From: a virus
Virus record (IMG/VR): IMGVR_UViG_3300020420_000008
Coordinates: 1-64,000 of that record
Length of the DNA: 64,000 bases
Strand: one strand, 5' to 3'
The stretch's first letter is position 1. The number at the start of each line of letters is the position of its first letter. The translations under genes were made by a program, and so were the position numbers. The notes beneath the pieces are model-generated. The model saw only the letters and a list, made by a program, of their open reading frames with translations, was not told the DNA's origin and searched no databases. This document shows, piece by piece, positions 1 through 64,000 of this stretch.

Positions 1-189
1 GCTCCTACATTTGATACTATTGCAGATGGTTCTTACAAAGTATCACGTCCTTTATTCTTCTATGCAAAGAAAGAACATCTTGGTATTATTCCAGGACTTC
101 AAGAGTTTGTTGATTTCTATAACTCAGATGCAATCATAGGACAAGATGGTGTTGCCTCATCTAGAGGACTTATACCTCTTGCAAAGTAG
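1..189 (+). CDS. pstS: Phosphate-binding protein PstS, C-terminal fragment (truncated by window edge)
   Basis: Frame 1 reads APTFDTIADGSYKVSRPLFFYAKKEHLGIIPGLQEFV...GLIPLAK*, matching the C-terminus of alphaproteobacterial-type PstS. Confidence 0.8.
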   Translation, partial: APTFDTIADGSYKVSRPLFFYAKKEHLGIIPGLQEFVDFYNSDAIIGQDGVASSRGLIPLAK

Positions 190-192
190 AAC

Positions 193-221
193 TTGACTCA
201 TCTCATAGCATCTGTTATTAT
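193..221 (+). promoter_or_regulatory. Sigma70-type promoter of gene 43
   Basis: TTGACT-N17-TATTAT; ATG follows 6 nt after the -10 box. Confidence 0.7.
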
Positions 222-234
222 GATGCTATGAGAT
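200..234. repeat. Perfect 13-bp inverted repeat around the -10 box and gene 43 start codon
   Basis: ATCTCATAGCATC (200-212) / GATGCTATGAGAT (222-234), 9-nt loop. Confidence 0.85.
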
Positions 235-1670
235 TCTATACAAACGCTTTTGTTCGTGGCAACTACGTGTATGTCAGAGGCTACGACTATGGTAAAAGAT
301 TTAATGAAAAAGTTTTTTACAAACCTACTCTCTATGAACCTACAAGAGAACAATCTAGATATAAAACAATCACAGGACAACCTGTAAAGCCTAAGAAGTT
401 TAACAGTATCAAAGCTTGTAAAGAATATACTGAAAAGTTCAAAGATGTTACGGGCTTTAGTTTCTATGGCTCTACAATGTTTGCCTATACATACTTGAAT
501 GAAAAGTATGGTAATGACTACGACTTTGATAAGATACGTGTAGCTAATATAGATATCGAAGTTGGCTCTGAAGAAGGTTTTCCTGAACCTGAACATGCAG
601 ATCAACCTATCACTGCTATCACTATAAAAATGAAAGACAAGTTCTATGTCATAGGCAATGGTGAGTTTAGAAATGATAGAGATGATGTATATTACATAGA
701 TTGTAAGAGTGAACAAAATCTTGTAGATGTATTTCTGAAAACATGGCGAAAGCTTGATCCTGATATTGTCACAGGTTGGAATGTAAAAGGCTTTGATGTG
801 CCTTATCTTGTCAATCGTATACGAAGAATGTTTGGTGATTATAAAGTAGAACTTCTATCACCATGGGGAATAGTAAAAGAGAAGTCATCTAATGTGTGGA
901 ACTCTTTTGGCAAAGCATCACTTAAAACATACAAGCTAGAAGGCATAGAAGTTTTAGACTATATCGATTTGTATAAGAAAGATAATCGTCAAGTACAAGA
1001 GTCATACAGACTAGATCATATATCTAATGTTGAACTTGGTGAAAAGAAACTTGACTACTCAGAGTTTGCTAACTTACACCAGCTATACAAAAATGACTAT
1101 CAGAAGTTTATAGAATATAATATTAAAGATGTTGAACTTGTAGAAAGAATAGAAGACAAACTAAAACTGATAGAGTTGGCAATGGCTATCGCATATGATG
1201 CTAAAGTAAACTATGAAGACAATCATTCACAAGTTAGAATGTGGGACGTTTTGATACACAACTATCTACTTGATAAAAACATTGTGATACCTCAGAAGAA
1301 AGCTAAACATAAAAGCGAAGCGTATGAAGGTGCTTACGTAAAAGATCCACAAGTTGGCTTACATAAATGGATTATGTCTTTCGATTTGAACTCATTGTAT
1401 CCTCATCTCATAATGCAGTATAATGTTTCGCCTGATACAATTATAGAAGGTGACTTGCAAAACGTGAGCATTGATGATATTATAGAGAAGAATGTATCTA
1501 CATCTAAAGACAAAGTGTTGGCGGCAAACGGACAATACTTTCGAAAAGACAAGAAAGGTTTTCTAAATGATATGATGCAATCTATGTATGAAGATAGAGT
1601 CATCTATAAGAAGAAAATGATTGAGGCACAGAAAGAACTAGAGAAAGTTAAGAAGTTACTGAATGAATAG
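228..1670 (+). CDS. 43A: DNA polymerase gp43, N-terminal subunit (exonuclease, motif A, first fingers helix)
   Basis: DIEV ExoI, GWNVKGFD ExoII, YNIKDV ExoIII, SFDLNSLYPH motif A. Confidence 0.95.
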   Translation: MRFYTNAFVRGNYVYVRGYDYGKRFNEKVFYKPTLYEPTREQSRYKTITGQPVKPKKFNSIKACKEYTEKFKDVTGFSFYGSTMFAYTYLNEKYGNDYDFDKIRVANIDIEVGSEEGFPEPEHADQPITAITIKMKDKFYVIGNGEFRNDRDDVYYIDCKSEQNLVDVFLKTWRKLDPDIVTGWNVKGFDVPYLVNRIRRMFGDYKVELLSPWGIVKEKSSNVWNSFGKASLKTYKLEGIEVLDYIDLYKKDNRQVQESYRLDHISNVELGEKKLDYSEFANLHQLYKNDYQKFIEYNIKDVELVERIEDKLKLIELAMAIAYDAKVNYEDNHSQVRMWDVLIHNYLLDKNIVIPQKKAKHKSEAYEGAYVKDPQVGLHKWIMSFDLNSLYPHLIMQYNVSPDTIIEGDLQNVSIDDIIEKNVSTSKDKVLAANGQYFRKDKKGFLNDMMQSMYEDRVIYKKKMIEAQKELEKVKKLLNE

Positions 1671-2751
1671 AGCAGAACTAGAAATGAAAAAGCAACAGCT
1701 AGAGAAAGATGTTGCTAAGTATTACAACATGCAGATGGCAAAAAAGATACAGTTGAACTCTGCTTATGGTGCGATTGGTAATCAATACTTTAGATTTTAT
1801 GATATACGACAAGCACTAGCTATTACTAAATCTGGACAATTATCTATCAAATGGATAGAAGCACGTATCAACGAATATCTAAACAAATTATTGAGTACAG
1901 AGGATATTGATTATGTTGTTGCATCAGATACAGATTCACTATACATAACTTTTGACAAGCTAATAGAAAAGTTTAAACCTAAGAATCCTATAGACTTTCT
2001 AGATAAAGTTGCAACAGATAGAATAGAACCATTCATCGACAAAGCTTATCAAGAACTTGCAGATATTATGAATGCTTTTGATCAGAAGATGTTCATGAAG
2101 AGAGAAACGATATGTGATAAAGGCATATGGACTGCCAAGAAAAGATATATGCTTAACGTATATGATAATGAGGGTGTTAGATATCAGAAACCTAAACTCA
2201 AGATGATGGGAATAGAAGCTATCAAGTCTAGTACTCCACAAGTTTGTCGTGATGCTATTAAGAAAGCTATTGATATCATCATGGCAAAAGATGAAAAGAC
2301 TTTACAATCTTATATTGTAGAGTTCAAAGAAAAGTTTTGTTCTCTACCCTTTGAAGAGGTGGCTTTCCCTAGAGGCGTATCTGAATTAAATAAATACGAT
2401 AGTACTGTTGGTACAGTGTTCAAAAACTTTGAGATTATGAAAGGAACACCTTTACATATTCGAGGTGCTTTGATATACAACAATGGTATAAAAGAGAGGA
2501 AACTTACAAAGAAATATCAAACTATAAAATCTGGTGAAAAGATAAAGTATTGTTATATGAAAGAACCAAACCCATTTAGACAGAATGTGTTATCTATAAT
2601 CAATGTTTTACCTCAAGAGTTTGGTATGAGTGAGTATATAGATTATGAAACACAGTTTAACAAATCGTTTCTAGAGCCTTTGAAACTTATATTAGATAAG
2701 ATTGATTGGGCAACAGAGAAGAGAGCAACATTGGAGGACTTTTTCTCATGA
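1663..2751 (+). CDS. 43B: DNA polymerase gp43, C-terminal subunit (fingers, palm, thumb)
   Basis: KIQLNSAYG motif B, SDTDS motif C, KKRY, C-terminal clamp-binding TLEDFF. Confidence 0.95.
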   Translation: MNRAELEMKKQQLEKDVAKYYNMQMAKKIQLNSAYGAIGNQYFRFYDIRQALAITKSGQLSIKWIEARINEYLNKLLSTEDIDYVVASDTDSLYITFDKLIEKFKPKNPIDFLDKVATDRIEPFIDKAYQELADIMNAFDQKMFMKRETICDKGIWTAKKRYMLNVYDNEGVRYQKPKLKMMGIEAIKSSTPQVCRDAIKKAIDIIMAKDEKTLQSYIVEFKEKFCSLPFEEVAFPRGVSELNKYDSTVGTVFKNFEIMKGTPLHIRGALIYNNGIKERKLTKKYQTIKSGEKIKYCYMKEPNPFRQNVLSIINVLPQEFGMSEYIDYETQFNKSFLEPLKLILDKIDWATEKRATLEDFFS

Positions 2752-3017
2752 GTGGATTAGATTTTGACTTTGGCTTTACTGCCGTTACAGAAGATGAACT
2801 AGATGCAGTAATAGAAGCAAAAGAAACAGCGGTAATGAAAACAGCTGGACTTGACAGGACGCAAGAAAAATGCGATACTCTATACAATATGATTAAACCT
2901 TTGCTGAACAATCTGGCTAAAAATCCAGAGAAAGATTATATCTATTGGGAAGGCAAAGTAAGATTAAAAAAGATTGAAGAATTTTCTGATAAACTAGATG
3001 AGGTATATAATAGATGA
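2748..3017 (+). CDS. Hypothetical phage protein
   Basis: ATG overlaps 43B stop, GGAGG upstream; MSGLDFDFGFTAVTEDEL. Confidence 0.65.
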   Translation: MSGLDFDFGFTAVTEDELDAVIEAKETAVMKTAGLDRTQEKCDTLYNMIKPLLNNLAKNPEKDYIYWEGKVRLKKIEEFSDKLDEVYNR

Positions 3018-4066
3018 ATAGCTTTTTAAGTAATGTAATAAAGGGTATCGACAACACTAATATATTAGCTGATGGTGGTAACTCTTCTGAATTTACTGGT
3101 ACAATAGACACCGGTTCTTATATTATGAATGCAGTACTTAGTGGTAGTTTATATGGTGGCGTTCCCAACAATAAAATAACCGCATTTGCAGGGGAATCAG
3201 CAACCGGAAAAACCTTCTTCGTTCTAGGCGTTATCAAGCAGTTCTTAGAAGACAATCAAACAGGTGGTGTTATATACTTTGATACAGAAGCCGCCGTAAC
3301 GAAAGATATGATGTCAACAAGAGGTATTGATGTATCAAGAGTATCTATTGCAGAACCAGAGTCAATCGAAGACTTTCGTACAAGTGCAGTAAAGATGCTA
3401 ACAAACTATATGGAACACAAAGATGCTCCGCCAATGATGATGGTGCTTGACTCATTAGGACAACTATCATCAGCAAAAGAATTAGAAGATGTCGAGTCTG
3501 GTAAACCAGCAAGAGACATGACAAAAGCACAATTGCTACGTGGTACATTTAGAGTATTATCGCTCAAGCTTGCAAAAGCAAAAGTGCCACTTCTCGTTAC
3601 CAATCATGTGTACGATGTGGTTGGTGCATACATACCAATGAAAGAAATGTCTGGTGGTGCTGGACTCAAGTATGCATCATCATCTATTGCTATGCTTTCT
3701 AAAAAGAAAGATAAAGATGGTACAGATGTAGTTGGTAATATAGTAAAAGTACAAATGGCTAAATCTAGATTTACTCAAGAGAATAAGAAAGTTGAAGTAA
3801 AACTATCTTATGCTACGGGACTGGATAGATACTATGGATTATTAGATTTAGCTGAAAAGTATGATATCATCAAGAAAGTTTCTACACGTTATGAACTTCC
3901 TGATGGCACAAAAGTTTTTGGTAAAACTATCAATCAAGATCCTGAGAAATATTTTACTGAAGACATAATGATTAAATTAGAAGAAGTAGCGAAGAAGGAG
4001 TTTTTGTATGGTGAATCTACCAATGAACTTTCAGTTGATGAAGGGGCAGAAGACAGCGTACATTGA
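3014..4066 (+). CDS. uvsX: UvsX RecA-like recombinase
   Basis: Walker A GESATGKT, YFDTEAA, VLDSLG; position between 43 and 41. Confidence 0.95.
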   Translation: MNSFLSNVIKGIDNTNILADGGNSSEFTGTIDTGSYIMNAVLSGSLYGGVPNNKITAFAGESATGKTFFVLGVIKQFLEDNQTGGVIYFDTEAAVTKDMMSTRGIDVSRVSIAEPESIEDFRTSAVKMLTNYMEHKDAPPMMMVLDSLGQLSSAKELEDVESGKPARDMTKAQLLRGTFRVLSLKLAKAKVPLLVTNHVYDVVGAYIPMKEMSGGAGLKYASSSIAMLSKKKDKDGTDVVGNIVKVQMAKSRFTQENKKVEVKLSYATGLDRYYGLLDLAEKYDIIKKVSTRYELPDGTKVFGKTINQDPEKYFTEDIMIKLEEVAKKEFLYGESTNELSVDEGAEDSVH

Positions 4067-4205
4067 GGGCGATAAAATATACTGGCAACACTGGTGTAGT
4101 TGGGAAGATGATGTAGTAAATTTAGAATATCCGACTCGTTGTGGTTGTGGTGATTTAATTGATGAAGACGATGTTGAAATAATAAGGAAAATGCATAATG
4201 GCTAG
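4008..4205 (+). CDS. Small hypothetical protein (start uncertain)
   Basis: Fills the uvsX-next gene gap; Cys-containing (HWC, RCGCG). Confidence 0.4.
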   Translation: MVNLPMNFQLMKGQKTAYIEGDKIYWQHWCSWEDDVVNLEYPTRCGCGDLIDEDDVEIIRKMHNG

Positions 4206-4350
4206 AAAAGCAAGAGGTTTCTCAGTAACAATTCATGAACCTACTAAAGTGAAAACATCTATAGGTAATGGTATGTTGTCTCTTAGTAAAATGAACAAAC
4301 ATAAGAGAAGAGGATTTAAGAAGTATAGAGGACAAGGTAAAAAGAGATGA
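4198..4350 (+). CDS. Small basic protein, 50 aa (not in ORF track)
   Basis: MARKARG...KTSIGNG...MNKHKRRGFKKYRGQGKKR*, a type I recall from marine T4-like phages; overlaps both neighbours. Confidence 0.7.
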   Translation: MARKARGFSVTIHEPTKVKTSIGNGMLSLSKMNKHKRRGFKKYRGQGKKR

Positions 4351-4703
4351 TAGTAAAGGATCTCTACGAAGGCGGTACTGAACCTAAGTTCAAAACTATA
4401 GATACTCACCCAAAAGCTTTTCATGAAGATCAAGGTTGTGTACATATAATTAGCGGTGAATATACTGATGTCATAATACAGTTTGATGTTATTCAAGCTA
4501 GAGAAGAAAAAGATGATAATGGTGATAACATAGCTAAGTTTAGTTTCAATTTTATAATATGTGAAAATCCTAATAACTTGGACTTGACACAGCAAGTATT
4601 TAAAGATAAACTAGGTAACATATTACAAAACTTATTACAACAACATTTCAAGAGGCAAGATGCAGAACAGGATAGAACTAGTAGTACTGAAACATCTTCT
4701 TAA
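4347..4703 (+). CDS. Hypothetical protein in the position of T4 gp40
   Basis: Size and synteny between uvsX and 41 only. Confidence 0.5.
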   Translation: MIVKDLYEGGTEPKFKTIDTHPKAFHEDQGCVHIISGEYTDVIIQFDVIQAREEKDDNGDNIAKFSFNFIICENPNNLDLTQQVFKDKLGNILQNLLQQHFKRQDAEQDRTSSTETSS

Positions 4704-6078
4704 CGAAGAAGATTATGCAAGGCGAACTTTGCCTTATCTGAAATCAGAATATTTTTCAGAAATGAATGAGAGAGTAATTTATCAAGAGATAGATAAATAT
4801 TTGTCTCAGTATAATTCTTTACCAACAAAAGAAGCACTACTCATTGAATTAGACAATAATACAAAAGTGAGTGATGAAAATTTTACCAAATGTTCATCTA
4901 TAGTTTCTGAACTAGATTCTGACGCTGAAACTGATAAAGAATGGTTGATAGAAAAAACTGAGAAGTTTTGTCAAGAGAAGGCGATCTACAATGCAATTAT
5001 GGAATCAATATCAATTATCGATGGTAAAGATAAGCAAGACAAAGGAACTATACCCGAACTTCTCTCTGACGCTTTGTCTGTTTCTTTTGATCCTTCTATT
5101 GGGCACGACTTTATTGATGATAGTGATAGTCGTTGGGACTTTTATCACCGTGTTGAAGAACGTATTCCTTTCGATTTGGAATACCTTAATAAGATTACTA
5201 AAGGCGGTGTACCGAAAAAGTCTCTCAATATTATCCTTGCTGGTACGGGCGTTGGTAAATCGTTAGCAATGTGTCATATGGCGTCAGCTAATCTTCTCAA
5301 TGGTAGTAACGTACTTTATATCACAATGGAAATGGCTGAAGAAAAAATTGCAGAAAGAATAGATGCAAATTTACTCAATGTGTCATTAGAAGATTTATCT
5401 AACTTACCAAAGCAGATGTATGATAGAAAGCTAGAAAGAGTAAAGGGTAAAACCAGCGGTAAATTGATAGTGAAAGAATATCCTACTGCTTCAGCACATG
5501 TAGGACATTTTAGACATTTACTAAACGAACTTAGACTAAAGCGACAATTTATACCTGATATCATCTATATCGACTATCTGAATATTTGCATGTCGCATAG
5601 AATAAGAACTGGTTCAAATGTAAATTCGTATACACTTGTAAAATCTATAGCAGAAGAATTAAGAGGACTTGCAGTAGAGAAAAATGTACCTGTTATATCT
5701 GCTACTCAAACTACAAGGAGTGGTTATACCAATTCAGACTTAGGTTTGGAAGATACTTCTGAATCATTCGGACTTCCTGCAACGGCAGACTTTATGTTCG
5801 CTCTTATATCAACTGAAGAACTTGAAGATTTAAATCAAGTTATGATAAAGCAACTGAAAAATAGATACAATGATCCTACTTTATATAAAAGATTTGTAGT
5901 TGGTGTTGATAGAGCGAAGATGCGACTTTATGATGTAGAACAATCAGCACAAGATGATGTTCTAGATGGTCCAGTTTTTGACAATACAACATATGCAGAA
6001 CGTGCAGATGAAGAAGATAAAATGAAATGGGCTACAAAGAAAATGGGTAAAAAAGATTTTTCAGGATTCAAAGTATGA
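4660..6078 (+). CDS. 41: Replicative helicase gp41 (DnaB-like)
   Basis: AGTGVGKS Walker A, ITMEM, IDYLNI, SESFGLPATAD, KNRY. Confidence 0.96.
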   Translation: MQNRIELVVLKHLLNEEDYARRTLPYLKSEYFSEMNERVIYQEIDKYLSQYNSLPTKEALLIELDNNTKVSDENFTKCSSIVSELDSDAETDKEWLIEKTEKFCQEKAIYNAIMESISIIDGKDKQDKGTIPELLSDALSVSFDPSIGHDFIDDSDSRWDFYHRVEERIPFDLEYLNKITKGGVPKKSLNIILAGTGVGKSLAMCHMASANLLNGSNVLYITMEMAEEKIAERIDANLLNVSLEDLSNLPKQMYDRKLERVKGKTSGKLIVKEYPTASAHVGHFRHLLNELRLKRQFIPDIIYIDYLNICMSHRIRTGSNVNSYTLVKSIAEELRGLAVEKNVPVISATQTTRSGYTNSDLGLEDTSESFGLPATADFMFALISTEELEDLNQVMIKQLKNRYNDPTLYKRFVVGVDRAKMRLYDVEQSAQDDVLDGPVFDNTTYAERADEEDKMKWATKKMGKKDFSGFKV

Positions 6079-6278
6079 GATGGTTTAAAAAGAAGAATAA
6101 ACAATATATTGGTAAAAGACGTAAAGGTGTATACTATGTCTATGATACCAAGATAAGTGAGATAATCTGGAAATCTGAAGATAAAGAGCAAAACGAATCA
6201 CTTATTGATAGACTCAATAAGGGTTACGGATTCAATGGTAAAATACCTAGCTTTTTCAATAACTTACAAAACGGTTGA
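6075..6278 (+). CDS. Hypothetical protein
   Basis: ATGA overlap with 41 stop. Confidence 0.55.
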   Translation: MRWFKKKNKQYIGKRRKGVYYVYDTKISEIIWKSEDKEQNESLIDRLNKGYGFNGKIPSFFNNLQNG

Positions 6279-6303
6279 CATTACTATCATAACCTGCTAG
6301 GTT
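6275..6303 (+). promoter_or_regulatory. Sigma70-type promoter (leaderless geometry)
   Basis: TTGACA-N17-TAGGTT with TG extension; ATG at 6310. Confidence 0.55.
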
Positions 6304-6309
6304 AATAGT

Positions 6310-6702
6310 ATGTTAGTTACTTATTTCAATTCAAATAAAGCAGAAAGAACCTTGATTGACAAGGCTCTTGTCTTTGCTAAAGAGCAACTTCTACCTAAAG
6401 TTAGAAAACTTGAGATAGATGTTATAATGAAAAACAACATGAAGTCAGATGGTTTCGTTGATGTTGATATAGATGACAATAGATATTTTACACTACGTAT
6501 CAAAAAGAGTCAAGACATAGATGATCTGATTACTACTATTTTTCATGAGTTCACACACATAATGCAATCAGTTAAAGGACAAGATATCTTTGCTCCTACT
6601 GATGTTGACTATCTTGAAAGAGATTATGAGATTGAAGCTTTTGAGATGCAAGAAAAATTACTGGTTGACTTTAAGGCTCAATCTGATATCCTAATAGTGT
6701 AA
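6310..6702 (+). CDS. Zincin-like metallopeptidase
   Basis: HEFTH (HExxH) plus downstream YEIEAF. Confidence 0.7.
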   Translation: MLVTYFNSNKAERTLIDKALVFAKEQLLPKVRKLEIDVIMKNNMKSDGFVDVDIDDNRYFTLRIKKSQDIDDLITTIFHEFTHIMQSVKGQDIFAPTDVDYLERDYEIEAFEMQEKLLVDFKAQSDILIV

Positions 6703-6725
6703 GTGATTCGAAAGAGAGAGAAAAT
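6665..6725 (+). promoter_or_regulatory. Early promoter/leader cassette A1
   Basis: TTGACT-N16-TATCCT, then TAGTGTAAGTGATTCGAAAGAGAGAGAAAAT-ATG. Confidence 0.8.
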
Positions 6726-6959
6726 ATGAAAAACAATCCTAGAACATTAAATACTGACTACGATGCTTGGCTGAAGAGATTTCAGTACGAGACATTGAAA
6801 AATTTATATAAGAGATGGGACGCTGTTATGGCTGGTGCTGAAATAGGCAACCTTGATCTAATCGAAGATAAGATATTCATTCTTTGTGAAAAAATGGGTA
6901 TTACAGTTGAAGATGCGGTTACAAAAATTGATAATGAAATTTATGGAGAGAGTTTATAA
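6726..6959 (+). CDS. Early hypothetical protein
   Basis: Directly after cassette A1. Confidence 0.75.
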   Translation: MKNNPRTLNTDYDAWLKRFQYETLKNLYKRWDAVMAGAEIGNLDLIEDKIFILCEKMGITVEDAVTKIDNEIYGESL

Positions 6960-7333
6960 TGGCTTATATTTCACAAGCAGATAAAAAAGAACTTGCACCT
7001 GCTATAAAAAAAGTTCTAAAAGATTTCGGTATGAAAGGTTCGATTTCTATTCGCCATCACATGTCACTCGTTGTGACAGTTACTGAAGGTATTCTAGATT
7101 TCTCAGAGTACTTTCGAAAAGGTGACGATGGACATATTCAAGTCAACACCTATCACATTGACAGTTGGTATTCTGGAACTATTAAAAAGTTCCTTCAAGA
7201 GTTGCACAAAGCAATGAAAGGAACCAAGTGGTTCGATAAGTCTGATGCTATGACAGATTATTTTCACACTGCTTACTACATCGATATTAATATCGGTAAG
7301 TGGAGCAAGCCTTACGTAAAGGTAGGTGCATAA
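6959..7333 (+). CDS. Early hypothetical protein
   Basis: TAATG coupling; D.SD.MTDYFH.AYY motif. Confidence 0.75.
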   Translation: MAYISQADKKELAPAIKKVLKDFGMKGSISIRHHMSLVVTVTEGILDFSEYFRKGDDGHIQVNTYHIDSWYSGTIKKFLQELHKAMKGTKWFDKSDAMTDYFHTAYYIDINIGKWSKPYVKVGA

Positions 7334-7563
7334 TGAATAAAGCTTTAGCACTATTACGAAACATGTATGACGATGATCACGGATTTAAAATTACTGTTAC
7401 TGAACAAAATGGTAATATCTATTCAAAATATTATAGGTTTGTAGATTACTTAAAAGCTTATAAATTTCTTGAACATGCATCAAATTATTTTGTTCTAAAA
7501 GGCGATCATCGAATTTATCATAAAGACGTAAAACTAGAGATTGTGAATATCTATGTTAGATAG
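7333..7563 (+). CDS. Early hypothetical protein
   Basis: TAATG coupling at 7331-7335. Confidence 0.6.
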   Translation: MNKALALLRNMYDDDHGFKITVTEQNGNIYSKYYRFVDYLKAYKFLEHASNYFVLKGDHRIYHKDVKLEIVNIYVR

Positions 7564-7840
7564 TATGATACGAGCAAAGATAAAAGAGGACATGAATATG
7601 ACAGTTCCCTTATATCTCATGATGTCTTATGCTTACTACAAGCAAGATAATCCTATCGCTGAAGATGGTACTTTTGATTCTATAGCAAAACTACTTTTAG
7701 AAAATTATGATACGATAGAACATCATCACAAAGAATTAATAAGCAAAGATAGTCTGAAAGCTGGTACATATCTAGGAGTATATCCAACGATAGTTAAAGA
7801 TACAGTAGAAATGGTGAGAAAAAAATATTTAAAAGGTTGA
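7553..7840 (+). CDS. Stand-alone domain resembling domain Ia of NAD+-dependent DNA ligase
   Basis: SYAYYKQDNPIAEDGTFD resembles LigA Ia Y.YY..D.P.I.D..YD. Confidence 0.6.
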   Translation: MLDSMIRAKIKEDMNMTVPLYLMMSYAYYKQDNPIAEDGTFDSIAKLLLENYDTIEHHHKELISKDSLKAGTYLGVYPTIVKDTVEMVRKKYLKG

Positions 7841-7903
7841 CATTTCTGACGAGTATGCTAATATAATAGTGTAAGTGATTCGTTAATAATGAAAGAGAGA
7901 GAA
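7837..7903 (+). promoter_or_regulatory. Early promoter/leader cassette B1
   Basis: TTGACA-N16-TAATAT, then TAGTGTAAGTGATTCGTTAATAATGAAAGAGAGAGAA-ATG. Confidence 0.8.
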
Positions 7904-8068
7904 ATGAAAAAAGATTTAAAAGAATTGATAAAAAAGATAAATGATCTTGGTGATGACTTTGACAATATGTCAAGTGGTGGCAAGAAATGCTATAACGAGA
8001 TTCAAAAGAAATTACATACGCTAATACCAAAGATTGCAGAAGCTATCGATTTTTATGAGGATGCCTAA
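7904..8068 (+). CDS. Early hypothetical protein, 54 aa (not in ORF track)
   Basis: MKKDLKELIKKINDLG...FYEDA*, directly after cassette B1. Confidence 0.7.
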   Translation: MKKDLKELIKKINDLGDDFDNMSSGGKKCYNEIQKKLHTLIPKIAEAIDFYEDA

Positions 8069-8070
8069 TT

Positions 8071-8244
8071 ATGTCATGTATACACAATGAAAATTTAAAA
8101 GAAAATATTATGAATGAGATACTAGAGATGAATGTTGGTGACTTTATTGAAACTTTGTATGAAAAAGGTTTCGCAGAGACACTTAAAGTAGACTCAGCAA
8201 TTACAAAACTAGTAGAAGAAAAATTTGAAAACTTAGGAGATTAA
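8071..8244 (+). CDS. Early hypothetical protein, 57 aa (not in ORF track)
   Basis: MSCIHNENLKE...ENLGD*; GAGG upstream. Confidence 0.65.
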   Translation: MSCIHNENLKENIMNEILEMNVGDFIETLYEKGFAETLKVDSAITKLVEEKFENLGD

Positions 8245-8246
8245 GT

Positions 8247-8450
8247 ATGATAGATTATGAAGCATATCGTTTTTTTGAGAACGAAGACGGCATGAAAGAA
8301 CTTGCCAAAGAGATGATAAAGAAAAACACCGACTTAGCAAAGTCTTTGCAGTTTGAACTCAACGCTCAGTTACAAGATAAAGAAATAGCTGAAGGTTCAA
8401 TTGATTGGGACATAAAAGTTCCTGAAGTAGAATATAAATTCGATTGGTAA
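8247..8450 (+). CDS. Early hypothetical protein
   Basis: AGGAG RBS. Confidence 0.7.
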   Translation: MIDYEAYRFFENEDGMKELAKEMIKKNTDLAKSLQFELNAQLQDKEIAEGSIDWDIKVPEVEYKFDW

Positions 8451-8461
8451 AGGAGAATAAT

Positions 8462-8689
8462 ATGTTTATAGCAAAACCATCTCTAAATAATAATATTGGT
8501 GTTAAAGAATTTGAAGACATTCACGATGCTATTAGCTATCTTGAACAAGCAACAGGTTATGAAATGTCTTTTGAATTAGATCGCAAAAAGAAAAAGAAAT
8601 TAATTAAAGAAGGTATGTCTTCTCTTGAGGCAAACGAACTTTCTAAAACCTACGATTGGGAACTAATTGGAAAGTTGATAAGAAAGTGA
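8462..8689 (+). CDS. Early hypothetical protein
   Basis: AAGGAG RBS before ATG 8462. Confidence 0.7.
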   Translation: MFIAKPSLNNNIGVKEFEDIHDAISYLEQATGYEMSFELDRKKKKKLIKEGMSSLEANELSKTYDWELIGKLIRK

Positions 8690-8732
8690 GATGAATATCT
8701 TGTAGTTTTATTAATTATTTTTATTTTAGGGG

Positions 8733-8793
8733 TTGACAAAAAGCGAATCATATGCTATATTAAAAGCATAGTTAATAAGAAAGTGAGAAATAA
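8733..8793 (+). promoter_or_regulatory. Early promoter with CGAATCA in the spacer and GAAAGTGAGA leader
   Basis: TTGACA-N17-TATATT with TG extension and AT-rich upstream tract. Confidence 0.8.
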
Positions 8794-9165
8794 ATGACAT
8801 TAACAGTAAATAACAAAACTCAATACCTTGAAGCAGGTATTGATACTATGTTGAATTTCGCTAGAGGCGATTATGCTAACTGGACTACTAGAGGTGGTAC
8901 AAAAGAGTTAACTGATATTAACGAGAAAATGATTAAAGAGTTCAATACTGGTTTCGTAGTTAAATACGGCTCTAAGTATGCTAAAATTTTAAATCGTAAC
9001 CAATGTTGGGGTTTTGTTGTCCTTACTGATACTGACAAGAAGTTCAAGAAAGGCGATATTCTGATGGCGGCAGGTTACAATGCACCTGCTAGAAACGCCG
9101 CCAGAGGCAACGTCTTAGATGGTGGTTATCAGATACGATGGACAGGTCCTCTTTATCTGAAATAA
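8794..9165 (+). CDS. Conserved early hypothetical protein
   Basis: KY.KI...WGFV...GDILMAAGYNAPARNAARGNV...WTGP.YL, a widespread phage early-protein type. Confidence 0.8.
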   Translation: MTLTVNNKTQYLEAGIDTMLNFARGDYANWTTRGGTKELTDINEKMIKEFNTGFVVKYGSKYAKILNRNQCWGFVVLTDTDKKFKKGDILMAAGYNAPARNAARGNVLDGGYQIRWTGPLYLK

Positions 9166-9170
9166 GAATT

Positions 9171-9317
9171 ATCTCAAGCTGATGAGCGTCCGCATAACAT
9201 GTAGGCTTGAGATTTCAAAACAAGAGTTAGGTAAACCCGTCACCTCTCTCTCACTTTCACACACTAGACGGGTTATGGGAGGGACTCTGACATTGATCAA
9301 AATCCCTCCCTTTTTTT
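9171..9317 (+). ncRNA. Candidate small RNA: three hairpins, with a pyrimidine-rich anti-leader loop
   Basis: Stems 9171-79/9205-13, 9234-41/9267-74 (25-nt loop), 9277-84/9303-10 plus T7; intergenic, GC-richer than flanks. Confidence 0.65.
9277..9317 (+). terminator. Rho-independent terminator
   Basis: GGGAGGGA...TCCCTCCC followed by TTTTTTT. Confidence 0.8.
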
Positions 9318-9326
9318 AGGTATGAT

Positions 9327-9617
9327 ATGATAGTAAGAAATAAAAAAGCAATTGAACGTGAAAAGAAATTATTAAATGACTTGTTGGTGAAAACAGGTTA
9401 TACAAAACCAAAAACAAAATTTAGATATGAGTTTCCAGATTTATCTGTAAGAAAAACTGCATCAACAACAGATAAAATAGGTAATGGTTTAGCTAAAAAG
9501 TATGGTACTTATACTGGTGATGAATTACTAGGTATAGGAACACTACATAAATCTAATGCAGTACCAATACGTAAAGATAGCAATGATGCAAAAGATCAAG
9601 CAAACATGAGGCGATAA
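9327..9617 (+). CDS. Conserved hypothetical protein
   Basis: YTG...GIGTLHKSNAVPI...A.MRR motif of T4-like phages. Confidence 0.75.
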   Translation: MIVRNKKAIEREKKLLNDLLVKTGYTKPKTKFRYEFPDLSVRKTASTTDKIGNGLAKKYGTYTGDELLGIGTLHKSNAVPIRKDSNDAKDQANMRR

Positions 9618-9826
9618 TGAGAAAACATAGAATATTTTCAGCAAAATATCAATTATCAAAACAACTTGGCGGTAGAGAAGTGCCAGCAATTCCAGGAATG
9701 TATCATGCAGAAATATTTGATGATAGATCAGGTATATGGGAAAGAACAGCTTTTCTAACTAGAAAAACTTATAATGATGCTTTACAAATAGCTGAAGAGT
9801 ATGTAAAAATTGGACAAGATAAATAA
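9617..9826 (+). CDS. Hypothetical protein
   Basis: TAATG coupling. Confidence 0.6.
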   Translation: MRKHRIFSAKYQLSKQLGGREVPAIPGMYHAEIFDDRSGIWERTAFLTRKTYNDALQIAEEYVKIGQDK

Positions 9827-9830
9827 TACT

Positions 9831-9838
9831 TATAAATA
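9831..9838 (+). promoter_or_regulatory. T4-type late promoter
   Basis: Intergenic TATAAATA. Confidence 0.75.
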
Positions 9839-9866
9839 GATATTTAAACAAGCGAAAGGTTTAGTT

Positions 9867-11096
9867 ATGAAAGGTTTTACATCATTTTTAGCAGAAGCTA
9901 AGAATACACACATGGAGCATATAGAAGATAATATACTTAATGGTGGTGTAAATGGTGCCAGAGAATCTATGAACTTTCTAAGATCAATAAGAGATATGCT
10001 TGCTGGTAATTCTACAAGTAGTGTGAATGTCTCTGTTAAATGGGACGGTGCACCAGCTATATTTGCAGGAACAGATCCTTCTGACGGAAAATTCTTTGTT
10101 GCTAAAAAAGGTATTTTCAATAAAAATCCTAAAGTATATAAAAGTGTACAAGAAGTTAAAGCTGACACAACAGGTGATTTGGCAGAAAAACTAGTAGAAG
10201 CTTTTAAATTATTGCAAGATACAGGTATAAAAGATGTTATTCAAGGAGATTTCTTATTTTCAAAAAAAGATATAAAAGCTTCTAAAATAGATGGTGAGAA
10301 GTTTATGACATTCCACCCTAATACCATTGTATACGCTATTCCTTATTCAAATCAAACTCTAATTCAAGAGATACGACAGGCAGAAATAGGTATAGTGTGG
10401 CATACACGATACAAAGGAAAATCATTTGAAGATATGTCCGCTGAATATGGTGTTAGTATTGCTGATAGTGTAAATGCTAAAGGTGTGTGGAGTGTCGATG
10501 CACTTTATCAAGATACATCTGGTACTGCTACTATGACTAAAAAAGAAACTGATGAAGTTACTGCAATATTATCTAAAGCAGGTACTGTATTTCAAAAAAT
10601 AAAAGCATCTACATTAAATGGTATTTCAGAAAATGATGAACTTCTTATGAGAATGAAAACATTCTTAAATACTAAAGTTAGAGATGGTAAAAGAATTACA
10701 AACGTAAATAAAACTGTAGATGACATGATAACATACTTTCACAATTTCTTTAAAGGTGAAACTGATAAGAGAAAGTCTAAAAAAGGTAAAGATGCCGTTA
10801 GTCTAAGAAAAGAAGATGTTATGAAATTTTTCTCAAAGACTAATAAAACTCAACTAGCAAATATATTAAATCTAATGAATCATTTTGTTGATGCTAAGTT
10901 GATACTTATCAAGCAGATGAACCAAACTGCACAACTTAAAACATTTCTATCAACAGAAGATGGATTTAAAGTAACAGGACAAGAAGGATACGTTGCTATT
11001 GATAAGTTTGGTAAAAATGCAGTTAAACTTGTAGATAGACTAGAGTTTAGTAAAGCTAACTTTTCTGACAAGATTAAAAAAGGATGGCAGAAATAG
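9867..11096 (+). CDS. DUF6267-like protein with ligase-like KxDG motif and capsid-targeting-like N-terminus
   Basis: KNTHMEHIED, VKWDGAPAIF, QGDFLF, EGYV, KLVDRLEFS; N-terminus MKGFTSFLAE. Confidence 0.7.
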   Translation: MKGFTSFLAEAKNTHMEHIEDNILNGGVNGARESMNFLRSIRDMLAGNSTSSVNVSVKWDGAPAIFAGTDPSDGKFFVAKKGIFNKNPKVYKSVQEVKADTTGDLAEKLVEAFKLLQDTGIKDVIQGDFLFSKKDIKASKIDGEKFMTFHPNTIVYAIPYSNQTLIQEIRQAEIGIVWHTRYKGKSFEDMSAEYGVSIADSVNAKGVWSVDALYQDTSGTATMTKKETDEVTAILSKAGTVFQKIKASTLNGISENDELLMRMKTFLNTKVRDGKRITNVNKTVDDMITYFHNFFKGETDKRKSKKGKDAVSLRKEDVMKFFSKTNKTQLANILNLMNHFVDAKLILIKQMNQTAQLKTFLSTEDGFKVTGQEGYVAIDKFGKNAVKLVDRLEFSKANFSDKIKKGWQK

Positions 11097-11269
11097 TATT
11101 CATACTAGCTACTATTGTAGCTGATAAAACTATTCAAGTACAAGAATTTAAGTGGAAGCGTCAATGCGAACTTGCATCAAAGGGTAGAATGATGTATACT
11201 CCTAATATTAATTATGTATGTATTGAAAGGATTTATGATGAAAGCAGGAAAGATTTGGGGAACAACTGA
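11084..11269 (+). CDS. Small hypothetical protein
   Basis: Hydrophobic N-terminus, two Cys. Confidence 0.5.
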   Translation: MAEIVFILATIVADKTIQVQEFKWKRQCELASKGRMMYTPNINYVCIERIYDESRKDLGNN

Positions 11270-11585
11270 GTTAGTTGAAGCCAACTGTGCTTTAGAATTT
11301 CATAGAATAGAAATGAAAAAGGGCGGTATTTGCTCAAAGCATTTACACGAATTTAAATGGAATGGTTTCTTTGTTGAGTCTGGTGTAATGAAAGTATCGG
11401 TATGGCAGAAAGACTATAATTTAAGAGATGAAACAATACTTAAACCTGGAGACTATACAAAAGTAAAACCAGGATTATATCATCAATTTGAGTGTATTGA
11501 AAGTGGTGTAGCATTTGAATTATATTGGGCTACTTTTAATCATGATGATATTGTGAGAGAAACACAAGGAAAAATGAAGAAGTGA
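11235..11585 (+). CDS. Cupin-domain protein (sugar isomerase-like)
   Basis: KIWG, CSKHLHEFK, V.PG.YHQF. Confidence 0.75.
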   Translation: MMKAGKIWGTTELVEANCALEFHRIEMKKGGICSKHLHEFKWNGFFVESGVMKVSVWQKDYNLRDETILKPGDYTKVKPGLYHQFECIESGVAFELYWATFNHDDIVRETQGKMKK

Positions 11586-12382
11586 TGAGTCGCTGGTTTA
11601 ACAGAATAGGTGATTTTGACAAGTGGAAAGGACACTTGATTGCTGGACCTTGTGTATACGAAGGATATGATCATGCTTGTTTTATGCTTGATAAGATATT
11701 ACCTATCTGTGTAGACAAGAGAGTAAATCTTTTATACAAGACTAGTTTTGATAAAGCAAACAGAACAAGTGCTGATAGTTTTAGAGGTGCTGAAAATGCA
11801 CTCAAAGACTTTGGTAAGATTAAGAAAGAGTTTGGTATTGAGATATGCTCAGATATTCACGAAACCTCACAAATAGAATATATGGATAATGTGAATGTCA
11901 TACAGATACCAGCATTTTTGTGTAGACAAACTGATTTACTCAAAGTAGCATCTGATAGTGGACGTCCTGTCATGGTAAAGAAAGGACAGTTTCTATCACC
12001 AACAGATATGTCAAATGTAGCTAAGAAGTTAGAAAGTTTTGGTTGTGAAAGAATTATATTAACAGAGCGAGGCACTACATTTGGATATAATAATTTAGTG
12101 GTTGACTTTCGTTCAATACCTATCATGAAAGAAACTGGACATAAAGTTTGCATAGACGCTACTCATAGCACACAGATGCCTGGAGGTAATGGTGAAACGA
12201 GTGGTGGTGATAGTCAATATGCAAGTCTAATGATGAAATGTGGTTTAGTAGCTGGTGCTGATATTGTATTTGCAGAAGTACATAATAATCCATTTGAAGC
12301 ACCTAGTGACTCAGAGACACAACTAGGTATAATGGAGTTTGAAAGTTTTGTGGAGGATATATGTCTGTACAACGAAAGTTAA
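11582..12382 (+). CDS. kdsA: KDO8P synthase
   Basis: IAGPCV, SFDKANRTS, QIPAFLCRQTDLL, KKGQF, TERGTTFGYNNLVVD, DATHS. Confidence 0.93.
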   Translation: MMSRWFNRIGDFDKWKGHLIAGPCVYEGYDHACFMLDKILPICVDKRVNLLYKTSFDKANRTSADSFRGAENALKDFGKIKKEFGIEICSDIHETSQIEYMDNVNVIQIPAFLCRQTDLLKVASDSGRPVMVKKGQFLSPTDMSNVAKKLESFGCERIILTERGTTFGYNNLVVDFRSIPIMKETGHKVCIDATHSTQMPGGNGETSGGDSQYASLMMKCGLVAGADIVFAEVHNNPFEAPSDSETQLGIMEFESFVEDICLYNES

Positions 12383-12681
12383 AAAAACTGTACATAAAAA
12401 TGCTCAGAGCCTTTGCAAAAAAGAAAATCAAAAAAGGTAATAAATACAGACAGCATATGATTGAAATAACAGCAACAGGTAATGTCATTATACAAGCTAA
12501 AAAGGATAAAAAATGACTATGGATTTATTTCGACATTTAAGAATACATACAAAAACTAAAAAAATAAAAGAAGTTAAAAACACCGGAACTTATGTAGATA
12601 AATTAAAAAAAGAACCTACTGAAAAGGAAAAGATGGATAAACATTTCAATGGTAAGTCTTATGTCAAAGATGGGATAGAAA

Positions 12682-13389
12682 GTGATTTCTGAAAGCTTAT
12701 TTTTATTTCCTAAATTAATAACAGTAGGTAAACGTAAGGTAGATGAACTGGAAAAAGAAAGCTGGTTCTCTGCATACTTGGAAAAATCAAATGAAGATGG
12801 TAAATCGCAAGACTGTCTAGGCTTTCAACGTGTTCATCACGATAAAAGATTTATGAAAGTTTTTAGTGATGTTGCTAATACAATTCGTAATCATTTAAAT
12901 ACACTTGGTATTGATACAAATAAGATTGATATAAACATAACTAAAGCGTTTTTTAATGTCACAAAAAATAATGGCAACCCTTTACATAATCACGTAGAGA
13001 ACCATATATCATTTACTTACTATCCACATATACATGAAAATTGTAAACAAGAACTGGTATTTCATCAAGATATAGAAAAGGTTAGTAATGATCCTTATGA
13101 AGGATTTTTAAATCATATGTCTACACGTTGGAATGATGTCAATGCTTTGAGCTATTCTTTAAAAGTTCAAGAAGGTGATGTATTTGTGTTTCCATCTAAG
13201 TTATGTCATAGTGTAAATGTTCCAGGAGTTGAATTTCATGAGATAGAAAGCTTTAAAACAACAGAGGATCTTAGACTTTCTAGATTCTGTGTTGTTGGTG
13301 ATGCTATACTAACAAGACATAAAGACTATCAAGATCGTTCTGCTAACCACAGACTATTAACGCCTATTGAGAACTGGAGAAAGTTTTAA
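12682..13389 (+). CDS. 2OG-Fe(II) oxygenase-like protein (TIGR02466 type)
   Basis: HNH...ISFTYY...FPSKLCHSV...R. Confidence 0.75.
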   Translation: MISESLFLFPKLITVGKRKVDELEKESWFSAYLEKSNEDGKSQDCLGFQRVHHDKRFMKVFSDVANTIRNHLNTLGIDTNKIDINITKAFFNVTKNNGNPLHNHVENHISFTYYPHIHENCKQELVFHQDIEKVSNDPYEGFLNHMSTRWNDVNALSYSLKVQEGDVFVFPSKLCHSVNVPGVEFHEIESFKTTEDLRLSRFCVVGDAILTRHKDYQDRSANHRLLTPIENWRKF

Positions 13390-13390
13390 T

Positions 13391-13398
13391 TATAAATA
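13391..13398 (+). promoter_or_regulatory. T4-type late promoter
   Basis: Intergenic TATAAATA. Confidence 0.75.
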
Positions 13399-13440
13399 CT
13401 ACGAAGATTAACACAGTGTTAAGTCCAAGGAAAACACACT

Positions 13441-16400
13441 ATGAAGAAATTAGTATTTACATTTGGTAGAATGAACCCTCCTACAATTGGGCATGAGAAA
13501 CTAGCGAATAAGATAAAAGAAGTAGCGAGAAAAGAAAATGCGAATCCCAGGATCTACCTCTCTCATACACAAAATCCCAAGAAGGATCCACTCTCATACA
13601 ACGACAAATACCGCTTTGCAACGAAAGCCTTCGGCATCGTTAAAAGATCACAATCAAAGCAAATCTTTCAGATATTACCAGAAATCGAAAAAGAAGGATT
13701 CACCGACATCATCATGGTTGTTGGATCTGATCGTATAAAAGAGTTCGATAGAGTACTACAAAAGTACAATGGTAAAGATTACAATTTCAATAGCATAAAA
13801 ACAGTATCATCAGGCGATAGGGATCCTGACGCTCAAGGCGTTGAAGGTATGTCCGGATCTAAATTGCGTGGTGTTGCTATGAGTGGTGACGAAAAAACTT
13901 TCAAATCAGGCTTAGCATCTAAGTTATCAGATGCAGACAAAACAAAAATCTATAATATAGTACGTAAGAATTTAAAAGAGGCAATCATGAATGACTGGAC
14001 AGAAGATGATGATTTAATTCTAGAAGAGGCTATGCAAGAAGTAGACTTCACAGAAGAAGAATTAGATATGTTAGCAGAACTTGGTGAATATTATGAAATG
14101 AATGAAGTGTTAAACTTTATGCAGAGAATAAAGAAATCAAGAGTTATGAAACGTCTTGGTAAGAAGTTAGCACGATTAAGAAAGATTGCATCTAAGAAGA
14201 TGAAAGGTGGTAAAAAACTTATGCAGATGGCAAGAAAAGCCGCCATCAAAGTCTTACGTAAGAAATTAGTTGGTAAAGACAAAGCCTCTAAGTATAGTTT
14301 ATTATCAATGGCAGACAAGAAACAAATAGATATGAAAGTAAAGAAGAACTCAGCTAGAATAGCACCATTAGCTAGAAAATTATTACCTCAAGTAAGGAAA
14401 GATGTTATGCAAAGAGTAAAGCAAGCTAGACAAACACCACAGAATAATGAGTATATACCAGAAGGCGTAGGTGCTGGTAAGTATTCAGCGATGAATTTAA
14501 AGAAAGCAAGAGAACTCATGAGTCCTGCAAAACATAGAAAAGATGGTATTGAACGTATAATGAAAGGTATGAAAGTATCATACAAGCAAGCTACTAAATT
14601 TCACGATGATGTTATGAAGTCTTATGGTTTTAAGCCTGAAAGTTATGAACTTGATGAAATGATACCTAAAAGCACTATGTATGCATTAGTGAAAGATGGT
14701 AAAGTTATAGCAAAGGGTTCTAAGCGTGATATGATGAGTAAAAAGAAAAAAGAAGGTGGAACAATTTATAATGCACCAAGTAAGAAAGTTGGTGATGCTA
14801 TGAAAGAAGCTATGATACCTGTTGGTAAAATGACAGGTAAAGGTTTTGAACCTGCAAAGAAAGATAAAGATACTAAGTTACCACCTCATCTCAAAGATTT
14901 AAAAACAATAAGAAAAGCGTTTGCTAAGAGTAAGAAAGTAAAAGAAGATTTAGATGAAGCTAAGTCATCTACTGGTTATAAACTATATCACAAATCATTT
15001 TCTGATGCTATGCAACACGCATATGCACACGCAAAGTCTAAGTTTGGTATTACTATCAAGAAAGATGAGATTGATAATAAAGTTGCAACTGGACCTAGAA
15101 AACCAGGAACAGGAAAGACTAACACATATAGACTAAAAGGTGACAAAGGTAATATTCAAGTACAAGTAGCTAATCTAGATGGTAAAAAGTATGAACTGAA
15201 TATGTATAAAGAAGAGTTTAGTTATGGTGCTTGGCTTGAAGCAAAGAACTTTGCACAACAGGCGGCGATTGCTATAGCAAAGAAGAAATCTGGAAAGTAC
15301 AATAAAGATGGTGAAAGAACTGCACCTTATGCTAAAGAAGAAAAAGAGGCACCAAAGAAAACACCACAAGATCCAGATGTAAAAGATGTAGAAGGTACAC
15401 AGCCAAAGAAGTACTACAAAGGACTTAGCAAAGCTACAAAAGATGCTAGAGCGAGCCATTTTAAGAATAGAGATACAAGTAAGAATGATAATCGTCCTGC
15501 TCCTGGAGATGCTGATGCTAAAACTAAGCCAAGTAAGCACACATTAAAGTTCAAACGAATGTATGGTGAACAAAAGAATTGTGGTTGTGGACAAACACCA
15601 TGTAAAACTTATGGTGTACAAAAAGAAGATCCGTGTTGGGATACGCACAAGCAAGTTGGTATGAAGAAGAAAGGTGACAAGATGGTACCTAACTGTGTAC
15701 CTAAAAACGAAGATGCTGAAGATAGAGTAAAAGCTAGAATAAAAGCTAGACAGACAGCAAATGATAAAAGAGATAGAATAGCCCTTGCAAGAGCAAGAAC
15801 AAGAGATACAGTAAGAGATATTAGAGGTGAAGACGTAAGTGAGATATCAACACAGAAGATAAACAGATATTATGATAAAGCTAAACAATCACATGATAGA
15901 GCAGGCAACTCAGCTTTTGCTCGACATCTCAGAAAAGAACCAGGAATTGAAAAAGATTTAGATACAATGCGTAAGAGAAAAGCTGGTATAGCAACTGCTA
16001 GAAGTATAGCAATCAAAAAACTTAGAGGAGAGAAACCAGGAAAACTTAGAGAAGAAAATTACGATTATTCTTTTGATATGACAGAAGATGCAAAAACAGG
16101 TTTAAAAGCTAAATCAGAAAAGTCAGGTATACCTCTAGGTATATTAAGACAAGTTTATAATCGTGGCATGGCGGCTTGGAGAGGTGGGCATCGTCCAGGA
16201 GCATCACAACAACAATGGGCTTTTGCAAGAGTCAACTCATTCATCACAAAAGGTAGTGGTACTTGGGGTAAAGCTGATAAGGATTTAGCCGCCAAAGCTA
16301 GAGCATCTATGAAATCAAAGAAAGAATCTGTAAATGAAGCTGGTGGTGCAGGCGAGTTCGGAACAAAAGCTTTACTTGCAAGATATCAAAAAGACACACC

Positions 16401-17265
16401 AGGACAACAACTACAATCAGCTTATAATGTAGATGATGATTTTAGTGGTAAGATTAAAAAGAAATTCAAAGACATACGAAAAAAGGACGGATTTGATTCT
16501 GTCGAAGAAGAAAATATGCAAGAGAAATTAACAAGAGGACAGCAAAATAAGCTTGATGACTTGGAAGCGTATTTGGGACATCTACAAAGAGTATCGATGA
16601 CACCTTCACGTAGAGCGGAGATAGAAGCTACCAAGAAAAAAATCAAGAAGCTAAAGTCCGAACAAACAGGAGATATAGAAGAGATGACTGGAATTAATGT
16701 TCCAGAACTCATCAAAACAACAATACATAGGTTATCACACCCAAAAGGATATGCAGATTTAATAAAAGCGTATATCAAGAGAGCCAAAGAACCGCATAGC
16801 GGAACTAACGGCGCTGTGCTTTCTGATGTTGCGAGAGAGAGAGGTTTCGATAGAGTGAAACCAATTCAAGATTATATAAATAGACTCATAAGTAAAGGTA
16901 AATTACCTAAAGAGTTAATGGCATCTCATTGTAGAGAAGAAGTTGAGATAGATGAAGATGGGTGTCCTATAGATTTGTTTGATCATGTTCTGGAAGAAGC
17001 AGAGTATCAAGGTAAAAAAGTAACCTTGAATGATCCTGTTCGTTCTAGTGATGGTAATAAAAAGTTTCATGTCTATGTAAAGAACGAAAAGGGTAATGTA
17101 ATTAAACTAGGATTTGGCGATCCAAATATGGAAATAAAGCGAGATGATCCTGCAAGGAGAAAATCATTTCGTGCAAGACATAATTGCGATAATCCAGGTC
17201 CAAAATATAAAGCACGATACTGGAGTTGTTACCAGTGGAGAGGCGGAGCAAAAGTTGACAATTAG
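13441..17265 (+). CDS. Modular protein: N-terminal HIGH-type nucleotidyltransferase plus many basic modules (DUF5824-like, C-terminal DUF6321-like); probable head-cargo polyprotein
   Basis: FGRMNPPTIGHEKL, VVGSDR, GMSGSKLR; VYNRGMAAW..GHRPG; FGDPNM..RKSFRARHNC..ARYWSC; acidic linkers ending hydrophobic-x-E. Confidence 0.75.
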   Translation: MKKLVFTFGRMNPPTIGHEKLANKIKEVARKENANPRIYLSHTQNPKKDPLSYNDKYRFATKAFGIVKRSQSKQIFQILPEIEKEGFTDIIMVVGSDRIKEFDRVLQKYNGKDYNFNSIKTVSSGDRDPDAQGVEGMSGSKLRGVAMSGDEKTFKSGLASKLSDADKTKIYNIVRKNLKEAIMNDWTEDDDLILEEAMQEVDFTEEELDMLAELGEYYEMNEVLNFMQRIKKSRVMKRLGKKLARLRKIASKKMKGGKKLMQMARKAAIKVLRKKLVGKDKASKYSLLSMADKKQIDMKVKKNSARIAPLARKLLPQVRKDVMQRVKQARQTPQNNEYIPEGVGAGKYSAMNLKKARELMSPAKHRKDGIERIMKGMKVSYKQATKFHDDVMKSYGFKPESYELDEMIPKSTMYALVKDGKVIAKGSKRDMMSKKKKEGGTIYNAPSKKVGDAMKEAMIPVGKMTGKGFEPAKKDKDTKLPPHLKDLKTIRKAFAKSKKVKEDLDEAKSSTGYKLYHKSFSDAMQHAYAHAKSKFGITIKKDEIDNKVATGPRKPGTGKTNTYRLKGDKGNIQVQVANLDGKKYELNMYKEEFSYGAWLEAKNFAQQAAIAIAKKKSGKYNKDGERTAPYAKEEKEAPKKTPQDPDVKDVEGTQPKKYYKGLSKATKDARASHFKNRDTSKNDNRPAPGDADAKTKPSKHTLKFKRMYGEQKNCGCGQTPCKTYGVQKEDPCWDTHKQVGMKKKGDKMVPNCVPKNEDAEDRVKARIKARQTANDKRDRIALARARTRDTVRDIRGEDVSEISTQKINRYYDKAKQSHDRAGNSAFARHLRKEPGIEKDLDTMRKRKAGIATARSIAIKKLRGEKPGKLREENYDYSFDMTEDAKTGLKAKSEKSGIPLGILRQVYNRGMAAWRGGHRPGASQQQWAFARVNSFITKGSGTWGKADKDLAAKARASMKSKKESVNEAGGAGEFGTKALLARYQKDTPGQQLQSAYNVDDDFSGKIKKKFKDIRKKDGFDSVEEENMQEKLTRGQQNKLDDLEAYLGHLQRVSMTPSRRAEIEATKKKIKKLKSEQTGDIEEMTGINVPELIKTTIHRLSHPKGYADLIKAYIKRAKEPHSGTNGAVLSDVARERGFDRVKPIQDYINRLISKGKLPKELMASHCREEVEIDEDGCPIDLFDHVLEEAEYQGKKVTLNDPVRSSDGNKKFHVYVKNEKGNVIKLGFGDPNMEIKRDDPARRKSFRARHNCDNPGPKYKARYWSCYQWRGGAKVDN

Positions 17266-17274
17266 GAGAATAAC

Positions 17275-19074
17275 ATGTCACTAGAACGAGAAATACGAAA
17301 AATAATGGCGAAAGCTGTTTATGAAAACTTTGTGAATAATCCAGATTGTGATATCTGTGGTGACGGTTCACCATGTACATGTGGAGAATCACAAGAAGTC
17401 AATGAAATGAATCCTGCCAAGCATGTTCAGAAAAACGATGAGACTGGAATGTATTGTGTATATAATAAAAGTGGTGAGAAAGTCAAAGAATTTGAAGATA
17501 AAGCTGATGCAGTTAAGTATGCGACAGACAATCATGACAAACTAATGGAAAAGTTAGATGCTGATGACACACCTCAAATTAAAAAGATAGTAAAGAAACT
17601 TAAAGGTGCAAGTAAAGCACATGCTGATCAAGCAAAAAGTTTGGAGAAAGAACTATCAGATGATATCAGAAATCTTCCTAAAGATAAGCAACGTGCATTA
17701 CAACACGCAGATAAGACAGCAAAGCCAAAGAGTAAAGTATCACTAGCACCAACACCAGGAATAAAGACTGAAATTTCTTTTCGTCCAAATGATGATACAA
17801 GCTTAGGCAAAAGATATGCTGATAAAGTTGGAAGAGGTGATTATGACAACAAAAAAACAGATAACAGAAAAAAAGGCATAGCCACTATGGTTAATAAAAG
17901 GGCAGCCCAAAAAGGTGTTCCTGGAACAGCTAATGTTCCATTTAGCGAAAGTAATTTAGATGAAGCTTTTGAAGTGTTCTTTGCTGAAGCTAAAGGTATG
18001 AAAGTTTTCTTTGTTTCTGGTTCAAATGCAGAGGGTAATGTTCATGCAAAGAATGAGAAAGAAGCCTTAGCAATAGCAAAGAAAAAAGGTATAAAAGGTA
18101 AAATAACCATACGTGACAAAGGTAAAGCAGTACAACCTAAGTTCGTAGAAAGTGTAAACGAAGGTTACGAAGGCGAAGTTAAGAAAGTATTAGATAAAAA
18201 AGGTATTGACGCTTACTTCAAGAATGGTAAACTTATGGTGAGTAAGCGAGATAAACCAATGGTAATGAAAGTTTTAAAAGGGCAAGATTTTGACATGCCA
18301 AAAATTCAAGTAGAGGAGATACAAATGGAGAAAAATCGTTTTGGTTTGTCAGTAAGTCTTGTAGACGCAGTGGCGAATGTGTTAGCTGGTAAACGTCCAG
18401 TTGAAGAAAAGAAAAAAATGGATCCGGTAGGACAAGAAGATGGTGACATCGACAATGATGGTGATAAAGATGATTCTGATGAATATCTTATGAAAAAGAG
18501 AAAAGCTATCGGTAAAGCTATGAAGAAAGATGGTGGTGGAAAAGAGCCAGTCGATACTAAGCCTAAAATGGACGAAGCTAAAATTGATGAGAGACTAAAA
18601 CTAGGTGATCCAAAGAGAGATTCTAGAGAATTAGCTAGAACGGGTAAAAGAGTAGATCCAAGTAAAATAGGTAGTGCCGGGACTTCAAAAGACGATGCGA
18701 AGGCTCAGAGAAAAGATATGTCTACAGATGTAGGTGGTGGACAGAGTTCTGCTCAACAAAAAGGTGTTCCTAAAAGACAATATAAAGGCGCACCTGAAAA
18801 AGAGAAACATAAAGGTGGGTTTGCTCCAAACAGATATGATAGAATGTCTACTAAGGACAAAACAGGCACAGGAAATATTTCAAAAGCTCACCAAGGGTTA
18901 ACTCACCCTAGAGGTAAGCTACCTGAAGATATGACTGATGCTCAGATGAAAAGACGAGAAGAGATTGTAAAAGAACTCAAGAAGAAGTCTGCTGAATTTG
19001 AAGAGCGTTATGGCGATAAAGCTGATGCTGTCATGTATGCAACTGCTACGAAGATGGCGATGAAAGGCAAGTAA
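17275..19074 (+). CDS. Modular basic protein, probable internal head protein
   Basis: DPVGQEDGDIDNDGDKDDSDEYL and ERYG...VMYATATK modules; repeated VNE/LDE/IDE linkers. Confidence 0.7.
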   Translation: MSLEREIRKIMAKAVYENFVNNPDCDICGDGSPCTCGESQEVNEMNPAKHVQKNDETGMYCVYNKSGEKVKEFEDKADAVKYATDNHDKLMEKLDADDTPQIKKIVKKLKGASKAHADQAKSLEKELSDDIRNLPKDKQRALQHADKTAKPKSKVSLAPTPGIKTEISFRPNDDTSLGKRYADKVGRGDYDNKKTDNRKKGIATMVNKRAAQKGVPGTANVPFSESNLDEAFEVFFAEAKGMKVFFVSGSNAEGNVHAKNEKEALAIAKKKGIKGKITIRDKGKAVQPKFVESVNEGYEGEVKKVLDKKGIDAYFKNGKLMVSKRDKPMVMKVLKGQDFDMPKIQVEEIQMEKNRFGLSVSLVDAVANVLAGKRPVEEKKKMDPVGQEDGDIDNDGDKDDSDEYLMKKRKAIGKAMKKDGGGKEPVDTKPKMDEAKIDERLKLGDPKRDSRELARTGKRVDPSKIGSAGTSKDDAKAQRKDMSTDVGGGQSSAQQKGVPKRQYKGAPEKEKHKGGFAPNRYDRMSTKDKTGTGNISKAHQGLTHPRGKLPEDMTDAQMKRREEIVKELKKKSAEFEERYGDKADAVMYATATKMAMKGK

Positions 19075-19556
19075 TGATAATCTATTGTGACATGGATATG
19101 GTTCTATGTAATTTTCTAAAGGGTGCTTTAGATGTTACAGGAGAACCTTTTCCAGACAAGACTGGAAAACTTTCGAAAGATGAGAAGAAAGCTATCATTT
19201 CATCAAAGAAAGATTTCTGGGAAACACTAGAATGGATGCCTGATGGTAAAAAATTATGGCAACACATTACAAAAGGTGGTGCTGATGTGAGATTGCTATC
19301 AGCATATGCACAATGGGATAGTAATTGTAGACGAGGTAAAAAAGTTTGGGTTGCAAGAAATCTAAAACCAAAGCCAAGTAAAATACACTTGGTTTTAAGA
19401 GAGCAAAAGAAAGATTATGCTAGTGATGATGCTTTACTTATAGACGATCATGATAAGAACTGTAGAGAATTTATCAGTGCTGGAGGTAAAGCAATTCGAC
19501 ATATAAATACTATGCAAACAATAAAAGAATTTAATTCGAAGTATAAAGGAGACTAA
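19074..19556 (+). CDS. HAD-family 5'(3')-nucleotidase-like protein
   Basis: CDMDMVLCNF motif I, LLSA, K..W, LIDD motif IV. Confidence 0.85.
   Translation: MIIYCDMDMVLCNFLKGALDVTGEPFPDKTGKLSKDEKKAIISSKKDFWETLEWMPDGKKLWQHITKGGADVRLLSAYAQWDSNCRRGKKVWVARNLKPKPSKIHLVLREQKKDYASDDALLIDDHDKNCREFISAGGKAIRHINTMQTIKEFNSKYKGD
19502..19509 (+). promoter_or_regulatory. T4-type late promoter
   Basis: TATAAATA about 50 nt before structural gene 19558. Confidence 0.6.
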
Positions 19557-19557
19557 A

Positions 19558-20175
19558 ATGGGTTCATGGGGAACAGATCATGCGAGTGCAACGAACAAAC
19601 CAAAGTTCTTGCCAGAGGATGAAAATTCAAATTACAATAGAGCAGATGCATATGCAACTAATAATGGTTGGGTAATGAAAGCTGGTTCACCTGCAACGGG
19701 TAATGATAATCCAAATGCTAAACCAGAAATTCTGGTAGCAATCAGAGGACTTGCTGGTACAAGTAGTACAACAGGACTACGTTCAGCAACAGTTACTAAA
19801 ATGGAATATGTTATAGGTACAACTGCCGCCACAGACTTTACTGCACAAGAAGGTTCTGCTGAAATGAAAGTTAGAATTACATATGACGAAGCTGTTACAG
19901 TTACTGGTACACCACAACTTGTAGTAGATAATGGTAATCAATCAAGTGCTGGACAAGGCGACTATACATTGTCATACGAGCCAACACTATCAGATGCTAA
20001 CCAACTAATGTTTAGAGCAACAAGCAGAAGCTTATCTGTAGGTGATGTTCTAACTGTTGGTGGTACAAACATAGCGTTGAATGGTGGTACAATTAAAGAT
20101 ACTGCTAGTGCCGCCGTTGACTCATCACTGGTTCTTTCAGGACTAACAGCGATAACACATACAGTACTTGCATAA
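19558..20175 (+). CDS. Probable virion structural protein (Ig-like)
   Basis: Thr/Ser/Gly-rich, YDEAVTVTGTPQL, ALNGGTIKD; AAGGAG RBS. Confidence 0.6.
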   Translation: MGSWGTDHASATNKPKFLPEDENSNYNRADAYATNNGWVMKAGSPATGNDNPNAKPEILVAIRGLAGTSSTTGLRSATVTKMEYVIGTTAATDFTAQEGSAEMKVRITYDEAVTVTGTPQLVVDNGNQSSAGQGDYTLSYEPTLSDANQLMFRATSRSLSVGDVLTVGGTNIALNGGTIKDTASAAVDSSLVLSGLTAITHTVLA

Positions 20176-20196
20176 CTTATAATATAAGGAAATATT

Positions 20197-20850
20197 ATGG
20201 CTGATAAGAAGATAACAGAACTCACAGCCGCCACTAATCATTCGACTAGTGACTTGTTGCTTGTTGTAAAAGATGCATCTGGTACTCCCCTAAGTAGGAA
20301 AGCTACGTTTGGAAGCGTATTCGCAAACGTAGCCCACCCTATGACAGTTACCAATATAGCTAATTTCAAATCAAACACAACTATATCAAGTACTACCGTT
20401 ACTATTAGTGCAAACACTACGTTAAGTGGTCCAATCGTTACATTACATGGTAAGTTACAGACTGAGGGTTCTTCAACAATCATAAGCAACAATGGTAAAA
20501 TACATGCCAACAATTCTATAACTCCTGGCACGATTAATGTTGCTATGTTACAAGAAACACCATTGGCGAATACTGCTGGTAGAGCATTAATTGATGCTAA
20601 GATTGATACTACGGCGGCTGATGCGAAGTTTTCTTTGTTATCTAATGGTACACACACTGGTACAACTCAAGTAGATGTTATAAGTCTCCAAGATTCGAAA
20701 GGGTTGAGATTGGTAAAATCAGGAACACCGACTAACAGTAATCCTTCAACTGATAGTATTGCTGTTGGTACAATATTGTATGATGATAACTTCTTATACA
20801 TAGCAATAAATAGTACAACTTTGAAGAGGGTTGCATTATCAACATTTTAA
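20197..20850 (+). CDS. Probable fibre/structural protein
   Basis: MADKKITEL N-terminus; C-terminal YDDNFLYIA...KRVALSTF. Confidence 0.6.
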   Translation: MADKKITELTAATNHSTSDLLLVVKDASGTPLSRKATFGSVFANVAHPMTVTNIANFKSNTTISSTTVTISANTTLSGPIVTLHGKLQTEGSSTIISNNGKIHANNSITPGTINVAMLQETPLANTAGRALIDAKIDTTAADAKFSLLSNGTHTGTTQVDVISLQDSKGLRLVKSGTPTNSNPSTDSIAVGTILYDDNFLYIAINSTTLKRVALSTF

Positions 20851-20866
20851 TTATTGAGTAAAAATA

Positions 20867-21259
20867 GTGTACGAAAATTTGACTGAAGAGAACTTTATGT
20901 TATTCGCCGCCAAATATTATGAAAATCCCCACTGCACAGACTTGTTAGAGTTTCATGATGATTTAAAACGAATAAGGTATTTGAAAAGATTATTTAAAAA
21001 ATATGAACAAACTGGTGAACTAAAAGAACGATTGATATTAAATCACCTTTTAGTATTATACAATGTCTTTGAACATAGAGCGATGACACGTATACTAGTG
21101 TTTAAGCTTACAGAACAACTGAAATATTTAAAACCTTTTTTAATATTTCTTAATTACTGGAGAACAGATATAGGTAATGTCAATGGTAAAGAAGTAGTAG
21201 ATGCTGATATATCACTTGATGAAACTATAGTAAAAAAGTTGAGATTAATAGATGGCTAG
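20867..21259 (+). CDS. Conserved T4-like hypothetical protein
   Basis: FAAKYYENP.C...EF.DDLKR...LKERLILNHL..LYNVF. Confidence 0.8.
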   Translation: MYENLTEENFMLFAAKYYENPHCTDLLEFHDDLKRIRYLKRLFKKYEQTGELKERLILNHLLVLYNVFEHRAMTRILVFKLTEQLKYLKPFLIFLNYWRTDIGNVNGKEVVDADISLDETIVKKLRLIDG

Positions 21260-22079
21260 TGGCGTTGCAAATTTAATTTTTACATACTCTTTTCTCAAGA
21301 GACTTGTTACGCCGTTCAATGAAACGAAGGCGTATCAACTTGGTATTATTGATGAACGAGGTAAAAAAATAAAGTCACCTAAAACCTCAGAAGAGTTGGA
21401 TTCTTATAGTACATTTGAAAGATTAGTATTTAATATTAAGAAGATTATAGAAAGACTACCAGGAGGTAAAAGTAAACTAGCATCATACGCCGCCGCCTTA
21501 TTTTTGATAAAAGAACATGACAATACAAAAGAACATTATAGTGAAAAAGAATTAGTAGAAGCATTGGAGGAAAATATGTCCTATCTAAAAAAGAACACAA
21601 AAAAGACATATGGTTCAATCATGTCAGAAAAAGATTGGGGTGACATGATGTTTAAAAAAGAAACTGAACTAAGAGATGTATCAGAAGCACTTAAACATAC
21701 ACATATGGTTTTAGATCCAGATGGTAGAGTTATGAGTATGCATAGTAGTGAAAGACATGCTAATGATAGTGCAAAGCCTACAGGTAATTTATTGAAGAAA
21801 CAAGGTAAAGTTGTCAAGCTTAGAAAACCTATTTCAACAACAAGAGGTGATAGATTAATAGGACAACTACCAGCACATAATCTTGGTGAAGATGCTCCAG
21901 CGAATGCAACAGGCGCCGCCGTTGCAGGCACAGGAGATGACAGTAGCACTGTAGTAGTTCGTCCTGATGCACGTAAAAAATATATGAAAAAGTATCTCGC
22001 TGACTATCTCAAGAGAAGAGGAAAGAGAGAAGAAGCAAAGAAAAAACAAGAGATGCGAAAAATTATGGGATTAATGTAA
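21252..22079 (+). CDS. Conserved T4-like hypothetical protein with extra modules
   Basis: FLKRLVTPF.ETKAY.LGIIDE.G; EDAPANATG module. Confidence 0.75.
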   Translation: MASGVANLIFTYSFLKRLVTPFNETKAYQLGIIDERGKKIKSPKTSEELDSYSTFERLVFNIKKIIERLPGGKSKLASYAAALFLIKEHDNTKEHYSEKELVEALEENMSYLKKNTKKTYGSIMSEKDWGDMMFKKETELRDVSEALKHTHMVLDPDGRVMSMHSSERHANDSAKPTGNLLKKQGKVVKLRKPISTTRGDRLIGQLPAHNLGEDAPANATGAAVAGTGDDSSTVVVRPDARKKYMKKYLADYLKRRGKREEAKKKQEMRKIMGLM

Positions 22080-22939
22080 TGTATCTCTCAGAGAGATTTG
22101 TTACATCATCTGATTTAAATCAGATTGAAAAATATGCTGACAGGCTTTTTGCTAAAGTTGGTGTAGACGTTGAGTTTACTCGTCATTTTGTAGATAGAGT
22201 AAATGATGAACGTAACAAAAAACAAATATCAGTTGCAGAATTAGTAAGAATATTTAACAAAGTATATCAGAAGTTTGGCAAGGCGATAGCCAGACTTGGA
22301 CCTGATGCTGAAGCTGTTATGAAAGACATGCGAACAGATATAAACATGCCATTCGTTTTGAAGTTAATGAGAAATGGTATGCTAGAATTAGTAGCAAAAA
22401 CCATCATGAGAAAGAGAAATTTCAAAACGTCTAATAAAACCTTCTCAGTTGAGGCGAAGAGAATACCTAGAAAACAAGGACAACCAGCAAATTCAAAGAA
22501 ACACTCTGATTTATATACAGATGAGAATCCGAAAGGAACAATACACGGTTTGAAATTTGCTACAGTTGAAGATGCTGAAGATAGTGTCAAGAAAATAGAT
22601 AACTCTGGAAAATCTCACGCTCATAAGATACAGGCGGCAATTGCTATGGAGCAAAGAGCAAGAGTCGCTAAAAAATTTAGTGCCGCCTCAGTTTATAGAA
22701 AGTATATAAACAAAATGAAGAAGGTTACCAAAATGAAACGATTAAAGGAGGTAATCGAACATGATAAAGAGAATGTATCACTGGTGCAAAGACAGAGTAA
22801 TGCAAAGGACTTCTTGGGACGGATTAATTCTCATAGGAGTTTGTCTGATAGCACTTCTAGTACAATCAATCGTTACATACGCCGCCGTAGCAGGAATACT
22901 ATGGGGAATATATACGATAATCAAAGATCAAGCATATGA
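22079..22939 (+). CDS. Two-domain hypothetical protein; N-domain possibly RegB/RelE-like
   Basis: VEFTRHFVDRVND; second module HSDLYTDENPKGTIHGLKF. Confidence 0.6.
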   Translation: MYLSERFVTSSDLNQIEKYADRLFAKVGVDVEFTRHFVDRVNDERNKKQISVAELVRIFNKVYQKFGKAIARLGPDAEAVMKDMRTDINMPFVLKLMRNGMLELVAKTIMRKRNFKTSNKTFSVEAKRIPRKQGQPANSKKHSDLYTDENPKGTIHGLKFATVEDAEDSVKKIDNSGKSHAHKIQAAIAMEQRARVAKKFSAASVYRKYINKMKKVTKMKRLKEVIEHDKENVSLVQRQSNAKDFLGRINSHRSLSDSTSSTINRYIRRRSRNTMGNIYDNQRSSI

Positions 22940-22943
22940 TTAA
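22761..22943 (+). CDS. Small two-TM membrane protein, holin candidate
   Basis: AAGGAGG RBS, RTSWDG plus two hydrophobic segments, immediately before spanins. Confidence 0.65.
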   Translation: MIKRMYHWCKDRVMQRTSWDGLILIGVCLIALLVQSIVTYAAVAGILWGIYTIIKDQAYD

Positions 22944-22947
22944 GTAA

Positions 22948-23313
22948 ATGAGATATCTAGCGATAATAGGTTTGTTTGTGTTAGTTGGTTGGGGTGCTTA
23001 TACCTATTATCAAGATACACAGTCACGATTAAAAACATTACAAGAAAATAATGCAAGACTTGAAACATCTGTGCGTTCTCTAGAAAAAGTAAAAGCGACT
23101 TTGATAGAGGACGCTCAGAAACAAGCAGAACAACTACAGACTCTAAATATTAGACTGCAAAATGCAGAAGGTTATAAAGACGATTTAATAGCTAAATTAC
23201 AGAAACATGATTTAACTAAGTTAAGTCTACAAAGCCCAAAAGATATGGAAAAGATAATAAATGATGAAACAAAAAAGCTATTTACTGATTTTGAGTCTAT
23301 TACTGCTAAGTAG
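22948..23313 (+). CDS. Inner-membrane spanin (Rz-like)
   Basis: N-terminal TM plus coiled coil, overlapped by a lipoprotein gene. Confidence 0.75.
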   Translation: MRYLAIIGLFVLVGWGAYTYYQDTQSRLKTLQENNARLETSVRSLEKVKATLIEDAQKQAEQLQTLNIRLQNAEGYKDDLIAKLQKHDLTKLSLQSPKDMEKIINDETKKLFTDFESITAK

Positions 23314-23650
23314 TTGCTCAGTATTCAATACACCAGAAAAAGAAGTTGTAACAGTTACAGAAATTGTTCGTCCACAAATAACAATTGCTGAAAAACCCAA
23401 ATCATTAAAATTAACAGATGTAAAATGGTTCATTGTCAATAAAGATAATGTGGATCAATTTCTATTAGACTATGAGGATAATAATGGTGATTTAGTATTC
23501 TATGTCATATCTGTACGTGACTATGAAAAGTTAGCACTAAATATGGCAATGATACGAGAATATATACTAAAGCAGAACGAGATAATTGTATACTATGAAG
23601 AAGCAGTAACACACGAAGAGGATAAGATAGATGAGGAAGTACTTCAGTAA
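23261..23650 (+). CDS. Outer-membrane spanin lipoprotein (Rz1-like)
   Basis: Signal peptide with LSSC lipobox, overlapping the i-spanin end. Confidence 0.75.
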   Translation: MMKQKSYLLILSLLLLSSCSVFNTPEKEVVTVTEIVRPQITIAEKPKSLKLTDVKWFIVNKDNVDQFLLDYEDNNGDLVFYVISVRDYEKLALNMAMIREYILKQNEIIVYYEEAVTHEEDKIDEEVLQ

Positions 23651-24476
23651 TCCAGCATCGTTCATAAATGCGCCATTAGTATTAGACTGGAATAATGCAT
23701 CATGGTGTGCTTATTTTTTTGCAGAAGTATCTGCACTTGCATATCACGATGGCACTAAAGCAAAGAAAGAATTAAAGAATATAGGTTTTAGTAGTTATAA
23801 GTTTCTAGAGAATGATGGTGCCCAATGTCATATATTCAATAATAGTGAACACTTAGTTATAGCATTTAGAGGTACAGAGCCTACAGAGTTCTCAGATGTC
23901 AAAGCAGACTTACTCGCTATCAAGAGAAAGTCGAAGACAGAAGGTAGAGTCCATATGGGTTTTAAAATAGAACTCAGAAAACTATGGGCAGATATCTCAG
24001 CTATACTGAAAAATAAGAAGCAAAGAATATGGATATGTGGACATAGTTTAGGTGGTGCAATGGCTACTCTATGTGCAAGTAGATTAGAAGAATTAGAACC
24101 AACTCTCTATACATACGGTTCACCTAGAGTTGGTGGTAGTGAATGGCGTGATGGTTGTGATGTAGAACATTATAGATTTGTAAACAATAATGATATTGTA
24201 ACAGCAGTCCCATTGTGGTTGATGGGCTATAGACATCACGGTACTGTACGATACATTGATTATTACGGTAGAATCAAAAGACTTACATTCGGACAGAAAG
24301 TAAAAGATCAAATACTAGGTAGATGGAAAGCACTAACTAAGTTTCAACTATTTGATGGTATATACGATCATGATATAGCTGGTGGTTATGCAGATAAATT
24401 ACAAGCATTATGGTTTGAAGGTAGAGAAAAGATAAGGAAAAGAGCAAATGTGGGACATGATAGAAAGAATGTTTAG
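23631..24476 (+). CDS. Class 3 lipase
   Basis: IAFRGT, VH.GF, GHSLGGA, YTYGSPRVG, NNNDIV..VP. Confidence 0.9.
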   Translation: MRKYFSNPASFINAPLVLDWNNASWCAYFFAEVSALAYHDGTKAKKELKNIGFSSYKFLENDGAQCHIFNNSEHLVIAFRGTEPTEFSDVKADLLAIKRKSKTEGRVHMGFKIELRKLWADISAILKNKKQRIWICGHSLGGAMATLCASRLEELEPTLYTYGSPRVGGSEWRDGCDVEHYRFVNNNDIVTAVPLWLMGYRHHGTVRYIDYYGRIKRLTFGQKVKDQILGRWKALTKFQLFDGIYDHDIAGGYADKLQALWFEGREKIRKRANVGHDRKNV

Positions 24477-24780
24477 CGACAGACTATGGATTTATACTGC
24501 ACTTGCTGGTTCAGTATTTGGTGCAATATTCATAGCATATATTAGTACTACACGCATAGGCTTATGGTTCTATGCAAAAGTAGATTTAACTATAGATTTT
24601 TTAGTAAAAAGATGGGGACTTACGTTTTTAGAGCAACCTGAAGATGCATGGAAATATAAGTACCCTGTGATACGCCAAAAAATAAGTGAGATAGAGAATC
24701 GTTTAGCAAGTTTAGAGCTAACACATGATATTAATCAAAATAAAATAGTCAAGAATATGACAAAAAAGTCTGACAAATAA
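24448..24780 (+). CDS. Hypothetical membrane protein
   Basis: N-terminal TM. Confidence 0.65.
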   Translation: MWDMIERMFSDRLWIYTALAGSVFGAIFIAYISTTRIGLWFYAKVDLTIDFLVKRWGLTFLEQPEDAWKYKYPVIRQKISEIENRLASLELTHDINQNKIVKNMTKKSDK

Positions 24781-24839
24781 TAGTGAGTGTCAATATATTT
24801 AAAGTTCAATATTACAACTAAATAAGTTAGAGATTAACA

Positions 24840-25115
24840 ATGACTGAAAACGAAGTAAATTTATTTGAGTACATCAACGATCTCCGTAAGGAAAATAAAA
24901 TGGAGTCCGATCTATTGCACAAACGTATTTCAGACATGAAAGATGAATTGATGTCAGAGATGAAATCAATGCGTCAAGAACAACAAGAAATAAATCACAA
25001 GATGGAACAAAGAGTTCATAATCTAGAGAGATGGAAGTGGAGCATTGTTGGCGGTGCTATTGTACTAGGATTCTTAATTTCTTTAGGAATGAACTTGACA
25101 AAGATACTCAGCTAA
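24840..25115 (+). CDS. Coiled-coil protein with C-terminal TM
   Basis: LHKRIS...LERWKW..VGGA. Confidence 0.7.
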   Translation: MTENEVNLFEYINDLRKENKMESDLLHKRISDMKDELMSEMKSMRQEQQEINHKMEQRVHNLERWKWSIVGGAIVLGFLISLGMNLTKILS

Positions 25116-25123
25116 TGTAATAT
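25095..25123 (+). promoter_or_regulatory. Sigma70-type promoter of primase (leaderless geometry)
   Basis: TTGACA-N17-TAATAT; ATG 7 nt later, no SD. Confidence 0.7.
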
Positions 25124-25130
25124 AGTCTTT

Positions 25131-26150
25131 ATGACTTATGTAGATTTGAAGTATATCAATATACTATCTGGTAGACTTTCCCAATTCAAAAGAAAAACAA
25201 ATAACTTATTCAACTTTCGTTGTCCGTTCTGTGGTGATAGTCAGACAAACAAACTGAAAGCTAGAGGTTACATATACGCAAAAGAAAATAAGTATTCTTA
25301 CAAGTGTCATAACTGTGGTATAACTTCTAGTGTAGGTAATCTCATAAAACATGTAGATACAAATCTATTCAAAGAATATCGCACGGAATCGTTTCTAGAC
25401 ACGAATAGAAGCTTACCTACGAAGGCGCCTACTAAACCAGAAGGAATTGTGTTTGATAAAAGAAAATATCATTTTAACACTCCTCTTAAAAAATTAAAGA
25501 AAATATCTCAGCTACAATACAACCACCCTGCCAAAGTATATGTAGAGAAGAGAGAGATACCTACAGAATATCATCGTAAGTTATACTATGCACCTTACTT
25601 TGCAAAGTTTGTCAATAGTCTTATACCTAGAAAATTATCAGAAGATAATGATGAGCCTAGATTGATTATACCTTTCTTTGATGAATATGAAAATCTAATT
25701 GGCTTTCAAGGTAGAGCGTTCAGTAAAAATGCTGTACGTTACATCACAATAATGCTAGACGAAAGCAAACCTAAAATATTCGGATTAGATGAAGTTGACT
25801 GGACAAAGAGAGTATATGTGTTAGAAGGTCCTATTGATTCTATGTTTATACCTAATAGTATTGCTATGATTGGTGCTGATGGAGGTTCCTATATAAATCA
25901 TAAGAAAACACAAGATATTGTTATTGTATATGATAATGAGCCAAAATCTAGTATGATAAATAAAAAATTATCTAAGAAAATTGATGAAGGTTTCTCAGTT
26001 TGTATATGGCAGAATTTTTTGGAATATAAAGATATTAATGATATGATACTGTCTGGAATGAGCAAAGTAGAAATCTTGAATATTATAAATGAAAGTACGT
26101 TTCAAGATTTAAAAGCTAAAATGAAACTAGTTGAATGGAGTAAGTTATGA
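25131..26150 (+). CDS. 61: DNA primase gp61
   Basis: RCPFCGDS...CHNCG zinc finger, EGPIDSMF, YDNEP, KDINDM. Confidence 0.95.
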   Translation: MTYVDLKYINILSGRLSQFKRKTNNLFNFRCPFCGDSQTNKLKARGYIYAKENKYSYKCHNCGITSSVGNLIKHVDTNLFKEYRTESFLDTNRSLPTKAPTKPEGIVFDKRKYHFNTPLKKLKKISQLQYNHPAKVYVEKREIPTEYHRKLYYAPYFAKFVNSLIPRKLSEDNDEPRLIIPFFDEYENLIGFQGRAFSKNAVRYITIMLDESKPKIFGLDEVDWTKRVYVLEGPIDSMFIPNSIAMIGADGGSYINHKKTQDIVIVYDNEPKSSMINKKLSKKIDEGFSVCIWQNFLEYKDINDMILSGMSKVEILNIINESTFQDLKAKMKLVEWSKL

Positions 26151-26380
26151 TAGATAATGAAGAAGAAGTGCATAAATTTTGGAGTGATGATAGAAAACGA
26201 CATGCTCATGTGATACACAACAAAGAGTTTAATATGTATCTAGTGAGAATGTTTGAAGACAATAAACTAGTTAAATCCGTTCCTATGATATCAGATGCAT
26301 TCGGACACGGCGTAACTGTTCATAATGAAAGATTTGCAGAAGATGCCGCCGAAAACTGGTGTTTAGGATATATTGAATGA
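26147..26380 (+). CDS. Hypothetical protein
   Basis: ATGA overlap; AEDAAENW motif. Confidence 0.7.
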   Translation: MIDNEEEVHKFWSDDRKRHAHVIHNKEFNMYLVRMFEDNKLVKSVPMISDAFGHGVTVHNERFAEDAAENWCLGYIE

Positions 26381-27021
26381 AAAATGCTAAAATGCGAGTC
26401 ACATTAGTAGACTCGATGGGAGATGATTTATCGGTTGTAAATGCCGCCAGAGTTTCTTTTGACAAGGAACACATAACTATTGATGAGAGTGATGAGAAGC
26501 TAATTAAATTTTTAGCTAAACATAATCATTGGAGTCCATTCGGACATGCATCATTACAGTTTAGAATAAAAGCACCTATCTTTGTTGCTCGACAGTTAGT
26601 TAAGCATCAAGTAGGGTTAGTTTGGAATGAAGTAAGTAGGAGGTATGTTGATAACGAACCTGAATTTTACATACCTAACTTTTGGAGAACTCGTCCTCAA
26701 GGTAATATAAAACAAGGTTCAGGTGAAGATAGAATAGAATACGATATTGCTGGCACTATGGAATATGTCAAGCAAACTTATAATAATTTATTGAATGAAG
26801 GTGTAGCACCAGAAATGGCTCGTATGGTGTTGCCTCAGAATATGATGACAGAGTGGTTTTGGAGCGGAACTCTTTATGCTTTTGCAAGAGTTTGTAATTT
26901 AAGACTACATAAAACAGCACAGATAGAAACACAAATTATTGCTGAATTTATAAGCGATAATATAAAAGAAAAATTTCCACTTTCGTGGAAAAGCTTAATA
27001 GGAGAAGGACATGCGAAGTAA
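26377..27021 (+). CDS. thyX: Flavin-dependent thymidylate synthase
   Basis: VVNAARVSF, HWSPF, RQLVKHQ...NEVSRRY, EMARMVLP. Confidence 0.95.
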   Translation: MKNAKMRVTLVDSMGDDLSVVNAARVSFDKEHITIDESDEKLIKFLAKHNHWSPFGHASLQFRIKAPIFVARQLVKHQVGLVWNEVSRRYVDNEPEFYIPNFWRTRPQGNIKQGSGEDRIEYDIAGTMEYVKQTYNNLLNEGVAPEMARMVLPQNMMTEWFWSGTLYAFARVCNLRLHKTAQIETQIIAEFISDNIKEKFPLSWKSLIGEGHAK

Positions 27022-28924
27022 TCATTTACCAACAGAATATCAAGAATTTATCCATCTGTCGAGATACTCAAGATGGTTGCCTGAAAAAGGTAGAAGAGAA
27101 ACATGGAGTGAAACAGTTGGTAGATACTTTGACTTCTTTACAGAACATTTACAAGAACAAAACGATTTCAAATTAGATGACGTATCAAGAAAGAGATTAG
27201 AAGAAGCAGTGCTGTCTCAAAAAGTAATGCCATCAATGAGATGTCTTATGACAGCTGGTGAAGCTTTAAAGAGAGAAAATGTAGCTGGTTATAACTGTTC
27301 GTATGTCGCAGTTGATTCTCCTAGAGCATTTGATGAAATACTTTACATATTGATGAATGGTACTGGTGTGGGTTTCTCAGTAGAAAGACAAGATGTTATA
27401 AAGCTACCTAGCGTAGCAGACGAACTGCACCCTACAGATACAACAATCGTAGTACCAGATAGTAAATTAGGTTGGGCAAAGTCACTAAAAGAATTAGTAC
27501 ATCTATTATACTCAGGACAAATTCCTTCTTGGGACTTGAGTAAAGTACGTCCTGCTGGTGCACCACTCAAGACTTTTGGTGGTAGAGCATCAGGTCCAGA
27601 ACCACTAGATCAACTATTTCGTTTTTCTATAAATATATTCAAGAATGCCATCGGTAGAAAACTTACCTCATTAGAATGTCATGACTTAGTATGTAAGATT
27701 GCAGAGGTTGTAGTTGTAGGTGGTGTTAGACGTTCTGCACTTATTTCACTCAGCAATTTGAGTGATGATAGAATGAGAGTAGCAAAATCAGGACAATGGT
27801 GGGAAGACAATGGACAAAGAGCCCTCGCAAACAACTCAGCGTGTTACACAGAAAAACCAGAAATCGGAATCTTCATGGACGAGTGGAAGTCACTCTACGA
27901 CTCAAAGTCCGGTGAAAGAGGAATCTTTAATCGTCAATCTGCCAAAGAACAGGCTGGACGTAACGGTAGACGAGACAATGACTGGGATTTCGGCACAAAT
28001 CCCTGTTCAGAAATAATACTCAGAAGCAAGCAATTTTGCAATCTATCAGAAGTAGTAATACGTGCTACAGATGATATGAAGACACTGAAAGAAAAAGTAA
28101 AGTTTGCTACAATACTTGGTACATTCCAATCGACATTAGTTAACTTTAAATATCTCACAAGAGACTGGAAGAAAAATACAGAAGAAGAAAGACTTCTTGG
28201 TGTATCTCTTACAGGTATCATGGATAATACACTAACAAATGGCAAAGAGTCTGGCTTAGATAAGAGACTTGATGAACTACGAAAAGTAGCAATTGCAACA
28301 AATGCAGAGTGGGCAGATAAGATTGGTATACAACAATCAGTTTCTATTACATGTGTAAAGCCATCAGGCACTGTATCTCAGCTTGTAGACTCTGCATCAG
28401 GTATACATGCACGACATAACCCTTACTACATAAGAACTGTACGTGCTGACAAAAAAGATCCTCTTGCACTGTATATGAAAGATGCTGGTTTTCCATGTGA
28501 AGATGATGTGATGAAACCAGATCATACTTACGTATTTTCATTTCCAATGAAAGCACCAGAAAATGCAGTGATGCGACAAGATATGTCAGCTATTGAACAA
28601 TTAGAATTATGGCTTGTATATCAAAAACATTGGTGTGAGCATAAGCCTTCAGTAACTATCTCAGTGAAGGAAGATGAATGGTTCGAAGTTGGTGCATGGG
28701 TATATAAGAACTTTGACTGGATGTCAGGTGTATCATTCTTACCATACTCAGAGCATGTATATAAGCAAGCACCATATCAAGATTGCGATTCTGTTGTATA
28801 TCAAAGAGAGTTAGACAAGATGCCAAAGAACATAGATTGGACACAACTCTCTGCGTATGAAACCACAGATATGACAGAGGGTGCCCAAGAACTAGCATGT
28901 GTTGCTGGTGGGTGTGAAATTTAA
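27011..28924 (+). CDS. nrdJ: Class II (B12-dependent) ribonucleotide reductase
   Basis: YNCSY, GGVRRSA, TNPCSEI, VKPSGT, C-terminal CVAGGCEI; no beta-subunit gene adjacent. Confidence 0.9.
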   Translation: MRSNHLPTEYQEFIHLSRYSRWLPEKGRRETWSETVGRYFDFFTEHLQEQNDFKLDDVSRKRLEEAVLSQKVMPSMRCLMTAGEALKRENVAGYNCSYVAVDSPRAFDEILYILMNGTGVGFSVERQDVIKLPSVADELHPTDTTIVVPDSKLGWAKSLKELVHLLYSGQIPSWDLSKVRPAGAPLKTFGGRASGPEPLDQLFRFSINIFKNAIGRKLTSLECHDLVCKIAEVVVVGGVRRSALISLSNLSDDRMRVAKSGQWWEDNGQRALANNSACYTEKPEIGIFMDEWKSLYDSKSGERGIFNRQSAKEQAGRNGRRDNDWDFGTNPCSEIILRSKQFCNLSEVVIRATDDMKTLKEKVKFATILGTFQSTLVNFKYLTRDWKKNTEEERLLGVSLTGIMDNTLTNGKESGLDKRLDELRKVAIATNAEWADKIGIQQSVSITCVKPSGTVSQLVDSASGIHARHNPYYIRTVRADKKDPLALYMKDAGFPCEDDVMKPDHTYVFSFPMKAPENAVMRQDMSAIEQLELWLVYQKHWCEHKPSVTISVKEDEWFEVGAWVYKNFDWMSGVSFLPYSEHVYKQAPYQDCDSVVYQRELDKMPKNIDWTQLSAYETTDMTEGAQELACVAGGCEI

Positions 28925-29124
28925 TGGCAGATAAAGAAGAAATAACATACGAACTTGAATGTACGGAGTGCGGAGCAGAGTATGAGATTGTCGGTATAAA
29001 TACTAGCAAGAATGAACCAATATATTGCCCATATTGTGGTGCAGATATTGATTTAGATGACTTAGAAGAAGAAGAAGAGTTTGATGAGCTAGATTATGAC
29101 GAGGACGATTACGACAGAGATTGA
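28924..29124 (+). CDS. Zinc-ribbon protein with acidic tail
   Basis: CTEC...CPYC. Confidence 0.75.
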   Translation: MADKEEITYELECTECGAEYEIVGINTSKNEPIYCPYCGADIDLDDLEEEEEFDELDYDEDDYDRD

Positions 29125-29548
29125 TTATGATAATCCTTGGACATTCAATAGTAAACCATTCACATCAGAAGATATTAAATCGTATGTAGGATTTGTTTAT
29201 CTAATTACAGAATTAGATACTGACAGAAAATACATAGGTAGAAAATATTTTTATCAACTCAGAAAGAAGAAAGGTAAATCTAAACGAGTAAAATCTGAAT
29301 CCGACTGGAAGAAGTATTATGGCTCGTCAAAAGAACTTTTGGAACAAATCAAAATAAAAGAAAAAAATAATTACAAAAGGCAAATTTTGTCTTTACATAC
29401 GACTAAAGGTGATGTAAACTATGAAGAAGTTAAACAGTTATTTTTAAAAAATGTGTTAGAAGATAGTAGTTACTATAACGATAACATAAATGGTAAATGG
29501 TACAAAAAACCAGAACATATAAGAGAAGGTAGAAATTATGGCAAATGA
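29096..29548 (+). CDS. GIY-YIG nuclease-family protein
   Basis: GFVYLIT...KYIGRK, W..YYGSS, YYN.NI. Confidence 0.8.
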   Translation: MTRTITTEIDYDNPWTFNSKPFTSEDIKSYVGFVYLITELDTDRKYIGRKYFYQLRKKKGKSKRVKSESDWKKYYGSSKELLEQIKIKEKNNYKRQILSLHTTKGDVNYEEVKQLFLKNVLEDSSYYNDNINGKWYKKPEHIREGRNYGK

Positions 29549-30266
29549 TCCTGTAAAACTTTTTATAGGTACTTCATCTAATGGTGAAGATGCAAAAATA
29601 GAAATGGCATATGAACACTCTATAAGAAAGAACTGTAGCCGTCCTGTAGATATAACATGGATGCGACAGACAACTGATGAAACATCTTTTTGGTATGGTT
29701 GGGCTGATAAAAATTGGAGTACACCATTTTCTGGTTATAGATGGGGTATACCTGAAGCTTGCAACTTTGAAGGCAAAGCAATCTATACTGATGTTGACAT
29801 GATTAACATGAGAGATATGGCAGAACTTGTAGATTTAGAAGTACCGAAAGGTAAATTATGTTTAGCGAGAGATGGTAAGAGATTTGGTGGTAAAGAGTTC
29901 TGTGTGATTGTATTTGATAATGCTAAATGGAAGAAAGTAGTACCGGCGGCAGAAACTTGGAAAGAAGATGCTACTGCACATCATCAATTCATCAATATGT
30001 TTATTGCAAATAATTTAGTAGGTGATTTAGATCCTAGGTGGAACTCACATGATGGTGACACAGATGAAATCTATCAATTACATTACACACATATGGCAAC
30101 ACAACCATGGCAACCTAAATGGTTTACTGGTGAAGTTCAAGAACACCCACGTAAAGACTTAATTGAGATATATGAAAAAGCCTATGATGAGGCAATTCTT
30201 GAAGGTTATAAATTAGAAGACTACGAAGTAGATCGTGGTGTAACATATGGGATAATAGGAAGATGA
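29538..30266 (+). CDS. GT-A glycosyltransferase (GT8-like)
   Basis: FIG, TPFS.YRW.IP, IYTDVD (DxD), WNS.D, LHYT. Confidence 0.75.
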   Translation: MANDPVKLFIGTSSNGEDAKIEMAYEHSIRKNCSRPVDITWMRQTTDETSFWYGWADKNWSTPFSGYRWGIPEACNFEGKAIYTDVDMINMRDMAELVDLEVPKGKLCLARDGKRFGGKEFCVIVFDNAKWKKVVPAAETWKEDATAHHQFINMFIANNLVGDLDPRWNSHDGDTDEIYQLHYTHMATQPWQPKWFTGEVQEHPRKDLIEIYEKAYDEAILEGYKLEDYEVDRGVTYGIIGR

Positions 30267-30360
30267 AATACGAATTTGATCCAGTAAAGAATGAAGGACT
30301 AGGGCTAATACTAATGATTGCAATATTCTTTGGCGGTACTTTTTTATTAAATGCAATAGT

Positions 30361-30582
30361 ATGGAGTTTTATAGGTTGAGTGATGATGTTAAGCAACAAG
30401 CTTTAGAAGAAGCAGAAAGAACTTATAAAGGTTTTATTAAGTTTCTAAAATGGATATCAGTGGTAGCTATTGTGTTAATTTTAGTTATGGGATTTAATAA
30501 TTTTTTAGACGATCCAACTGCATCACAATCTGATCCAGCTTGGAAAGAAGATTATGAATCTAATATGGGACTAGATGAATGA
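30361..30582 (+). CDS. aa3-type cytochrome c oxidase subunit IV-like protein
   Basis: AERTYKGFIKFLKW followed by a TM helix. Confidence 0.6.
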   Translation: MEFYRLSDDVKQQALEEAERTYKGFIKFLKWISVVAIVLILVMGFNNFLDDPTASQSDPAWKEDYESNMGLDE

Positions 30583-30830
30583 AAAAATTATCTAAAGAAC
30601 AACAACTCTTTGTTATCACAATGGAAGAATGCGGTGAACTTGCACAAGTATGTTCTAAAGCATTGAGAAAACAAAGAACAGATTTACAAAATCTGAAAGA
30701 CGAGATTGGTGATGTCTATGCTATGATCGATTTGATGACAGAGAAAGGCATTGTCAGCTGGAGTGAAATTCACGACAGAGCAAGAGAAAAACGAAGTAAA
30801 CTAGCAATATGGAGCGATTTAACGACATGA
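30579..30830 (+). CDS. MazG-like NTP pyrophosphohydrolase
   Basis: EECGEL...DEIGD. Confidence 0.85.
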   Translation: MKKLSKEQQLFVITMEECGELAQVCSKALRKQRTDLQNLKDEIGDVYAMIDLMTEKGIVSWSEIHDRAREKRSKLAIWSDLTT

Positions 30831-31267
30831 GAAACATTTATTTACCATTAATTTTAGTAGGCGTTTTAGGTGGTATGTTGCTACAATGTAATATGGCAAC
30901 GGCAGAATCTATGTCTATTGAAATGTTAAACAAAAAAGGCAAAGAGAAAATGCTATATAGCGAAAATATAGCAAGAATTGATGTCGGTGATACTATCACT
31001 TGGGTACCAACATCAAAAGGGCACAACGTACAATTCGTATCTGTACCTGATGGTGTAGAAAAAATCAAGAGTAAGATGAATGCTGAAGTTTCTTTTACTT
31101 TTGAAAAAGAAGGCGTTTATCTTTATCTCTGCACACCACATGCAACTATGGGTATGATAGGTGTTGTAGTAGTTGGTGATTCTGATGTAAACTTAGCTGA
31201 AGCAAAAAAGTATAAGTTCAGAGGAAAATCTAAAAAGAAATTTAAGAAGATAGTGAAGGAACTATAA
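30827..31267 (+). CDS. Pseudoazurin-like blue copper protein
   Basis: Signal peptide, GHNV, CTPHATMGM ligands. Confidence 0.88.
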   Translation: MRNIYLPLILVGVLGGMLLQCNMATAESMSIEMLNKKGKEKMLYSENIARIDVGDTITWVPTSKGHNVQFVSVPDGVEKIKSKMNAEVSFTFEKEGVYLYLCTPHATMGMIGVVVVGDSDVNLAEAKKYKFRGKSKKKFKKIVKEL

Positions 31268-31563
31268 TGAGAGAAGCTATTGTTAATATGTGGAATGCAG
31301 TGATGAATGCTGATATGAATCCACTCAGAAATATTCCTAGTCTTCAAGCTAGACATATGATACTACAAATTCTTGCTTGGACTTGGGCAAGTAGTTTTGC
31401 ACTCGCATATGGTAGTATGTGGATATGGGGGTTTTCTGTAGTAGCACACTTATGTATTATTGCCGCCATTGTAATTACAGTAGCTACATTCGAAACTGCT
31501 AAGAGAAAACCAACAGTATTTGCTGGATATAATGGTAGAGGAAATGGCGGAGAACACGAATAA
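31267..31563 (+). CDS. Membrane hypothetical protein
   Basis: NPLRNIP...RHMILQILAW; two TM. Confidence 0.7.
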   Translation: MREAIVNMWNAVMNADMNPLRNIPSLQARHMILQILAWTWASSFALAYGSMWIWGFSVVAHLCIIAAIVITVATFETAKRKPTVFAGYNGRGNGGEHE

Positions 31564-31723
31564 CTTTCCTGAAACTATTATCTATACAGATAAAGATAGA
31601 GTGTGGTGTACTGGAGAAACTAATGATCACCCTAGAGTATACTACACTGTACCTGATGAAGGCTTTGTAATTTGTGGTTATTGTGATATTAAATTTATGA
31701 GGAGAAAGAATGAAAAATCTTAG
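31544..31723 (+). CDS. zf-CHCC zinc-finger protein (NDUFS6/NUMM-like)
   Basis: VWC.G...HPRVY...CGYC. Confidence 0.85.
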   Translation: MAENTNNFPETIIYTDKDRVWCTGETNDHPRVYYTVPDEGFVICGYCDIKFMRRKNEKS

Positions 31724-31979
31724 AGAAATGTGGGAAGCAAGTTATGGTGAAGGCACTAAATTTGATCTTGACTATGGTAAGATAATTATGATATTATTGT
31801 GTATATACATAGCAATAAAGGTAAGTTGAAATGAAAAATTTTGGTATTATATTTTGGGTAATGATAGTAGTAGCAGGTTGTTTAAGTGTGATGACTACTC
31901 TAGCAATAGATAGTAGAATGGACGATATGGAAACTAACATTGAGCAAATCAATTCAATGTTGAAAGATATGTCAAGCTA

Positions 31980-32183
31980 ATGCCTGGACAAAATTTCATA
32001 AATGGTCCGCCCAACCCAAGAGGCAAAGAAGAGTATACTCTAGATGGTAAAATACCTATAAAGAATCAAACAGAATCTTGGTTGAAGTATACTGGACTTG
32101 TGTGGTTAGTAGAAAATCCAAAAGCACCATTTGTATGGTTTGCTATTGGAATAAGTTTAATTTTATATATTGAAGGTTTTTGA
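31980..32183 (+). CDS. Small membrane hypothetical protein
   Basis: C-terminal TM, TAATG coupling. Confidence 0.55.
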   Translation: MPGQNFINGPPNPRGKEEYTLDGKIPIKNQTESWLKYTGLVWLVENPKAPFVWFAIGISLILYIEGF

Positions 32184-32184
32184 A

Positions 32185-32442
32185 ATGAGTAACAAAGCAT
32201 ATCATAACAAGGGTTTTGCACCTGCTTTTTTATGGATTATATTTTTGACAATGATATTGCCTGTCTTAGGATTATTTACAATTGACGATACATGGGATAG
32301 AGTTGTCAACAAATATGCAAGTGCATGGACTTCAGAGTGCTGGCAGAATAGCAAGCATGAGAGAGTATGTAGAGGTGATAATAATTGTAAATTTCTACGT
32401 AACTTCTGCACAGAAAATACTTTTAGATGGAGAGAGAATTAA
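32185..32442 (+). CDS. Small membrane hypothetical protein
   Basis: One TM plus four Cys. Confidence 0.6.
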   Translation: MSNKAYHNKGFAPAFLWIIFLTMILPVLGLFTIDDTWDRVVNKYASAWTSECWQNSKHERVCRGDNNCKFLRNFCTENTFRWREN

Positions 32443-32681
32443 TGGCAGGTGCTATAAACACTCCTTTGAGACAATTGATTATGGACTGGACAGCCTGTCA
32501 ACTATTAGAAAAAGATCCTAATAATCATATACTCAAAAAACTAAGATCCTGGGAACATCCAGAAACTATAGAGTTGAATAAGTTACTGACACAATTTGAG
32601 AAAGATAAGAAGTATCCAGAACATTATAATCTGGATTGGGGTTCGATAAAGTATAATGATTTTATGAAAGACGGAGAGTGA
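32442..32681 (+). CDS. Hypothetical protein
   Basis: TAATG coupling, GGAGAGAGA upstream. Confidence 0.6.
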   Translation: MAGAINTPLRQLIMDWTACQLLEKDPNNHILKKLRSWEHPETIELNKLLTQFEKDKKYPEHYNLDWGSIKYNDFMKDGE

Positions 32682-32682
32682 A

Positions 32683-33120
32683 ATGAAAATTTGGAATTAT
32701 GAAATGCCAAAAATACCAGACTTTTGCATGAGTCACTGGTTATTTAGAATACCATTAGCAATAGTTTTTATTCAGCAAGGTGTTATGAAAATACCTGTAA
32801 GTGCTGAAGAGGCGGCAACATTCGGCTTATCATATCTAGTTTGGTGGTTTGTTGCTTATGGTGAGTTACTTGGCGGAATAGGACTTATTGTCGGTGGTAT
32901 AATGAATAAGCCATACTTACCTATTTTAGATAGATGTTATATTCCAGATATAGGTGATGCAATCACACGTTTTAGTGGTATTACTTTGTGTTGCATTATG
33001 ACTGGTGTTATATGGATTGGTGAACCTGAAAGTATTATGGATGTTATACTATATGATAACTTACATGTGTTCTTATGGGTTGGTGCTTTGTATTTTGCAT
33101 TAAGAGGAAATAGAATATAA
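32683..33120 (+). CDS. DoxX-family membrane protein
   Basis: LFRI.LA.VFI.QG..K, AYGEL.GGIGL. Confidence 0.8.
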   Translation: MKIWNYEMPKIPDFCMSHWLFRIPLAIVFIQQGVMKIPVSAEEAATFGLSYLVWWFVAYGELLGGIGLIVGGIMNKPYLPILDRCYIPDIGDAITRFSGITLCCIMTGVIWIGEPESIMDVILYDNLHVFLWVGALYFALRGNRI

Positions 33121-33851
33121 TGATATATGGTGAATTGCCTACTAAACCTGTGGTGTTTGCCGCCTGCGATATAAAATATTTCGTAGAACATGCACCATCT
33201 TTAATATATTCTATTAATGATATAGGTAAAGATATTCACATACATGTGTGTGATCCTGTAGAAGAAACTCACAAGATCGAATCTATATTAAAAGCAGATA
33301 TAGATGTAGATATAACTTTTAGTTATAGCGATATAGGTGCCACACCTATAGACATAAGAGCGTATTATTCATGCTTACGTTTTATGATGTTGCCTAAGCT
33401 TTTACCTCATGCTAAAAAGATGTTAGTAGTGGATACTGATTGTGTGTTTATGAAAGACTTTGAATATCCTAATACACCTACAGGTTACTTTCCTAGGAAA
33501 CCTTTACAAGGTACAATTGGTTGGGAAGCTAAAGGTACACAAGTGGCGGCAGGTTGTGTATATATGGACGAGAGAGCATTACCTGTAGCTGAAGCTTTAT
33601 CAGAAAAAATATCTCAAGGACCTATGAGATGGTTTATTGATCAGATAGCACTAGCTGAAATATTTGAACTTGTAAATGATAATGATATAACTAAGTTTGA
33701 TGGTAACTTCATGGACTGGGAATTTATTGAAGGTACAGTTATATGGACTGGAAAAGGACCTCGTAAACACGAAAATGAAACTTATCTAGAAGCTAAGAAT
33801 AAGTTTAACAGATTACCAAGTGCTGTTAGTAGAATTTGGGAAAAGGCATGA
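33120..33851 (+). CDS. GT-A glycosyltransferase-like protein
   Basis: AACD..YF, YYSCLRF, VVDTD (DxD), WFIDQ.AL. Confidence 0.7.
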   Translation: MIYGELPTKPVVFAACDIKYFVEHAPSLIYSINDIGKDIHIHVCDPVEETHKIESILKADIDVDITFSYSDIGATPIDIRAYYSCLRFMMLPKLLPHAKKMLVVDTDCVFMKDFEYPNTPTGYFPRKPLQGTIGWEAKGTQVAAGCVYMDERALPVAEALSEKISQGPMRWFIDQIALAEIFELVNDNDITKFDGNFMDWEFIEGTVIWTGKGPRKHENETYLEAKNKFNRLPSAVSRIWEKA

Positions 33852-34834
33852 ACAGAAAAGTCCTGATACTAAAGCCTAGATTAGATTTACCATTCAAGAG
33901 ATTTGGTTTAGAAAAGAGAAAACCTCATATAGAACCAATACGAGTGCATTGGCAAAACTTTGTTGATAAACTTGCTGAATATCATGGTATGAGAAAAGAT
34001 AAAGTAGTTATCATAGAAGAACAGAAATGGAAGTTCTGCGAAAGATTTGTTAGAAGTGGATTTAATCCTGATATAGCTTATATACCTCATACAGACAAAA
34101 AATTATTTAATGGAAGAGAAGAGTGTAGATACTATATGCAAACAGTTTTTCCTTGGTTGTTTACAGTAGATAAAGATGGTTGGGGCGGAACATCTAGTCA
34201 CTCAAAATTAGGTTGGTATGAAGTTGCACCAGATGATGACGCAACATTTGAAGAGTTTAAGAAGAGAGCAATTAAAGGTGAGTCTAAGTATGATCAGCCT
34301 CATGCTGAATTTGTTAATCGTTTTGAAGATGGTTTTATATTCGTTCCTTTACAACTACCTCACGATGAAACTATAAAATATCATGCTAAAGTGGGTGTTA
34401 TTAATTTTGCAGTAGCTATCATGAAATGGGCTTATGAGAAAAGAATAAATGTTGTTTTTAAGAATCACCCTGCTAATCCAAATAGTCTAGAAGATGTAAG
34501 ATTATTTGCTGAACAATATAGTAATGCACATTGGCTAGAGCATCAAGTGAATATACATTCTCTCTTTGCACAAGCAAAAGCAGTATACGTTATAAATTCG
34601 GGCTCAGCTAAAGAAGCTATGTTGCATGATGTGCCTATAGTTAGATTTGGATTAGCTGATTACAATATGGCAGTTATTGAGGGCGATATAAAAGACTTAG
34701 AAAGAACTTGGCAAAAAGTCTTAAATTTAGAAAGAAGAACCATGAAAGAAAACTATAGAACATTTTACAATTGGTTTGTAAATCGTATTTGTTACGATAG
34801 TAGAAATATTGGTAGCTTTCTCAAACTTAGATAG
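33848..34834 (+). CDS. KpsS/KpsC-like glycosyltransferase (beta-Kdo transferase family)
   Basis: VPLQLPHD (QxxxD), FKNHP (HP), VINSG...EAML...P. Confidence 0.75.
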   Translation: MNRKVLILKPRLDLPFKRFGLEKRKPHIEPIRVHWQNFVDKLAEYHGMRKDKVVIIEEQKWKFCERFVRSGFNPDIAYIPHTDKKLFNGREECRYYMQTVFPWLFTVDKDGWGGTSSHSKLGWYEVAPDDDATFEEFKKRAIKGESKYDQPHAEFVNRFEDGFIFVPLQLPHDETIKYHAKVGVINFAVAIMKWAYEKRINVVFKNHPANPNSLEDVRLFAEQYSNAHWLEHQVNIHSLFAQAKAVYVINSGSAKEAMLHDVPIVRFGLADYNMAVIEGDIKDLERTWQKVLNLERRTMKENYRTFYNWFVNRICYDSRNIGSFLKLR

Positions 34835-34925
34835 GTGATATGCAAGTAGTTGAAGATTAAACGATTATATATACTGGTGAGTTCACGCTCATTTTTCTTA
34901 ACATTTTTTCAGAAAGGATAAAGCA

Positions 34926-35192
34926 ATGGCAGTTGTAGCAACTGTATACGATAGCACATGTAAAGTATGTGATGTCGTAAGGTATCAAGTATTTAGAGTA
35001 ATTAATCATATTCAAAGATCCAAACAACTTAGTGCTAACATGGCAATTTTTGCCGACATACAAAATGTTGACAAAGATGCTGGTTATCATTTGGCGAATA
35101 TGAATGATGCTACAAATAAAAAATATAATGAGAGATTGAAAAATTTTAAAAAATATAGTATATGGGGTTGGGAAGATCCCACTGACGATTGA
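34926..35192 (+). CDS. Hypothetical protein
   Basis: GAAAGGA RBS. Confidence 0.6.
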   Translation: MAVVATVYDSTCKVCDVVRYQVFRVINHIQRSKQLSANMAIFADIQNVDKDAGYHLANMNDATNKKYNERLKNFKKYSIWGWEDPTDD

Positions 35193-35292
35193 GTCTTGAC
35201 AGATGACACTTAATAATGTTATATTTGTTCTAATAGTAATTTTATTAATCATGCTATCGTTTAAGTTAGGCATAGCAATATAAGGAGATTAT

Positions 35293-35541
35293 ATGTCACA
35301 TTTAAGAAGACAAATGTTAGTTGCAGTTAGAGATCATGCACAAGCACATATTGATAAACATCGTATGAATGTTGAAATCTATTTGACAAATCCTGTGGGT
35401 GTTGGTGAACATTCGGAAGTTATGGACGAAATAGAAAAGCAGTTAGAAGAGATGGCTAAGTATGAAGATCACTTAGAGATTCTTGATAAATATTTTAATG
35501 AGTATCAAGATCCAGTTAATCTAACTGAAGACAATTCGTAA
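35293..35541 (+). CDS. Conserved hypothetical protein
   Basis: NVEIYL.NPVGVGEH motif; AAGGAG RBS. Confidence 0.75.
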   Translation: MSHLRRQMLVAVRDHAQAHIDKHRMNVEIYLTNPVGVGEHSEVMDEIEKQLEEMAKYEDHLEILDKYFNEYQDPVNLTEDNS

Positions 35542-35555
35542 GATTCGGATTACCA

Positions 35556-35786
35556 ATGTATACTATTTACGGACGTCCGAATTGTGGTTGGTGTGTACGT
35601 GCTAAAGGTTTATTATCTTCTAATAATATGGAATATAAGTATATAGACATATATGAAGATAATAAGTCGTTGGCATTTTTAAAAGAGCAAGGGTACAAAA
35701 CTGTACCTCAAATTTATGATGATGATATGCATATAGGTGGTTTTAACGATTTAGAAATACATTTAATGCATTTTAACGGGAGCTAA
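35556..35786 (+). CDS. nrdC: Glutaredoxin
   Basis: CGWC, TVPQI, IGGF. Confidence 0.9.
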   Translation: MYTIYGRPNCGWCVRAKGLLSSNNMEYKYIDIYEDNKSLAFLKEQGYKTVPQIYDDDMHIGGFNDLEIHLMHFNGS

Positions 35787-35793
35787 ATATATT

Positions 35794-36111
35794 ATGAGTG
35801 ATTACAATATGCAAAGTATGGAGTTTGATACTGACATTATGAAAGATATCGAAAAACAAAGAATTGTAGAACAACTTGAAGAAGGTGTTCTCGTAATAAA
35901 TTTCACAAAAAAAGATGGTACTACACGTAGAATGAAAGCAACTCTACGTGAAGATATTCACGGATATGCTGGTGCTAATAGGGATCCTTTGGGACCTAAA
36001 GCTAATGTTGAACGTGAAATTCTTAAAGAGTATCTTGCAGTATATGACACTGAAAAGAAAGATTGGCGTTCTTTTCGTTGGGATTCATTAATAGGAGTTA
36101 ATAATGGCTGA
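35794..36111 (+). CDS. SH3-like beta-barrel (WYL_2-type) protein
   Basis: FTKKDGT.R.M.ATL...VYD....WRSFR. Confidence 0.75.
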   Translation: MSDYNMQSMEFDTDIMKDIEKQRIVEQLEEGVLVINFTKKDGTTRRMKATLREDIHGYAGANRDPLGPKANVEREILKEYLAVYDTEKKDWRSFRWDSLIGVNNG

Positions 36112-37168
36112 AGCACAAGCAACTGAAAATCCAGATGAGTTTTCTTTAAAAACAGTACAGAAACAAGGTGGTATCATGAATGATGATGGTACATATCGTG
36201 AGTCATTTGGTGGTACTGAACTGATGACTAAAGCTTTAGAGCAGTATGTTGATAAAGATTTATTAGAGCAATTTAATATAATTAAATCTAGAGTTCGTAC
36301 CGTATCTGAAGATAAACCAAATGTTCTTTGGTTGCACGATTTATGGAATGATCCAGAAAATGAACATCTAAAAGATGCAGAAGCAAGAAAGAGATTTTCA
36401 CGTTTAGTTTTTGTTTCTAATTGGCAACTAACGACATATCAGTTAGGTTTAGGTGTGCCTTATTCTGAATCATTTGTTCTTAAAAATGCTATCGATCCTA
36501 TACAGGTTCCAGGAAATGCAGACGGAACTTTGAATAAAGATAAAGACGTAATACGTTTAATTTATCATACAACACCTCACAGAGGATTAAACATTGCAGT
36601 TGCTGGTGTTCAAGCTTTATGGGAAAATGGCTATAAAGATAAAATACATTTTGATGTATACTCTTCTTTTGAAGCTTATGGTTGGCCCGAAAGAGATGAA
36701 CCATACAAAGATATTTTCAAGACTATAGAAGAACATGATGGTATGACATATCATGGTTTTCAACCTAACAATGTTGTTAGAGAGGCTTTAGGTAAAGCAC
36801 ACATCTTTGCATATCCTAGCATATGGCAAGAAACATCATGTATATCAGCTATTGAAGCTTTGTCTGGTGGTGTACAAGTAGTATGTCCTAATCTTGGTGC
36901 ATTACCTGAAACTACAGGCAACTTTGCAACAATGTATAACTTTCATGAAAATCTACAGTTTCATGCTAATGTATTTGCAAATTTTCTCAAAGGTGCAATA
37001 GATAATTGTCAAAGTGACGATATGCAAAAGAAAGCAATCTTCGCTAAAAATTGGTGTGATAATTTCTATAACTGGGAAATTCGTAAAAACGAATGGATAG
37101 GCATGTTCAATGGATTACTTCAAGTAGAAAAATCAAAGAAAGAACTTGCGAATGGAAAAGGAACCTGA
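36104..37168 (+). CDS. GT-B (GT4-like) glycosyltransferase
   Basis: GGTE, WLHD, FVS.WQ, YHTTPHRGL, YPSIWQETSCI..IEA...GALPET. Confidence 0.85.
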   Translation: MAEAQATENPDEFSLKTVQKQGGIMNDDGTYRESFGGTELMTKALEQYVDKDLLEQFNIIKSRVRTVSEDKPNVLWLHDLWNDPENEHLKDAEARKRFSRLVFVSNWQLTTYQLGLGVPYSESFVLKNAIDPIQVPGNADGTLNKDKDVIRLIYHTTPHRGLNIAVAGVQALWENGYKDKIHFDVYSSFEAYGWPERDEPYKDIFKTIEEHDGMTYHGFQPNNVVREALGKAHIFAYPSIWQETSCISAIEALSGGVQVVCPNLGALPETTGNFATMYNFHENLQFHANVFANFLKGAIDNCQSDDMQKKAIFAKNWCDNFYNWEIRKNEWIGMFNGLLQVEKSKKELANGKGT

Positions 37169-37406
37169 TAGATACTACGATTGGATACTTTGGATGTCTA
37201 AAAAAGAAAACAATAAAGAAAAATCTATAGAAGATCAGATTATAGGTATGGGTGCTGGAGCAGGAGGTAGAAATATCGCAGAAGAGTTTCAGTTACCTAA
37301 ACCAAAGGTAATGTCAAATGCTACAGAAGAAGTGGTTCGACATCTAAATAGGATTGAGGCAAAAGTAGATTTACTTTTATCTAAATTAGATGGAGGACTA
37401 AAATGA
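37146..37406 (+). CDS. Hypothetical protein
   Basis: Tiling with neighbours. Confidence 0.55.
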   Translation: MRMEKEPDRYYDWILWMSKKENNKEKSIEDQIIGMGAGAGGRNIAEEFQLPKPKVMSNATEEVVRHLNRIEAKVDLLLSKLDGGLK

Positions 37407-37507
37407 TATTTTTTAGATTTAAAAGATTCACTGTATCTTATTGTACATATTGTGGTTCAGAACTAGATAGTTCAGATTTCTGTCCTAGATGTAGAGTAAG
37501 AAGATGA
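37403..37507 (+). CDS. 34-aa zinc-ribbon peptide (not in ORF track)
   Basis: GGAGG RBS; CTYC...CPRC; ATGA overlaps at both ends. Confidence 0.6.
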   Translation: MIFFRFKRFTVSYCTYCGSELDSSDFCPRCRVRR

Positions 37508-37758
37508 GAGATGAATGGGACGATATTCCTGAAGACGATGTAGATGAAGTCTTTAGAGATGTTCTAGAATTAGTAATGGATAAAATGCAAGAAGGTTGTA
37601 ACCCCATGGCTCTTGCAGGTGTCATGATGGCTCAAGCTATGATGATGTACAAAACTCATTTAACAGAAGATGGTTACGATAAAGTCTGTAAAATGATATT
37701 AGAAAAGCGTAATAGAGTAGGTGAATCAGGAAAAAATTTAAGTAAATATCTACATTAA
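37504..37758 (+). CDS. Hypothetical protein
   Basis: ATGA overlap. Confidence 0.65.
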   Translation: MRDEWDDIPEDDVDEVFRDVLELVMDKMQEGCNPMALAGVMMAQAMMMYKTHLTEDGYDKVCKMILEKRNRVGESGKNLSKYLH

Positions 37759-37761
37759 CTA

Positions 37762-37822
37762 TTGACATATCCTCTCCTTTTGCTATCCTATTATTGTAAG
37801 TGATTCGAAAGAGAGAGAAAAT
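37762..37822 (+). promoter_or_regulatory. Early promoter/leader cassette A2
   Basis: TTGACA-N16-TATCCT; 37795-37826 identical to 6698-6729. Confidence 0.85.
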
Positions 37823-38137
37823 ATGATAGACATTAAAAAAAACTTGAAACAAACAGATTCAGTTTTCATAGATACCCACAGCAATAAAAAAATAGGTGTT
37901 TATATCGGTGCTGGTAACTTAGTCGGTACTGCTAAGAACGCTCTTGAATTGCTAAAAATAATCAAGAAAAATTATATAGACTTACACATGACTAATCTAT
38001 TCTTTTGTAGCGGAATGGACTTCGCTACTGAAGTTGGTTTTGCTGATGATGGTGATGCTAGAAAGATATTCTTTGACATGCAAGCATTATGGTTAGAAGA
38101 TTTGAAGTGGTATTTTGACAAGTTAGTTGAAAATTAA
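37823..38137 (+). CDS. Early hypothetical protein
   Basis: Directly after cassette A2. Confidence 0.75.
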   Translation: MIDIKKNLKQTDSVFIDTHSNKKIGVYIGAGNLVGTAKNALELLKIIKKNYIDLHMTNLFFCSGMDFATEVGFADDGDARKIFFDMQALWLEDLKWYFDKLVEN

Positions 38138-38140
38138 TGG

Positions 38141-38210
38141 TTGACTTTATTTGTCAGTGTGCTATTATAATAGTGTAAGTGATTCGTTAATAACAAAGAG
38201 AGAAAAAAAT
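38141..38210 (+). promoter_or_regulatory. Early promoter/leader cassette B2
   Basis: TTGACT-N16-TATTAT; 38166-38193 identical to 7862-7889. Confidence 0.85.
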
Positions 38211-38411
38211 ATGACAACATTCTTCGCAACTTCAATCGAACATATCACCACCACCAAAGACGGTGACAAGTTCATAGTTAGTTCTTCTTTTGCCGGTGCT
38301 GACGGCGACACTGCAAAAGAGTCAGAAGCAAATGCGATTGCTAGTTATGAGAAAGCAGGACACACTGCTGATGAATTGATTTCGATTACGACAGTTGAAT
38401 TAGATTATTAA
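38211..38411 (+). CDS. Early hypothetical protein
   Basis: ATG 38211 after cassette B2. Confidence 0.7.
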   Translation: MTTFFATSIEHITTTKDGDKFIVSSSFAGADGDTAKESEANAIASYEKAGHTADELISITTVELDY

Positions 38412-38424
38412 GAGAGAGGTTAAT

Positions 38425-38616
38425 ATGAACGATATAGATATTTTTGATTATTCGAATGCAATAGACATACTCATTGGTATGTCAGACAATCAACTACAAA
38501 CTCTAGCTACAAAGCTAGTTGATAGGTTTCCAAAAACCGCCGATTGTTTTGAAACTTATTTGTGCGCCGCCAGTGCGGATAAGATTGCTAATGAGAATTT
38601 TCTTTCAAAATTATGA
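38425..38616 (+). CDS. Early hypothetical protein
   Basis: AGAGAGAGGT RBS. Confidence 0.7.
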   Translation: MNDIDIFDYSNAIDILIGMSDNQLQTLATKLVDRFPKTADCFETYLCAASADKIANENFLSKL

Positions 38617-38628
38617 TTGGAGGTTAAT

Positions 38629-38835
38629 ATGATAGTGAATACAGAATTACGTGAACATCAAAAAAAGCTTAAAGAAGCTATGAAACACTTTATGGGCGGT
38701 ACTTCAGAGTCAACTCATAAAGATGAAGCCTTTGCAAAAGGTTTACATGTTCTTGCAGTTGAGATTGGTAAAATTCAAGCACAACTAGATAGAGCAGATG
38801 AAAATGGTGAATGGGGTCCGTTTCCATTCGATTGA
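38629..38835 (+). CDS. Early hypothetical protein
   Basis: GGAGG RBS. Confidence 0.7.
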   Translation: MIVNTELREHQKKLKEAMKHFMGGTSESTHKDEAFAKGLHVLAVEIGKIQAQLDRADENGEWGPFPFD

Positions 38836-38959
38836 GAGGTAAAATGATAAAAAAATATATAAAGAAAGTAGCAGTAACAATATTAGAAGCAGTAAGTTTG
38901 TTTTCGATATTCGCTATCGGATACGTAGTATTAATAATTTGTCATGATGGAGGTTGCAC

Positions 38960-39343
38960 ATGGTAAGAAGACGTAGAATGTCCGCAGAAGCCCGTAAGGC
39001 GGCTGGTGAAAGACTAGCGAAAGCTAGAGAGGAAAGGGCAAAGAAGAACCCGCCTAAACTAACACACATACACCCCGATGTTTTAGCAAAAGGTGAGGAT
39101 CACCCACTTTGCTACAAAAATGTAAAAGCTTGGTTAGTTTACAACAAAGCTATGTTACCAAGCTTGAAAAAGAATGTTCGTGCTAATGCTAAAGGTGCAA
39201 CTGCACGACTTATGGAAGTAGAGGGATATATCAGAAATCTGAATACCTATCTACGTAGTGGTGTTTATCTCGACTTGTTCTATGGTGCTGATCAAGAGAA
39301 ATTGATCAAGTATCGAACTGTGGTGCCAGCTGGAGATAAATAA
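38960..39343 (+). CDS. Conserved hypothetical protein
   Basis: AAGERLAKAR...YIRNL..YLRSG.Y.DLFYG; GGAGG RBS. Confidence 0.75.
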   Translation: MVRRRRMSAEARKAAGERLAKAREERAKKNPPKLTHIHPDVLAKGEDHPLCYKNVKAWLVYNKAMLPSLKKNVRANAKGATARLMEVEGYIRNLNTYLRSGVYLDLFYGADQEKLIKYRTVVPAGDK

Positions 39344-39470
39344 CATAGCAGAGTAATTTTTACCGGTGCGGTTAGTTTTGAACTCTTTAAACTCAGAAAC
39401 TAAAGTAGCGAGTTAATGTTTTTTGATAGTTTTTTAAACTCACATAAAGAAAAAAACTATCATAACTATA
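39344..39470 (+). other. Structured intergenic region with twin hairpins
   Basis: Perfect 12-bp stem 39424-35/39451-62 and imperfect stem about 39372-39403; both contain TTTAAACTCA. Confidence 0.5.
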
Positions 39471-39480
39471 AGGAAAGAAT

Positions 39481-39837
39481 ATGAATAACATTGTAAAGTT
39501 TCCAAATGATTATGTACCACCTGAGCAAGAGACTCTCTCAGACTTGAAAAAGAATATTGAGAAGAACAAGGAAATTTATATCAACAATGTTGTTGATCAA
39601 CACAGTAGTAATCTCTTAGCAAATATCTCTTTATCAGGATTTAACATAGACAAAGACGAGTTTATGAAAGATTTTGCTTTTACTGTAGAAACAATCCGTT
39701 CGTCACTTTATCGTAACATGGGACTACATCACCATTTTCAAGAACACATTGATGCTAATGTAGAAGTAACTGGTATTGAAGAACTAGGTGAGGATCAACA
39801 AATGTCTCTAGATTTTGGTAACAAAGATGATGAGTAG
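39481..39837 (+). CDS. Hypothetical protein
   Basis: MNNIVKFP start, AAGGA RBS. Confidence 0.7.
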   Translation: MNNIVKFPNDYVPPEQETLSDLKKNIEKNKEIYINNVVDQHSSNLLANISLSGFNIDKDEFMKDFAFTVETIRSSLYRNMGLHHHFQEHIDANVEVTGIEELGEDQQMSLDFGNKDDE

Positions 39838-39954
39838 TGTAGACTTACAAACTCACGCCGTTCTCAAAAGAGAAGTTAATAATGAAAAACTACCAAAAGA
39901 AGTGAAAGAATGGTTAGAAAAAAGAATTGAAGAATTAGAGTCTAAGAAGGAGAC

Positions 39955-39986
39955 TTGACAAAACACTCTAATATGTGATATAAATA
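39955..39986 (+). promoter_or_regulatory. Overlapping sigma70 and late promoter for rnh
   Basis: TTGACA at 39955; TATAAATA at 39979-86. Confidence 0.6.
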
Positions 39987-40014
39987 AAGATAGATAATTA
40001 AATAGAGTAATATA

Positions 40015-40878
40015 ATGATACTTTTGGACTTAAATCAGGTTATGATTAGTAACCTGATGATACAACTCCAAAATAACAATGACGAGATAGAAGAAGGTAT
40101 GGTACGTCATATGGTTCTTAATTCTATCCGGTTGTACAATGTTAAGTTTGGAGAAAAATATGGTGAGATGATAATCGCCTGTGATGATAAGAATTACTGG
40201 CGAAAGAGTATCTTTCCTTATTACAAAGCACACAGAAAAGCAGACAGAGAAAAATCACCATTAGATTGGAATAACATATTCAGTATTCTCAATAAAATAC
40301 GTGATGAACTCAAAGAAACATTTCCTTGGAAAGTTATACAAGTCGATACGGCAGAAGCAGATGATATTATAGCTACTATCTGTAATCGTTTTGGTAAGAC
40401 ACTCAAAGCTGAAGATGATATTGATATACTAATTATATCTGGTGATAAAGACTTTGCACAACTACAAAAGTATGCAAACGTAGAACAGTATTCACCAGTA
40501 ACTAAGAAGTGGATACGTATCAGTAATCCAGAGTCTTTCTTACGTGAACATATTATGAGAGGTGATAGAGGTGATGGTGTGCCTAACTTTCTATCGGCAG
40601 ATAATGTAATAGTTACAGGTGCTAGACAAAAACCTCTTGCATCGAAAAAGATAGAGAAATGGATAGGTTTAGATCCTAGAGATTTCTGCAATGAAGTGAT
40701 GTTAAGAAATTACAAGAGAAATGAATCTTTAGTCAATTTAGCTTTGATACCTTCAGCTATCGTCAATCAAGTAAATGAAAAGTATGATAATTATAAAATA
40801 CCCCCAAAAAGTGGACTACTTAACTATTTTATAAAGAATAGATTAAAGCTACTTATGGACAAAATTGGAGAATTTTAA
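40015..40878 (+). CDS. rnh: T4-type RNase H (5'-3' exonuclease)
   Basis: LDLNQ, YWRK..FPYYK..R, EADDII, SGDKDF.QL, GDRGDGVPN. Confidence 0.95.
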   Translation: MILLDLNQVMISNLMIQLQNNNDEIEEGMVRHMVLNSIRLYNVKFGEKYGEMIIACDDKNYWRKSIFPYYKAHRKADREKSPLDWNNIFSILNKIRDELKETFPWKVIQVDTAEADDIIATICNRFGKTLKAEDDIDILIISGDKDFAQLQKYANVEQYSPVTKKWIRISNPESFLREHIMRGDRGDGVPNFLSADNVIVTGARQKPLASKKIEKWIGLDPRDFCNEVMLRNYKRNESLVNLALIPSAIVNQVNEKYDNYKIPPKSGLLNYFIKNRLKLLMDKIGEF

Positions 40879-41315
40879 TGCCTGCAAGATCATTACATAG
40901 TATCTTTTCTGAAAACGAAAAAATAAAAGGAAAGATTGAACGTGTTCGACATATGAGAGAAAACTATACACCAGCAATGGGTATAGTTTTAGAGTTTACA
41001 TATAACCCTGCGAATAAATGGTTACTACCAAAAGGTACACCACCATATAAGAAGAATGAAATACCTTGGGATAATCAAGGACAACTTCACCATGAAGTAC
41101 GTAGGTTTTATTTGTTTACAGAGGGCAATACCGAAGCACAACGAAATCTAACCGATTTGAGAAGAGAAACTTTGTTCATTGATATGTTAGAAAATCTACC
41201 TGATGAAGAAGCTAAAATTTTATTAGGTATGAAAGCTGGTAAATTACCTTATAAAGGGTTCACTAAAAAGTTTGTTATGGAATGCTATCCAGCTATGTGT
41301 GAGTCTTGGGAATAA
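40878..41315 (+). CDS. Conserved T4-like hypothetical protein
   Basis: LPKG.PPYK...RRETLFI.MLE.L...EA. Confidence 0.8.
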   Translation: MPARSLHSIFSENEKIKGKIERVRHMRENYTPAMGIVLEFTYNPANKWLLPKGTPPYKKNEIPWDNQGQLHHEVRRFYLFTEGNTEAQRNLTDLRRETLFIDMLENLPDEEAKILLGMKAGKLPYKGFTKKFVMECYPAMCESWE

Positions 41316-41316
41316 A

Positions 41317-41499
41317 ATGTTTAAATTGGTTTTTATACTAATGATAATGAATGGTTCTGAAGTAGAAGGACAGATAACGTATTCTAGTATGCAGAAGTGT
41401 ATTTGGTATGCAAGTCAAATAAATGCACATGAAGATAGATTAGTAGGTAATTATTCAGCATGGTGTAAACCTGTGGCTGTAGAAAAGGTAGAAGAATGA
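41317..41499 (+). CDS. Small hypothetical protein
   Basis: Hydrophobic N-terminus, two Cys. Confidence 0.55.
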   Translation: MFKLVFILMIMNGSEVEGQITYSSMQKCIWYASQINAHEDRLVGNYSAWCKPVAVEKVEE

Positions 41500-41681
41500 T
41501 ATATGGTTGGATTTTAATAGCAGTTACATTGTATCCAGATGGTACACTAGAGGGCGAAGGCTTAGATTATTTTAATACTTATGAAGCTTGTTTTGAAAAA
41601 ATGAAAGAACTGTCAGTTACAGGACAAGGAATAGGGTACACTTGTATAGATGATTATGTTGATGTGAGGCATGAGATTTAA
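41496..41681 (+). CDS. Small hypothetical protein
   Basis: Hydrophobic N-terminus, two Cys. Confidence 0.55.
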   Translation: MIYGWILIAVTLYPDGTLEGEGLDYFNTYEACFEKMKELSVTGQGIGYTCIDDYVDVRHEI

Positions 41682-41683
41682 GA

Positions 41684-42385
41684 ATGACAACTTTTATATC
41701 TGCACCTTTTGGAAACTATTTAAAATTCAAGAATGCTACGAGTGTAACTGGAACTTGGACATATCAACCTCGTCCAGGATTACTGAAGCAAATATTCAAG
41801 ACACTTAGATATACAAACCAAGGGTGGAGAAATAAGCTAGGTTTAAGAAATGCTGGAATAAATTATGGATTGAAGAAAACTAATTCTAATGAAGTATTGA
41901 GTATTGCCGCCATTGACAAATATGATTGGATAAACTTAGACTCCATAATTCCTTCTAATCAGAATATTGAATTGAATATAAGTTGTCCTAATCTAGAAGT
42001 TCACCAAGATACCACAAATTTTAAAGGTTTTGATTTATGGACAAATAGAATAGCTAAGTGGTGTATCATTAAAGTTCCTCCTATCGCATCATACGAACTA
42101 TTAGATAAGATAGTAGATTTAGGATTTACACAGATACATGCTAGTAATACTCTACCAACTGACAAAGGTGGATTGAGTGGGAAGGTATTATTACCTTATA
42201 CTAAAAGAATTATTGAATATCTTAAATCTAAATATAATCATGTAGAAGTGATCGCTGGTGGTGGAATACAGAAATCTTGGCACGCCGAATATTATAAAAA
42301 TCTTGGTGCTGATCACATAAGTATAGGCACAGCCTGTTTTAATCCTTATAAAGTATGGAAAATTGTTAACAAAAATGACTTTTGA
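41684..42385 (+). CDS. pyrD: Short dihydroorotate dehydrogenase-like protein
   Basis: N.LGLRN.G, ELNISCPN, SNT, GGLSG, IAGGGI, GAD..IGT. Confidence 0.75.
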   Translation: MTTFISAPFGNYLKFKNATSVTGTWTYQPRPGLLKQIFKTLRYTNQGWRNKLGLRNAGINYGLKKTNSNEVLSIAAIDKYDWINLDSIIPSNQNIELNISCPNLEVHQDTTNFKGFDLWTNRIAKWCIIKVPPIASYELLDKIVDLGFTQIHASNTLPTDKGGLSGKVLLPYTKRIIEYLKSKYNHVEVIAGGGIQKSWHAEYYKNLGADHISIGTACFNPYKVWKIVNKNDF

Positions 42386-42584
42386 AATATTTTCAATTAT
42401 ATGTTTAATAGCAACAGTTGCTATTGTACCAATATACATGTGGTTACTATACAATATTAAAAACTCATGGACATCGAACTCACATGACACTCAAGGTGGT
42501 AGTATGACTATACTTGAAAATGAAAAAGAACCAAAAGTAACTTGGATGGATCCGATAATTAAGAAAAATGATAAAAGAATATAA
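42375..42584 (+). CDS. Small membrane protein
   Basis: N-terminal TM. Confidence 0.55.
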   Translation: MTFEIFSIICLIATVAIVPIYMWLLYNIKNSWTSNSHDTQGGSMTILENEKEPKVTWMDPIIKKNDKRI

Positions 42585-43104
42585 AGTAAATCTATCAGAA
42601 GAACAAGAAGGTTTTATTGAATGGGTGGTAAACGAAGTGGACTTTCCTTTGTATTCATTCTTCTCTACTCACTCTCATGGAAATATAAATCCAGTATTCG
42701 GGCACATACTTAGAACAAGAATTGATGATGAAAATAGTGATGAGTGGGGTGCATCAAACTCTGATTTTACACATAAGTTTGATAATATATTCATGGATTT
42801 TTGTAAAGAATATGATATAAAATGCAATAGAATACTTAGATCAGCAGTTAATTTCACAACACATCAACCTAGTGATTCTGAATATTTTATTCATCGTGAT
42901 CATAATTTTTCACATAAAAACTTTCTCATGTATTTAAATGAGTGGACTGGTGGTGGAACTCGGTTCTTTGATGATGAGAAAAAACTTATAAAAACAGTAG
43001 GGCCACAGAAATATAAGGCAATTGTAAGTGATGGTGAACTTCATACACAGGAATATTGTGATCCACATCAAATAAGGGTTGTCTTAGTAGTGACATTTAA
43101 CTAA
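42568..43104 (+). CDS. 2OG-Fe(II) oxygenase
   Basis: HRD, LMYLN...GGT, H, R.V.V. Confidence 0.75.
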   Translation: MIKEYKVNLSEEQEGFIEWVVNEVDFPLYSFFSTHSHGNINPVFGHILRTRIDDENSDEWGASNSDFTHKFDNIFMDFCKEYDIKCNRILRSAVNFTTHQPSDSEYFIHRDHNFSHKNFLMYLNEWTGGGTRFFDDEKKLIKTVGPQKYKAIVSDGELHTQEYCDPHQIRVVLVVTFN

Positions 43105-43263
43105 TGCGAAGAAATAGAAAAGTAGATCCAAAAGACTATATAAAGATAAGAATAGAGCAACTAAAAGAAGAGCGAAAGAAATCTGAAGATAGAATGACTC
43201 AAATGTGGATATATAAAATAGTTAGTGAATTGCAATACGTTCTTCAGATAATGGAGAAAAGAA

Positions 43264-43509
43264 GTGATAGATTACCCTGATGGTTTTAGCAACGAATGGA
43301 GAGAGTATATGACATATGATAAAACTACAGATCCAGATGCTGGACTAAAACTATATGACACAGAAGAAGCATTCAGTTTAGACTTTACTGCTAAGAAAAG
43401 AGAAGGCTTTACATCTACAACTGATCATGCCATGCGACATGAGATGCAAAGAATGGTTGATAAAATTAATGAACTTGAAAATAGAATAAAAGAATTGGAG
43501 AAAAAATGA
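43264..43509 (+). CDS. Hypothetical protein
   Basis: Tiling; GGAG upstream. Confidence 0.55.
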   Translation: MIDYPDGFSNEWREYMTYDKTTDPDAGLKLYDTEEAFSLDFTAKKREGFTSTTDHAMRHEMQRMVDKINELENRIKELEKK

Positions 43510-44120
43510 GTACTGCTTTTATAATTGGAAATGGACCTACAAGAAAAGGTATCGACTTGAACGATTTAGTAGGTAAAGGTGAACTATATGGATGCAATGC
43601 ACTCTATAGAGATTTTGATAAGTTTGATTATCTCGTAGTAATCGATGAACAGTTTAGAAAACTCATAGAAATGGGTGGTAAAGAAGGCTTCGTTGAAAAC
43701 ACTAAACTTATATTACCACCAGATGAAGAGTGTGTAGAAGAGACTACAGGTAGACGCTCAAATGCAGGTATGAATGCTATGAAAGAAGCTATAAAGCGTG
43801 GTGCTGAAAAACTATTTTGCTTAGGCTTTGATTTTGTTTTAGTAGACGAAGAGCAAAACACAGATAACATATATAAAGGTACTGAAGGTTACGGCGAAGA
43901 AACTCATGCTACATATGAGGACAGTAAGCATAGAGTAAATTATCTAAACTGGTTCATGAAAAATAATCCTAATGTTAGATTTACTTTTGTTATTCCTGAA
44001 GCAACTCAGTTGTTCAATATTGGTTTAGATTTAGATAATTGTTTTGGTATGTCAATTGTTAATTTTAACAAACACTACGGAGAACAGGTAGTTGTGGAAG
44101 AGGCTAAAGAAGCGAGTTAG
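43506..44120 (+). CDS. Maf/CstII-like (DUF115-type) transferase-fold protein
   Basis: IIGNGPTR, GCNALYRDF, SNAG..A, LGFDF, NIY.GT. Confidence 0.65.
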   Translation: MSTAFIIGNGPTRKGIDLNDLVGKGELYGCNALYRDFDKFDYLVVIDEQFRKLIEMGGKEGFVENTKLILPPDEECVEETTGRRSNAGMNAMKEAIKRGAEKLFCLGFDFVLVDEEQNTDNIYKGTEGYGEETHATYEDSKHRVNYLNWFMKNNPNVRFTFVIPEATQLFNIGLDLDNCFGMSIVNFNKHYGEQVVVEEAKEAS

Positions 44121-44307
44121 AAGTTTATGGAATGTTGATACTATTATCGACATTGTAGTTGACTTTTTATTATTAGTTCTTGATGTTATTACTTCACCTA
44201 TATTAATTGTAATAAGAATATTACGACACTTTTTTAATAACTGGATAAAAGAAAAAATTAAAAAAGCTTTGAAATGGTTCGCTCATAAAGTTCTGCGATT
44301 ACCATAA
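44092..44307 (+). CDS. Small hydrophobic hypothetical protein
   Basis: Hydrophobic core. Confidence 0.5.
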   Translation: MWKRLKKRVRSLWNVDTIIDIVVDFLLLVLDVITSPILIVIRILRHFFNNWIKEKIKKALKWFAHKVLRLP

Positions 44308-44400
44308 TAACTAATGCTAGTACATCAGGTAAAAGAATCACCACAATTAAAAAAACTACTATTCAAACTAACTATGCTATCAGCACTGGTTTGTTTTATC

Positions 44401-44429
44401 TTGACAAAGCTACATGAATGGCTTATACT
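44401..44429 (+). promoter_or_regulatory. Sigma70-type promoter
   Basis: TTGACA-N17-TATACT; GAGAGGT RBS downstream. Confidence 0.8.
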
Positions 44430-44486
44430 AGATATAGAGCAAAAATGGTTGCTACAATTAATTGATTATATTATGAGAGGTAATTT

Positions 44487-45041
44487 ATGAATATATTTTA
44501 TTTAGATGAAGATCCAGTGAAGTGTGCTAGAATGCATGTCGATAAACATGTTGTAAAAATGATTGTAGAGTATGCACAACTTCTATCTACAGCACATAGA
44601 GTTCTAGATGGTAAAGAGACTATAGAACTATCTAAAAATGGACGTAAAATAAAAAGATATAGATTTACTAATAACTACAAAGAAGCTACTTACTACCTTG
44701 CTTGCCACGTTAGTCACCCATCAGCCGTATGGGCTAGACAATCATCTCTGAACTACAGATGGTTATATAATTTGTTTGTTGCATTGTGTGATGAGTACAC
44801 GTATCGATATGGCAAAAGACACTCTACAGATGAAAAACTTAGAGTTGCTCTAGCTATGAAACCTATAAATATACCAGAGAAAGCATTTACACAACCCACA
44901 CCTGCGATGAGTCATTATCCAGATTGTATAGTTGAAGGCGACTCACTGAAGTCATATCATAACTATTACATAGAAGCTAAAAACTCATTTGCAAAGTGGA
45001 CAAAAAGAAGTGTCCCATCATGGTATCAATTCGCCCATTAA
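44487..45041 (+). CDS. Pyrimidine-dimer DNA glycosylase-like protein
   Basis: MNIFYLD, DKHVVKM..EYAQLLST, H..HPS..W, EY.YRYGK.H. Confidence 0.8.
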   Translation: MNIFYLDEDPVKCARMHVDKHVVKMIVEYAQLLSTAHRVLDGKETIELSKNGRKIKRYRFTNNYKEATYYLACHVSHPSAVWARQSSLNYRWLYNLFVALCDEYTYRYGKRHSTDEKLRVALAMKPINIPEKAFTQPTPAMSHYPDCIVEGDSLKSYHNYYIEAKNSFAKWTKRSVPSWYQFAH

Positions 45042-45337
45042 CACAAAAAGTTATAGACGCTTTACGTTGCGTTCATGATCCAGAAATACCCAATATAAGT
45101 GTTCTGGATCTTGGACTTATATATGAGTTAGAAGTTACAGAAGATGGTGATGTTTACATTCAACACACCCTAACAAGTATGATGTGTCCTTTTGCGGATC
45201 AAATCTGCAAGGATATAGAAGAAGCACCTAAAGGTGTTGTCGGTGTAAAATCTGTAAAGAGAGAATTAGTTTTCAATCCACCATTCACTATGGACATGGT
45301 ACCAGAAGATACTAAAATTATAATGGGGTGGGCATGA
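45020..45337 (+). CDS. SufT/MIP18 (DUF59) Fe-S assembly protein
   Basis: V.DPEIP.ISV.DLGLIY, TLTS..CP. Confidence 0.9.
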   Translation: MVSIRPLTQKVIDALRCVHDPEIPNISVLDLGLIYELEVTEDGDVYIQHTLTSMMCPFADQICKDIEEAPKGVVGVKSVKRELVFNPPFTMDMVPEDTKIIMGWA

Positions 45338-45615
45338 TAGAACTAACAGAACGAGCAACAGAATATCTTAAAAAAGTTGGTAAGCCTAATGTATCACTTA
45401 CTGTAAAAGGTGGGGGTTGTTCAGGTTTTCAGTATGAATGGGGAACAACAGATGAACCAGCTACAGTTGCTAATCTATGGTTAAATCCTATCGCAGAGAT
45501 GTTTGTATTTGGTTGTACTATAGATTACGTAGAAGAACTTGGTGGTAGCTATTTAAAAGTAATTAACCCAAATGCAAAGGCGAGTTGCGGTTGTGGCGAG
45601 TCTTTCGCTGTATAA
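45334..45615 (+). CDS. A-type Fe-S carrier (IscA/HesB family)
   Basis: GGGCSGFQY, NPNA..SCGCGESF. Confidence 0.92.
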   Translation: MIELTERATEYLKKVGKPNVSLTVKGGGCSGFQYEWGTTDEPATVANLWLNPIAEMFVFGCTIDYVEELGGSYLKVINPNAKASCGCGESFAV

Positions 45616-45618
45616 ATA
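45611..45618 (+). promoter_or_regulatory. T4-type late promoter
   Basis: TATAAATA. Confidence 0.65.
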
Positions 45619-45642
45619 CATTGTGATGAACAAGGAGCATTA

Positions 45643-45978
45643 ATGCCTTTATATACATTTATGAACAAAGACACAGATGAAGTCTTTACAGAAATGATGT
45701 CTATCTCTCAGAGAGAAGAATATCTTTCGCAAAACCCAAACATCAGCCAAAAAATAGTGACAGTTAATATGATTAGTGGAAGCGGATTAAAGAATGATAA
45801 CGGTTGGAAAGAAAACCTCTCCCGTATTGCAGAAGCACACCCTAACTCAGCATTGAATGATAAGCTTGGTGGTAGAACTACCAAACATGCTAAAGCTATG
45901 TCAACACTAGAAAAACATGGAGTAAGAAAAGGGACTTATTCTAACATAAAGGAGAAGCCATTGTCAGCAAACGATTAA
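45643..45978 (+). CDS. Conserved T4-like protein upstream of phoH (FmdB-like N-terminus)
   Basis: MPLYTF.N..T.E; GWKE.LSRI..AHP.S. Confidence 0.7.
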   Translation: MPLYTFMNKDTDEVFTEMMSISQREEYLSQNPNISQKIVTVNMISGSGLKNDNGWKENLSRIAEAHPNSALNDKLGGRTTKHAKAMSTLEKHGVRKGTYSNIKEKPLSAND

Positions 45979-45990
45979 CAAGGAGAATCC

Positions 45991-46731
45991 ATGTCAAACA
46001 ATCTCTCATATTTTCAAAATAATATTGTACCATTAACGAATAAACAAAAGAGAAAGCTAAAAAGAGTAAATACGGGTTTAAGAATAAAAGAAATAGAACC
46101 CATGACGAAAACGCAAGAGAGAGTATTTAATTCATATTATAGTGGTAAAAATATAATGTGTCATGGTGTAGCAGGAACAGGTAAAACATTTATCGCAACA
46201 TATCTAGCAACACAAGAAGTATTGAGTAATTATAATGACACACGTAGTTTACATATCATACGAAGTGTAGTACCAACAAGAGACATGGGATTTCTTCCTG
46301 GTAATCAAAGAGAGAAATCAAAAGTATACGAAGCACCTTACTATTCAATCTTTACTGAACTGTTTGAAAGAGGTGATGCTTATGAGATACTCAAAGGGCG
46401 TGAGCAAGTATACTTTACAACAACATCTTTCATAAGAGGCTTGACTATTAATGATGCGGTTGTTATAGTAGATGAATGTCAGAATATGACATATCATGAG
46501 TTAGATAGTATAATCACACGATTAGGTGATAATTGTAAAATAGTATTTTGTGGTGATTTTAGACAAAGCGATTTTAGATTTCAAGATGAACGAGAAGGTG
46601 TCTTAGAATTTATGAAAGTTATTAAAAGAATGAAGTCATTTGATTTTATAGAATTTGATAAACATGACATTGTAAGGAGTGATTTGGTGAAAGAATATAT
46701 TATTTCGAAACTCGATCTTGGAATGAGTTGA
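45991..46731 (+). CDS. phoH: PhoH-family ATPase
   Basis: GVAGTGKT, GFLPG, FIRG.T, DECQN, TRLG, CGDFRQSD, DIVRS. Confidence 0.95.
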   Translation: MSNNLSYFQNNIVPLTNKQKRKLKRVNTGLRIKEIEPMTKTQERVFNSYYSGKNIMCHGVAGTGKTFIATYLATQEVLSNYNDTRSLHIIRSVVPTRDMGFLPGNQREKSKVYEAPYYSIFTELFERGDAYEILKGREQVYFTTTSFIRGLTINDAVVIVDECQNMTYHELDSIITRLGDNCKIVFCGDFRQSDFRFQDEREGVLEFMKVIKRMKSFDFIEFDKHDIVRSDLVKEYIISKLDLGMS

Positions 46732-47396
46732 CGTTTACTCATTTAGGAATCGACATACCTGAAATTAACACTGAAACAATAGATGGTAAAAGATACTATG
46801 TAACACCTACAGGTGAGAAGTATCCATCTATAACGACAGTATTAGGGCATTTCAATAAGAAAGCTATTTACGAGTGGAGACAAAGAGTTGGTGAAAAAGA
46901 AGCTAACAAAGTCTCCACTCAAGCATCACGCCGAGGCACTAAGGTGCATCAGATGTGTGAAGATTTTATCAACAATGAACTTGATGAAAAGAAGTTCATG
47001 CCTTCTGATAGAGAAACTTTTAGCACTATAAAAGATACACTCTCCGAGAATATAAATAATGTTAGAGTTCAAGAAGCTACCCTTTATTCAGATTATTTAA
47101 GAGTCGCTGGACGGGTAGATTGTATCGCTGAGTGGAATAATAGGCTTTCCGTCATCGACTTTAAGACTTCCAGAAAACTTAAAAAGAAAGAGTATATTAC
47201 GAATTATTTTCAACAAGGTTCTGCCTATTGTGTTATGTATGAAGAAAGAACAAAAACACCAATCGATCAAGTTGTAATAGTCATAGCAGTAGATGGTGAA
47301 AGTCCTCAGATATTTATAGAAAAGAGAGACAACTGGATACTATCTACACAAAAAAAGATAAAATTATATGGAGAATATTATGATAAAATATCTTAG
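46728..47396 (+). CDS. PD-(D/E)XK exonuclease
   Basis: YPSITTVL, RGT.VH, AGRVDCIA, IDFKTS, Q..AY. Confidence 0.88.
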   Translation: MTFTHLGIDIPEINTETIDGKRYYVTPTGEKYPSITTVLGHFNKKAIYEWRQRVGEKEANKVSTQASRRGTKVHQMCEDFINNELDEKKFMPSDRETFSTIKDTLSENINNVRVQEATLYSDYLRVAGRVDCIAEWNNRLSVIDFKTSRKLKKKEYITNYFQQGSAYCVMYEERTKTPIDQVVIVIAVDGESPQIFIEKRDNWILSTQKKIKLYGEYYDKIS

Positions 47397-47754
47397 TTTA
47401 TTAGTGTTTATGTTATATGTTAGTTGTGGCACTATGTCGTGGGGCGATCATCAACCTTTATTAGAATCACGACACAAAATGTTTGAAAAAGGCGAAACAA
47501 CAAATTCACAAAAACCAGTTGTATGTCAGCACCCTGATTTAATTTTACATACACTTACACAAGACTGGCAAGAAGCACCTATCATGAGATGGGATAATGT
47601 CTCTGTACGTGAGAATGGTGAATTAATGAATACTACAATAGGATTTGGTTTAAATAAACAAACTGGCACATGGAGTTTAGTAGAGTTTATAAGTGAAGAT
47701 TGGGCTTGTATTATAGCGAATGGTTGGGGATTTACAGTTTTTACACCAGAATAA
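47380..47754 (+). CDS. Exported hypothetical protein
   Basis: Signal-like N-terminus, KPVVC...ACII. Confidence 0.6.
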   Translation: MIKYLSLLVFMLYVSCGTMSWGDHQPLLESRHKMFEKGETTNSQKPVVCQHPDLILHTLTQDWQEAPIMRWDNVSVRENGELMNTTIGFGLNKQTGTWSLVEFISEDWACIIANGWGFTVFTPE

Positions 47755-47772
47755 AATAAATAAAAAAAGTAC

Positions 47773-47804
47773 TTGACGAATCACGAATCAATATGCTATA
47801 AATA
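47773..47804 (+). promoter_or_regulatory. Promoter of the RNA cluster with tandem CGAATCA and an overlapping late promoter
   Basis: TTGACG; CGAATCA at 47777 and 47784; TATAAATA 47797-804. Confidence 0.75.
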
Positions 47805-47807
47805 AAG

Positions 47808-48146
47808 AGTTCGTTGAGACTAAGATGAAACTAGACTGGACATGGGGGCGGTACCCATCACCTCCACCAAGAGTACTTGCTCAGTACAACGCCTTCGTAG
47901 CTTCACAAGAGACAGTTCTTGAGACAGTTCGATGAAGACAAGAGTGGTAAGACACTTTAGAGTTTTTTGATAGTGGCGTATCAACAAGTATTCCTGTGGG
48001 GGTGAAATAGGATCGACAGGTAGGTAGTAGGTTAGTGGAGAACATTAAACTAAATGCAAACGATGATTTTGCACCTGTGGATTACGCACTAGCGGCTTAA
48101 TCGCACCGAGTTTAGAGAGTGTACTTGGGAACAGAAACACTCTCAC
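47808..48146 (+). ncRNA. ssrA: Circularly permuted two-piece tmRNA (alphaproteobacterial type); outer ends approximate
   Basis: Acceptor piece ends CACCTCC-A-CCA (47869); coding piece starts GGGGGTGAAATAGGATCGAC (47998); G3.U pair; tag ANDDFAPVDYALAA* at 48056-48100. Confidence 0.92.
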
Positions 48147-48153
48147 AGAATTT

Positions 48154-48227
48154 GCGAGTGTAGTATAATGGCATTATTTCTAGTTACCAACTAGAAGACA
48201 GAGGTTCGAATCCTCTCATTCGCTCCA
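48154..48227 (+). tRNA. tRNA-Gly(ACC)
   Basis: GCGAGTG/CATTCGC acceptor stem, TCTAG-TTACCAA-CTAGA anticodon arm, AGAGG-TTCGAAT-CCTCT T arm, U73, encoded CCA; 74 nt. Confidence 0.88.
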
Positions 48228-48229
48228 AG

Positions 48230-48458
48230 TTTTACTCCGACGGGAGTAAAAGTGGTGCAAGGAAGAGTCCTGATGACAAGAGGGACAAACTTGACTACTT
48301 AGGGGTGGTACCCAGGATTTGAAAAACGAATACTTAGAAATAAGGGCTAGTTTAACAAGTTCACATCATCATACCAGATGAAAGTAGGTTCTGGCATAAA
48401 TGGAAGATATGCTATCTTGTGATGTCAGTTGAGGGTAAAAGCGAGTCCCTCCCACACT
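48230..48458 (+). ncRNA. Unidentified structured RNA
   Basis: No ORF in track, multiple stems, lies between the tRNA and a terminator. Confidence 0.6.
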
Positions 48459-48464
48459 AAATTT

Positions 48465-48500
48465 AAAAAGGTATTAGAAGCAGTTCTGATACCTTTTTTT
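48465..48500 (+). terminator. Rho-independent terminator
   Basis: AAAAAGGTATTAGAA-GCAG-TTCTGATACCTTTTTTT. Confidence 0.85.
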
Positions 48501-48502
48501 AT

Positions 48503-48510
48503 TATAAATA
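48503..48510 (+). promoter_or_regulatory. T4-type late promoter
   Basis: Intergenic TATAAATA. Confidence 0.7.
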
Positions 48511-48593
48511 CTAGTAGATTGTATTATATCATTACGTATCGTGACATTTAAGATTGTTTCATTATAATCGTTTTAATTAGTCAAGGTAAAGTA

Positions 48594-49088
48594 ATGATAG
48601 ATCCAATATCAGCAATGGCTGTAGCAGGCACCGCATTCTCAGCAATCAAGAAAGGCATACAACTAGGTAAAGATGTAGAGTCTATGTATGGTGATATAGG
48701 TAGATGGATGGGTGCAATCTCTGATGTTAATCAGGCAGAGAAGAATGCAAAGAATCCGCCATTCTATAAAAAGGTGTTTAGTGGTTCATCGATAGAAGAA
48801 GAGGCTATGAATGCCTTTGCCGCCAAGAAAAAGGCAGAGGAGATGGAATATGAACTGAAACAATATATTATGTTTACACATGGGGCATCTGCATGGGACG
48901 AACTGATTCGTATGCAAGGTAAGATACGTAAAGAACGTCAAGAGATGATTTATGCAAGAGAAAAGCAAAGAGAAAAAATAGTTAATATTATCATATGCAC
49001 TATAGGTATAGGAATTATAGTAGCACTACTAGGTTGGTTCGCATGGTTCGTTTTTCAAACAAGTTACTTATTCGCAGGCTTTCGCTAA
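48594..49088 (+). CDS. Membrane-anchored hypothetical protein
   Basis: MIDPISA..A..AF..IKKG, C-terminal TM. Confidence 0.75.
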   Translation: MIDPISAMAVAGTAFSAIKKGIQLGKDVESMYGDIGRWMGAISDVNQAEKNAKNPPFYKKVFSGSSIEEEAMNAFAAKKKAEEMEYELKQYIMFTHGASAWDELIRMQGKIRKERQEMIYAREKQREKIVNIIICTIGIGIIVALLGWFAWFVFQTSYLFAGFR

Positions 49089-49465
49089 TACTTTCAATAA
49101 AAATAATTTTACTGTTAATCTTTCTCATTCCAAATTATGCCTTTGGACGTGAGGAACGTAAACAACCTGATAACATCATACAATGCTTTTCTTGTTTTTT
49201 CAAGAAGTTCAGCGACTGGACATGGGAACAAGAAAAAAGACTGGGTAAGAGAGAAGATCCTAAGTATATAACATGCAGACGATATAAAAGAAAAACAGCG
49301 AAGAATGGACAACAAGTTTGTATATACAAGGGTGCAAACAGTACATATACATTGGTAGTTGAGGGGCAATGTCCTAGCGAATACCGATGTAAATATGATC
49401 CTCATGGTTCTGAACCTAATATTGATAGTGTGGTTGACTCGTTAAACGATAAGTTTAAAAAATAG
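48995..49465 (+). CDS. Cys-rich exported hypothetical protein (true start probably downstream)
   Basis: Signal-like stretch, CRR...CIYKGAN...CP.EYRC. Confidence 0.55.
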   Translation: MHYRYRNYSSTTRLVRMVRFSNKLLIRRLSLILSIKIILLLIFLIPNYAFGREERKQPDNIIQCFSCFFKKFSDWTWEQEKRLGKREDPKYITCRRYKRKTAKNGQQVCIYKGANSTYTLVVEGQCPSEYRCKYDPHGSEPNIDSVVDSLNDKFKK

Positions 49466-49467
49466 AC

Positions 49468-49496
49468 TTGACAAATAAACAACAATCATATAGAGT
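49468..49496 (+). promoter_or_regulatory. Sigma70-type promoter (leaderless geometry)
   Basis: TTGACA-N17-TAGAGT; ATG 6 nt later. Confidence 0.6.
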
Positions 49497-49502
49497 ATAA
49501 GA

Positions 49503-49928
49503 ATGATATTAGAAACAGCATTTTTGTGTCTAGCACTCAATACTTATCATGAGGCAAAAAATCAATCCATGGTAGGACAGATTGCAACGGCACAAGTAGT
49601 CATGAACCGTGTTGCAGATAAAAGATATCCTAACACAGTTTGTGAAGTAGTTAAACAAGGTCCAAAGTATAAAGGAAGCAATGTACCGGTTCGACACCGA
49701 TGCCAATTTAGCTGGTATTGTGACGGCAAAGATGACATGCCTAAAAATGAAAAAGCATGGAAAAAAGCACAAGACTATGCACATCTTGTTTTATATAATA
49801 GAATATACATAGATGTCACAGAGGGTGCTACACACTATCATGCAACATATGTAAAACCTGCATGGGCTAAAACAAAGACTAGAACAACAAGAATAGAAAA
49901 ACATATTTTCTATAGATGGGAAAAGTAA
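49503..49928 (+). CDS. SleB/Hydrolase_2 cell wall hydrolase
   Basis: CLALN.YHEA, V.NRV, YP.TVC.VV.Q, CQFSW.CDG, GATHYHA.YV.P.W, HIFY. Confidence 0.92.
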   Translation: MILETAFLCLALNTYHEAKNQSMVGQIATAQVVMNRVADKRYPNTVCEVVKQGPKYKGSNVPVRHRCQFSWYCDGKDDMPKNEKAWKKAQDYAHLVLYNRIYIDVTEGATHYHATYVKPAWAKTKTRTTRIEKHIFYRWEK

Positions 49929-50159
49929 ATGTCGCTTGAAATTATGAACGTGAGTAAGTTCTCTAAAATTATTGAAGAAGTTGTTATTGATAAAAGAATA
50001 CCTTACATGGATGCAATTGTTTGGTATTGTGAAAGAAATGAAATGGAAGTAGAAGTTGCCGCCAAGCTTTTGAATAGTATTATAAAAGCTAAGATTGAAG
50101 CGGAAGCAAGTGATTTAAATTTTCTATCAACACCGAAAGGTTCTAAACTACCTATATGA
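49929..50159 (+). CDS. 33: Late transcription coactivator gp33
   Basis: FS..IE, YMDAIV.YC, K.KIE.EA..LNFL; 33-59-32 synteny. Confidence 0.88.
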   Translation: MSLEIMNVSKFSKIIEEVVIDKRIPYMDAIVWYCERNEMEVEVAAKLLNSIIKAKIEAEASDLNFLSTPKGSKLPI

Positions 50160-50758
50160 ACGGACTTGAAGCATATGGCTCTTATCTAGCAGTACGTAAT
50201 CATTTCAAAACAGACTATGATTACTTTAAATATAATGGTAAGATAAAAGTAAATGAAGATAAGTTTCGCACTCGTAGAGATCATTATCAATTTGAGAAAA
50301 TGGCACGTATCTACGATAGAGAGAAGTTCGTTCAATATCTTGTTGCTAACTTTGTTAACGAAGAAGATTACATATTTGGCATGTCACAAGGACGTGCAAT
50401 GATGAATCACAAAAAATGGCAAAAGAATATAGAATCATTTAACTATCAATTTAAAGAAGATATACAGACTCTTAAAGATTATCACCCACAGTTTGATTCG
50501 TTGTTTATTGTAGGTGCAGATGGTGAAGTACACCCTTTTGCATTCAAACTTTATTTAAGAGAGAAGATAAACATAAATACTCTAGCAGTATTAAATAAAT
50601 TGATTAACTATAGTGGTGTTTGGAGTAGACAAGAAAACACTATGCTTAATGATTTCGTTTTTATACTAAAAAAATATACTCCATTCCTTTATAGTTACAT
50701 CAGTATAGACGAGACTAAATGTAAACAAACTATATTGGAGGTTTTCAATGAATCATGA
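50156..50758 (+). CDS. 59: Helicase loader gp59
   Basis: YLA...HF..DYDYFKYNGK, F..R.D.Y.F.K; synteny. Confidence 0.88.
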   Translation: MNGLEAYGSYLAVRNHFKTDYDYFKYNGKIKVNEDKFRTRRDHYQFEKMARIYDREKFVQYLVANFVNEEDYIFGMSQGRAMMNHKKWQKNIESFNYQFKEDIQTLKDYHPQFDSLFIVGADGEVHPFAFKLYLREKININTLAVLNKLINYSGVWSRQENTMLNDFVFILKKYTPFLYSYISIDETKCKQTILEVFNES

Positions 50759-50957
50759 AGTAGAAAAATATGTGGGCGAACTCAGAGAGTTACGTGAGCA
50801 AGTTGAGACAATGAAGCTACGAATTAAAAACTTAGAAAGTGAGTTGGAATGGAGAACTAAATATGGAGATTATATGTCACACCAAGCTAACATAAATGCT
50901 TCAGTACATAATTATAGTTATAATCGTCCTAAAGATAAATTTAAATTAGGTACTTGA
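50748..50957 (+). CDS. Coiled-coil hypothetical protein
   Basis: GGAGG RBS. Confidence 0.6.
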   Translation: MNHEVEKYVGELRELREQVETMKLRIKNLESELEWRTKYGDYMSHQANINASVHNYSYNRPKDKFKLGT

Positions 50958-51046
50958 CATATACTAGTTTGTTATGTTATATTAGATACATTATATTATG
51001 ATTCGAGTGGACAAATTAAATACACATATATACAGGAGATACACTA
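50954..51046 (+). promoter_or_regulatory. Gene 32 promoter and AU-rich leader
   Basis: TTGACA-N18-TATATT, TGATTCG at 50999-51005, AGGAG RBS. Confidence 0.65.
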
Positions 51047-51946
51047 ATGGCAACATCTTTCGCCTCACTTAAAAAATCTCGCTCAAGTTCTTTGAGCAAG
51101 TTAGTTACCGAAACAACAAAAATAAATGCACCGGCAGAAGGAAGTTCTGAAGACAATCGTTTTTGGAAACCATCTGTTGATAAAGCTGGTAACGGCTATG
51201 CAGTAATTCGTTTTTTACCAGAACCTAAAGGTGAAGACTTACCTTGGGTTCGTATATTTTCTCACGGCTTTCAAGGACCAGGTGGTAAATGGTATATCGA
51301 AAATTCACTTACAACTTTCAATGAGAAAGATCCAATAAGTGAATATAATAGTTCTTTGTGGAATAATGGTACCGATGCTGGTAAAGATCAAGCACGAAAG
51401 CAAAAGAGAAGACTCTCTTACATAGCGAATATCTATGTAGTAAAGGATCCTGCAAATCCAGAAAATGAAGGACAAGTGAAACTTTATAAGTTTGGAAAGA
51501 AAATATTCGACAAGCTTAATGAGAAAATGAATCCTGAATTTGAAGATGAAACTGCTACTAACCCATTTGATTTTTGGGAAGGTGCAGACTTAAAATTGAA
51601 AATTCGTAATGTTGAAGGCTATCGTAATTATGATAAGTCTGAATTTGCAGAGGTATCACCATTACTTGATGGTGATGATACTAAACTGGAAACAGTTTAC
51701 GACTCAATGTTTTCTCTTCAAGAGTTTCTTGACAGAAAGCATTTTAAAACTTACGCCGAGTTGCAAGCAAAACTTGACATGGTGTTAGGTTTAGCTGGTG
51801 CTACAGTTGTACCTTCAGTAGTTACTGCTCAAGAGAATGTGGTAGAAATGCCTGTTCAAAAAGAAGCATCAGCACCTAAGATTGAATCTTCAGATAGTGA
51901 TGATGAGAACTTATCGTTTTTTGAAAAACTAGCAGAAGAAGATTAA
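51047..51946 (+). CDS. 32: ssDNA-binding protein gp32
   Basis: RFWKP..DK.GNGYAVIRFLP, WYIEN, YKFGKKIFDK, NPFD.WEGA, NYDKSEF, acidic tail. Confidence 0.97.
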   Translation: MATSFASLKKSRSSSLSKLVTETTKINAPAEGSSEDNRFWKPSVDKAGNGYAVIRFLPEPKGEDLPWVRIFSHGFQGPGGKWYIENSLTTFNEKDPISEYNSSLWNNGTDAGKDQARKQKRRLSYIANIYVVKDPANPENEGQVKLYKFGKKIFDKLNEKMNPEFEDETATNPFDFWEGADLKLKIRNVEGYRNYDKSEFAEVSPLLDGDDTKLETVYDSMFSLQEFLDRKHFKTYAELQAKLDMVLGLAGATVVPSVVTAQENVVEMPVQKEASAPKIESSDSDDENLSFFEKLAEED

Positions 51947-51969
51947 TCTTTCTTTTACTCTCTTACACT

Positions 51970-51996
51970 AGGGCGTCTTATGGCGCCCTTTTTTTT
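51970..51996 (+). terminator. Rho-independent terminator between convergent blocks
   Basis: AGGGCGTC-TTAT-GGCGCCCT plus T run. Confidence 0.85.
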
Positions 51997-53848
51997 AGGT
52001 ATTATAAGGATAATTTTGAAAATTAGATGCTACTTTAGGACCTGTTTGAAAAGATTGATTGCTTATAGAGACAGTGTTAGAGGGTCCAACAGTTGTAGAG
52101 TTGTCAGTTAGTCTAGCACCACCAAAGCCATCACCAGAAAAATTAGCTAAAGCACTTAGCATATCAGCACTACCATTACCTGAAGGAGTACCAGTAGCAG
52201 TTTCGAAGTCAATAGTTCCTGATCTTAACTTAGCTAGAAGAGCTTCATTTTCTTTTTCAAGTTTTAATAATTTTTGTTCGTTACGTTCTTGATTACCTTG
52301 GGCTCTTTTAGTTGAATTTTCTAACATTACGATTTGATTCATTAATGCTTTTACCTGAGCCTTTTCTCCAATAAATGCTCCGGATAAGTCATCTAACTCT
52401 CTACCTGCCAATTTCTTTTCAATCTCTTCCTTTATTTTAGCAATTCTTTCAGCATTAGCTTTTTCCTGTTCTGCATTTTTAAGTTGTAGTTCAGCTAATC
52501 TATCTTTTTCTTTTCTATTCTTCTCAATATCTTCTTCTATCTTTTCATTCTCATCTTTAAACAATCTACCAACTACAGGTATACTTCTTATAAAATTCAT
52601 GAAAGCGTTACTTATAGCTTTAAATAGTTTCATTATAGGATCAACAATAACTTTTGCCGCCCCTGCAAAATCGCCTGACAACAGTTTCTTTCCTGCTTCA
52701 AGTAGTTTTTCGATAACTTGCATTGGGAATGTTAGTATAGAAAATAAAGCATCTTCAAAACTAACATTTTCTTTTATCCACTTAGAGGCACTTTCAAAAC
52801 CTAATAACTCCATAACTTTAGCTGGTAGTTTCACAAGTAACAAATCAAGTGGTGCACCTATAAAATCTGCTAAAAATTTGGCGGCACCTGCATTGAGTTT
52901 TTGAAATATATTGCCTTCAGTTTTCATGAACTCCATAACACCTTCACCGAAAGAAAATATAATCCCGATAGGTTTAAATATTCTACCTACCATTTTCAGA
53001 AATGCACCAACAGTACCACCTATTGCTCCTAAAAATTTACCACCTGCTCCTTCACCTGACATGAAGTTTTTGATACCAGTGAAGATATCTTTGAAAGGTT
53101 TAAATATTGTTTTAGCTGACTCTGATATAAATGTGAACGCACCACCACCAACTTTCTTAATAGATTCTATAACAGTAGCTACTCTGCCTTGAGGATCTAA
53201 TAAAGGTGCCAGTGCTTGAGGTCCGCCTCGTAAAGCACCAAATAATGCGTTAGTTATACCTTGTCTTATAGCACTTATTCTTTCTGTTATTGTCATTATG
53301 AGAGGTTTCTGTGTTACAAAGATACCTTTAACTTTGTCAACTGTTAGTCTCTCTTTCGTACCAAATAGATTGAAGCGTATAGCCTCTCTAATCGCCTTAA
53401 CATTATCAGGTATAGTTTTAGAAAATACACGCAACTCACCTAGTCTTCTTATAGCTCCCATTTCCCAACCTCTGAGTCCTACAAAAGCACCAGCTATTGC
53501 TGTTACACCTGCAAGAAATGCACCTATGCCAAAAGGATCAAGTTCTACTTGTTCAGCTTGCTCTTTTTTGTCCATTTCCATTTGAGCATTAAGCTTACGC
53601 TTCATCTCAAGTCTGTCTTCTGCTTCCATCTGAGCATCTCTGGCTCTCATTTCTTCAGCCATTGCTAATAGATATACTATATCTTTTAGATGTGTATTAT
53701 TTTCTGATAGAAGACTATTTCGAAAAGCACCATCAAGTGCTATCTTACCTTGGGCGGCTAAGGTAAGTTGTGATCTTTCTTCCATCTTAGCTTGGGCGGC
53801 TCTATTGGTAGATTGATTGAGTCTGGGTAGAGGACCTTGTTCAGCCAT
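51995..53848 (-). CDS. Probable tape measure / gp29-like protein
   Basis: 617 aa, helical Gly/Ala/hydrophobic repeats plus coiled coil, downstream of 26/51. Confidence 0.6.
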   Translation of the reverse strand: MAEQGPLPRLNQSTNRAAQAKMEERSQLTLAAQGKIALDGAFRNSLLSENNTHLKDIVYLLAMAEEMRARDAQMEAEDRLEMKRKLNAQMEMDKKEQAEQVELDPFGIGAFLAGVTAIAGAFVGLRGWEMGAIRRLGELRVFSKTIPDNVKAIREAIRFNLFGTKERLTVDKVKGIFVTQKPLIMTITERISAIRQGITNALFGALRGGPQALAPLLDPQGRVATVIESIKKVGGGAFTFISESAKTIFKPFKDIFTGIKNFMSGEGAGGKFLGAIGGTVGAFLKMVGRIFKPIGIIFSFGEGVMEFMKTEGNIFQKLNAGAAKFLADFIGAPLDLLLVKLPAKVMELLGFESASKWIKENVSFEDALFSILTFPMQVIEKLLEAGKKLLSGDFAGAAKVIVDPIMKLFKAISNAFMNFIRSIPVVGRLFKDENEKIEEDIEKNRKEKDRLAELQLKNAEQEKANAERIAKIKEEIEKKLAGRELDDLSGAFIGEKAQVKALMNQIVMLENSTKRAQGNQERNEQKLLKLEKENEALLAKLRSGTIDFETATGTPSGNGSADMLSALANFSGDGFGGARLTDNSTTVGPSNTVSISNQSFQTGPKVASNFQNYPYNT

Positions 53849-54177
53849 TATTTTTTCATTCCTGATTTATCAAAGGCGGCAAATCCCATAAAAGCACCTA
53901 CGATACCTGCCTGTGCTAAGTAAAAGAGATTTGATATGTCTGTGAGTAATTTAATTCTTTCATCTGGTACAAATGGTGTAAACATTATAATTGTGAATAA
54001 TAACATAGATACTAGAGCAGTCCATGCCATATTTCTCTGATGCATTTGTTTTCTGTTTAATCTCTTCACTTCTTCAGTTTGTTGCCAGTTATCTATTTCA
54101 GCATCAGATACTACTCCGTCAGAGTTTGTATCCATGTCAGCATACTTAGACTGTGGTTCTAACTTCTTTGCTGTCAT
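53848..54177 (-). CDS. Two-TM membrane protein with EF-hand-like loop
   Basis: DTNSDGVVSDAE plus two TM segments. Confidence 0.7.
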   Translation of the reverse strand: MTAKKLEPQSKYADMDTNSDGVVSDAEIDNWQQTEEVKRLNRKQMHQRNMAWTALVSMLLFTIIMFTPFVPDERIKLLTDISNLFYLAQAGIVGAFMGFAAFDKSGMKK

Positions 54178-54359
54178 TTTTGTTTCCTTCTTTCCTCTTC
54201 TTCTTCTAAGTGTTGTTTCAATAATGTCACATAGATATCACGTTCAAAAGGTATCATATTCTCCAGTTCGGACAAGGAGTATTTATGATGATGCATAAGT
54301 GAAAAGTTGAGTTGATAGTAATTACTTAGCGAATTATGTACCAACCCTAAGTAAAAAAA
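54174..54359 (-). CDS. 51: gp51-like baseplate assembly protein (possibly the -1 frameshift extension of gp26)
   Basis: NYYQLNFSLMHHHKYSLSELENMIPFERDIYV.LL. Confidence 0.75.
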   Translation of the reverse strand, partial: FFYLGLVHNSLSNYYQLNFSLMHHHKYSLSELENMIPFERDIYVTLLKQHLEEEEERRKQK

Positions 54360-55045
54360 CTTTGTAAGCCCTCCAGCAATATAGTTTCTTTCTCTCCACA
54401 CGCATTACATGTCCATTCTACAGTATGACTTAACTTAGGCATGTTGTTCATAAATTCTGTTATCAATGTAAATTGCTTCTGATTTAGTTGTTCCAACCAT
54501 TCAGCAATCTCGTCTACAGAATAATCATTATAAACAGTTTCCTTATCATAGATAAAATCTACCATGTGTGCTATACTATGAAATATATTCACACCTTCTT
54601 GCACTTGTAATTTATTTAAATCGCCAGCACGAGGATATTTCATCTTTATACCTATAGTATCAGTAAGCATAATCTTACCATCAGATATCTCACCTTGTAC
54701 TTTTATATCGTCTAGATTTATTGAAAGCGTTACTGATTCTTTACAGGAACTTTCTTTATGTCTTAATATAACTTCTACAGTTTCACCAACAGATTTGCCT
54801 CTGAGTTGTAAAAATAGATACTCTACATCGAAAGTTGGTAAGTCACCTACATTTACATTAGGTGTTAGTATACAATCATTCAATACCTTTATTGTGGCAT
54901 TTTGAATTTCTACTGCATCTTGTCCTTCTAAAGCCATGTATAGAATTTTTTCTTCTCTGACTAGAAAAGGACGAAACTTAATTTTTTGTTTTGTTGAAGG
55001 TATCTCCGTGATAAACTCTGGAGACGAGAGTGCTGGTAAAGCCAT
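54347..55045 (-). CDS. 26: Baseplate hub assembly protein gp26
   Basis: MALP, FRPFLVREEK, FDVEYLFLQLR.KSVGE, MKYP, MPKL.H, LEGLQSFF. Confidence 0.9.
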   Translation of the reverse strand: MALPALSSPEFITEIPSTKQKIKFRPFLVREEKILYMALEGQDAVEIQNATIKVLNDCILTPNVNVGDLPTFDVEYLFLQLRGKSVGETVEVILRHKESSCKESVTLSINLDDIKVQGEISDGKIMLTDTIGIKMKYPRAGDLNKLQVQEGVNIFHSIAHMVDFIYDKETVYNDYSVDEIAEWLEQLNQKQFTLITEFMNNMPKLSHTVEWTCNACGEKETILLEGLQSFFT

Positions 55046-55058
55046 AATAACTCCTCAA

Positions 55059-55754
55059 TTATAATTTTCTTATCAATCCAAATGGTGTCTGTAATGCACC
55101 TGTTAATCCTGTTGAGCCAACAGATATGTTTCCTATTCCTGGTAGTGAGCCTGCTAATCCAAAGCCGTTTTCACCAAAAGAGAATCCAAAAGAAGCGCCG
55201 AGTCCTGGTTGGTTTGAATCGCCATACACTACTTTGTAATCTCTATATGCAAAAGCAACAGCTAACTTTGCAAACTCGTTTGCGTTCCAATTCATTTGTA
55301 TAGCACCAACTGTTACAGGGTATGCTTCTTGTAATGTATGAACAGACATCACATCACCTGCTGAATTGAACTGTCTAATTGTAACATTACCCACATAATC
55401 ATTATAGTAACTAACATTATGTGATCCTCTGCTAGAACCAAAAGCACCATGATTAATTATCTTGTCATGCCATGCATCAAAATATTTCTTTTCTTGTAAG
55501 TCTTCACTTAATAAAAACTGACAAGCAATATCGGTATATATGGCGCCATAAGGAACTTTTCTTAGAGGTCCATATATTCTATATTCTGTTGTAGATATTG
55601 CTCTTCCTGGAATATCAACAGTATCACAACGTAACATTAGATTTTGTTCTGCACCTGTGCTAACTGGTCCAGTTATCTGTACTTCAAAATGTGAAGCATG
55701 TGCAACACCAGTTTTATTTAATGTAGCTGTAAAATTTTGTACGTTAAATGGCAC
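55059..55754 (-). CDS. Tail-tube-fold protein (gp54-like tube initiator)
   Basis: GTG start; C..V.IPGR, PYG..Y, F..W...I, Y..DY...V.I.Q, L..AYP. Confidence 0.7.
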   Translation of the reverse strand: MPFNVQNFTATLNKTGVAHASHFEVQITGPVSTGAEQNLMLRCDTVDIPGRAISTTEYRIYGPLRKVPYGAIYTDIACQFLLSEDLQEKKYFDAWHDKIINHGAFGSSRGSHNVSYYNDYVGNVTIRQFNSAGDVMSVHTLQEAYPVTVGAIQMNWNANEFAKLAVAFAYRDYKVVYGDSNQPGLGASFGFSFGENGFGLAGSLPGIGNISVGSTGLTGALQTPFGLIRKL

Positions 55755-56358
55755 GCCTGCTTTCTCCCCATACTTTACTCTTACTTGCTTTCTCAAACCT
55801 TTCAACAGGTAAGAATAATGCTATATCCCATTCTGAAGCGTTTATCTTAATAAATCTAGAACGAACATGTTTAGTTAAGTATTTTTTATATGTTGGTTTA
55901 AACTCTTTATATTTAGCCGCCGAGCGTAATAATCCATATGATAAGCCTAGTCTGGTAGACGCATCATATCGTTTGTTAGTTGCTGTTGTATATAATGCGT
56001 CCATAAGTCTAGCACGTAAGACATGTGGTAAATAATGTAAGTTCAGTCCTTCAAACCCTCCTGGAGAGTTCTGCACTTTGAATATCAAAGGAAATCTATC
56101 GTAGTAAGGCAATGTTGATTTATTTTTAGGATCATAGTTGAAGAAAAACATTTCGCCTATACTAGTACGATTTTTAAATCTATCGTAGTCTCTGAGTCCT
56201 ACATTTTTATTGAAGTCAGTTAAATCACCAGATTTTAGTTTGTTTGCACCTGAGGTTTTAGCTTGCTGTCTAAACCAATCTCTAGAGCGTTGTGTACGTC
56301 CTGGTAGTTCACCTCTGCGAACACCTCTCAGTAGTATATCGTCAAAAACTGTTGCCAT
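55744..56358 (-). CDS. 2: DNA end protector gp2
   Basis: YDPK.K.TLPYYDRFPL, GLNLHYLP..LR, W.IA.FLP.E.F. Confidence 0.92.
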   Translation of the reverse strand: MATVFDDILLRGVRRGELPGRTQRSRDWFRQQAKTSGANKLKSGDLTDFNKNVGLRDYDRFKNRTSIGEMFFFNYDPKNKSTLPYYDRFPLIFKVQNSPGGFEGLNLHYLPHVLRARLMDALYTTATNKRYDASTRLGLSYGLLRSAAKYKEFKPTYKKYLTKHVRSRFIKINASEWDIALFLPVERFEKASKSKVWGESRRAI

Positions 56359-56791
56359 TCTTGAATAGTTCTTTTTCTGTGAGTATCATAAACTTCCAGT
56401 TTCTGTCTTTACAATACTCTATTGCGTAATTCCACTTACTCTTATTTATACTCCATGTCTTTACCTCGTATAAATACTTCTTAGTTAGATTTTTTTGTGG
56501 AGTAGGTTCTTTGGTTTCTTTGTAAGGCTTTACTTCAACGACAATCGTTTCTTTTTGATTATGTTTATTGTTTACTTGAATAACGAAGTCGGGATAGTAT
56601 CTGTGCCAACGTCCATCAAGTGCAGATTTGTAAGGTATGATTAACTCTTCAGAAGCCCATTTAAGAACATTGGGATTTTGATCAAAGTAAACCATACAGT
56701 TTCTTTCCCACAAAGAACGATAAATAATATTTGTAGGATCACCTTTGTACTTTTTAGGAAACTTGGGATAGAACTTACCTTTATAACTCAT
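56342..56791 (-). CDS. 4: Head completion protein gp4 (TnsA-like nuclease fold)
   Basis: MSYKGKF.P..P.KY.GDP.NI.YRS.WE, HRYYPDF, EVKP, F.ILTE. Confidence 0.93.
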   Translation of the reverse strand: MSYKGKFYPKFPKKYKGDPTNIIYRSLWERNCMVYFDQNPNVLKWASEELIIPYKSALDGRWHRYYPDFVIQVNNKHNQKETIVVEVKPYKETKEPTPQKNLTKKYLYEVKTWSINKSKWNYAIEYCKDRNWKFMILTEKELFKNGNSF

Positions 56792-56804
56792 AGGGATATG
56801 TATA

Positions 56805-57929
56805 ATGGCTATAACAATAGGTAACGGCAACGTCAATCTGAACACAGACTTCAAAGCTATTACAGATATACAAGGTAAACTAGCAAAAACAGGCATACAA
56901 TTTGATGGTAGTAATGTAAGAATATCTGCAAGAGAGATGTTCATGAAGAAAGTTACTAACAGATTACCAAAAGGACATATTGCAGGATTGATGCCAAAAA
57001 GTATGAACACTGCAAGCTTGGTATATCCTGCTGATATTGATGATGAGCATTATATGAAAATAGATGCTGTAAAAAGAAGTAAACAAACAATCAAAGAGCC
57101 TAAAGGTAAAAAAGAAATATTATCTTCTATCGTATTACCTATACCAGGAAATCTACAAGTACAATATCAAGCAGACTATGAAAACAAATCATTAGGTATT
57201 ATAGGCGGCGCTTCTGCCGGTAGACTAGGTGCTGGAAGTCAAGGAGCAGGTGCTGTATCAGATATTGCTGGTAGAATTGTAAACAAATTCAATACATTAG
57301 GTGTAGATGATCAAAGTTTAACAGAAATAGGGGCGGCAGGAGTTGTAACAGGTGCTACTGCATTGAGTGGTAAAGTTGGTGGTGCATTAGGAGCATTTAT
57401 CATAGGTGCTGGAGGAATATCAGCCGTGACAACAGGCACACTTTTACAAGAAGGTGTTGCAATTAATCCTCATTTAGCAGTCGTATTTAGAGGTATAAAC
57501 TTCAGAGATCATTCATTTACATATAAGTTTGTTGCGAGAGATCAAACCGAGAGTAATACAATAAAAAATATTATAGAATCTTTTAGATTTCATATGTTAC
57601 CATCAAATGCAATAGGTGGTTCTGGCACTACGGCAGGTTTAGCTTTTGATTATCCTGATGAATTTGAAATAGCTTTTAGTGATAAGATAAGATCAAACTT
57701 ATATGAGATAGGCACTTGTGTATTAAAGAATATGCAAGTAACTTATAATGGTGAGAACTTACCTATATTCTTTGAAAACACAGGCGCACCAGTTTCTATT
57801 CAAATAACATTATCATTTCAAGAAGTCAAGCTTCAAACTAGAGATGGTTTTACCGAATACTCACAAAATCAAACAGGTGCTGTTAGTGATATTCGTCCAT
57901 CTGCAACTAGAGGAGAAGGAGCTAGTTAA
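56805..57929 (+). CDS. 48: Baseplate tail tube cap gp48
   Basis: I.LP.P, NP....F.G..FR...F.Y, YPDEF.I, CVL....V.Y, L.FQE. Confidence 0.8.
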   Translation: MAITIGNGNVNLNTDFKAITDIQGKLAKTGIQFDGSNVRISAREMFMKKVTNRLPKGHIAGLMPKSMNTASLVYPADIDDEHYMKIDAVKRSKQTIKEPKGKKEILSSIVLPIPGNLQVQYQADYENKSLGIIGGASAGRLGAGSQGAGAVSDIAGRIVNKFNTLGVDDQSLTEIGAAGVVTGATALSGKVGGALGAFIIGAGGISAVTTGTLLQEGVAINPHLAVVFRGINFRDHSFTYKFVARDQTESNTIKNIIESFRFHMLPSNAIGGSGTTAGLAFDYPDEFEIAFSDKIRSNLYEIGTCVLKNMQVTYNGENLPIFFENTGAPVSIQITLSFQEVKLQTRDGFTEYSQNQTGAVSDIRPSATRGEGAS

Positions 57930-58495
57930 TGTCAAATTACTTTTCATTCTTTCCTACAACATCACATGATTTAAAAGATGTTAATAAAATTACTCAGGTA
58001 ACAAATATACTTAGACGTTTTAAATTTAAAACAAAAGTAAAAGATATTGTTGGCACATACTACGATTACACAATGCATGAAGGCGACAGAATGGACACTA
58101 TTGCAGAGAGATACTATGGCGATTCTAATCTAGCGTGGGTAATATTACATTTTAATGATATCGTTGATCCTTACTATGACTTACCTTTGTTTGGTAAAGA
58201 GTTCACTGATTACATTGTAGAAAAATACGGCTCAGTTACAACAGCGAGAGCGACTACAAAAAACTATTTTCAAATACTTGAACAAGAACAGCTACTAACT
58301 GACGGAACTAAAATACCAAAAAGACAAATAGTTGTAGATTTAAAAACATATAACACATTGTCAGCGTCTAATCGTGATTCAGAAACAGCTTATGATTTTG
58401 AAGAAAGATTGAACGAAGATAAAAAGAATCTAAAAATACTAGACAGAAGATATCTAAATCAATTAGTCAAAGAAGTTAAATCGGTACTAGCATAA
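57929..58495 (+). CDS. 53: Baseplate wedge protein gp53
   Basis: YF..FP, GDR.D.IA..YYGD..L.WVIL..N.I.DP, E..LNE.K. Confidence 0.88.
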   Translation: MSNYFSFFPTTSHDLKDVNKITQVTNILRRFKFKTKVKDIVGTYYDYTMHEGDRMDTIAERYYGDSNLAWVILHFNDIVDPYYDLPLFGKEFTDYIVEKYGSVTTARATTKNYFQILEQEQLLTDGTKIPKRQIVVDLKTYNTLSASNRDSETAYDFEERLNEDKKNLKILDRRYLNQLVKEVKSVLA

Positions 58496-59862
58496 TGGTT
58501 TATCAAGATGCAATAATGCGTAAAGCTTCTGCATCAGGAGGCGATACATCAAAAGAGAACTATAGATTTCCTGGTGACTTTATACTAGAGCGTCTAGAAC
58601 TTATCGATAAAGAAGGTGTACCAACAGATATATCAGCATTAAGTTTAGAAGTAAACATACTTCAAAATTTATTTTTACCTTTCATGCAAATAGAAATAGC
58701 AGTAAACGACTCAGCTGGATTTGTAAATGCTGTGTCGAACGGACTATCTGGTGGTGAAATTATATACGTTTCTTTCAAAACTGCCGATCCAGAATTTGTT
58801 ATGAATAAAATGTTATTCGCAGTAAACGGTGTAAAAGAAAGAGTGAGAAATACTACAGGTAATGAAACATATGTTATAGAAGGTTATTCACTAGAACATT
58901 TCAACACCATAGATAAGAAGATATCAAAAGCATTCGGCTCTGGCTCAGGTAAAAAGATAAACGAAATTGTTCAAATAATATTTGATGAACACATCATGAC
59001 ACCTGAATTAAAATCAGTATATAACTTATATAAAAATGAAGGTAGAGAAGTATCGAAAACTGGTATACAAGGACTAACAACTACCACAGGTTTACATTCA
59101 TGTGTGATTCCTATGTACAATCCTATAGAAGCTATTCGTTATCTATGTGACGAAGGTGTAGATGATGATACCGCATCTAAACTATTATTCTATGAAACTT
59201 TTCTAGGCTTTCAATTTAGAAGTTTAGGTAAACTAATTAAAGAAGAACCAAAAGGCGAAGAGTTTCTCTATCACCCATCATCTTATAATACTGATTCATA
59301 TAAAGATGGTATGAATGCATACTTTATAAAATCTATAGATAGAATTAAAGAAAGCGATTTAACGGAACAGATGACAGATGGTTTATTCTCTGCTACAACG
59401 ATAGAAATTGATCCTCTCAGAAAAGATTTTAATAAAACTGTTTACAAATACCAAGACGAAGTTGAGAGATTTTCTAAATTAAATACTCTAACTATTCCTG
59501 GTGGTGCAGATGATAACGCAATTGTTCACTTGAAAACATCAAGAAGAGGACATGATGTCGATAGTGTATTTGCACCTGAAGCTCCTTTAGCTCAGAGAGA
59601 TGTTCTAAAGGATCCTTTTAGAGATAGTTATCTAAAACACTTGACAAATAATATAATTGTTATTACCATTCCAGGAAACTCAGCACTAAATGTAGGGGAT
59701 ACTATAGAATGTAAGTTCACTCCTGCAACATCGTTTGAAGAGGGAAAGGAAGAAGATAAATACACAAGTGGTAAATATTTAATAACTAAATGTAGACACG
59801 TTATAACTAAGCAAATATATGATACAGTCTTAGAATGCGTTAAAGATACAGGTATAGAATAA
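58495..59862 (+). CDS. Baseplate hub protein (gp27-like)
   Basis: FYET..GFQFRS, IPGNS.L.VGD.I, SGKYLI...RH; between 53 and 5. Confidence 0.7.
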   Translation: MVYQDAIMRKASASGGDTSKENYRFPGDFILERLELIDKEGVPTDISALSLEVNILQNLFLPFMQIEIAVNDSAGFVNAVSNGLSGGEIIYVSFKTADPEFVMNKMLFAVNGVKERVRNTTGNETYVIEGYSLEHFNTIDKKISKAFGSGSGKKINEIVQIIFDEHIMTPELKSVYNLYKNEGREVSKTGIQGLTTTTGLHSCVIPMYNPIEAIRYLCDEGVDDDTASKLLFYETFLGFQFRSLGKLIKEEPKGEEFLYHPSSYNTDSYKDGMNAYFIKSIDRIKESDLTEQMTDGLFSATTIEIDPLRKDFNKTVYKYQDEVERFSKLNTLTIPGGADDNAIVHLKTSRRGHDVDSVFAPEAPLAQRDVLKDPFRDSYLKHLTNNIIVITIPGNSALNVGDTIECKFTPATSFEEGKEEDKYTSGKYLITKCRHVITKQIYDTVLECVKDTGIE

Positions 59863-60725
59863 TGATACTATCAAAATCAGAGTACGAAACTTTAAATAGT
59901 TTTCAAGAGTTAGAAGAGAAACTAATATTATTTAACAATGGTAAAAATTATGGGCAAATTGTTTTTATGGCTGGTGGTGCTGGTTCAGGTAAAGGTTTTG
60001 CGATTCAGAATTTCATGCAAGGCGAGAAATTTAAGGTACGAGATGTTGATGAATGGAAGAAGGCTCTTATCAAGCTTGCGAAAATGAAAGACAGTGATTC
60101 AGAACTAGCTAAACTGAATCTAAGAAATCCTGAAGATGTATTTAAATTACACACTATCGTAAGAGAAAAAGGTATCAAAAATAAAACACTTGACATGTTG
60201 TTAACAGGTGCTAAGAAAGATAGATTACCAAACATACTTTTTGATATCACTATGAAAGATAGTAATGATATAAGTGATGTTGCGCCTAAACTCATAGAAG
60301 CTGGTTATGAGCCTAAAAATATTCATCTAGTATGGGTATTAACAAGTTACAAACAGGCGGCAAAAGCCAACAAAGAAAGAGATAGAGTTGTACCTGATGC
60401 AATACTTTTTCAGTCGCACCAAAAGGCTGCCATGAATATGTTACAGAGAATTAAATCTATGGCTCTTGGTAATAGAACCGGTATTGGTAGAAAGTATGTA
60501 GATGGACAAGTACATGTTATTTTGAATAACAGAGAGAAAACAATATTTCACCCAGGATATGAAGGCAAAGCTGTCAAAGATTTTTCTTATGTTACGATTA
60601 AGAAGAGTGGACAAAACTATTTAAAAGATGCTGATATACTAGCTACTGTTATAAGATGGGTTCTAGCAAACTCACCATTATCACCTCAAAGTGTCAGTGC
60701 TTTAAAGAAAAGGTTTAAATTGTAA
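59862..60725 (+). CDS. P-loop kinase (zeta-toxin/AAA_33-like)
   Basis: FMAGGAGSGKG, DVD, FDIT, N..R.R.VP. Confidence 0.75.
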   Translation: MILSKSEYETLNSFQELEEKLILFNNGKNYGQIVFMAGGAGSGKGFAIQNFMQGEKFKVRDVDEWKKALIKLAKMKDSDSELAKLNLRNPEDVFKLHTIVREKGIKNKTLDMLLTGAKKDRLPNILFDITMKDSNDISDVAPKLIEAGYEPKNIHLVWVLTSYKQAAKANKERDRVVPDAILFQSHQKAAMNMLQRIKSMALGNRTGIGRKYVDGQVHVILNNREKTIFHPGYEGKAVKDFSYVTIKKSGQNYLKDADILATVIRWVLANSPLSPQSVSALKKRFKL

Positions 60726-61954
60726 TGTTAAATTATAATAGTTATATAAGAGAGCAGTATAGGAACTTACAAGAAAAAGTATGGAAACCTAATATGGGCG
60801 ACTTAGCTGAACCTATTCTTGCATGTGGTGTGGCGGCAAAGTTTGCAAATCCCGATGCTATTGTAACAAGAACAGCTATTGAAAAACTTTTAAGAAAAGT
60901 AATTAAAAAGAATCCAGAAAATATAGATGGTAAACCTGGAGGTGAATTAAAAGTAAAAGATAATATCTTTCTTAGAGTTGCAATACGAAGAAGAGAATGG
61001 GAATGGTTGAAAGATGAAAGTCATTGGGAACTCATTGATTGGCAGTTCAAAGCAGTAGCACAATACTGTAATGATAAAAGTAGAAGTGTACAAGGTAAAA
61101 TCGATCTGATGCAAGGTAAGGGTAGACGATTACACTTAATAGCAAAGGCATATATGTTGAATGGTAGAAAAGATGAGATACGTGTCGATGCTGATGGTAC
61201 AGGTGATCAGAAAGGTACAAAAGCTGATATTAAGATTACACTGAATGGTAAGAAAGCAAACATGCAGATGTCACTCAAAGTAAAAGGTGGTGATCAGATA
61301 GGACAGAAAGCTGGTGTACCATTTGATAGACAGTATGAGATATTTAAAGAATTGGGTATTGATGTTGGACCTGCAAGAAAAGAATATGATGAAGCAGTAA
61401 AAGAAATAGATTTAGGTTTTTACTTTTTAGACAGAGCAGAAGTATCAAAAGGTAAAGATGATAAAAGACTACCCAAAGCTATAGAGATGCAAAAGCAATT
61501 GAGAGAAGCTAACTCTAAATCATATAGACTGGCGGCAAAAATTTGCAAAGCAAAGATGGACGCTGGTGATGAAAAGTTTGTGGGTAAATTAGCTGAATTT
61601 TTAATAAATTACGGAAGTCTAGGTGATAAACAAATAGAGATAATAACATTAACAACGAAAGGTTTCAAGAAAGCCAAGTTCGGTAGAAACTTTAAGAAAC
61701 AATTATTAGAATACTATCCAAAACTAAAGGTTATATTCAATATGGACGATGGAGATCCTTCTATTGAGTTCTATGATCCTGAAATAGGAGATAGATCAAG
61801 TACAGAAGCTAGATTGTTTCGTATACGTGGTAAAACACTATATGAATCGAAAACGAAGAAGATAGATGGTAAGACAAAAAAAATCTTTCCATTGTATGTG
61901 AGAAACTTAGTTGAAGCTGGTGGATTATTATACAAACTAGCAGTAGATAGTTAA
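60725..61954 (+). CDS. Hypothetical protein, possible PD-(D/E)XK nuclease
   Basis: GDLAE...KADI...MSLK. Confidence 0.55.
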   Translation: MLNYNSYIREQYRNLQEKVWKPNMGDLAEPILACGVAAKFANPDAIVTRTAIEKLLRKVIKKNPENIDGKPGGELKVKDNIFLRVAIRRREWEWLKDESHWELIDWQFKAVAQYCNDKSRSVQGKIDLMQGKGRRLHLIAKAYMLNGRKDEIRVDADGTGDQKGTKADIKITLNGKKANMQMSLKVKGGDQIGQKAGVPFDRQYEIFKELGIDVGPARKEYDEAVKEIDLGFYFLDRAEVSKGKDDKRLPKAIEMQKQLREANSKSYRLAAKICKAKMDAGDEKFVGKLAEFLINYGSLGDKQIEIITLTTKGFKKAKFGRNFKKQLLEYYPKLKVIFNMDDGDPSIEFYDPEIGDRSSTEARLFRIRGKTLYESKTKKIDGKTKKIFPLYVRNLVEAGGLLYKLAVDS

Positions 61955-61964
61955 AGGAGATAAT

Positions 61965-62171
61965 ATGGCAGAAGAATTTTTACAAGAAATAAAAGAACCA
62001 AAACACACAGATGATCCTCATGATTCAGTAGGTAAAGAATCTCTTGATGGATATATTGAAATAGATATTTTCAAACCAGGAAATAAACCAAAAGATAGAC
62101 ATGTTTCACAAGTAACAATCAAAGATGGGAAGAGGATAGTTGGTGATGAAAAACTTCCTAGGGATAAATGA
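61965..62171 (+). CDS. Hypothetical protein
   Basis: AAGGAG RBS. Confidence 0.6.
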   Translation: MAEEFLQEIKEPKHTDDPHDSVGKESLDGYIEIDIFKPGNKPKDRHVSQVTIKDGKRIVGDEKLPRDK

Positions 62172-63648
62172 TTTTATATGGTTCTTCGGGGTTGTCGAAG
62201 ACCGTAATGATCCTGTACAACTCGGAAGGTTGCGTGTCAGGTGTTATGGTTGGCACACCGATGATAAGAACGAAATACCTACTGACAGTCTTCCATGGGC
62301 AATACCTATCCAAGATGTCACTTCCGCAGGCGTCAGTGGAAAAGGTAAATCGCCTACGGGAATCCTTGAAGGATCGTGGGTTATTGGATTCTTTGCAGAC
62401 GGAAAGAAAGCACAACAACCATACATAATGGGAACAATAGCTGGAGCGCCTAAGTTTTCAGCAGATAGTTCAAGAGGTTTCAATGATCCAAATGGTAAAT
62501 ATCCTTTATATGTTGATGAGAGTGATGTTAACAAACTTGCGAGAGGCACTCCTACTATTACAATTGATAGTGATGGCACTATTGGAGCGCCTGAAGCGTC
62601 TTATAAAGCCGAGTACCCCTACAATCATGTAACGGAAACTGAGAGCGGACATGTCATTGAAGTTGATGACACACCTAATGCAGAACGTATACAAGTCTTT
62701 CATAAATCAGGAACAGTAATAGAAATACAACCTAGTGGCGATGTAGTCATACAACAAAAGAATAATTTTCAGACTATATCTGGTGATAATAATATACACA
62801 CTACTGGTAACTTAAATTATTTTGTTGATGGTGATATAAACTTCAATACAAGAGGAAACTTTAATGTTACAACATTTAATAATGTTGACATCAAATCAAA
62901 ACGAATAGATTTAAATAGTACAACAGGTGATTTGTATACACCAGAACTTATAGATGATGCTATATTATTTGAAACCAATATTGTAAAACTAAAACCTGAA
63001 GAAACACAAATAGAACCAGATGTAGAGTATCCAGATAATCCAGAACAAGTAGAACAAACTGACGGTAAGAATCCAGAAGATGTAAAATATCCAGAGAAAA
63101 CGCCAGCTACTTGTGGTTCACCTGATAACCCACACAGAAATCCAATTGATGTTGCAACAGAACTGATGAACGAAGGTGGTTGGAAAGAAACAGGTAGTAA
63201 TCCTAAAATTAAGTTTCTTTGGGACGAGATTGGTTATAATGGTTCTCAATACGCAGACAGAACAGCGTGGTGTGCTGTGTTTGCTGGTGCAGTACTCAAG
63301 CGTTCAGGTAATAAGTACATACAAACAGCATCATCGCAAGCATATTCACAATATGGTACTGAAGTAGCAACAGCACAAGGTGATAAAATAGATTTGACAA
63401 ATCTCAAAAGAGGAGATATATTGGTATTTCAAAGAGGTGGTTCTGCAAAAGGAACTGGACACGTTGCATTTGCCACAGGTAACTTCACAGATACGCATAT
63501 AGAAGTTATTGGCGGTAATCAAAGTAATAGTATTACACAAAAGAGATATAAACTTAGAGGTGGTTTCTTCTGGAGATTAAGAACAGTCAGAAGAGCGGTA
63601 GCATGTGACGATGGTACCACACCAGCTCCAACATCTACAGCAATATAA
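62146..63648 (+). CDS. 5: Baseplate spike gp5 with C-terminal CHAP/NlpC-P60-like domain
   Basis: WFFGVVEDR.DP..LGR.RVR, YPYNHV.E.ESGH..E.DDTP..ERI; WCA.F...GD...GHV.F...GGNQS. Confidence 0.9.
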   Translation: MKNFLGINDFIWFFGVVEDRNDPVQLGRLRVRCYGWHTDDKNEIPTDSLPWAIPIQDVTSAGVSGKGKSPTGILEGSWVIGFFADGKKAQQPYIMGTIAGAPKFSADSSRGFNDPNGKYPLYVDESDVNKLARGTPTITIDSDGTIGAPEASYKAEYPYNHVTETESGHVIEVDDTPNAERIQVFHKSGTVIEIQPSGDVVIQQKNNFQTISGDNNIHTTGNLNYFVDGDINFNTRGNFNVTTFNNVDIKSKRIDLNSTTGDLYTPELIDDAILFETNIVKLKPEETQIEPDVEYPDNPEQVEQTDGKNPEDVKYPEKTPATCGSPDNPHRNPIDVATELMNEGGWKETGSNPKIKFLWDEIGYNGSQYADRTAWCAVFAGAVLKRSGNKYIQTASSQAYSQYGTEVATAQGDKIDLTNLKRGDILVFQRGGSAKGTGHVAFATGNFTDTHIEVIGGNQSNSITQKRYKLRGGFFWRLRTVRRAVACDDGTTPAPTSTAI

Positions 63649-63950
63649 TGCCAGGTATAGTTCGAGCAACATTAGACAAGAATGTCAAACATGAGGATCC
63701 TTTCACACCACTACCTCTTCATCAAACACCTTACACTAAATCTGGTGCTAATGTGTTTGTCAATGGTGAGCCTGCAATTGTTGTAGGTGATAAAACGAAC
63801 TGCGGTGATGAAGCACTCGTTGGTTCGCCTAATGTCTTTATTAATGGCAAAGCTGTACATAGAAAAGACGATGCTACAAAAGGACACGATAAGTTTCTAC
63901 CTAGTAAAGCAGAAACAGGTTCAGAAAATGTATTTGTAAATGGTGATTAA
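63648..63950 (+). CDS. PAAR spike-tip protein (gp5.4-like)
   Basis: Three NVF.NG repeats, CGD. Confidence 0.88.
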   Translation: MPGIVRATLDKNVKHEDPFTPLPLHQTPYTKSGANVFVNGEPAIVVGDKTNCGDEALVGSPNVFINGKAVHRKDDATKGHDKFLPSKAETGSENVFVNGD

Positions 63951-63954
63951 TAGT

Positions 63955-63962
63955 TATAAATA
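63955..63962 (+). promoter_or_regulatory. T4-type late promoter
   Basis: Intergenic TATAAATA. Confidence 0.7.
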
Positions 63963-64000
63963 GACAATAGTATTTTATCATTATATGAAGGAAGAGTCAA

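Follow-up and report, generated by a model that had tools for sequence, protein, structure and literature searches.

Small RNAs (sRNAs) that act through loop-exposed, pyrimidine-rich anti-Shine-Dalgarno motifs and pair with many ribosome-binding regions are well established in bacteria, and include the cuckoo/alpha-r14 sRNAs (CcsR1–4 of Rhodobacter and NfeR1 of Sinorhizobium) as well as AbcR1/2. In phage T4, early translation is shut by two proteins that act via ribosome-binding regions, the RegB endoribonuclease and the RegA repressor. Little is understood of how marine T4-like phages time their gene expression, and we know of hardly any regulatory RNAs of lytic phages. Recognizable middle promoters are lacking in marine T4-like phages (PMC9004378). 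In Firmicutes, hairpins of LhrC1–5 (Listeria), RsaE, and RNAIII have loop-exposed C/U-rich seeds that block Shine-Dalgarno sequences (PMC4132741; PMC5880928). The known phage RNAs include OOP, sar, c4, IsrK, DicF, and CfrI (cyanophage S-PM2), together with the manA, glnA, and wcaG motifs of marine phages (PMC12197685). The same review describes no loop-seed sRNA of a T4-like lytic phage that is aimed at its own early leaders (PMC12197685).

The window analyzed here (64,000 nucleotides) is the first 64 kb of the 146.6-kb genome of an uncultured virus, a T4-like marine myophage akin to the Pelagibacter phages HTVC008M and Mosig and the Methylophilales phage Melnitz. It also encodes a permuted alpha-type tmRNA, a tRNA-Gly, and a manA RNA, the last at 48233–48460 (Rfam RF01745; 68 bits compared with a gathering score of 55.2). 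The element discussed below is located within a non-coding gap of about 161 nt (9166–9326) between the gene for a 123-aa protein (8794–9165) and the gene at 9327–9617, both on the + strand. An initial annotation, made from the sequence alone, had proposed that this gap carries three hairpins ending in a terminator and that the loop of the middle hairpin is antisense to the leaders of early genes. The sequence and the coordinates were confirmed, and refolding of the gap reproduced all three hairpins, with a minimum free energy of −43.1 kcal/mol and a z-score of −2.25 for the whole gap. Judged by the comparative evidence, the flagged stretch is a real small structured RNA, conserved among T4-like marine phages and hitherto undescribed.

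Among the sigma-70-type promoters of the region, the best is an early one at 8733–8761 (+ strand), upstream of the 123-aa gene, with 11 of 12 consensus matches and a TG extension. Its layout is kept in the close relatives L003–L007, and it is predicted to drive the 123-aa gene and, via read-through to 9317, the RNA element. The 123-aa early gene itself (8794–9165, + strand) has 264 relatives in viral contigs and only weak hits to DUF7717 and phrog_5014. In its leader and ribosome-binding region (8774–8793, + strand), positions 8779–8788 complement 9249–9258 of the loop at 10 of 10 positions, and the duplex between the loop and this leader has a predicted energy of −15.4 kcal/mol. A 14-nt word that includes the loop-complementary 10-mer is present twice, 97 nt apart (8677–8691 and 8774–8788); the first extends over the stop codon of a gene that ends at 8689, and the 123-aa gene has the second as its ribosome-binding region.

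The first hairpin (9171–9216, + strand), which has a single copy in the genome, is a lineage-specific insertion found only in the window and in L004; it is absent from L003, L005–L007, and L231. A hammerhead ribozyme was considered for this hairpin and rejected, as it has the CUGAUGAG word only, with neither stem II nor GAAA, and no Rfam hit. Downstream, a single-stranded lead-in (9224–9233, + strand; GAGUU...) has columns conserved with the more distant relatives described below, and this AGUU-type sequence may be an RNase E-type processing site. The core hairpin (9234–9274, + strand), identified by fold and covariation, consists of an 8-bp stem (9234–9241/9267–9274) and a loop of 25 nt (9242–9266) predicted to be unpaired, as originally annotated, with the conserved CU-repeat core at 9243–9252. 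The fold also places an intrinsic terminator at 9277–9317 (+ strand), with an 8-bp GC-rich stem (9277–9284/9303–9310), an 18-nt loop, and seven T (9311–9317). In the window, no promoter-like site was found between 9166 and 9233. The element is thus situated in the 3′ UTR of the 123-aa early gene, between the stop codon (9163–9165) and the terminator and with no promoter between, which fits the position of a 3′-UTR-derived sRNA.

Relatives of the element were located via loci encoding homologs of the 123-aa protein; anchoring on loop words gave mostly chance hits and two true relatives, and anchoring on a G-run terminator-promoter word gave mainly unrelated phages. The conserved parts are the middle hairpin and a terminator only. 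Both are retained in the close relatives L003–L007 and L231, with a terminator stem in L231 that is unrelated in sequence and located at the same place. The L003/L006 type differs from the window/L005 type by compensatory exchanges at three consecutive stem pairs and has an identical loop core. Loop lengths among these close relatives are 25, 24, and 22 nt, and this variation by 1–3 nt indicates that no reading frame is conserved. The compensatory stem changes and the terminators in relatives bear out the claim of a conserved, structured + strand RNA that ends in a terminator.

A second group of relatives (group 2; 52–64% protein identity) has the element at an equivalent position and on the same strand, with a 13-bp stem that differs in sequence and a loop that starts identically. 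Five of the 13 pairs (the upper five) change on both sides in this group and 98.8% of the cells are paired, a level reached by none of 500 shuffles and compared with 17–43% in slid controls. A covariance model built solely from 14 distant group-2 sequences has 9223–9274 as its sole match in the window and in the 146.6-kb genome (22.7 bits; E-values of 0.004 and 0.0015). The model also revealed two more stem classes, namely L076 and Melnitz-1 (MZ577095, 37290–37347), and a metagenomic copy of the Melnitz kind, L300, has a stem change that is compensated. Members of the middle-hairpin family were found in Melnitz, a cultured Methylophilales phage, and in some 30 contigs of uncultured marine myophages, and the loop core CCUCUCUCUC is common to five unrelated stem sequences. 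When 20 distinct sequences with these five unrelated stems were aligned and trimmed to the inner eight pairs, seven of the eight pairs were found to change on both sides, and eight loop-core columns were at least 90% identical. The high pairing in this alignment is partly by construction because each sequence was cut from its own hairpin fold; its informative point is the freedom of the stems around a fixed loop. Moreover, the orientation of the element is always that of the flanking genes. The proposed CU-loop family may be described as hairpins of 8–15 bp in contigs of T4-like marine phages, encoded on the same strand as the genes and with a loop of 20–25 nt whose first 8 or more nucleotides are a CU repeat, and the copies found have all of these features.

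For the gap at 9166–9326, Rfam 15 had no hit at the gathering threshold, and the best permissive hits (E-values of 0.13–7.6) were far below that threshold. Six relatives, including the fuller group-2 versions, also matched no Rfam family at gathering and permissive thresholds. A BLAST search of 50,697 phage records gave no match to the element in either its window or its group-2 form, probably because low-complexity filtering masks it; the Melnitz copy was recovered only with the covariance model. In a covariance-model search, the element was absent from the SAR11 phages HTVC008M and Mosig and from phage C48C1.

The conservation pattern bears on the possibility that the locus is a non-functional relic, either an inverted copy of an early promoter-leader cassette or a DNA-level site. 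An inverted cassette copy would account for the leader-like reverse complement of the loop. The minus-strand loop complement is preceded by a degenerate −35/−10-like arrangement at cassette spacing, and the base of the group-2 stem is an inverted pair of the word TGATTCG, which also marks early promoters and leaders. However, deep conservation with compensatory stem changes, the constant orientation, and the promoter and terminator that the Melnitz copy has of its own all make a relic highly improbable. A minus-strand gene or promoter was likewise rejected, given that the −10 element is defective (without the essential last T) and that no ORF follows on the minus strand.

The hairpin is found in four genomic contexts. 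In the window type, it belongs to the 3′ UTR of the 123-aa early gene, with its own terminator and without its own promoter. In group 2, the position is the same, and the hairpin is followed by a second covarying hairpin and then by a G-run terminator and the next early promoter, which overlap each other. In L076, it is intercistronic (6 nt from the stop codon upstream and 33 nt from the start codon downstream) and has no terminator, and the loop is complementary at 12 of 12 positions to a ribosome-binding region 12 nt downstream. In Melnitz (MZ577095, 37290–37347), a sigma-70 promoter with a 10/12 match ends 6 nt before the hairpin, and the unit consists of promoter, hairpin (15 bp with a 25-nt loop), and terminator, with a z-score of −7.1 for the 110-nt fold; L300 has the same layout. 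A homolog of the 123-aa gene is absent from Melnitz, so the RNA is independent of that neighbor, and the 123-aa protein was rejected as a dedicated partner on this ground. The free-standing promoter-to-terminator unit argues for a trans-acting RNA and is the best reason to regard the family as RNAs that act on their own.

The Melnitz genome paper makes no mention of an RNA at the hairpin locus (PMC9004378). A CDS annotated in that genome (Melnitz1EXVC043M_65, a 59-aa “hypothetical protein”; MZ577095 37295–37474, equivalent to L215 2796–2975) spans the hairpin, the terminator, and the next early promoter, and is probably spurious as a gene call. Melnitz, the sole cultured carrier, infects OM43, a betaproteobacterial member of the Methylophilales and not an alphaproteobacterium; the OM43 clade is placed in Gammaproteobacteria by the Melnitz paper (PMC9004378).

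These contexts also bear on whether the hairpin is only a structural 3′-end element, which would protect early mRNA from 3′ exonucleases or aid termination and in which the loop would be incidental. Its location at an operon 3′ end, directly before the terminator, in the window type and group 2 is as such an element would have it. A stabilizer, however, would need neither a 10-nt loop core that stays invariant on five unrelated stems nor the promoter of its own that is present in Melnitz, and the intercistronic, terminator-less position in L076 is at odds with it as well. We regard this explanation as very unlikely. An antiterminator role, in which the loop would pair with the G-rich terminator arm, was rejected because the pairing depends on G-U pairs and is weaker than the terminator.

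Several further features were observed in group 2. The outer stem of the second domain (L011 3229–3330 and L047 3072–3161) covaries and the domain contains an invariant AUGAUGA, which usually complements the CAUCAU part of the group-2 loop, such that a loop-loop contact is possible. In L166, AUGAUGA is kept and the loop complement is lost, and L196 has a minimal one-hairpin version. Interpretation of the second domain as a box C/D k-turn was rejected on the grounds that the spacing and the D-box-like word are not conserved, and AUGAUGA is not preceded by a ribosome-binding region that would support a mini-ORF start. The loop of the G-run terminator stem carries the −35 box of the next early promoter (L011 3305–3345), so that terminator and promoter overlap; the G-run terminator word is widespread in unrelated phage contigs.

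A cis-acting translational control would have the loop pair with a ribosome-binding region on the same transcript, through long-range or pseudoknot pairing, and tune a neighbor gene rather than a regulon. The partner would be the upstream gene (8779–8788) in the window, the next gene in L076, and, in place of a ribosome-binding region, the internal second domain with AUGAUGA in group 2. The perfect 10-nt complement upstream in the window, the intercistronic hairpin of L076 with its 12/12 complement 12 nt downstream and no terminator, and the location of the best loop complement 18–31 nt downstream, in the covarying second hairpin, in most group-2 variants are all consistent with such control. 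However, in Melnitz and L300 the hairpin forms a separate promoter-to-terminator unit without an adjacent partner, and the window partner is 455 nt upstream. Moreover, the leader of the upstream gene has changed in L006 and L007 while the loop was kept, and in L166 the AUGAUGA persists without its loop complement. Cis control is considered unlikely, and a trans-acting RNA that pairs with early leaders is the reading pursued below.

Five early promoters in the genome share a cassette, the leader of which ends in a GA repeat before the start codon. With gene starts and transcription starts that are crude calls, GA-repeat upstream motifs were found to be enriched in promoter-proximal genes (6 of 13 compared with 13 of 155 other genes; p = 0.001). 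Most other genes have GGAG/AGGA-type sites. Because GA repeats are concentrated behind early promoters and GGAG/AGGA-type sites elsewhere, the canonical anti-Shine-Dalgarno sequence alone is an insufficient explanation for the GA repeats. The heptamer TGATTCG, which includes a GANTC site, is present at a fixed place in five early cassette leaders (6704, 7876, 37801, 38180, and genome position 131215), and its complement is found in the spacer of many group-2 early promoters (e.g., L047 at about 2455–2461, L085, and L196). Two inverted copies of the heptamer are also found where the group-2 hairpin stem has its invariant base. Such a distribution suggests that early promoters are linked to a signal at the DNA level (methylation or a regulator).

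The best predicted duplex of the loop, bipartite and with an energy of −22.1 kcal/mol, is formed with the GA-repeat ribosome-binding region of the first early-promoter cassette leader (6693–6725, + strand). Other candidate targets among the cassette leaders, all on the + strand, are 7865–7903 (−19.8 kcal/mol), 37790–37822 (−17.4 kcal/mol), and 38169–38210 (−16.7 kcal/mol). In addition, the ribosome-binding region of the gene at 38425 (38405–38424, + strand) matches the 5′ part of the loop at 10 of 10 positions (−16.8 kcal/mol). When start regions are ordered by duplex energy, the three best and five of the six best are behind or inside early-promoter units (6726, 37823, 38425, 12361, and 8794, the last being the upstream gene of the element), and the exception among these six is 128927. 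The expectation that early genes would rank top holds to this extent. When early leaders were not selected beforehand and the ten best of all start regions were averaged, however, the loop did not differ significantly from its shuffles, either in this genome (z = −1.8 and −0.8) or in Melnitz (z = −0.5 and +0.5). A genome-wide duplex scan showed that many Gly-rich coding stretches outscore the leaders, which makes the raw energy ranking uninformative.

All k-mer matches listed in the initial annotation exist; single k-mer matches are only modestly above chance. The 10-mer of 8682/8779 has three occurrences compared with 0.42 expected (1 of 100 shuffles reaches three), and the GA 8-mer has eight compared with 3.7 expected (5 of 100 shuffles reach eight). 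Further matches are inside coding sequence (16833–16845, 25550, 16179, 40557, and 53300). The TAGTGT part of the match to the leader 5′ end is at or before the likely transcription start and may thus be outside the mRNA.

For the five cassette leaders, the mean loop duplex is −18.2 kcal/mol. Mononucleotide shuffles of the loop gave a mean of −7.8 kcal/mol (z = −5.2; 0 of 300 as good) and dinucleotide-preserving shuffles a mean of −12.2 kcal/mol (z = −2.6; 6 of 300 as good), whereas the start regions of other genes paired no better with the loop than with its shuffles (z = +0.35). The claim that pairing exceeds that of shuffled sequences is thus upheld for the five cassette leaders and fails for the ten best start regions. 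When the CU core was fixed and only the loop tail was shuffled, the mean was −15.0 kcal/mol (z = −1.95; 15 of 300 as good, p about 0.05). The low-complexity CU core alone supplies −12.4 of the −18.2 kcal/mol. Accordingly, of the proposal that the loop is a composite of early leaders, the complementarity of the CU core to GA-repeat leaders stands, and the contribution of the tail is marginal. The predicted duplex is bipartite, with the ribosome-binding region bound by the CU core and the 5′ end of the leader by the loop tail.

Among the lineages compared, the loop beats shuffles on the early leaders of its own genome in 10 of 11 (z = −2.75 to −5.45), the exception being Melnitz (z = −0.9). Window-type loops are best on window-type leaders (−18 compared with about −13), and CAUCAUC-type loops are best on L017-type leaders. 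The preference for own over foreign loops was seen in these two lineages only, both with the same bipartite geometry. The longest exact loop complements are no longer in the own genome than in foreign phages, a comparison that does not discriminate because low-complexity GA runs are everywhere. By these computed measures, a loop with no predicted internal pairing complements GA-rich leaders, with weak specificity beyond composition. The conserved signal is a CU repeat facing GA-repeat leaders, and anything finer is no more than suggestive.

Such a signal may also be read as a decoy for a protein or the ribosome, in which a pyrimidine tract resembling the 16S 3′ end, instead of pairing with mRNAs, binds a protein with affinity for unpaired pyrimidine-rich RNA (such as ribosomal protein S1 or a phage factor) or titrates another RNA. 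What is strictly conserved is composition and repeat and not a specific target complement. Moreover, the loop starts with a CACCUC-type word in several lineages, which we take to match the anti-Shine-Dalgarno region of a canonical bacterial 16S end. Most lineages have one copy per genome, and the RNA is predicted to be made early. However, no candidate binding protein travels with the element (the 123-aa neighbor being absent from Melnitz), and a decoy would leave the presence of an unusual CU repeat opposite unusual GA-repeat leaders in the same genomes unexplained. A decoy is therefore rated as distinctly unlikely, somewhat more so than cis control.

With regard to RNA data, 15 RNA runs from 11 studies contain about one-tenth of the words of 8600–9700. 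Contigs from four marine RNA-library runs, with 90–98% identity, cover 8776–9224 only, and none falls on 9229–9320; small or low-complexity RNA is easily lost from such data. The 123-aa early gene or its close relatives are present in seawater RNA libraries of several studies, and DNA carry-over is possible.

Based on these lines of evidence, 9224–9317 may encode a small regulatory RNA that represents a new family of T4-like marine myophages. Its functional part would be the hairpin, in which the stem sequence is free and the large loop presents CCUCUCUCUC and a lineage-specific tail. In the phage of the window, transcription from the early promoter at 8733 would yield the RNA as the 3′-terminal part of the mRNA of the 123-aa gene, with a stop at 9277–9317, and cleavage upstream of the hairpin might free it. 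In Melnitz-type phages, it would be a separate promoter-to-terminator gene of about 100 nt. We infer that the element is expressed as a stable RNA and that its exposed loop pairs in vivo with the GA-repeat ribosome-binding leaders of the first early genes, including that of the upstream gene. Pairing would block ribosome access and result in negative feedback on, or shut-off of, early translation, and on the sign of this regulation the CU-loop RNA probably damps early-gene translation. Since an early promoter would produce the RNA at the same time as its proposed targets, a feedback loop is indicated rather than the delayed timer of the initial annotation.

Our leading, although tentative, reading is that the element is an anti-Shine-Dalgarno-type phage sRNA, produced from early promoters, that acts on GA-repeat leaders of mainly early genes in feedback or shut-off. 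A broader version of this reading, which we consider rather doubtful, is that T4-like marine phages, which have no RegB, accumulate one early-promoter RNA whose CU-repeat loop pairs with the GA-repeat leaders of the early operons and thereby serves as a global switch closing early translation, with a loop tail that co-evolves with the leader 5′ ends in each lineage. The element is an RNA gene, conserved and so far without annotation, of a phage group that is abundant worldwide, and the covariance model may be used as a seed for virome annotation. Because one carrier belongs to a cultured phage-host pair (Melnitz on OM43), RNA control of early translation is directly testable.

Compared with the described systems, the window RNA resembles the cuckoo/alpha-r14 and AbcR sRNAs in having a terminator and a pyrimidine-rich hairpin loop, with the pairing being a prediction here. 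It differs from them in that the phage element has no sequence or structure match in Rfam and carries a CU repeat in a single large loop of 21–25 nt, whereas the cuckoo and AbcR sRNAs have CCUCCUCCC or CUCCCA in at least two hairpins. Furthermore, it comes from lytic T4-like phages, and its best predicted targets are the early leaders of the same genome. The CU/UCCC sRNAs of Firmicutes belong to another phylum, have another motif and several redundant seeds, and are chromosomal and stress-induced, with no homology to the phage element. With the 3′-UTR sRNAs of the CpxQ/SroC/DapZ type, the window element shares the use of the promoter and terminator of the upstream mRNA and a conserved, A/U-containing candidate cleavage strand. 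Unlike these enterobacterial sRNAs, the Melnitz copy has its own promoter, and processing in the window is putative. The known phage RNAs differ in that they are mostly from temperate phages, or are cis-antisense RNAs or cis-regulatory motifs. RegB and RegA are proteins that cleave or bind their site, whereas the phage RNA would base-pair with it, such that any likeness would be functional only. Taken together, these comparisons point to a new RNA family with a mechanism of known type.

Follow-up and report, generated by a model that had tools for sequence, protein, structure and literature searches.

A glycine tRNA with the anticodon ACC in marine T4-like phages: an accessory gene and a candidate reader of GGU codons

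Why tRNA-Gly(ACC) is shunned across all three domains of life is an open puzzle of tRNA biology, and the presence of a gene for such a tRNA in a marine virus raises the question of whether its adenosine at position 34 is genuine, whether selection maintains it, and what the resultant tRNA might do. The rarity of this anticodon in cells, which an earlier note on the locus had taken as established, is stated in three published accounts (PMC6720975, PMC4928997, PMC11066159), and it has been argued that the anticodon loop of glycine tRNAs cannot accommodate A34 (PMC4928997). No report of a phage tRNA-Gly(ACC) was found in the open-access literature searched, and an earlier report may exist elsewhere. 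Phage tRNAs as such are ordinary; a naturally selected and recurrent tRNA-Gly(ACC) is not.

The gene lies in a window of 64,000 nucleotides, the whole stretch of DNA analysed, taken from IMG/VR record IMGVR_UViG_3300020420_000008 (positions 1–64,000). The whole virus record (G000) comprises 146,609 bases, is about 76% complete, and has a G+C content of 35%. Its source is a marine T4-like phage of Melnitz/pelagimyophage-like type; searches for the host with gp32 and with 8 kb of DNA gave no discriminating result; to judge from the phage group, SAR11 or OM43-like bacteria are candidates.

The tRNA gene and its adenosine at position 34

ARAGORN called a single tRNA in the window, a tRNA-Gly(acc) on the plus strand at 48154–48227, which is also the sole tRNA of the 146.6-kb record. 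The 74-nt gene matched Rfam RF00005 at 60.7 bits (gathering threshold 29), and direct reading agreed with both programs in bearing out the intact cloverleaf, ACC anticodon, U73 and encoded CCA that had been described from the sequence beforehand. A 7-bp acceptor stem starting G1-C72, C2-G71 and G3-C70 is accompanied by a D-loop AAUGGCA containing the GG pair, a 5-bp anticodon stem closed by the loop U-U-A-C-C-A-A, a variable region of 4 nt, and a T-loop UUCGAAU on a 5-bp T stem, with the core bases U8, A14, G18-G19, T54-psi55-C56 and A58 all in place. As read from the sequence, the anticodon occupies 48186–48188 on the plus strand, with A34 at 48186 within the loop TTACCAA (48184–48190), followed by the discriminator U73 at 48224 and the CCA at 48225–48227. 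A four-arm cloverleaf was recovered by ARAGORN, by Rfam, and by the pairing conserved across seven ACC tRNAs, and in structure matches bacterial-type elongator tRNA-Gly species. Under E. coli-type rules, glycine identity resides in U73, the first three acceptor pairs, C35 and C36, a set that is complete here and invariant across the aligned ACC lineages. The minimum free energy fold given by ViennaRNA, in which an 8-bp anticodon stem had U32-A38 and U33-A37 paired, was rejected as an in-silico artefact of folding without tertiary contacts.

Further copies were sought using a pattern in which the tRNA body was fixed while position 34 and the stem were left open, and the same body was found in five further IMG/VR contigs and one ENA record; a match in a JGI metagenome proved to duplicate one of these five IMG/VR contigs, and was not counted twice. 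With the window's own record included, A34 was present in 7/7 independent contigs, all of which carried an invariant TTACCAA loop. Contigs from two independent sequencing runs, mapped onto the locus, gave the same result: that from run X3 covered 48171–48286 with no difference from the window, and that from run X5 carried four stem changes and kept A34. Position 34 was A in every copy among the seven contigs and the two runs, and the anticodon was never read as GCC or TCC, so the support at 48186, which the earlier note had listed among its checks, extends well beyond the window; the gene is real, and A34 is not an artefact of assembly or sequencing. Contigs from RNA runs X15 and X20 miss the tRNA, which carries no information on its expression, as contigs cannot show absence and standard RNA-seq captures tRNAs poorly. 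A scan of IMG/VR for the exact anticodon arm with any base at position 34 returned eight matches, all of them chance palindromes and none a tRNA, the stem sequences of the relatives being different. IMG/VR contig L008, a chance match, carries at 7663–7746 a tRNA called as tRNA-Cys with the anticodon ACA, and hence A34 in a two-codon box.

The copies comprise three stem haplotypes, with a fourth in run X5, distinguished by pair 28-42 (C-G to U-A) and pair 30-40 (A-U to G-C), positions 26 and 44 being variable too. Selection was assessed in three genomes whose flanking DNA differed at 17.1% of sites: outside the anticodon arm, none of 62 columns varied (P = 8.7e-6 at the flank rate), as against six of the 12 columns when positions 26 and 44 were taken together with the anticodon stem. 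These six consisted of two compensatory pairs together with positions 26 and 44, pairing was preserved in every change, and the seven loop bases exhibited zero variation. When seven distinct ACC glycine tRNAs were aligned, 140 of 140 pair cells were standard and 12 of the 20 pairs were compensatory, both sides having changed; shuffled and slid controls came nowhere near this support for pairing. The tRNA is under selection for a decoding-competent fold in which ACC itself is conserved; a loop that never changes, identity elements that are all retained and stem changes that compensate each other argue for selection on a tRNA able to decode, and not merely on a cleavable fold.

An RNA-rich neighbourhood and an accessory allele

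Immediately upstream of the tRNA lies a permuted two-piece tmRNA (ssrA; 47770–48145, plus strand) with the tag ANDDFAPVDYALAA and a tag ORF at 48056–48100, recognised by Rfam RF01849 (89.1 bits), by RF04321 (85.3 bits) and by ARAGORN; 8 nt separate it from the tRNA, and its homologue in phage Melnitz is annotated as SsrA. In RNA run X20, contigs covered 47749–47899 and 47984–48134 separately with the intervening segment absent, a pattern visible in contigs only and faintly suggestive of the two mature tmRNA pieces. A manA RNA motif (48233–48460, plus strand; Rfam RF01745, 68 bits against a gathering threshold of 55.2) begins 5 nt past the tRNA, and is followed by a terminator-like hairpin of 15 pairs at 48465–48498, extending with its T run to 48508 on the plus strand, a match to a consensus scan only. 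A consensus scan also placed a strong promoter-like site after this hairpin, ahead of the next ORF. Given the 8-nt and 5-nt spacing, the terminator-like hairpin and the promoter-like site that follows, the tmRNA, tRNA and manA RNA look like one RNA-only transcription unit closed by the hairpin. The surrounding genes (PhoH, a PD-(D/E)XK nuclease, a cell-wall hydrolase, a gp33-like late coactivator, gp59 and gp32) are ordered as in Methylophilales phage Melnitz, where the slot past the tmRNA is occupied by a glutamine riboswitch and no tRNA, in contrast to the tRNA and manA RNA of the window (PMC9004378). Among the genes of Melnitz is one for tRNA-Arg(ACG), the tRNA on which TadA classically acts (L230 1501–1577; MZ577097.1 74645–74718), so that the tRNAs of this phage group presumably depend on the A34 deaminase of the host.

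Within 80 loci recovered via the flanking nuclease, the tRNA was confined to the closest clade (94–97% protein identity), more distant relatives possessing the tmRNA without the tRNA. Even in this clade the gene is accessory: in the close relatives L016, L017 and L020, blastn homology to the window stops at 48152 and resumes at 48230, and the segment 48153–48229 is represented by about 6 nt. The tRNA-less junction was also encountered in sequencing runs, as a joint and a loose end in X5 and X3, and both alleles occurred together in single samples. The tRNA-less relatives retain the tmRNA and the manA RNA, and comparison across the closest clade revealed no neighbouring gene that co-varies with tRNA presence. 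As to conservation among relatives, on which the earlier note had made its reading depend, the anticodon fared better than the gene, A34 being kept in all copies found and the gene itself being missing from L016, L017 and L020; any benefit that the tRNA brings would therefore be conditional.

Since the outgroups have no tRNA, its presence is probably a derived gain, the letters at the junction being ambiguous between gain and loss and outgroup absence being the sole support for gain. The trees of both flanks, from a comparison of window 47200–49600 with L011–L020, had tRNA-plus and tRNA-minus contigs interleaved with full support. The upstream flank of the window groups with L015, L016 and L017, and the downstream flank with L012, L013 and L096 (both 100/100). 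Interleaving of the alleles, and the placement of the window's two flanks in different clades, show that the alleles are being shuffled by recombination and indicate a breakpoint within or close to the RNA locus; an individual tRNA gene is able to behave as an allele, present or absent, that recombination redistributes among members of the same phage population. Between the tRNA-plus and tRNA-minus alleles, compensatory differences are found in the first hairpin of the manA RNA.

Glycine tRNAs with ACC in related phages

The best GenBank phage matches to the window tRNA were T4-like tRNA-Gly genes at 77–80% identity, the nearest body with a base other than A34 was likewise only 77–80% identical, and the window's own body was not found among the cultured phages in GenBank. 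The T4-type tRNA-Gly(UCC) of Tevenvirinae and Kyanoviridae resembles it in its length of 74 nt, a D-arm of the form GTATAATGG.ATTA, the loop TT.CCAA, U73 and an encoded CCA, but differs in that every copy of the window tRNA has A34 and not U34, and in that G10 pairs with U25 instead of C25. The window tRNA is most likely derived from such a T4-type phage tRNA-Gly, whose anticodon is normally UCC. Searching the 3' half of the tRNA across 185,579 bacterial and archaeal species genomes recovered three unrelated tRNA-Arg genes only, and hence no cellular source at that stringency.

Among the matches listed, the T4-type tRNA-Gly genes of IMG/VR comprised 70 unique sequences (55 U34, 8 C34, 4 G34 and 3 A34), and a full scan of IMG/VR for the A34 form of the T4-type body yielded 10 contigs in four lineages. 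Each of these ACC lineages is 77–93% identical to a UCC tRNA, as against 59–77% to the other ACC lineages. The three lineages other than the window's are also Melnitz/pelagimyophage-like, with the gene adjoining head genes, adjoining the DNA polymerase, or near an exonuclease. In contigs L140 (10922–10999) and L218 (834–911), a tRNA to which ARAGORN could assign no amino acid (anticodon given as 'ct' or 'tctc', implying an anticodon loop of unusual size) lies ~750–800 nt from the tRNA-Gly(ACC).

A further body was found in the cultured Pelagibacter phage HTVC008M, whose sole tRNA is a tRNA-Gly(ACC) at KC465899.1 91140–91213 (L227 1501–1574). This gene is unannotated in GenBank, the phage is listed with 0 tRNAs in a published survey (PMC7029224), and published counts of pelagimyophage tRNAs are too low. 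Like the window gene, it belongs to a pelagimyophage-like genome with no other tRNA, is 74 nt long, and has the glycine identity set and the loop TTACCAA. It differs in its body, with a rewired elbow, a D-loop devoid of GG and the T-loop GAGCGTTAC; in its site, between cobS and the S21 gene; and in existing in a GCC form too. In IMG/VR (L241–L270), this odd-elbow type was represented by GCC in 17 contigs and by ACC in 12, with three distinct sequences overall, and its occurrence in both forms implies that this phage group repeatedly keeps one GGY tRNA with either G34 or A34.

The survey of related phages that the earlier note had proposed thus produced at least five unrelated tRNA-Gly(ACC) bodies, located at different genome sites in Melnitz/pelagimyophage-like phages. 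That note had anticipated neither this recurrence of A34, nor the accessory state of the gene, nor its RNA-only setting. To judge from these comparisons, the ACC anticodon is convergent and has arisen repeatedly in related ocean phages; that the same anticodon evolved several times makes it most likely that the tRNA helps to read GGU, the favourite glycine codon of the phage. Natural selection has preserved an intact tRNA-Gly(ACC) in five or more independent lineages of abundant ocean phages, which may offer a natural test case for why it is avoided elsewhere. Since one lineage is available as a cultured pair (HTVC008M on Pelagibacter HTCC1062), charging, the A34 or I34 status and decoding are all measurable in a natural system.

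Comparable tRNAs are otherwise found in settings of a different kind. An engineered tRNA-Gly(ACC) and an orthogonal tRNA(ACC), likewise with the anticodon ACC, are described as charged, active in elongation and reading GGU best (Boren 1993, as relayed in PMC11066159 and PMC4928997), but these are laboratory constructs, whereas the window tRNA is a natural gene under selection. The Mycoplasma tRNA-Thr(AGU) and the yeast mitochondrial tRNA-Arg(ACG) also place A34 in a family box, where misreading of the third position is synonymous (PMC11066159), but they serve in minimal sets with one tRNA per box, whereas the phage tRNA presumably supplements a full host set.

Codon use, the wobble base and competing explanations

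A marked codon bias exists in the phage: GGT makes up 60% of its glycine codons genome-wide (2012/3366) and 59% in the window, in agreement with the dominance previously noticed by eye. It accounts for 4.56% of all codons, ranks fourth in use, and as a U-ending family-box codon (2012) is far ahead of ACT (1236), GCT (1163) and GTT (1089), with much of the load residing in giant glycine-rich ORFs at 66–100 kb. A 362-aa ORF (G000 82021–83109) is 32% glycine, and several ORFs of 1000–2000 aa (G000 70915–99663) are 10–12% glycine. The GGT share of glycine codons averaged higher in A34 contigs than in U34 contigs (0.59 vs 0.50; one-sided p = 0.027), a difference between 5 and 45 phylogenetically non-independent contigs that hints at a codon match. 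The U34 (UCC) relatives themselves use GGT for ~50% of glycine codons, so that the anticodon is not predictable from codon matching by itself. The proposal that the tRNA is matched to a GGU bias consequently held in part: the rank of GGT among U-ending family-box codons, the GCC versions that serve as sole tRNA in the group and the higher GGT of A34 contigs favour it, and the bias of the U34 relatives does not.

To our knowledge, bacteria read GGU solely through the G:U wobble of tRNA-Gly(GCC). Bacterial tRNA-Gly(UCC) has an mnm5U-type wobble base and is not known to read GGU, whereas most other family boxes are served by cmo5U tRNAs, which do read U-ending codons; with an mnm5U-type tRNA-Gly(UCC), just one wobble-reading tRNA would be left for GGU. 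The presence of U32 renders glycine tRNAs more discriminating than C32.

We consider it reasonably probable, with appreciable room for doubt, that host GlyRS charges the tRNA, that A34 stays unedited, and that GGU is read through a Watson–Crick pair. The tRNA would probably share a single RNA-only transcript with the tmRNA and manA RNA of the phage, from which RNase P and 3' processing would release it. Charging of the released tRNA by host GlyRS is to be expected, since the tRNA possesses all known bacterial glycine identity elements; position 34 is not read by GlyRS, and a tRNA-Gly(ACC) accepts glycine and functions in elongation (PMC4928997). A34 would most likely remain unedited because the loop differs from that of a TadA substrate at positions 32 and 36: U33, A34, C35, A37 and A38 are common to the window tRNA and bacterial tRNA-Arg(ACG), while the substrate loop C32 U33 A34 C35 G36 A37 A38 is replaced by U32 U33 A34 C35 C36 A37 A38. 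The TadA of E. coli shows high specificity for ACG and the loop around it, with inosine detected in only 3/15 A34 anticodon variants (PMC11066159), and no CDA-fold deaminase is encoded in the 146.6-kb record. Unmodified A34 would then read GGU by a Watson–Crick A:U pair, plus some GGC; in published work, an ACC tRNA showed a slight preference for GGU over GGC and could read GGG too (PMC11066159), and molecular dynamics suggested that A34 destabilises (human) tRNA-Gly anticodon loops (PMC4928997). Taken together, the loop, the literature, the codon bias and the deaminase-free record lead us to read the gene as a supplementary Watson–Crick reader of GGU, adding capacity for the most used family-box codon of the phage in a manner that may be useful yet dispensable. 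That A34 is specifically favoured in the single tRNA of phages infecting streamlined ocean bacteria, this being the one A34 tRNA of a family box that cellular life shuns, either for strict and fast GGU reading or as an escape from a host factor acting on G34 or U34, is a more tentative proposition that we regard as doubtful; under it, the fast-changing anticodon stem would represent ongoing tuning or an arms race.

An account in which the tRNA replaces host tRNA-Gly, either cut by an anticodon nuclease or lost in phage degradation of host RNA, would make A34 and the fast-changing stem the marks of a poor nuclease substrate; resistance to host anticodon nucleases had also been raised in the earlier note. 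Phage tRNAs with anticodon-loop changes do escape tRNases (PMC10264068), host tRNA loss acts as resistance in marine Synechococcus (PMC11726456), A34 recurs within one phage group, and the concentration of variation in the anticodon stem (6/12 columns vs 0/62 elsewhere) is suggestive. We nevertheless judge it unlikely: the stem changes are simple pair-preserving substitutions of the kind expected of an unconstrained helix, GCC and ACC versions coexist in the sister HTVC008M-type lineage, tRNA-less close relatives persist in the same samples, and the literature searched yielded no glycine-specific anticodon nuclease. The position of the gene, 8 nt past the tmRNA and 5 nt ahead of the manA RNA inside an apparent RNA-only unit, together with its dispensability in close relatives, would also fit a passenger, either costless or serving as punctuation at which RNase P and 3'-end cleavage separate the two neighbouring RNAs, with ACC as a tolerated mutation of UCC. 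That explanation is improbable, since the invariant loop, identity elements and compensatory stem changes point to a decoding-competent tRNA, the other ACC lineages occupy unrelated sites without a tmRNA, and the tRNA-less relatives keep both the tmRNA and the manA RNA.

Conversion of A34 to inosine by host TadA, or by an unrecognised phage enzyme, would extend reading to GGU, GGC and GGA, which together constitute 98% of the glycine codons. The five loop bases common to this tRNA and the TadA substrate (U33, A34, C35, A37 and A38) are compatible with it, the tRNA-Arg(ACG) of Melnitz implies that phage tRNAs of the group probably meet host TadA, and extra A34 tRNAs are edited in some bacteria (PMC11066159, PMC13249217). 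With U32 and C36 in place of C32 and G36, and a record without a CDA-fold deaminase, this outcome appears quite improbable; in E. coli, inosine was detected in only 3/15 A34 variants and editing was abolished when position 32, 37 or 38 was altered (PMC11066159), and tRNA-Gly(ACC) is poorly edited even by eukaryotic ADAT (PMC4928997). Least credible of all, and in our estimate very improbable, is a role outside the ribosome in which Gly-tRNA(ACC) feeds a Mom-like DNA-modification transferase, the anticodon keeping the tRNA off the ribosome. The cloverleaf and elbow are fully canonical, in contrast to the deformed tRNAs among Mom-associated RNAs, no neighbouring gene co-varies with tRNA presence, and the neighbouring ORFs include no aminoacyl-tRNA-dependent transferase family. 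Matches to Mom (PF25680), FemAB (PF02388) and Acetyltransf_6 (PF13480) were likewise absent from the 146.6-kb record, which leaves a donor role unsupported; with the record only about 76% complete, this does not prove that such a transferase is absent.

Apart from tRNA supply, part of the choice among glycine codons is set by avoidance of GGTC and GGCC. ATA constitutes 52% of the isoleucine codons of G000, from which a tRNA-Ile gene is absent. As a result of short-motif avoidance, GGT and GGC almost never precede C, GGA being used there instead. The avoidance looks like that of restriction sites, which would be odd if the host is SAR11, a group said to carry restriction-modification systems rarely (PMC7029224). 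Across G000 this avoidance is extreme: CGCG was observed 0 times against 109 expected, and the other avoided motifs were GGCC (0.07), GGTC/GACC (0.12), GCWGC (0.08), CGWCG (0.06) and GGATG (0.18).

Follow-up and report, generated by a model that had tools for sequence, protein, structure and literature searches.

The window analysed here is a stretch of 64,000 nt, positions 1 to 64,000 of the 146.6-kb virus record IMGVR_UViG_3300020420_000008. The RNA features found at the locus, together with the gene that follows them, are:

47773-47804, plus strand: promoter-like site of the RNA operon, upstream of the tmRNA (TTGACG, 18-nt spacer, TATAAATA), read from the sequence; putative function
47770-48145, plus strand: permuted two-piece tmRNA of the alpha-proteobacterial type with tag ANDDFAPVDYALAA (RF01849, 89.1 bits; RF04321, 85.3 bits; ARAGORN)
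48154-48227, plus strand: tRNA-Gly (anticodon ACC), CCA encoded at 48225-48227 (ARAGORN; RF00005, 60.7 bits)
48230-48458, plus strand: manA RNA (RF01745) with nine helices (cmscan, covariance model R1, covariation)
48465-48504, plus strand: intrinsic terminator with a 15-bp stem, a 4-nt loop and a T-run (hairpin 48465-48498, -16.3 kcal/mol)
48541-48568, plus strand: promoter-like site for the next gene (GTGACA, 16 nt, TATAAT; 11/12 matches); putative function
48594-49088: ORF of 164 aa, the gene after the terminator

The site upstream of the tmRNA combines a sigma-70-type -35 box with a T4-late-type box, TATAAATA, and was not listed by the consensus scanner because its -10 box ends in A. The combination of TTGACG and TATAAATA suggests both early and late expression of the tmRNA operon.

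From the tmRNA to the terminator no ORF was found, and the lone promoter-like match, an unconvincing one, lies within the tmRNA-tRNA junction; coding in 48230-48458 is limited to a 40-aa chance ORF touching the 3' end. The manA RNA begins 2 nt past the CCA of tRNA-Gly. The simplest reading of this arrangement is that tmRNA, tRNA-Gly, manA and terminator form an RNA-only operon with manA as its third gene, which suggests that manA is an independent RNA gene rather than a switch for the protein gene next to it.

The initial annotation had described 48230-48458 as a discrete structured non-coding RNA, located behind a tmRNA and a tRNA and followed by a strong terminator. Its position was confirmed by the coordinates of the neighbouring features (47770-48145, 48154-48227 and 48465-48504), and its structured nature by folding: the minimum free energy of 48228-48462 is -68.3 kcal/mol, versus -53.2 +/- 4.3 kcal/mol for dinucleotide shuffles (z -3.5), and 0/200 shuffles were as good. 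The same annotation held that no family could be assigned and proposed a comparison with Rfam by Infernal. This comparison returned a known family, RF01745 (manA RNA), so that the RNA can no longer be called unidentified.

The match was obtained by cmscan with Rfam 15 at 48233-48460 on the plus strand, with 68.0 bits against a gathering score of 55.2, and covers the full model (positions 1-192 of 192). Searching the window gave an E-value of 3.6e-15, and searching the region alone gave 5e-17. In the opposite direction, covariance model R1 was built solely from the clade of the window phage (alignment A2, 11 IMG/VR contigs), its structure being the fold of the Rfam alignment mapped onto the clade sequences. 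With filters off, R1 recovered manA at the published coordinates (Table S7 of PMC9964418) in all 11 of the 11 cultured cyanophages fetched, namely S-CREM1, P-SSM2, P-SSM4, P-HM1, P-HM2, P-RSM4, P-SSM7, S-SSM5, S-SSM7, MbCM1 and P-RSM6, with E-values of about 2e-7 to 3e-12. The window site scores 274 bits with R1 and is the sole copy in the virus record. The RNA at 48230-48458 is a clear member of the manA family.

Searches based on primary sequence had a shorter reach. A blastn search of the region against cultured phages gave matches in its tmRNA and tRNA only; the manA of S-CREM1, used as a blastn query, matched ACG-2014f only, and iterated nhmmer reached the close clade and no further. BLAST misses manA relatives because their primary sequence is too divergent. 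A first motif pattern run on viral contigs gave 11 matches that R1 did not match; a second pattern yielded L199 and L225, probably by chance, as well as the variants L200/L218 and L214.

The nine helices of the window copy, with their pairing strands, are:

P1, 48230-38/48243-51, plus strand: TTTTACTCC/GGAGTAAAA
P2, 48252-55/48452-55, plus strand: closing helix, GTGG with CCAC
P3, 48259-61/48290-92 and 48267-71/48282-86, plus strand
P4, 48295-300/48382-87, plus strand
P5, 48302-04/48311-13, plus strand
P6, 48315-21/48356-62, plus strand: with an extension tipped by GAAA at 48337-40
P7, 48366-70/48377-81, plus strand
P8, 48391-97/48422-28 and 48404-07/48415-18, plus strand
P9, 48431-35/48447-51, plus strand: GAGGG/CCCUC

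The architecture is thus that of manA: a 5' hairpin, the closing helix, P3, a four-way junction formed by P4-P7, then P8 and P9. All 58 of the 58 mapped pairs are standard pairs.

When the clade was aligned by MAFFT, blind to structure, paired cells made up 92.5%, versus 37-52% when the partners were slid, and both sides had changed in 19 pairs, across P2, P3, P4, P6, P7 and P8. A wider alignment of 27 sequences, 24 of them distinct, gave 91.1% of cells paired and 55/67 pairs with both sides changed; these observed values were reached by no shuffle, and the sequences were fitted to the model, a procedure that favours structure. The formal pair counts exclude the copies of Prochlorococcus phages, whose loops were parsed by script. 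For the family, 48 significantly covarying pairs have been reported (PMC7779021).

Nine stems had been proposed for this RNA from the sequence alone. Judged by the Rfam alignment and the covariation counts, five were right: TTTTACTCC/GGAGTAAAA is P1, GTCC/GGAC belongs to P3, the GGGT/ACCC hairpin (GGG..CCC) is P5, CTTA-GAAA-TAAG is the tip of P6 and GAGGG/CCCTC is P9. One, AGTGGTG/CACACT, joined the correct partners in a shifted register, the supported P2 being GTGG 48252-55 with CCAC 48452-55. The other three (CCAGA/TCTGG, GCATA/TATGC and AACTTGAC/GTCAGTT) were wrong, since they clash with P7, P8 and P4, all of which carry compensatory changes.

The likeness of GGGGTGGTACCC to the T-arm of the tmRNA, also pointed out at that stage, is real, with one base different in 13 nt. 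A tRNA or tmRNA ancestry of this hairpin was rejected, as no tRNA or tmRNA model matched inside the element: nothing of clan CL00001 was found in 48230-48460, and ARAGORN and Rfam place tRNA and tmRNA at 47770-48227 alone. The likeness is no evidence of ancestry because the GUGGUR loop occurs family-wide, including in copies far from any tmRNA.

Four loops of the window copy deserve separate description:

L5, 48305-48310, plus strand: GUGGUA, its UGGUA complementary to UACCA of L7
L7, 48371-48376, plus strand: AUACCA
L8, 48408-48414, plus strand: UAUGCUA, its UGCU at 48410-13 complementary to AGCG of L9
L9, 48436-48446, plus strand: UAAAAGCGAGU, with the AGCG core at 48440-43

All the conserved loop motifs of the family are present, that is, GUGGUR in L5, ACCA in L7 and an 11-nt L9 closed by GNGGG/CCCNC; in the window, 48431-51 reads GAGGG-UAAAAGCGAGU-CCCUC. 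UGGUA of L5 and UACCA of L7 can form 5 bp, and UGCU of L8 with AGCG of L9 only 4 bp, one of them G-U.

Across the family the L5/L7 columns are nearly invariant and 76% paired in the wider alignment. The L8/L9 cores differ between lineages: GCU:AGC in the window and L008 groups, GGU:ACC in L013, L171 and L015, CUGU:ACAG as the cyanophage consensus, UUGUC:GACAG in S-CREM1 and CUUU:GAAG in the S-SSM7 group. Duplexes of each lineage's own L8 and L9 had a mean energy of -4.26 kcal/mol, versus -2.05 +/- 0.55 kcal/mol with permuted partners (p about 1e-4; 11 lineage classes, which amount to about 4-5 independent blocks, and 100,000 permutations). These values support covariation of the L8 and L9 cores across lineages, in which intramolecular and intermolecular pairing would look alike. 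No L8-L9 complementarity was found in the lineage L165/L184, and ACC of L7 is lost in the clade member L012.

A preprint of July 2026 reports that manA RNAs form RNA-only pentamers, which build decamers or a 60-subunit T=1 cage visible by cryo-EM; that the pentamers are held by L5-L7' and L8-L9' kissing loops; that another member uses an L6 GNRA-receptor contact alongside L5-L7' plus L3-L8'; and that the cages arose in vitro at high RNA and Mg concentration (bioRxiv 10.64898/2026.07.01.735769). To judge from its loop sequences, the window manA keeps both complementarities that serve as kissing loops in the cage-forming member. A complement between L3 and L8 was not seen by eye in the window copy.

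Compared with canonical manA, the window copy shares all nine helices, the GUGGUR L5, the ACCA L7, the 11-nt L9 (UA...GU) and the GNRA tip of P6. It is nevertheless divergent, scoring 68 bits versus 120-173 bits for cyanophage copies: J2/3 reads GUGCAAGGAAGA and not GUGACUGAAUAA, there are about 26 additional nt in P6, and the core of L8:L9 is switched to GCU:AGC. It also differs in its setting, an RNA-only operon with its own terminator in place of a 5' UTR.

The window phage is a marine, T4-like phage. Its gp32 is 56-59% identical to cyanophage gp32. The type of its tmRNA, alpha, suggests that the host is an alphaproteobacterium, and the window showed no genes for photosynthesis; taken together, the two indicate that the phage is probably not a cyanophage. 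The manA family would thereby be extended to a phage outside that group.

In the close clade, defined by a downstream protein 73-96% identical to that of the window, the tmRNA is followed by manA in 13/13 distinct contigs. The two RNAs either lie close together, with manA no more than about 10 nt from the 3' hairpin of the tmRNA, or are separated by tRNA-Gly, which is present in just 4 of the 13. What follows manA varies: some contigs have a terminator there, others additional RNA-like sequence, and others an ORF that has been inserted. In the window's subgroup, the hairpin and T-run of the terminator are kept in 8/8 contigs with changed sequence, and wherever a clade contig has the terminator, the promoter-like block of the next gene (48541-48568) is conserved too. 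Among 20 loci of remoter relatives (downstream protein at most 73% identical), tmRNA and manA occurred together in L015 (73%) alone; the 19 relatives at 59% identity or less had neither at the locus.

In the clade members L013 (2278-2420) and L012 (627-770), about 130 nt of hairpin-rich, non-coding-looking sequence lie between manA and the next terminator. The extra sequence of L013 matched no Rfam family; it could, in both contigs, be a further small RNA. In three other members of the clade, L014:1936-, L015:1893- and L171:1938-, the terminator is replaced by an ORF of 115-121 aa that lies 10-25 nt past manA and has the conserved start ..YDSWNGVMN..RNPL...

For the family as a whole, the genomic context was analysed at 56 loci, collected from manA-internal motifs, flanking-gene synteny or published coordinates. 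The settings fall into tRNA/tmRNA operons, operon ends before terminators, and positions between protein genes. Direct contact with tRNA genes, at -4 to +2 nt and on one or both sides of manA, is seen in the subgroup of the window and in several further lineages:

S-CREM1: tRNA-Leu before manA, tRNA-Asn after
S-SSM7 group: tRNA-Gly after manA
L196/L211: tRNA-Thr before manA
L204: tRNA-Thr before manA, tRNA-Asn after
L208/L217: tRNA-Ala before manA, tRNA-Asn after

A copy enclosed by tRNAs cannot be a 5' UTR, and the ends of such copies coincide with RNase P and tRNA 3'-processing sites. The tmRNA-tRNA-manA order of the window is repeated in L217 with a different type of tmRNA, and in L169 an alpha-type tmRNA is followed by a divergent manA.

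In L217, a cyanophage-like IMG/VR contig, a cyano-type tmRNA, a tRNA, manA (123.6 bits) and a second tRNA lie end to end at 7911-8551. The divergent manA of L169 (14234-14458, minus strand) and L180 (366-590) scores 58.8 bits, and its P3 is interrupted by about 70 inserted nt; in its junction region, ACCA and UGGU are 3 nt apart and, as seen by eye, might form a local hairpin instead of two loops.

In Prochlorococcus-type phages, manA follows gp23 (four cases), pstS, pebS, regA or ferredoxin. Many cyanophage copies are located 8-45 nt ahead of an ORF, with neither tRNA nor terminator, so that a cis role elsewhere in the family is possible. The genes found downstream in the different lineages, among them gp32, purL, talC, tRNAs and unknowns, have no common function.

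In 2010 manA was rated a probable riboswitch in potential 5' UTRs (Weinberg et al. 2010, PMC2864571), and it has stayed an orphan candidate ever since. In the window, such a cis-regulator would sense a metabolite or condition and control whether transcription passes the terminator and enters the 164-aa gene at 48594. The succession of aptamer, intrinsic terminator and gene has the layout of classical attenuation, and an ORF begins 8-45 nt past manA in L014, L015, L171 and many cyanophages. However, no antiterminator or expression platform and no competing helix overlapping manA were seen. When the 5' arm of the terminator was blocked, the fold and energy of manA were unchanged and nothing replaced the hairpin; the best manA-terminator duplex reached -6.9 kcal/mol, versus -16.3 kcal/mol for the hairpin itself. 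The terminator is autonomous.

The gene order also speaks against a switch, as a promoter-like site stands between terminator and gene, and the neighbours upstream of manA are RNA genes and not a promoter. The window copy does not lie in a 5' UTR, the position expected from the Rfam type 'Cis-reg', a trait that comes from the family annotation and lies outside the model. At the level of the family, the lack of anything in common among the downstream genes and the copies enclosed by tRNAs weigh against this role, as does the formation of large homo-oligomers (bioRxiv 10.64898/2026.07.01.735769), and no ligand has been known or reported in 16 years (PMC2864571; PMC9964418). Overall we regard a riboswitch in the window as quite improbable.

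We consider it likely that the window manA is a stand-alone, tRNA-punctuated, self-assembling stable RNA. From its sequence and surroundings we infer how it may be processed, stabilised and assembled in vivo. The RNA would be co-transcribed with the tmRNA and the tRNA. Its 5' end would be freed by the enzymes that trim the tRNA 3' end, since 2 nt alone separate CCA from P1, and its 3' end would be set by the terminator. The product would then be a stable RNA that works free of any mRNA, rather than a switch in a 5' UTR. Copies may bind each other through UGGUA of L5 with UACCA of L7, UGCU of L8 with AGCG of L9 and possibly the GAAA tip of P6, after the other members described in the preprint, and this loop-loop binding would lead to closed particles based on pentamers. 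As to what such particles do, scaffolding or the sequestering of a host or translation factor are guesses.

The linkage to tRNA and tmRNA genes could also mean that manA is a partner of the translation RNAs, for example by using its invariant UGGU loop to bind ACCA 3' ends, or by tuning trans-translation. T-box and RNase P RNAs bind CCA ends, and the ACCA with which the tmRNA acceptor piece and A73 tRNAs end is complementary to UGGU of L5. Furthermore, manA often abuts tRNAs, and three separate lineages, with two types of tmRNA between them, have manA after the tmRNA (the window clade, L169/L180 and L208/L217). Many copies, on the other hand, have no tmRNA or tRNA nearby, for example those after gp23, pstS and regA, and in the solved assemblies L5 is occupied by L7'. 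The linkage may merely reflect a shared strong stable-RNA promoter and the use of tRNA-processing enzymes, and Methylophilales phage Melnitz carries a glutamine aptamer in the same slot. This role is therefore rated as unlikely.

In many contexts manA lies between genes or where a transcript ends, and in four cyanophages it directly follows the highly expressed gp23. Such locations would suit a 3' stabiliser that protects or punctuates a polycistronic transcript and has no activity of its own. Such a passive function is, in our opinion, very improbable, given that about 200 nt with nine helices, invariant loops and covarying loop partners exceed the needs of a stabiliser hairpin, and that in the window the terminator hairpin already provides structure at the 3' end.

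The self-assembling stable RNA that we prefer can be combined with the tRNA and tmRNA linkage in a bolder proposal, which we hold to be speculative and rather doubtful: RNA-only manA particles made by the phage, from pentamers up to cages and matured by host tRNA-processing enzymes, might act with the tmRNA and tRNA set of the phage; their invariant UGGU/ACCA loops might serve to catch ACCA 3' ends, or else a factor of the host's RNA processing or defence. If this were true, manA particles would be an RNA compartment or sponge for translational takeover and not a gene switch.

The manA family was already known, and its cage has been reported as the first natural RNA-only icosahedral cage (bioRxiv 10.64898/2026.07.01.735769); what is contributed here is the evidence from context and from loop covariation. 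The window manA is encoded like a stable RNA of the tRNA type, in that it appears to share a promoter with tmRNA and tRNA, abuts a tRNA end and has its own terminator. Punctuation by tRNAs and linkage to tmRNA recur in unrelated phage lineages, and the loops reported to hold the particles together appear to covary in nature. These three features are arguments for no longer classing manA as a cis-regulator and for treating it as a processed RNA gene.

The position of the window manA resembles that of the T4 species 1 and 2 RNAs (rnaC and rnaD), stable RNAs without a known function that likewise close a phage tRNA operon at its 3' end. The analogy with T4 drawn in the initial annotation holds in detail: in T4 (L229:2909-3248; AF158101 70908-71247), tRNA-Arg is followed at 1 nt by rnaD, and rnaD at 6 nt by rnaC, compared with the 2 nt between tRNA-Gly and manA in the window. 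The T4 RNAs are shorter than manA (119 and 139 nt), and homology was rejected, the best R1 match being 3.1 bits (E 0.24) with no shared Rfam family.

According to the text of the preprint, on which this comparison rests, ROOL, GOLLD, OLE and raiA are, like manA, ornate non-coding RNAs that are often borne by phages or mobile elements and self-assemble through loop-loop contacts (bioRxiv 10.64898/2026.07.01.735769). They are large RNAs, whereas manA is far shorter (about 200 nt) and its pentamers build up decamers or a 60-mer.

Judged by its tmRNA, the cultured phage closest to the window phage is Melnitz (Melnitz-1, MZ577095). There, no manA was found after the related permuted tmRNA, which is directly followed by a glutamine riboswitch aptamer (RF01739, 52.8 bits; L227:2603-2651), an unrelated 50-nt fold with a known ligand in the slot of manA. 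The sole annotation in the 266-nt gap that holds this aptamer is a 34-aa reverse ORF.
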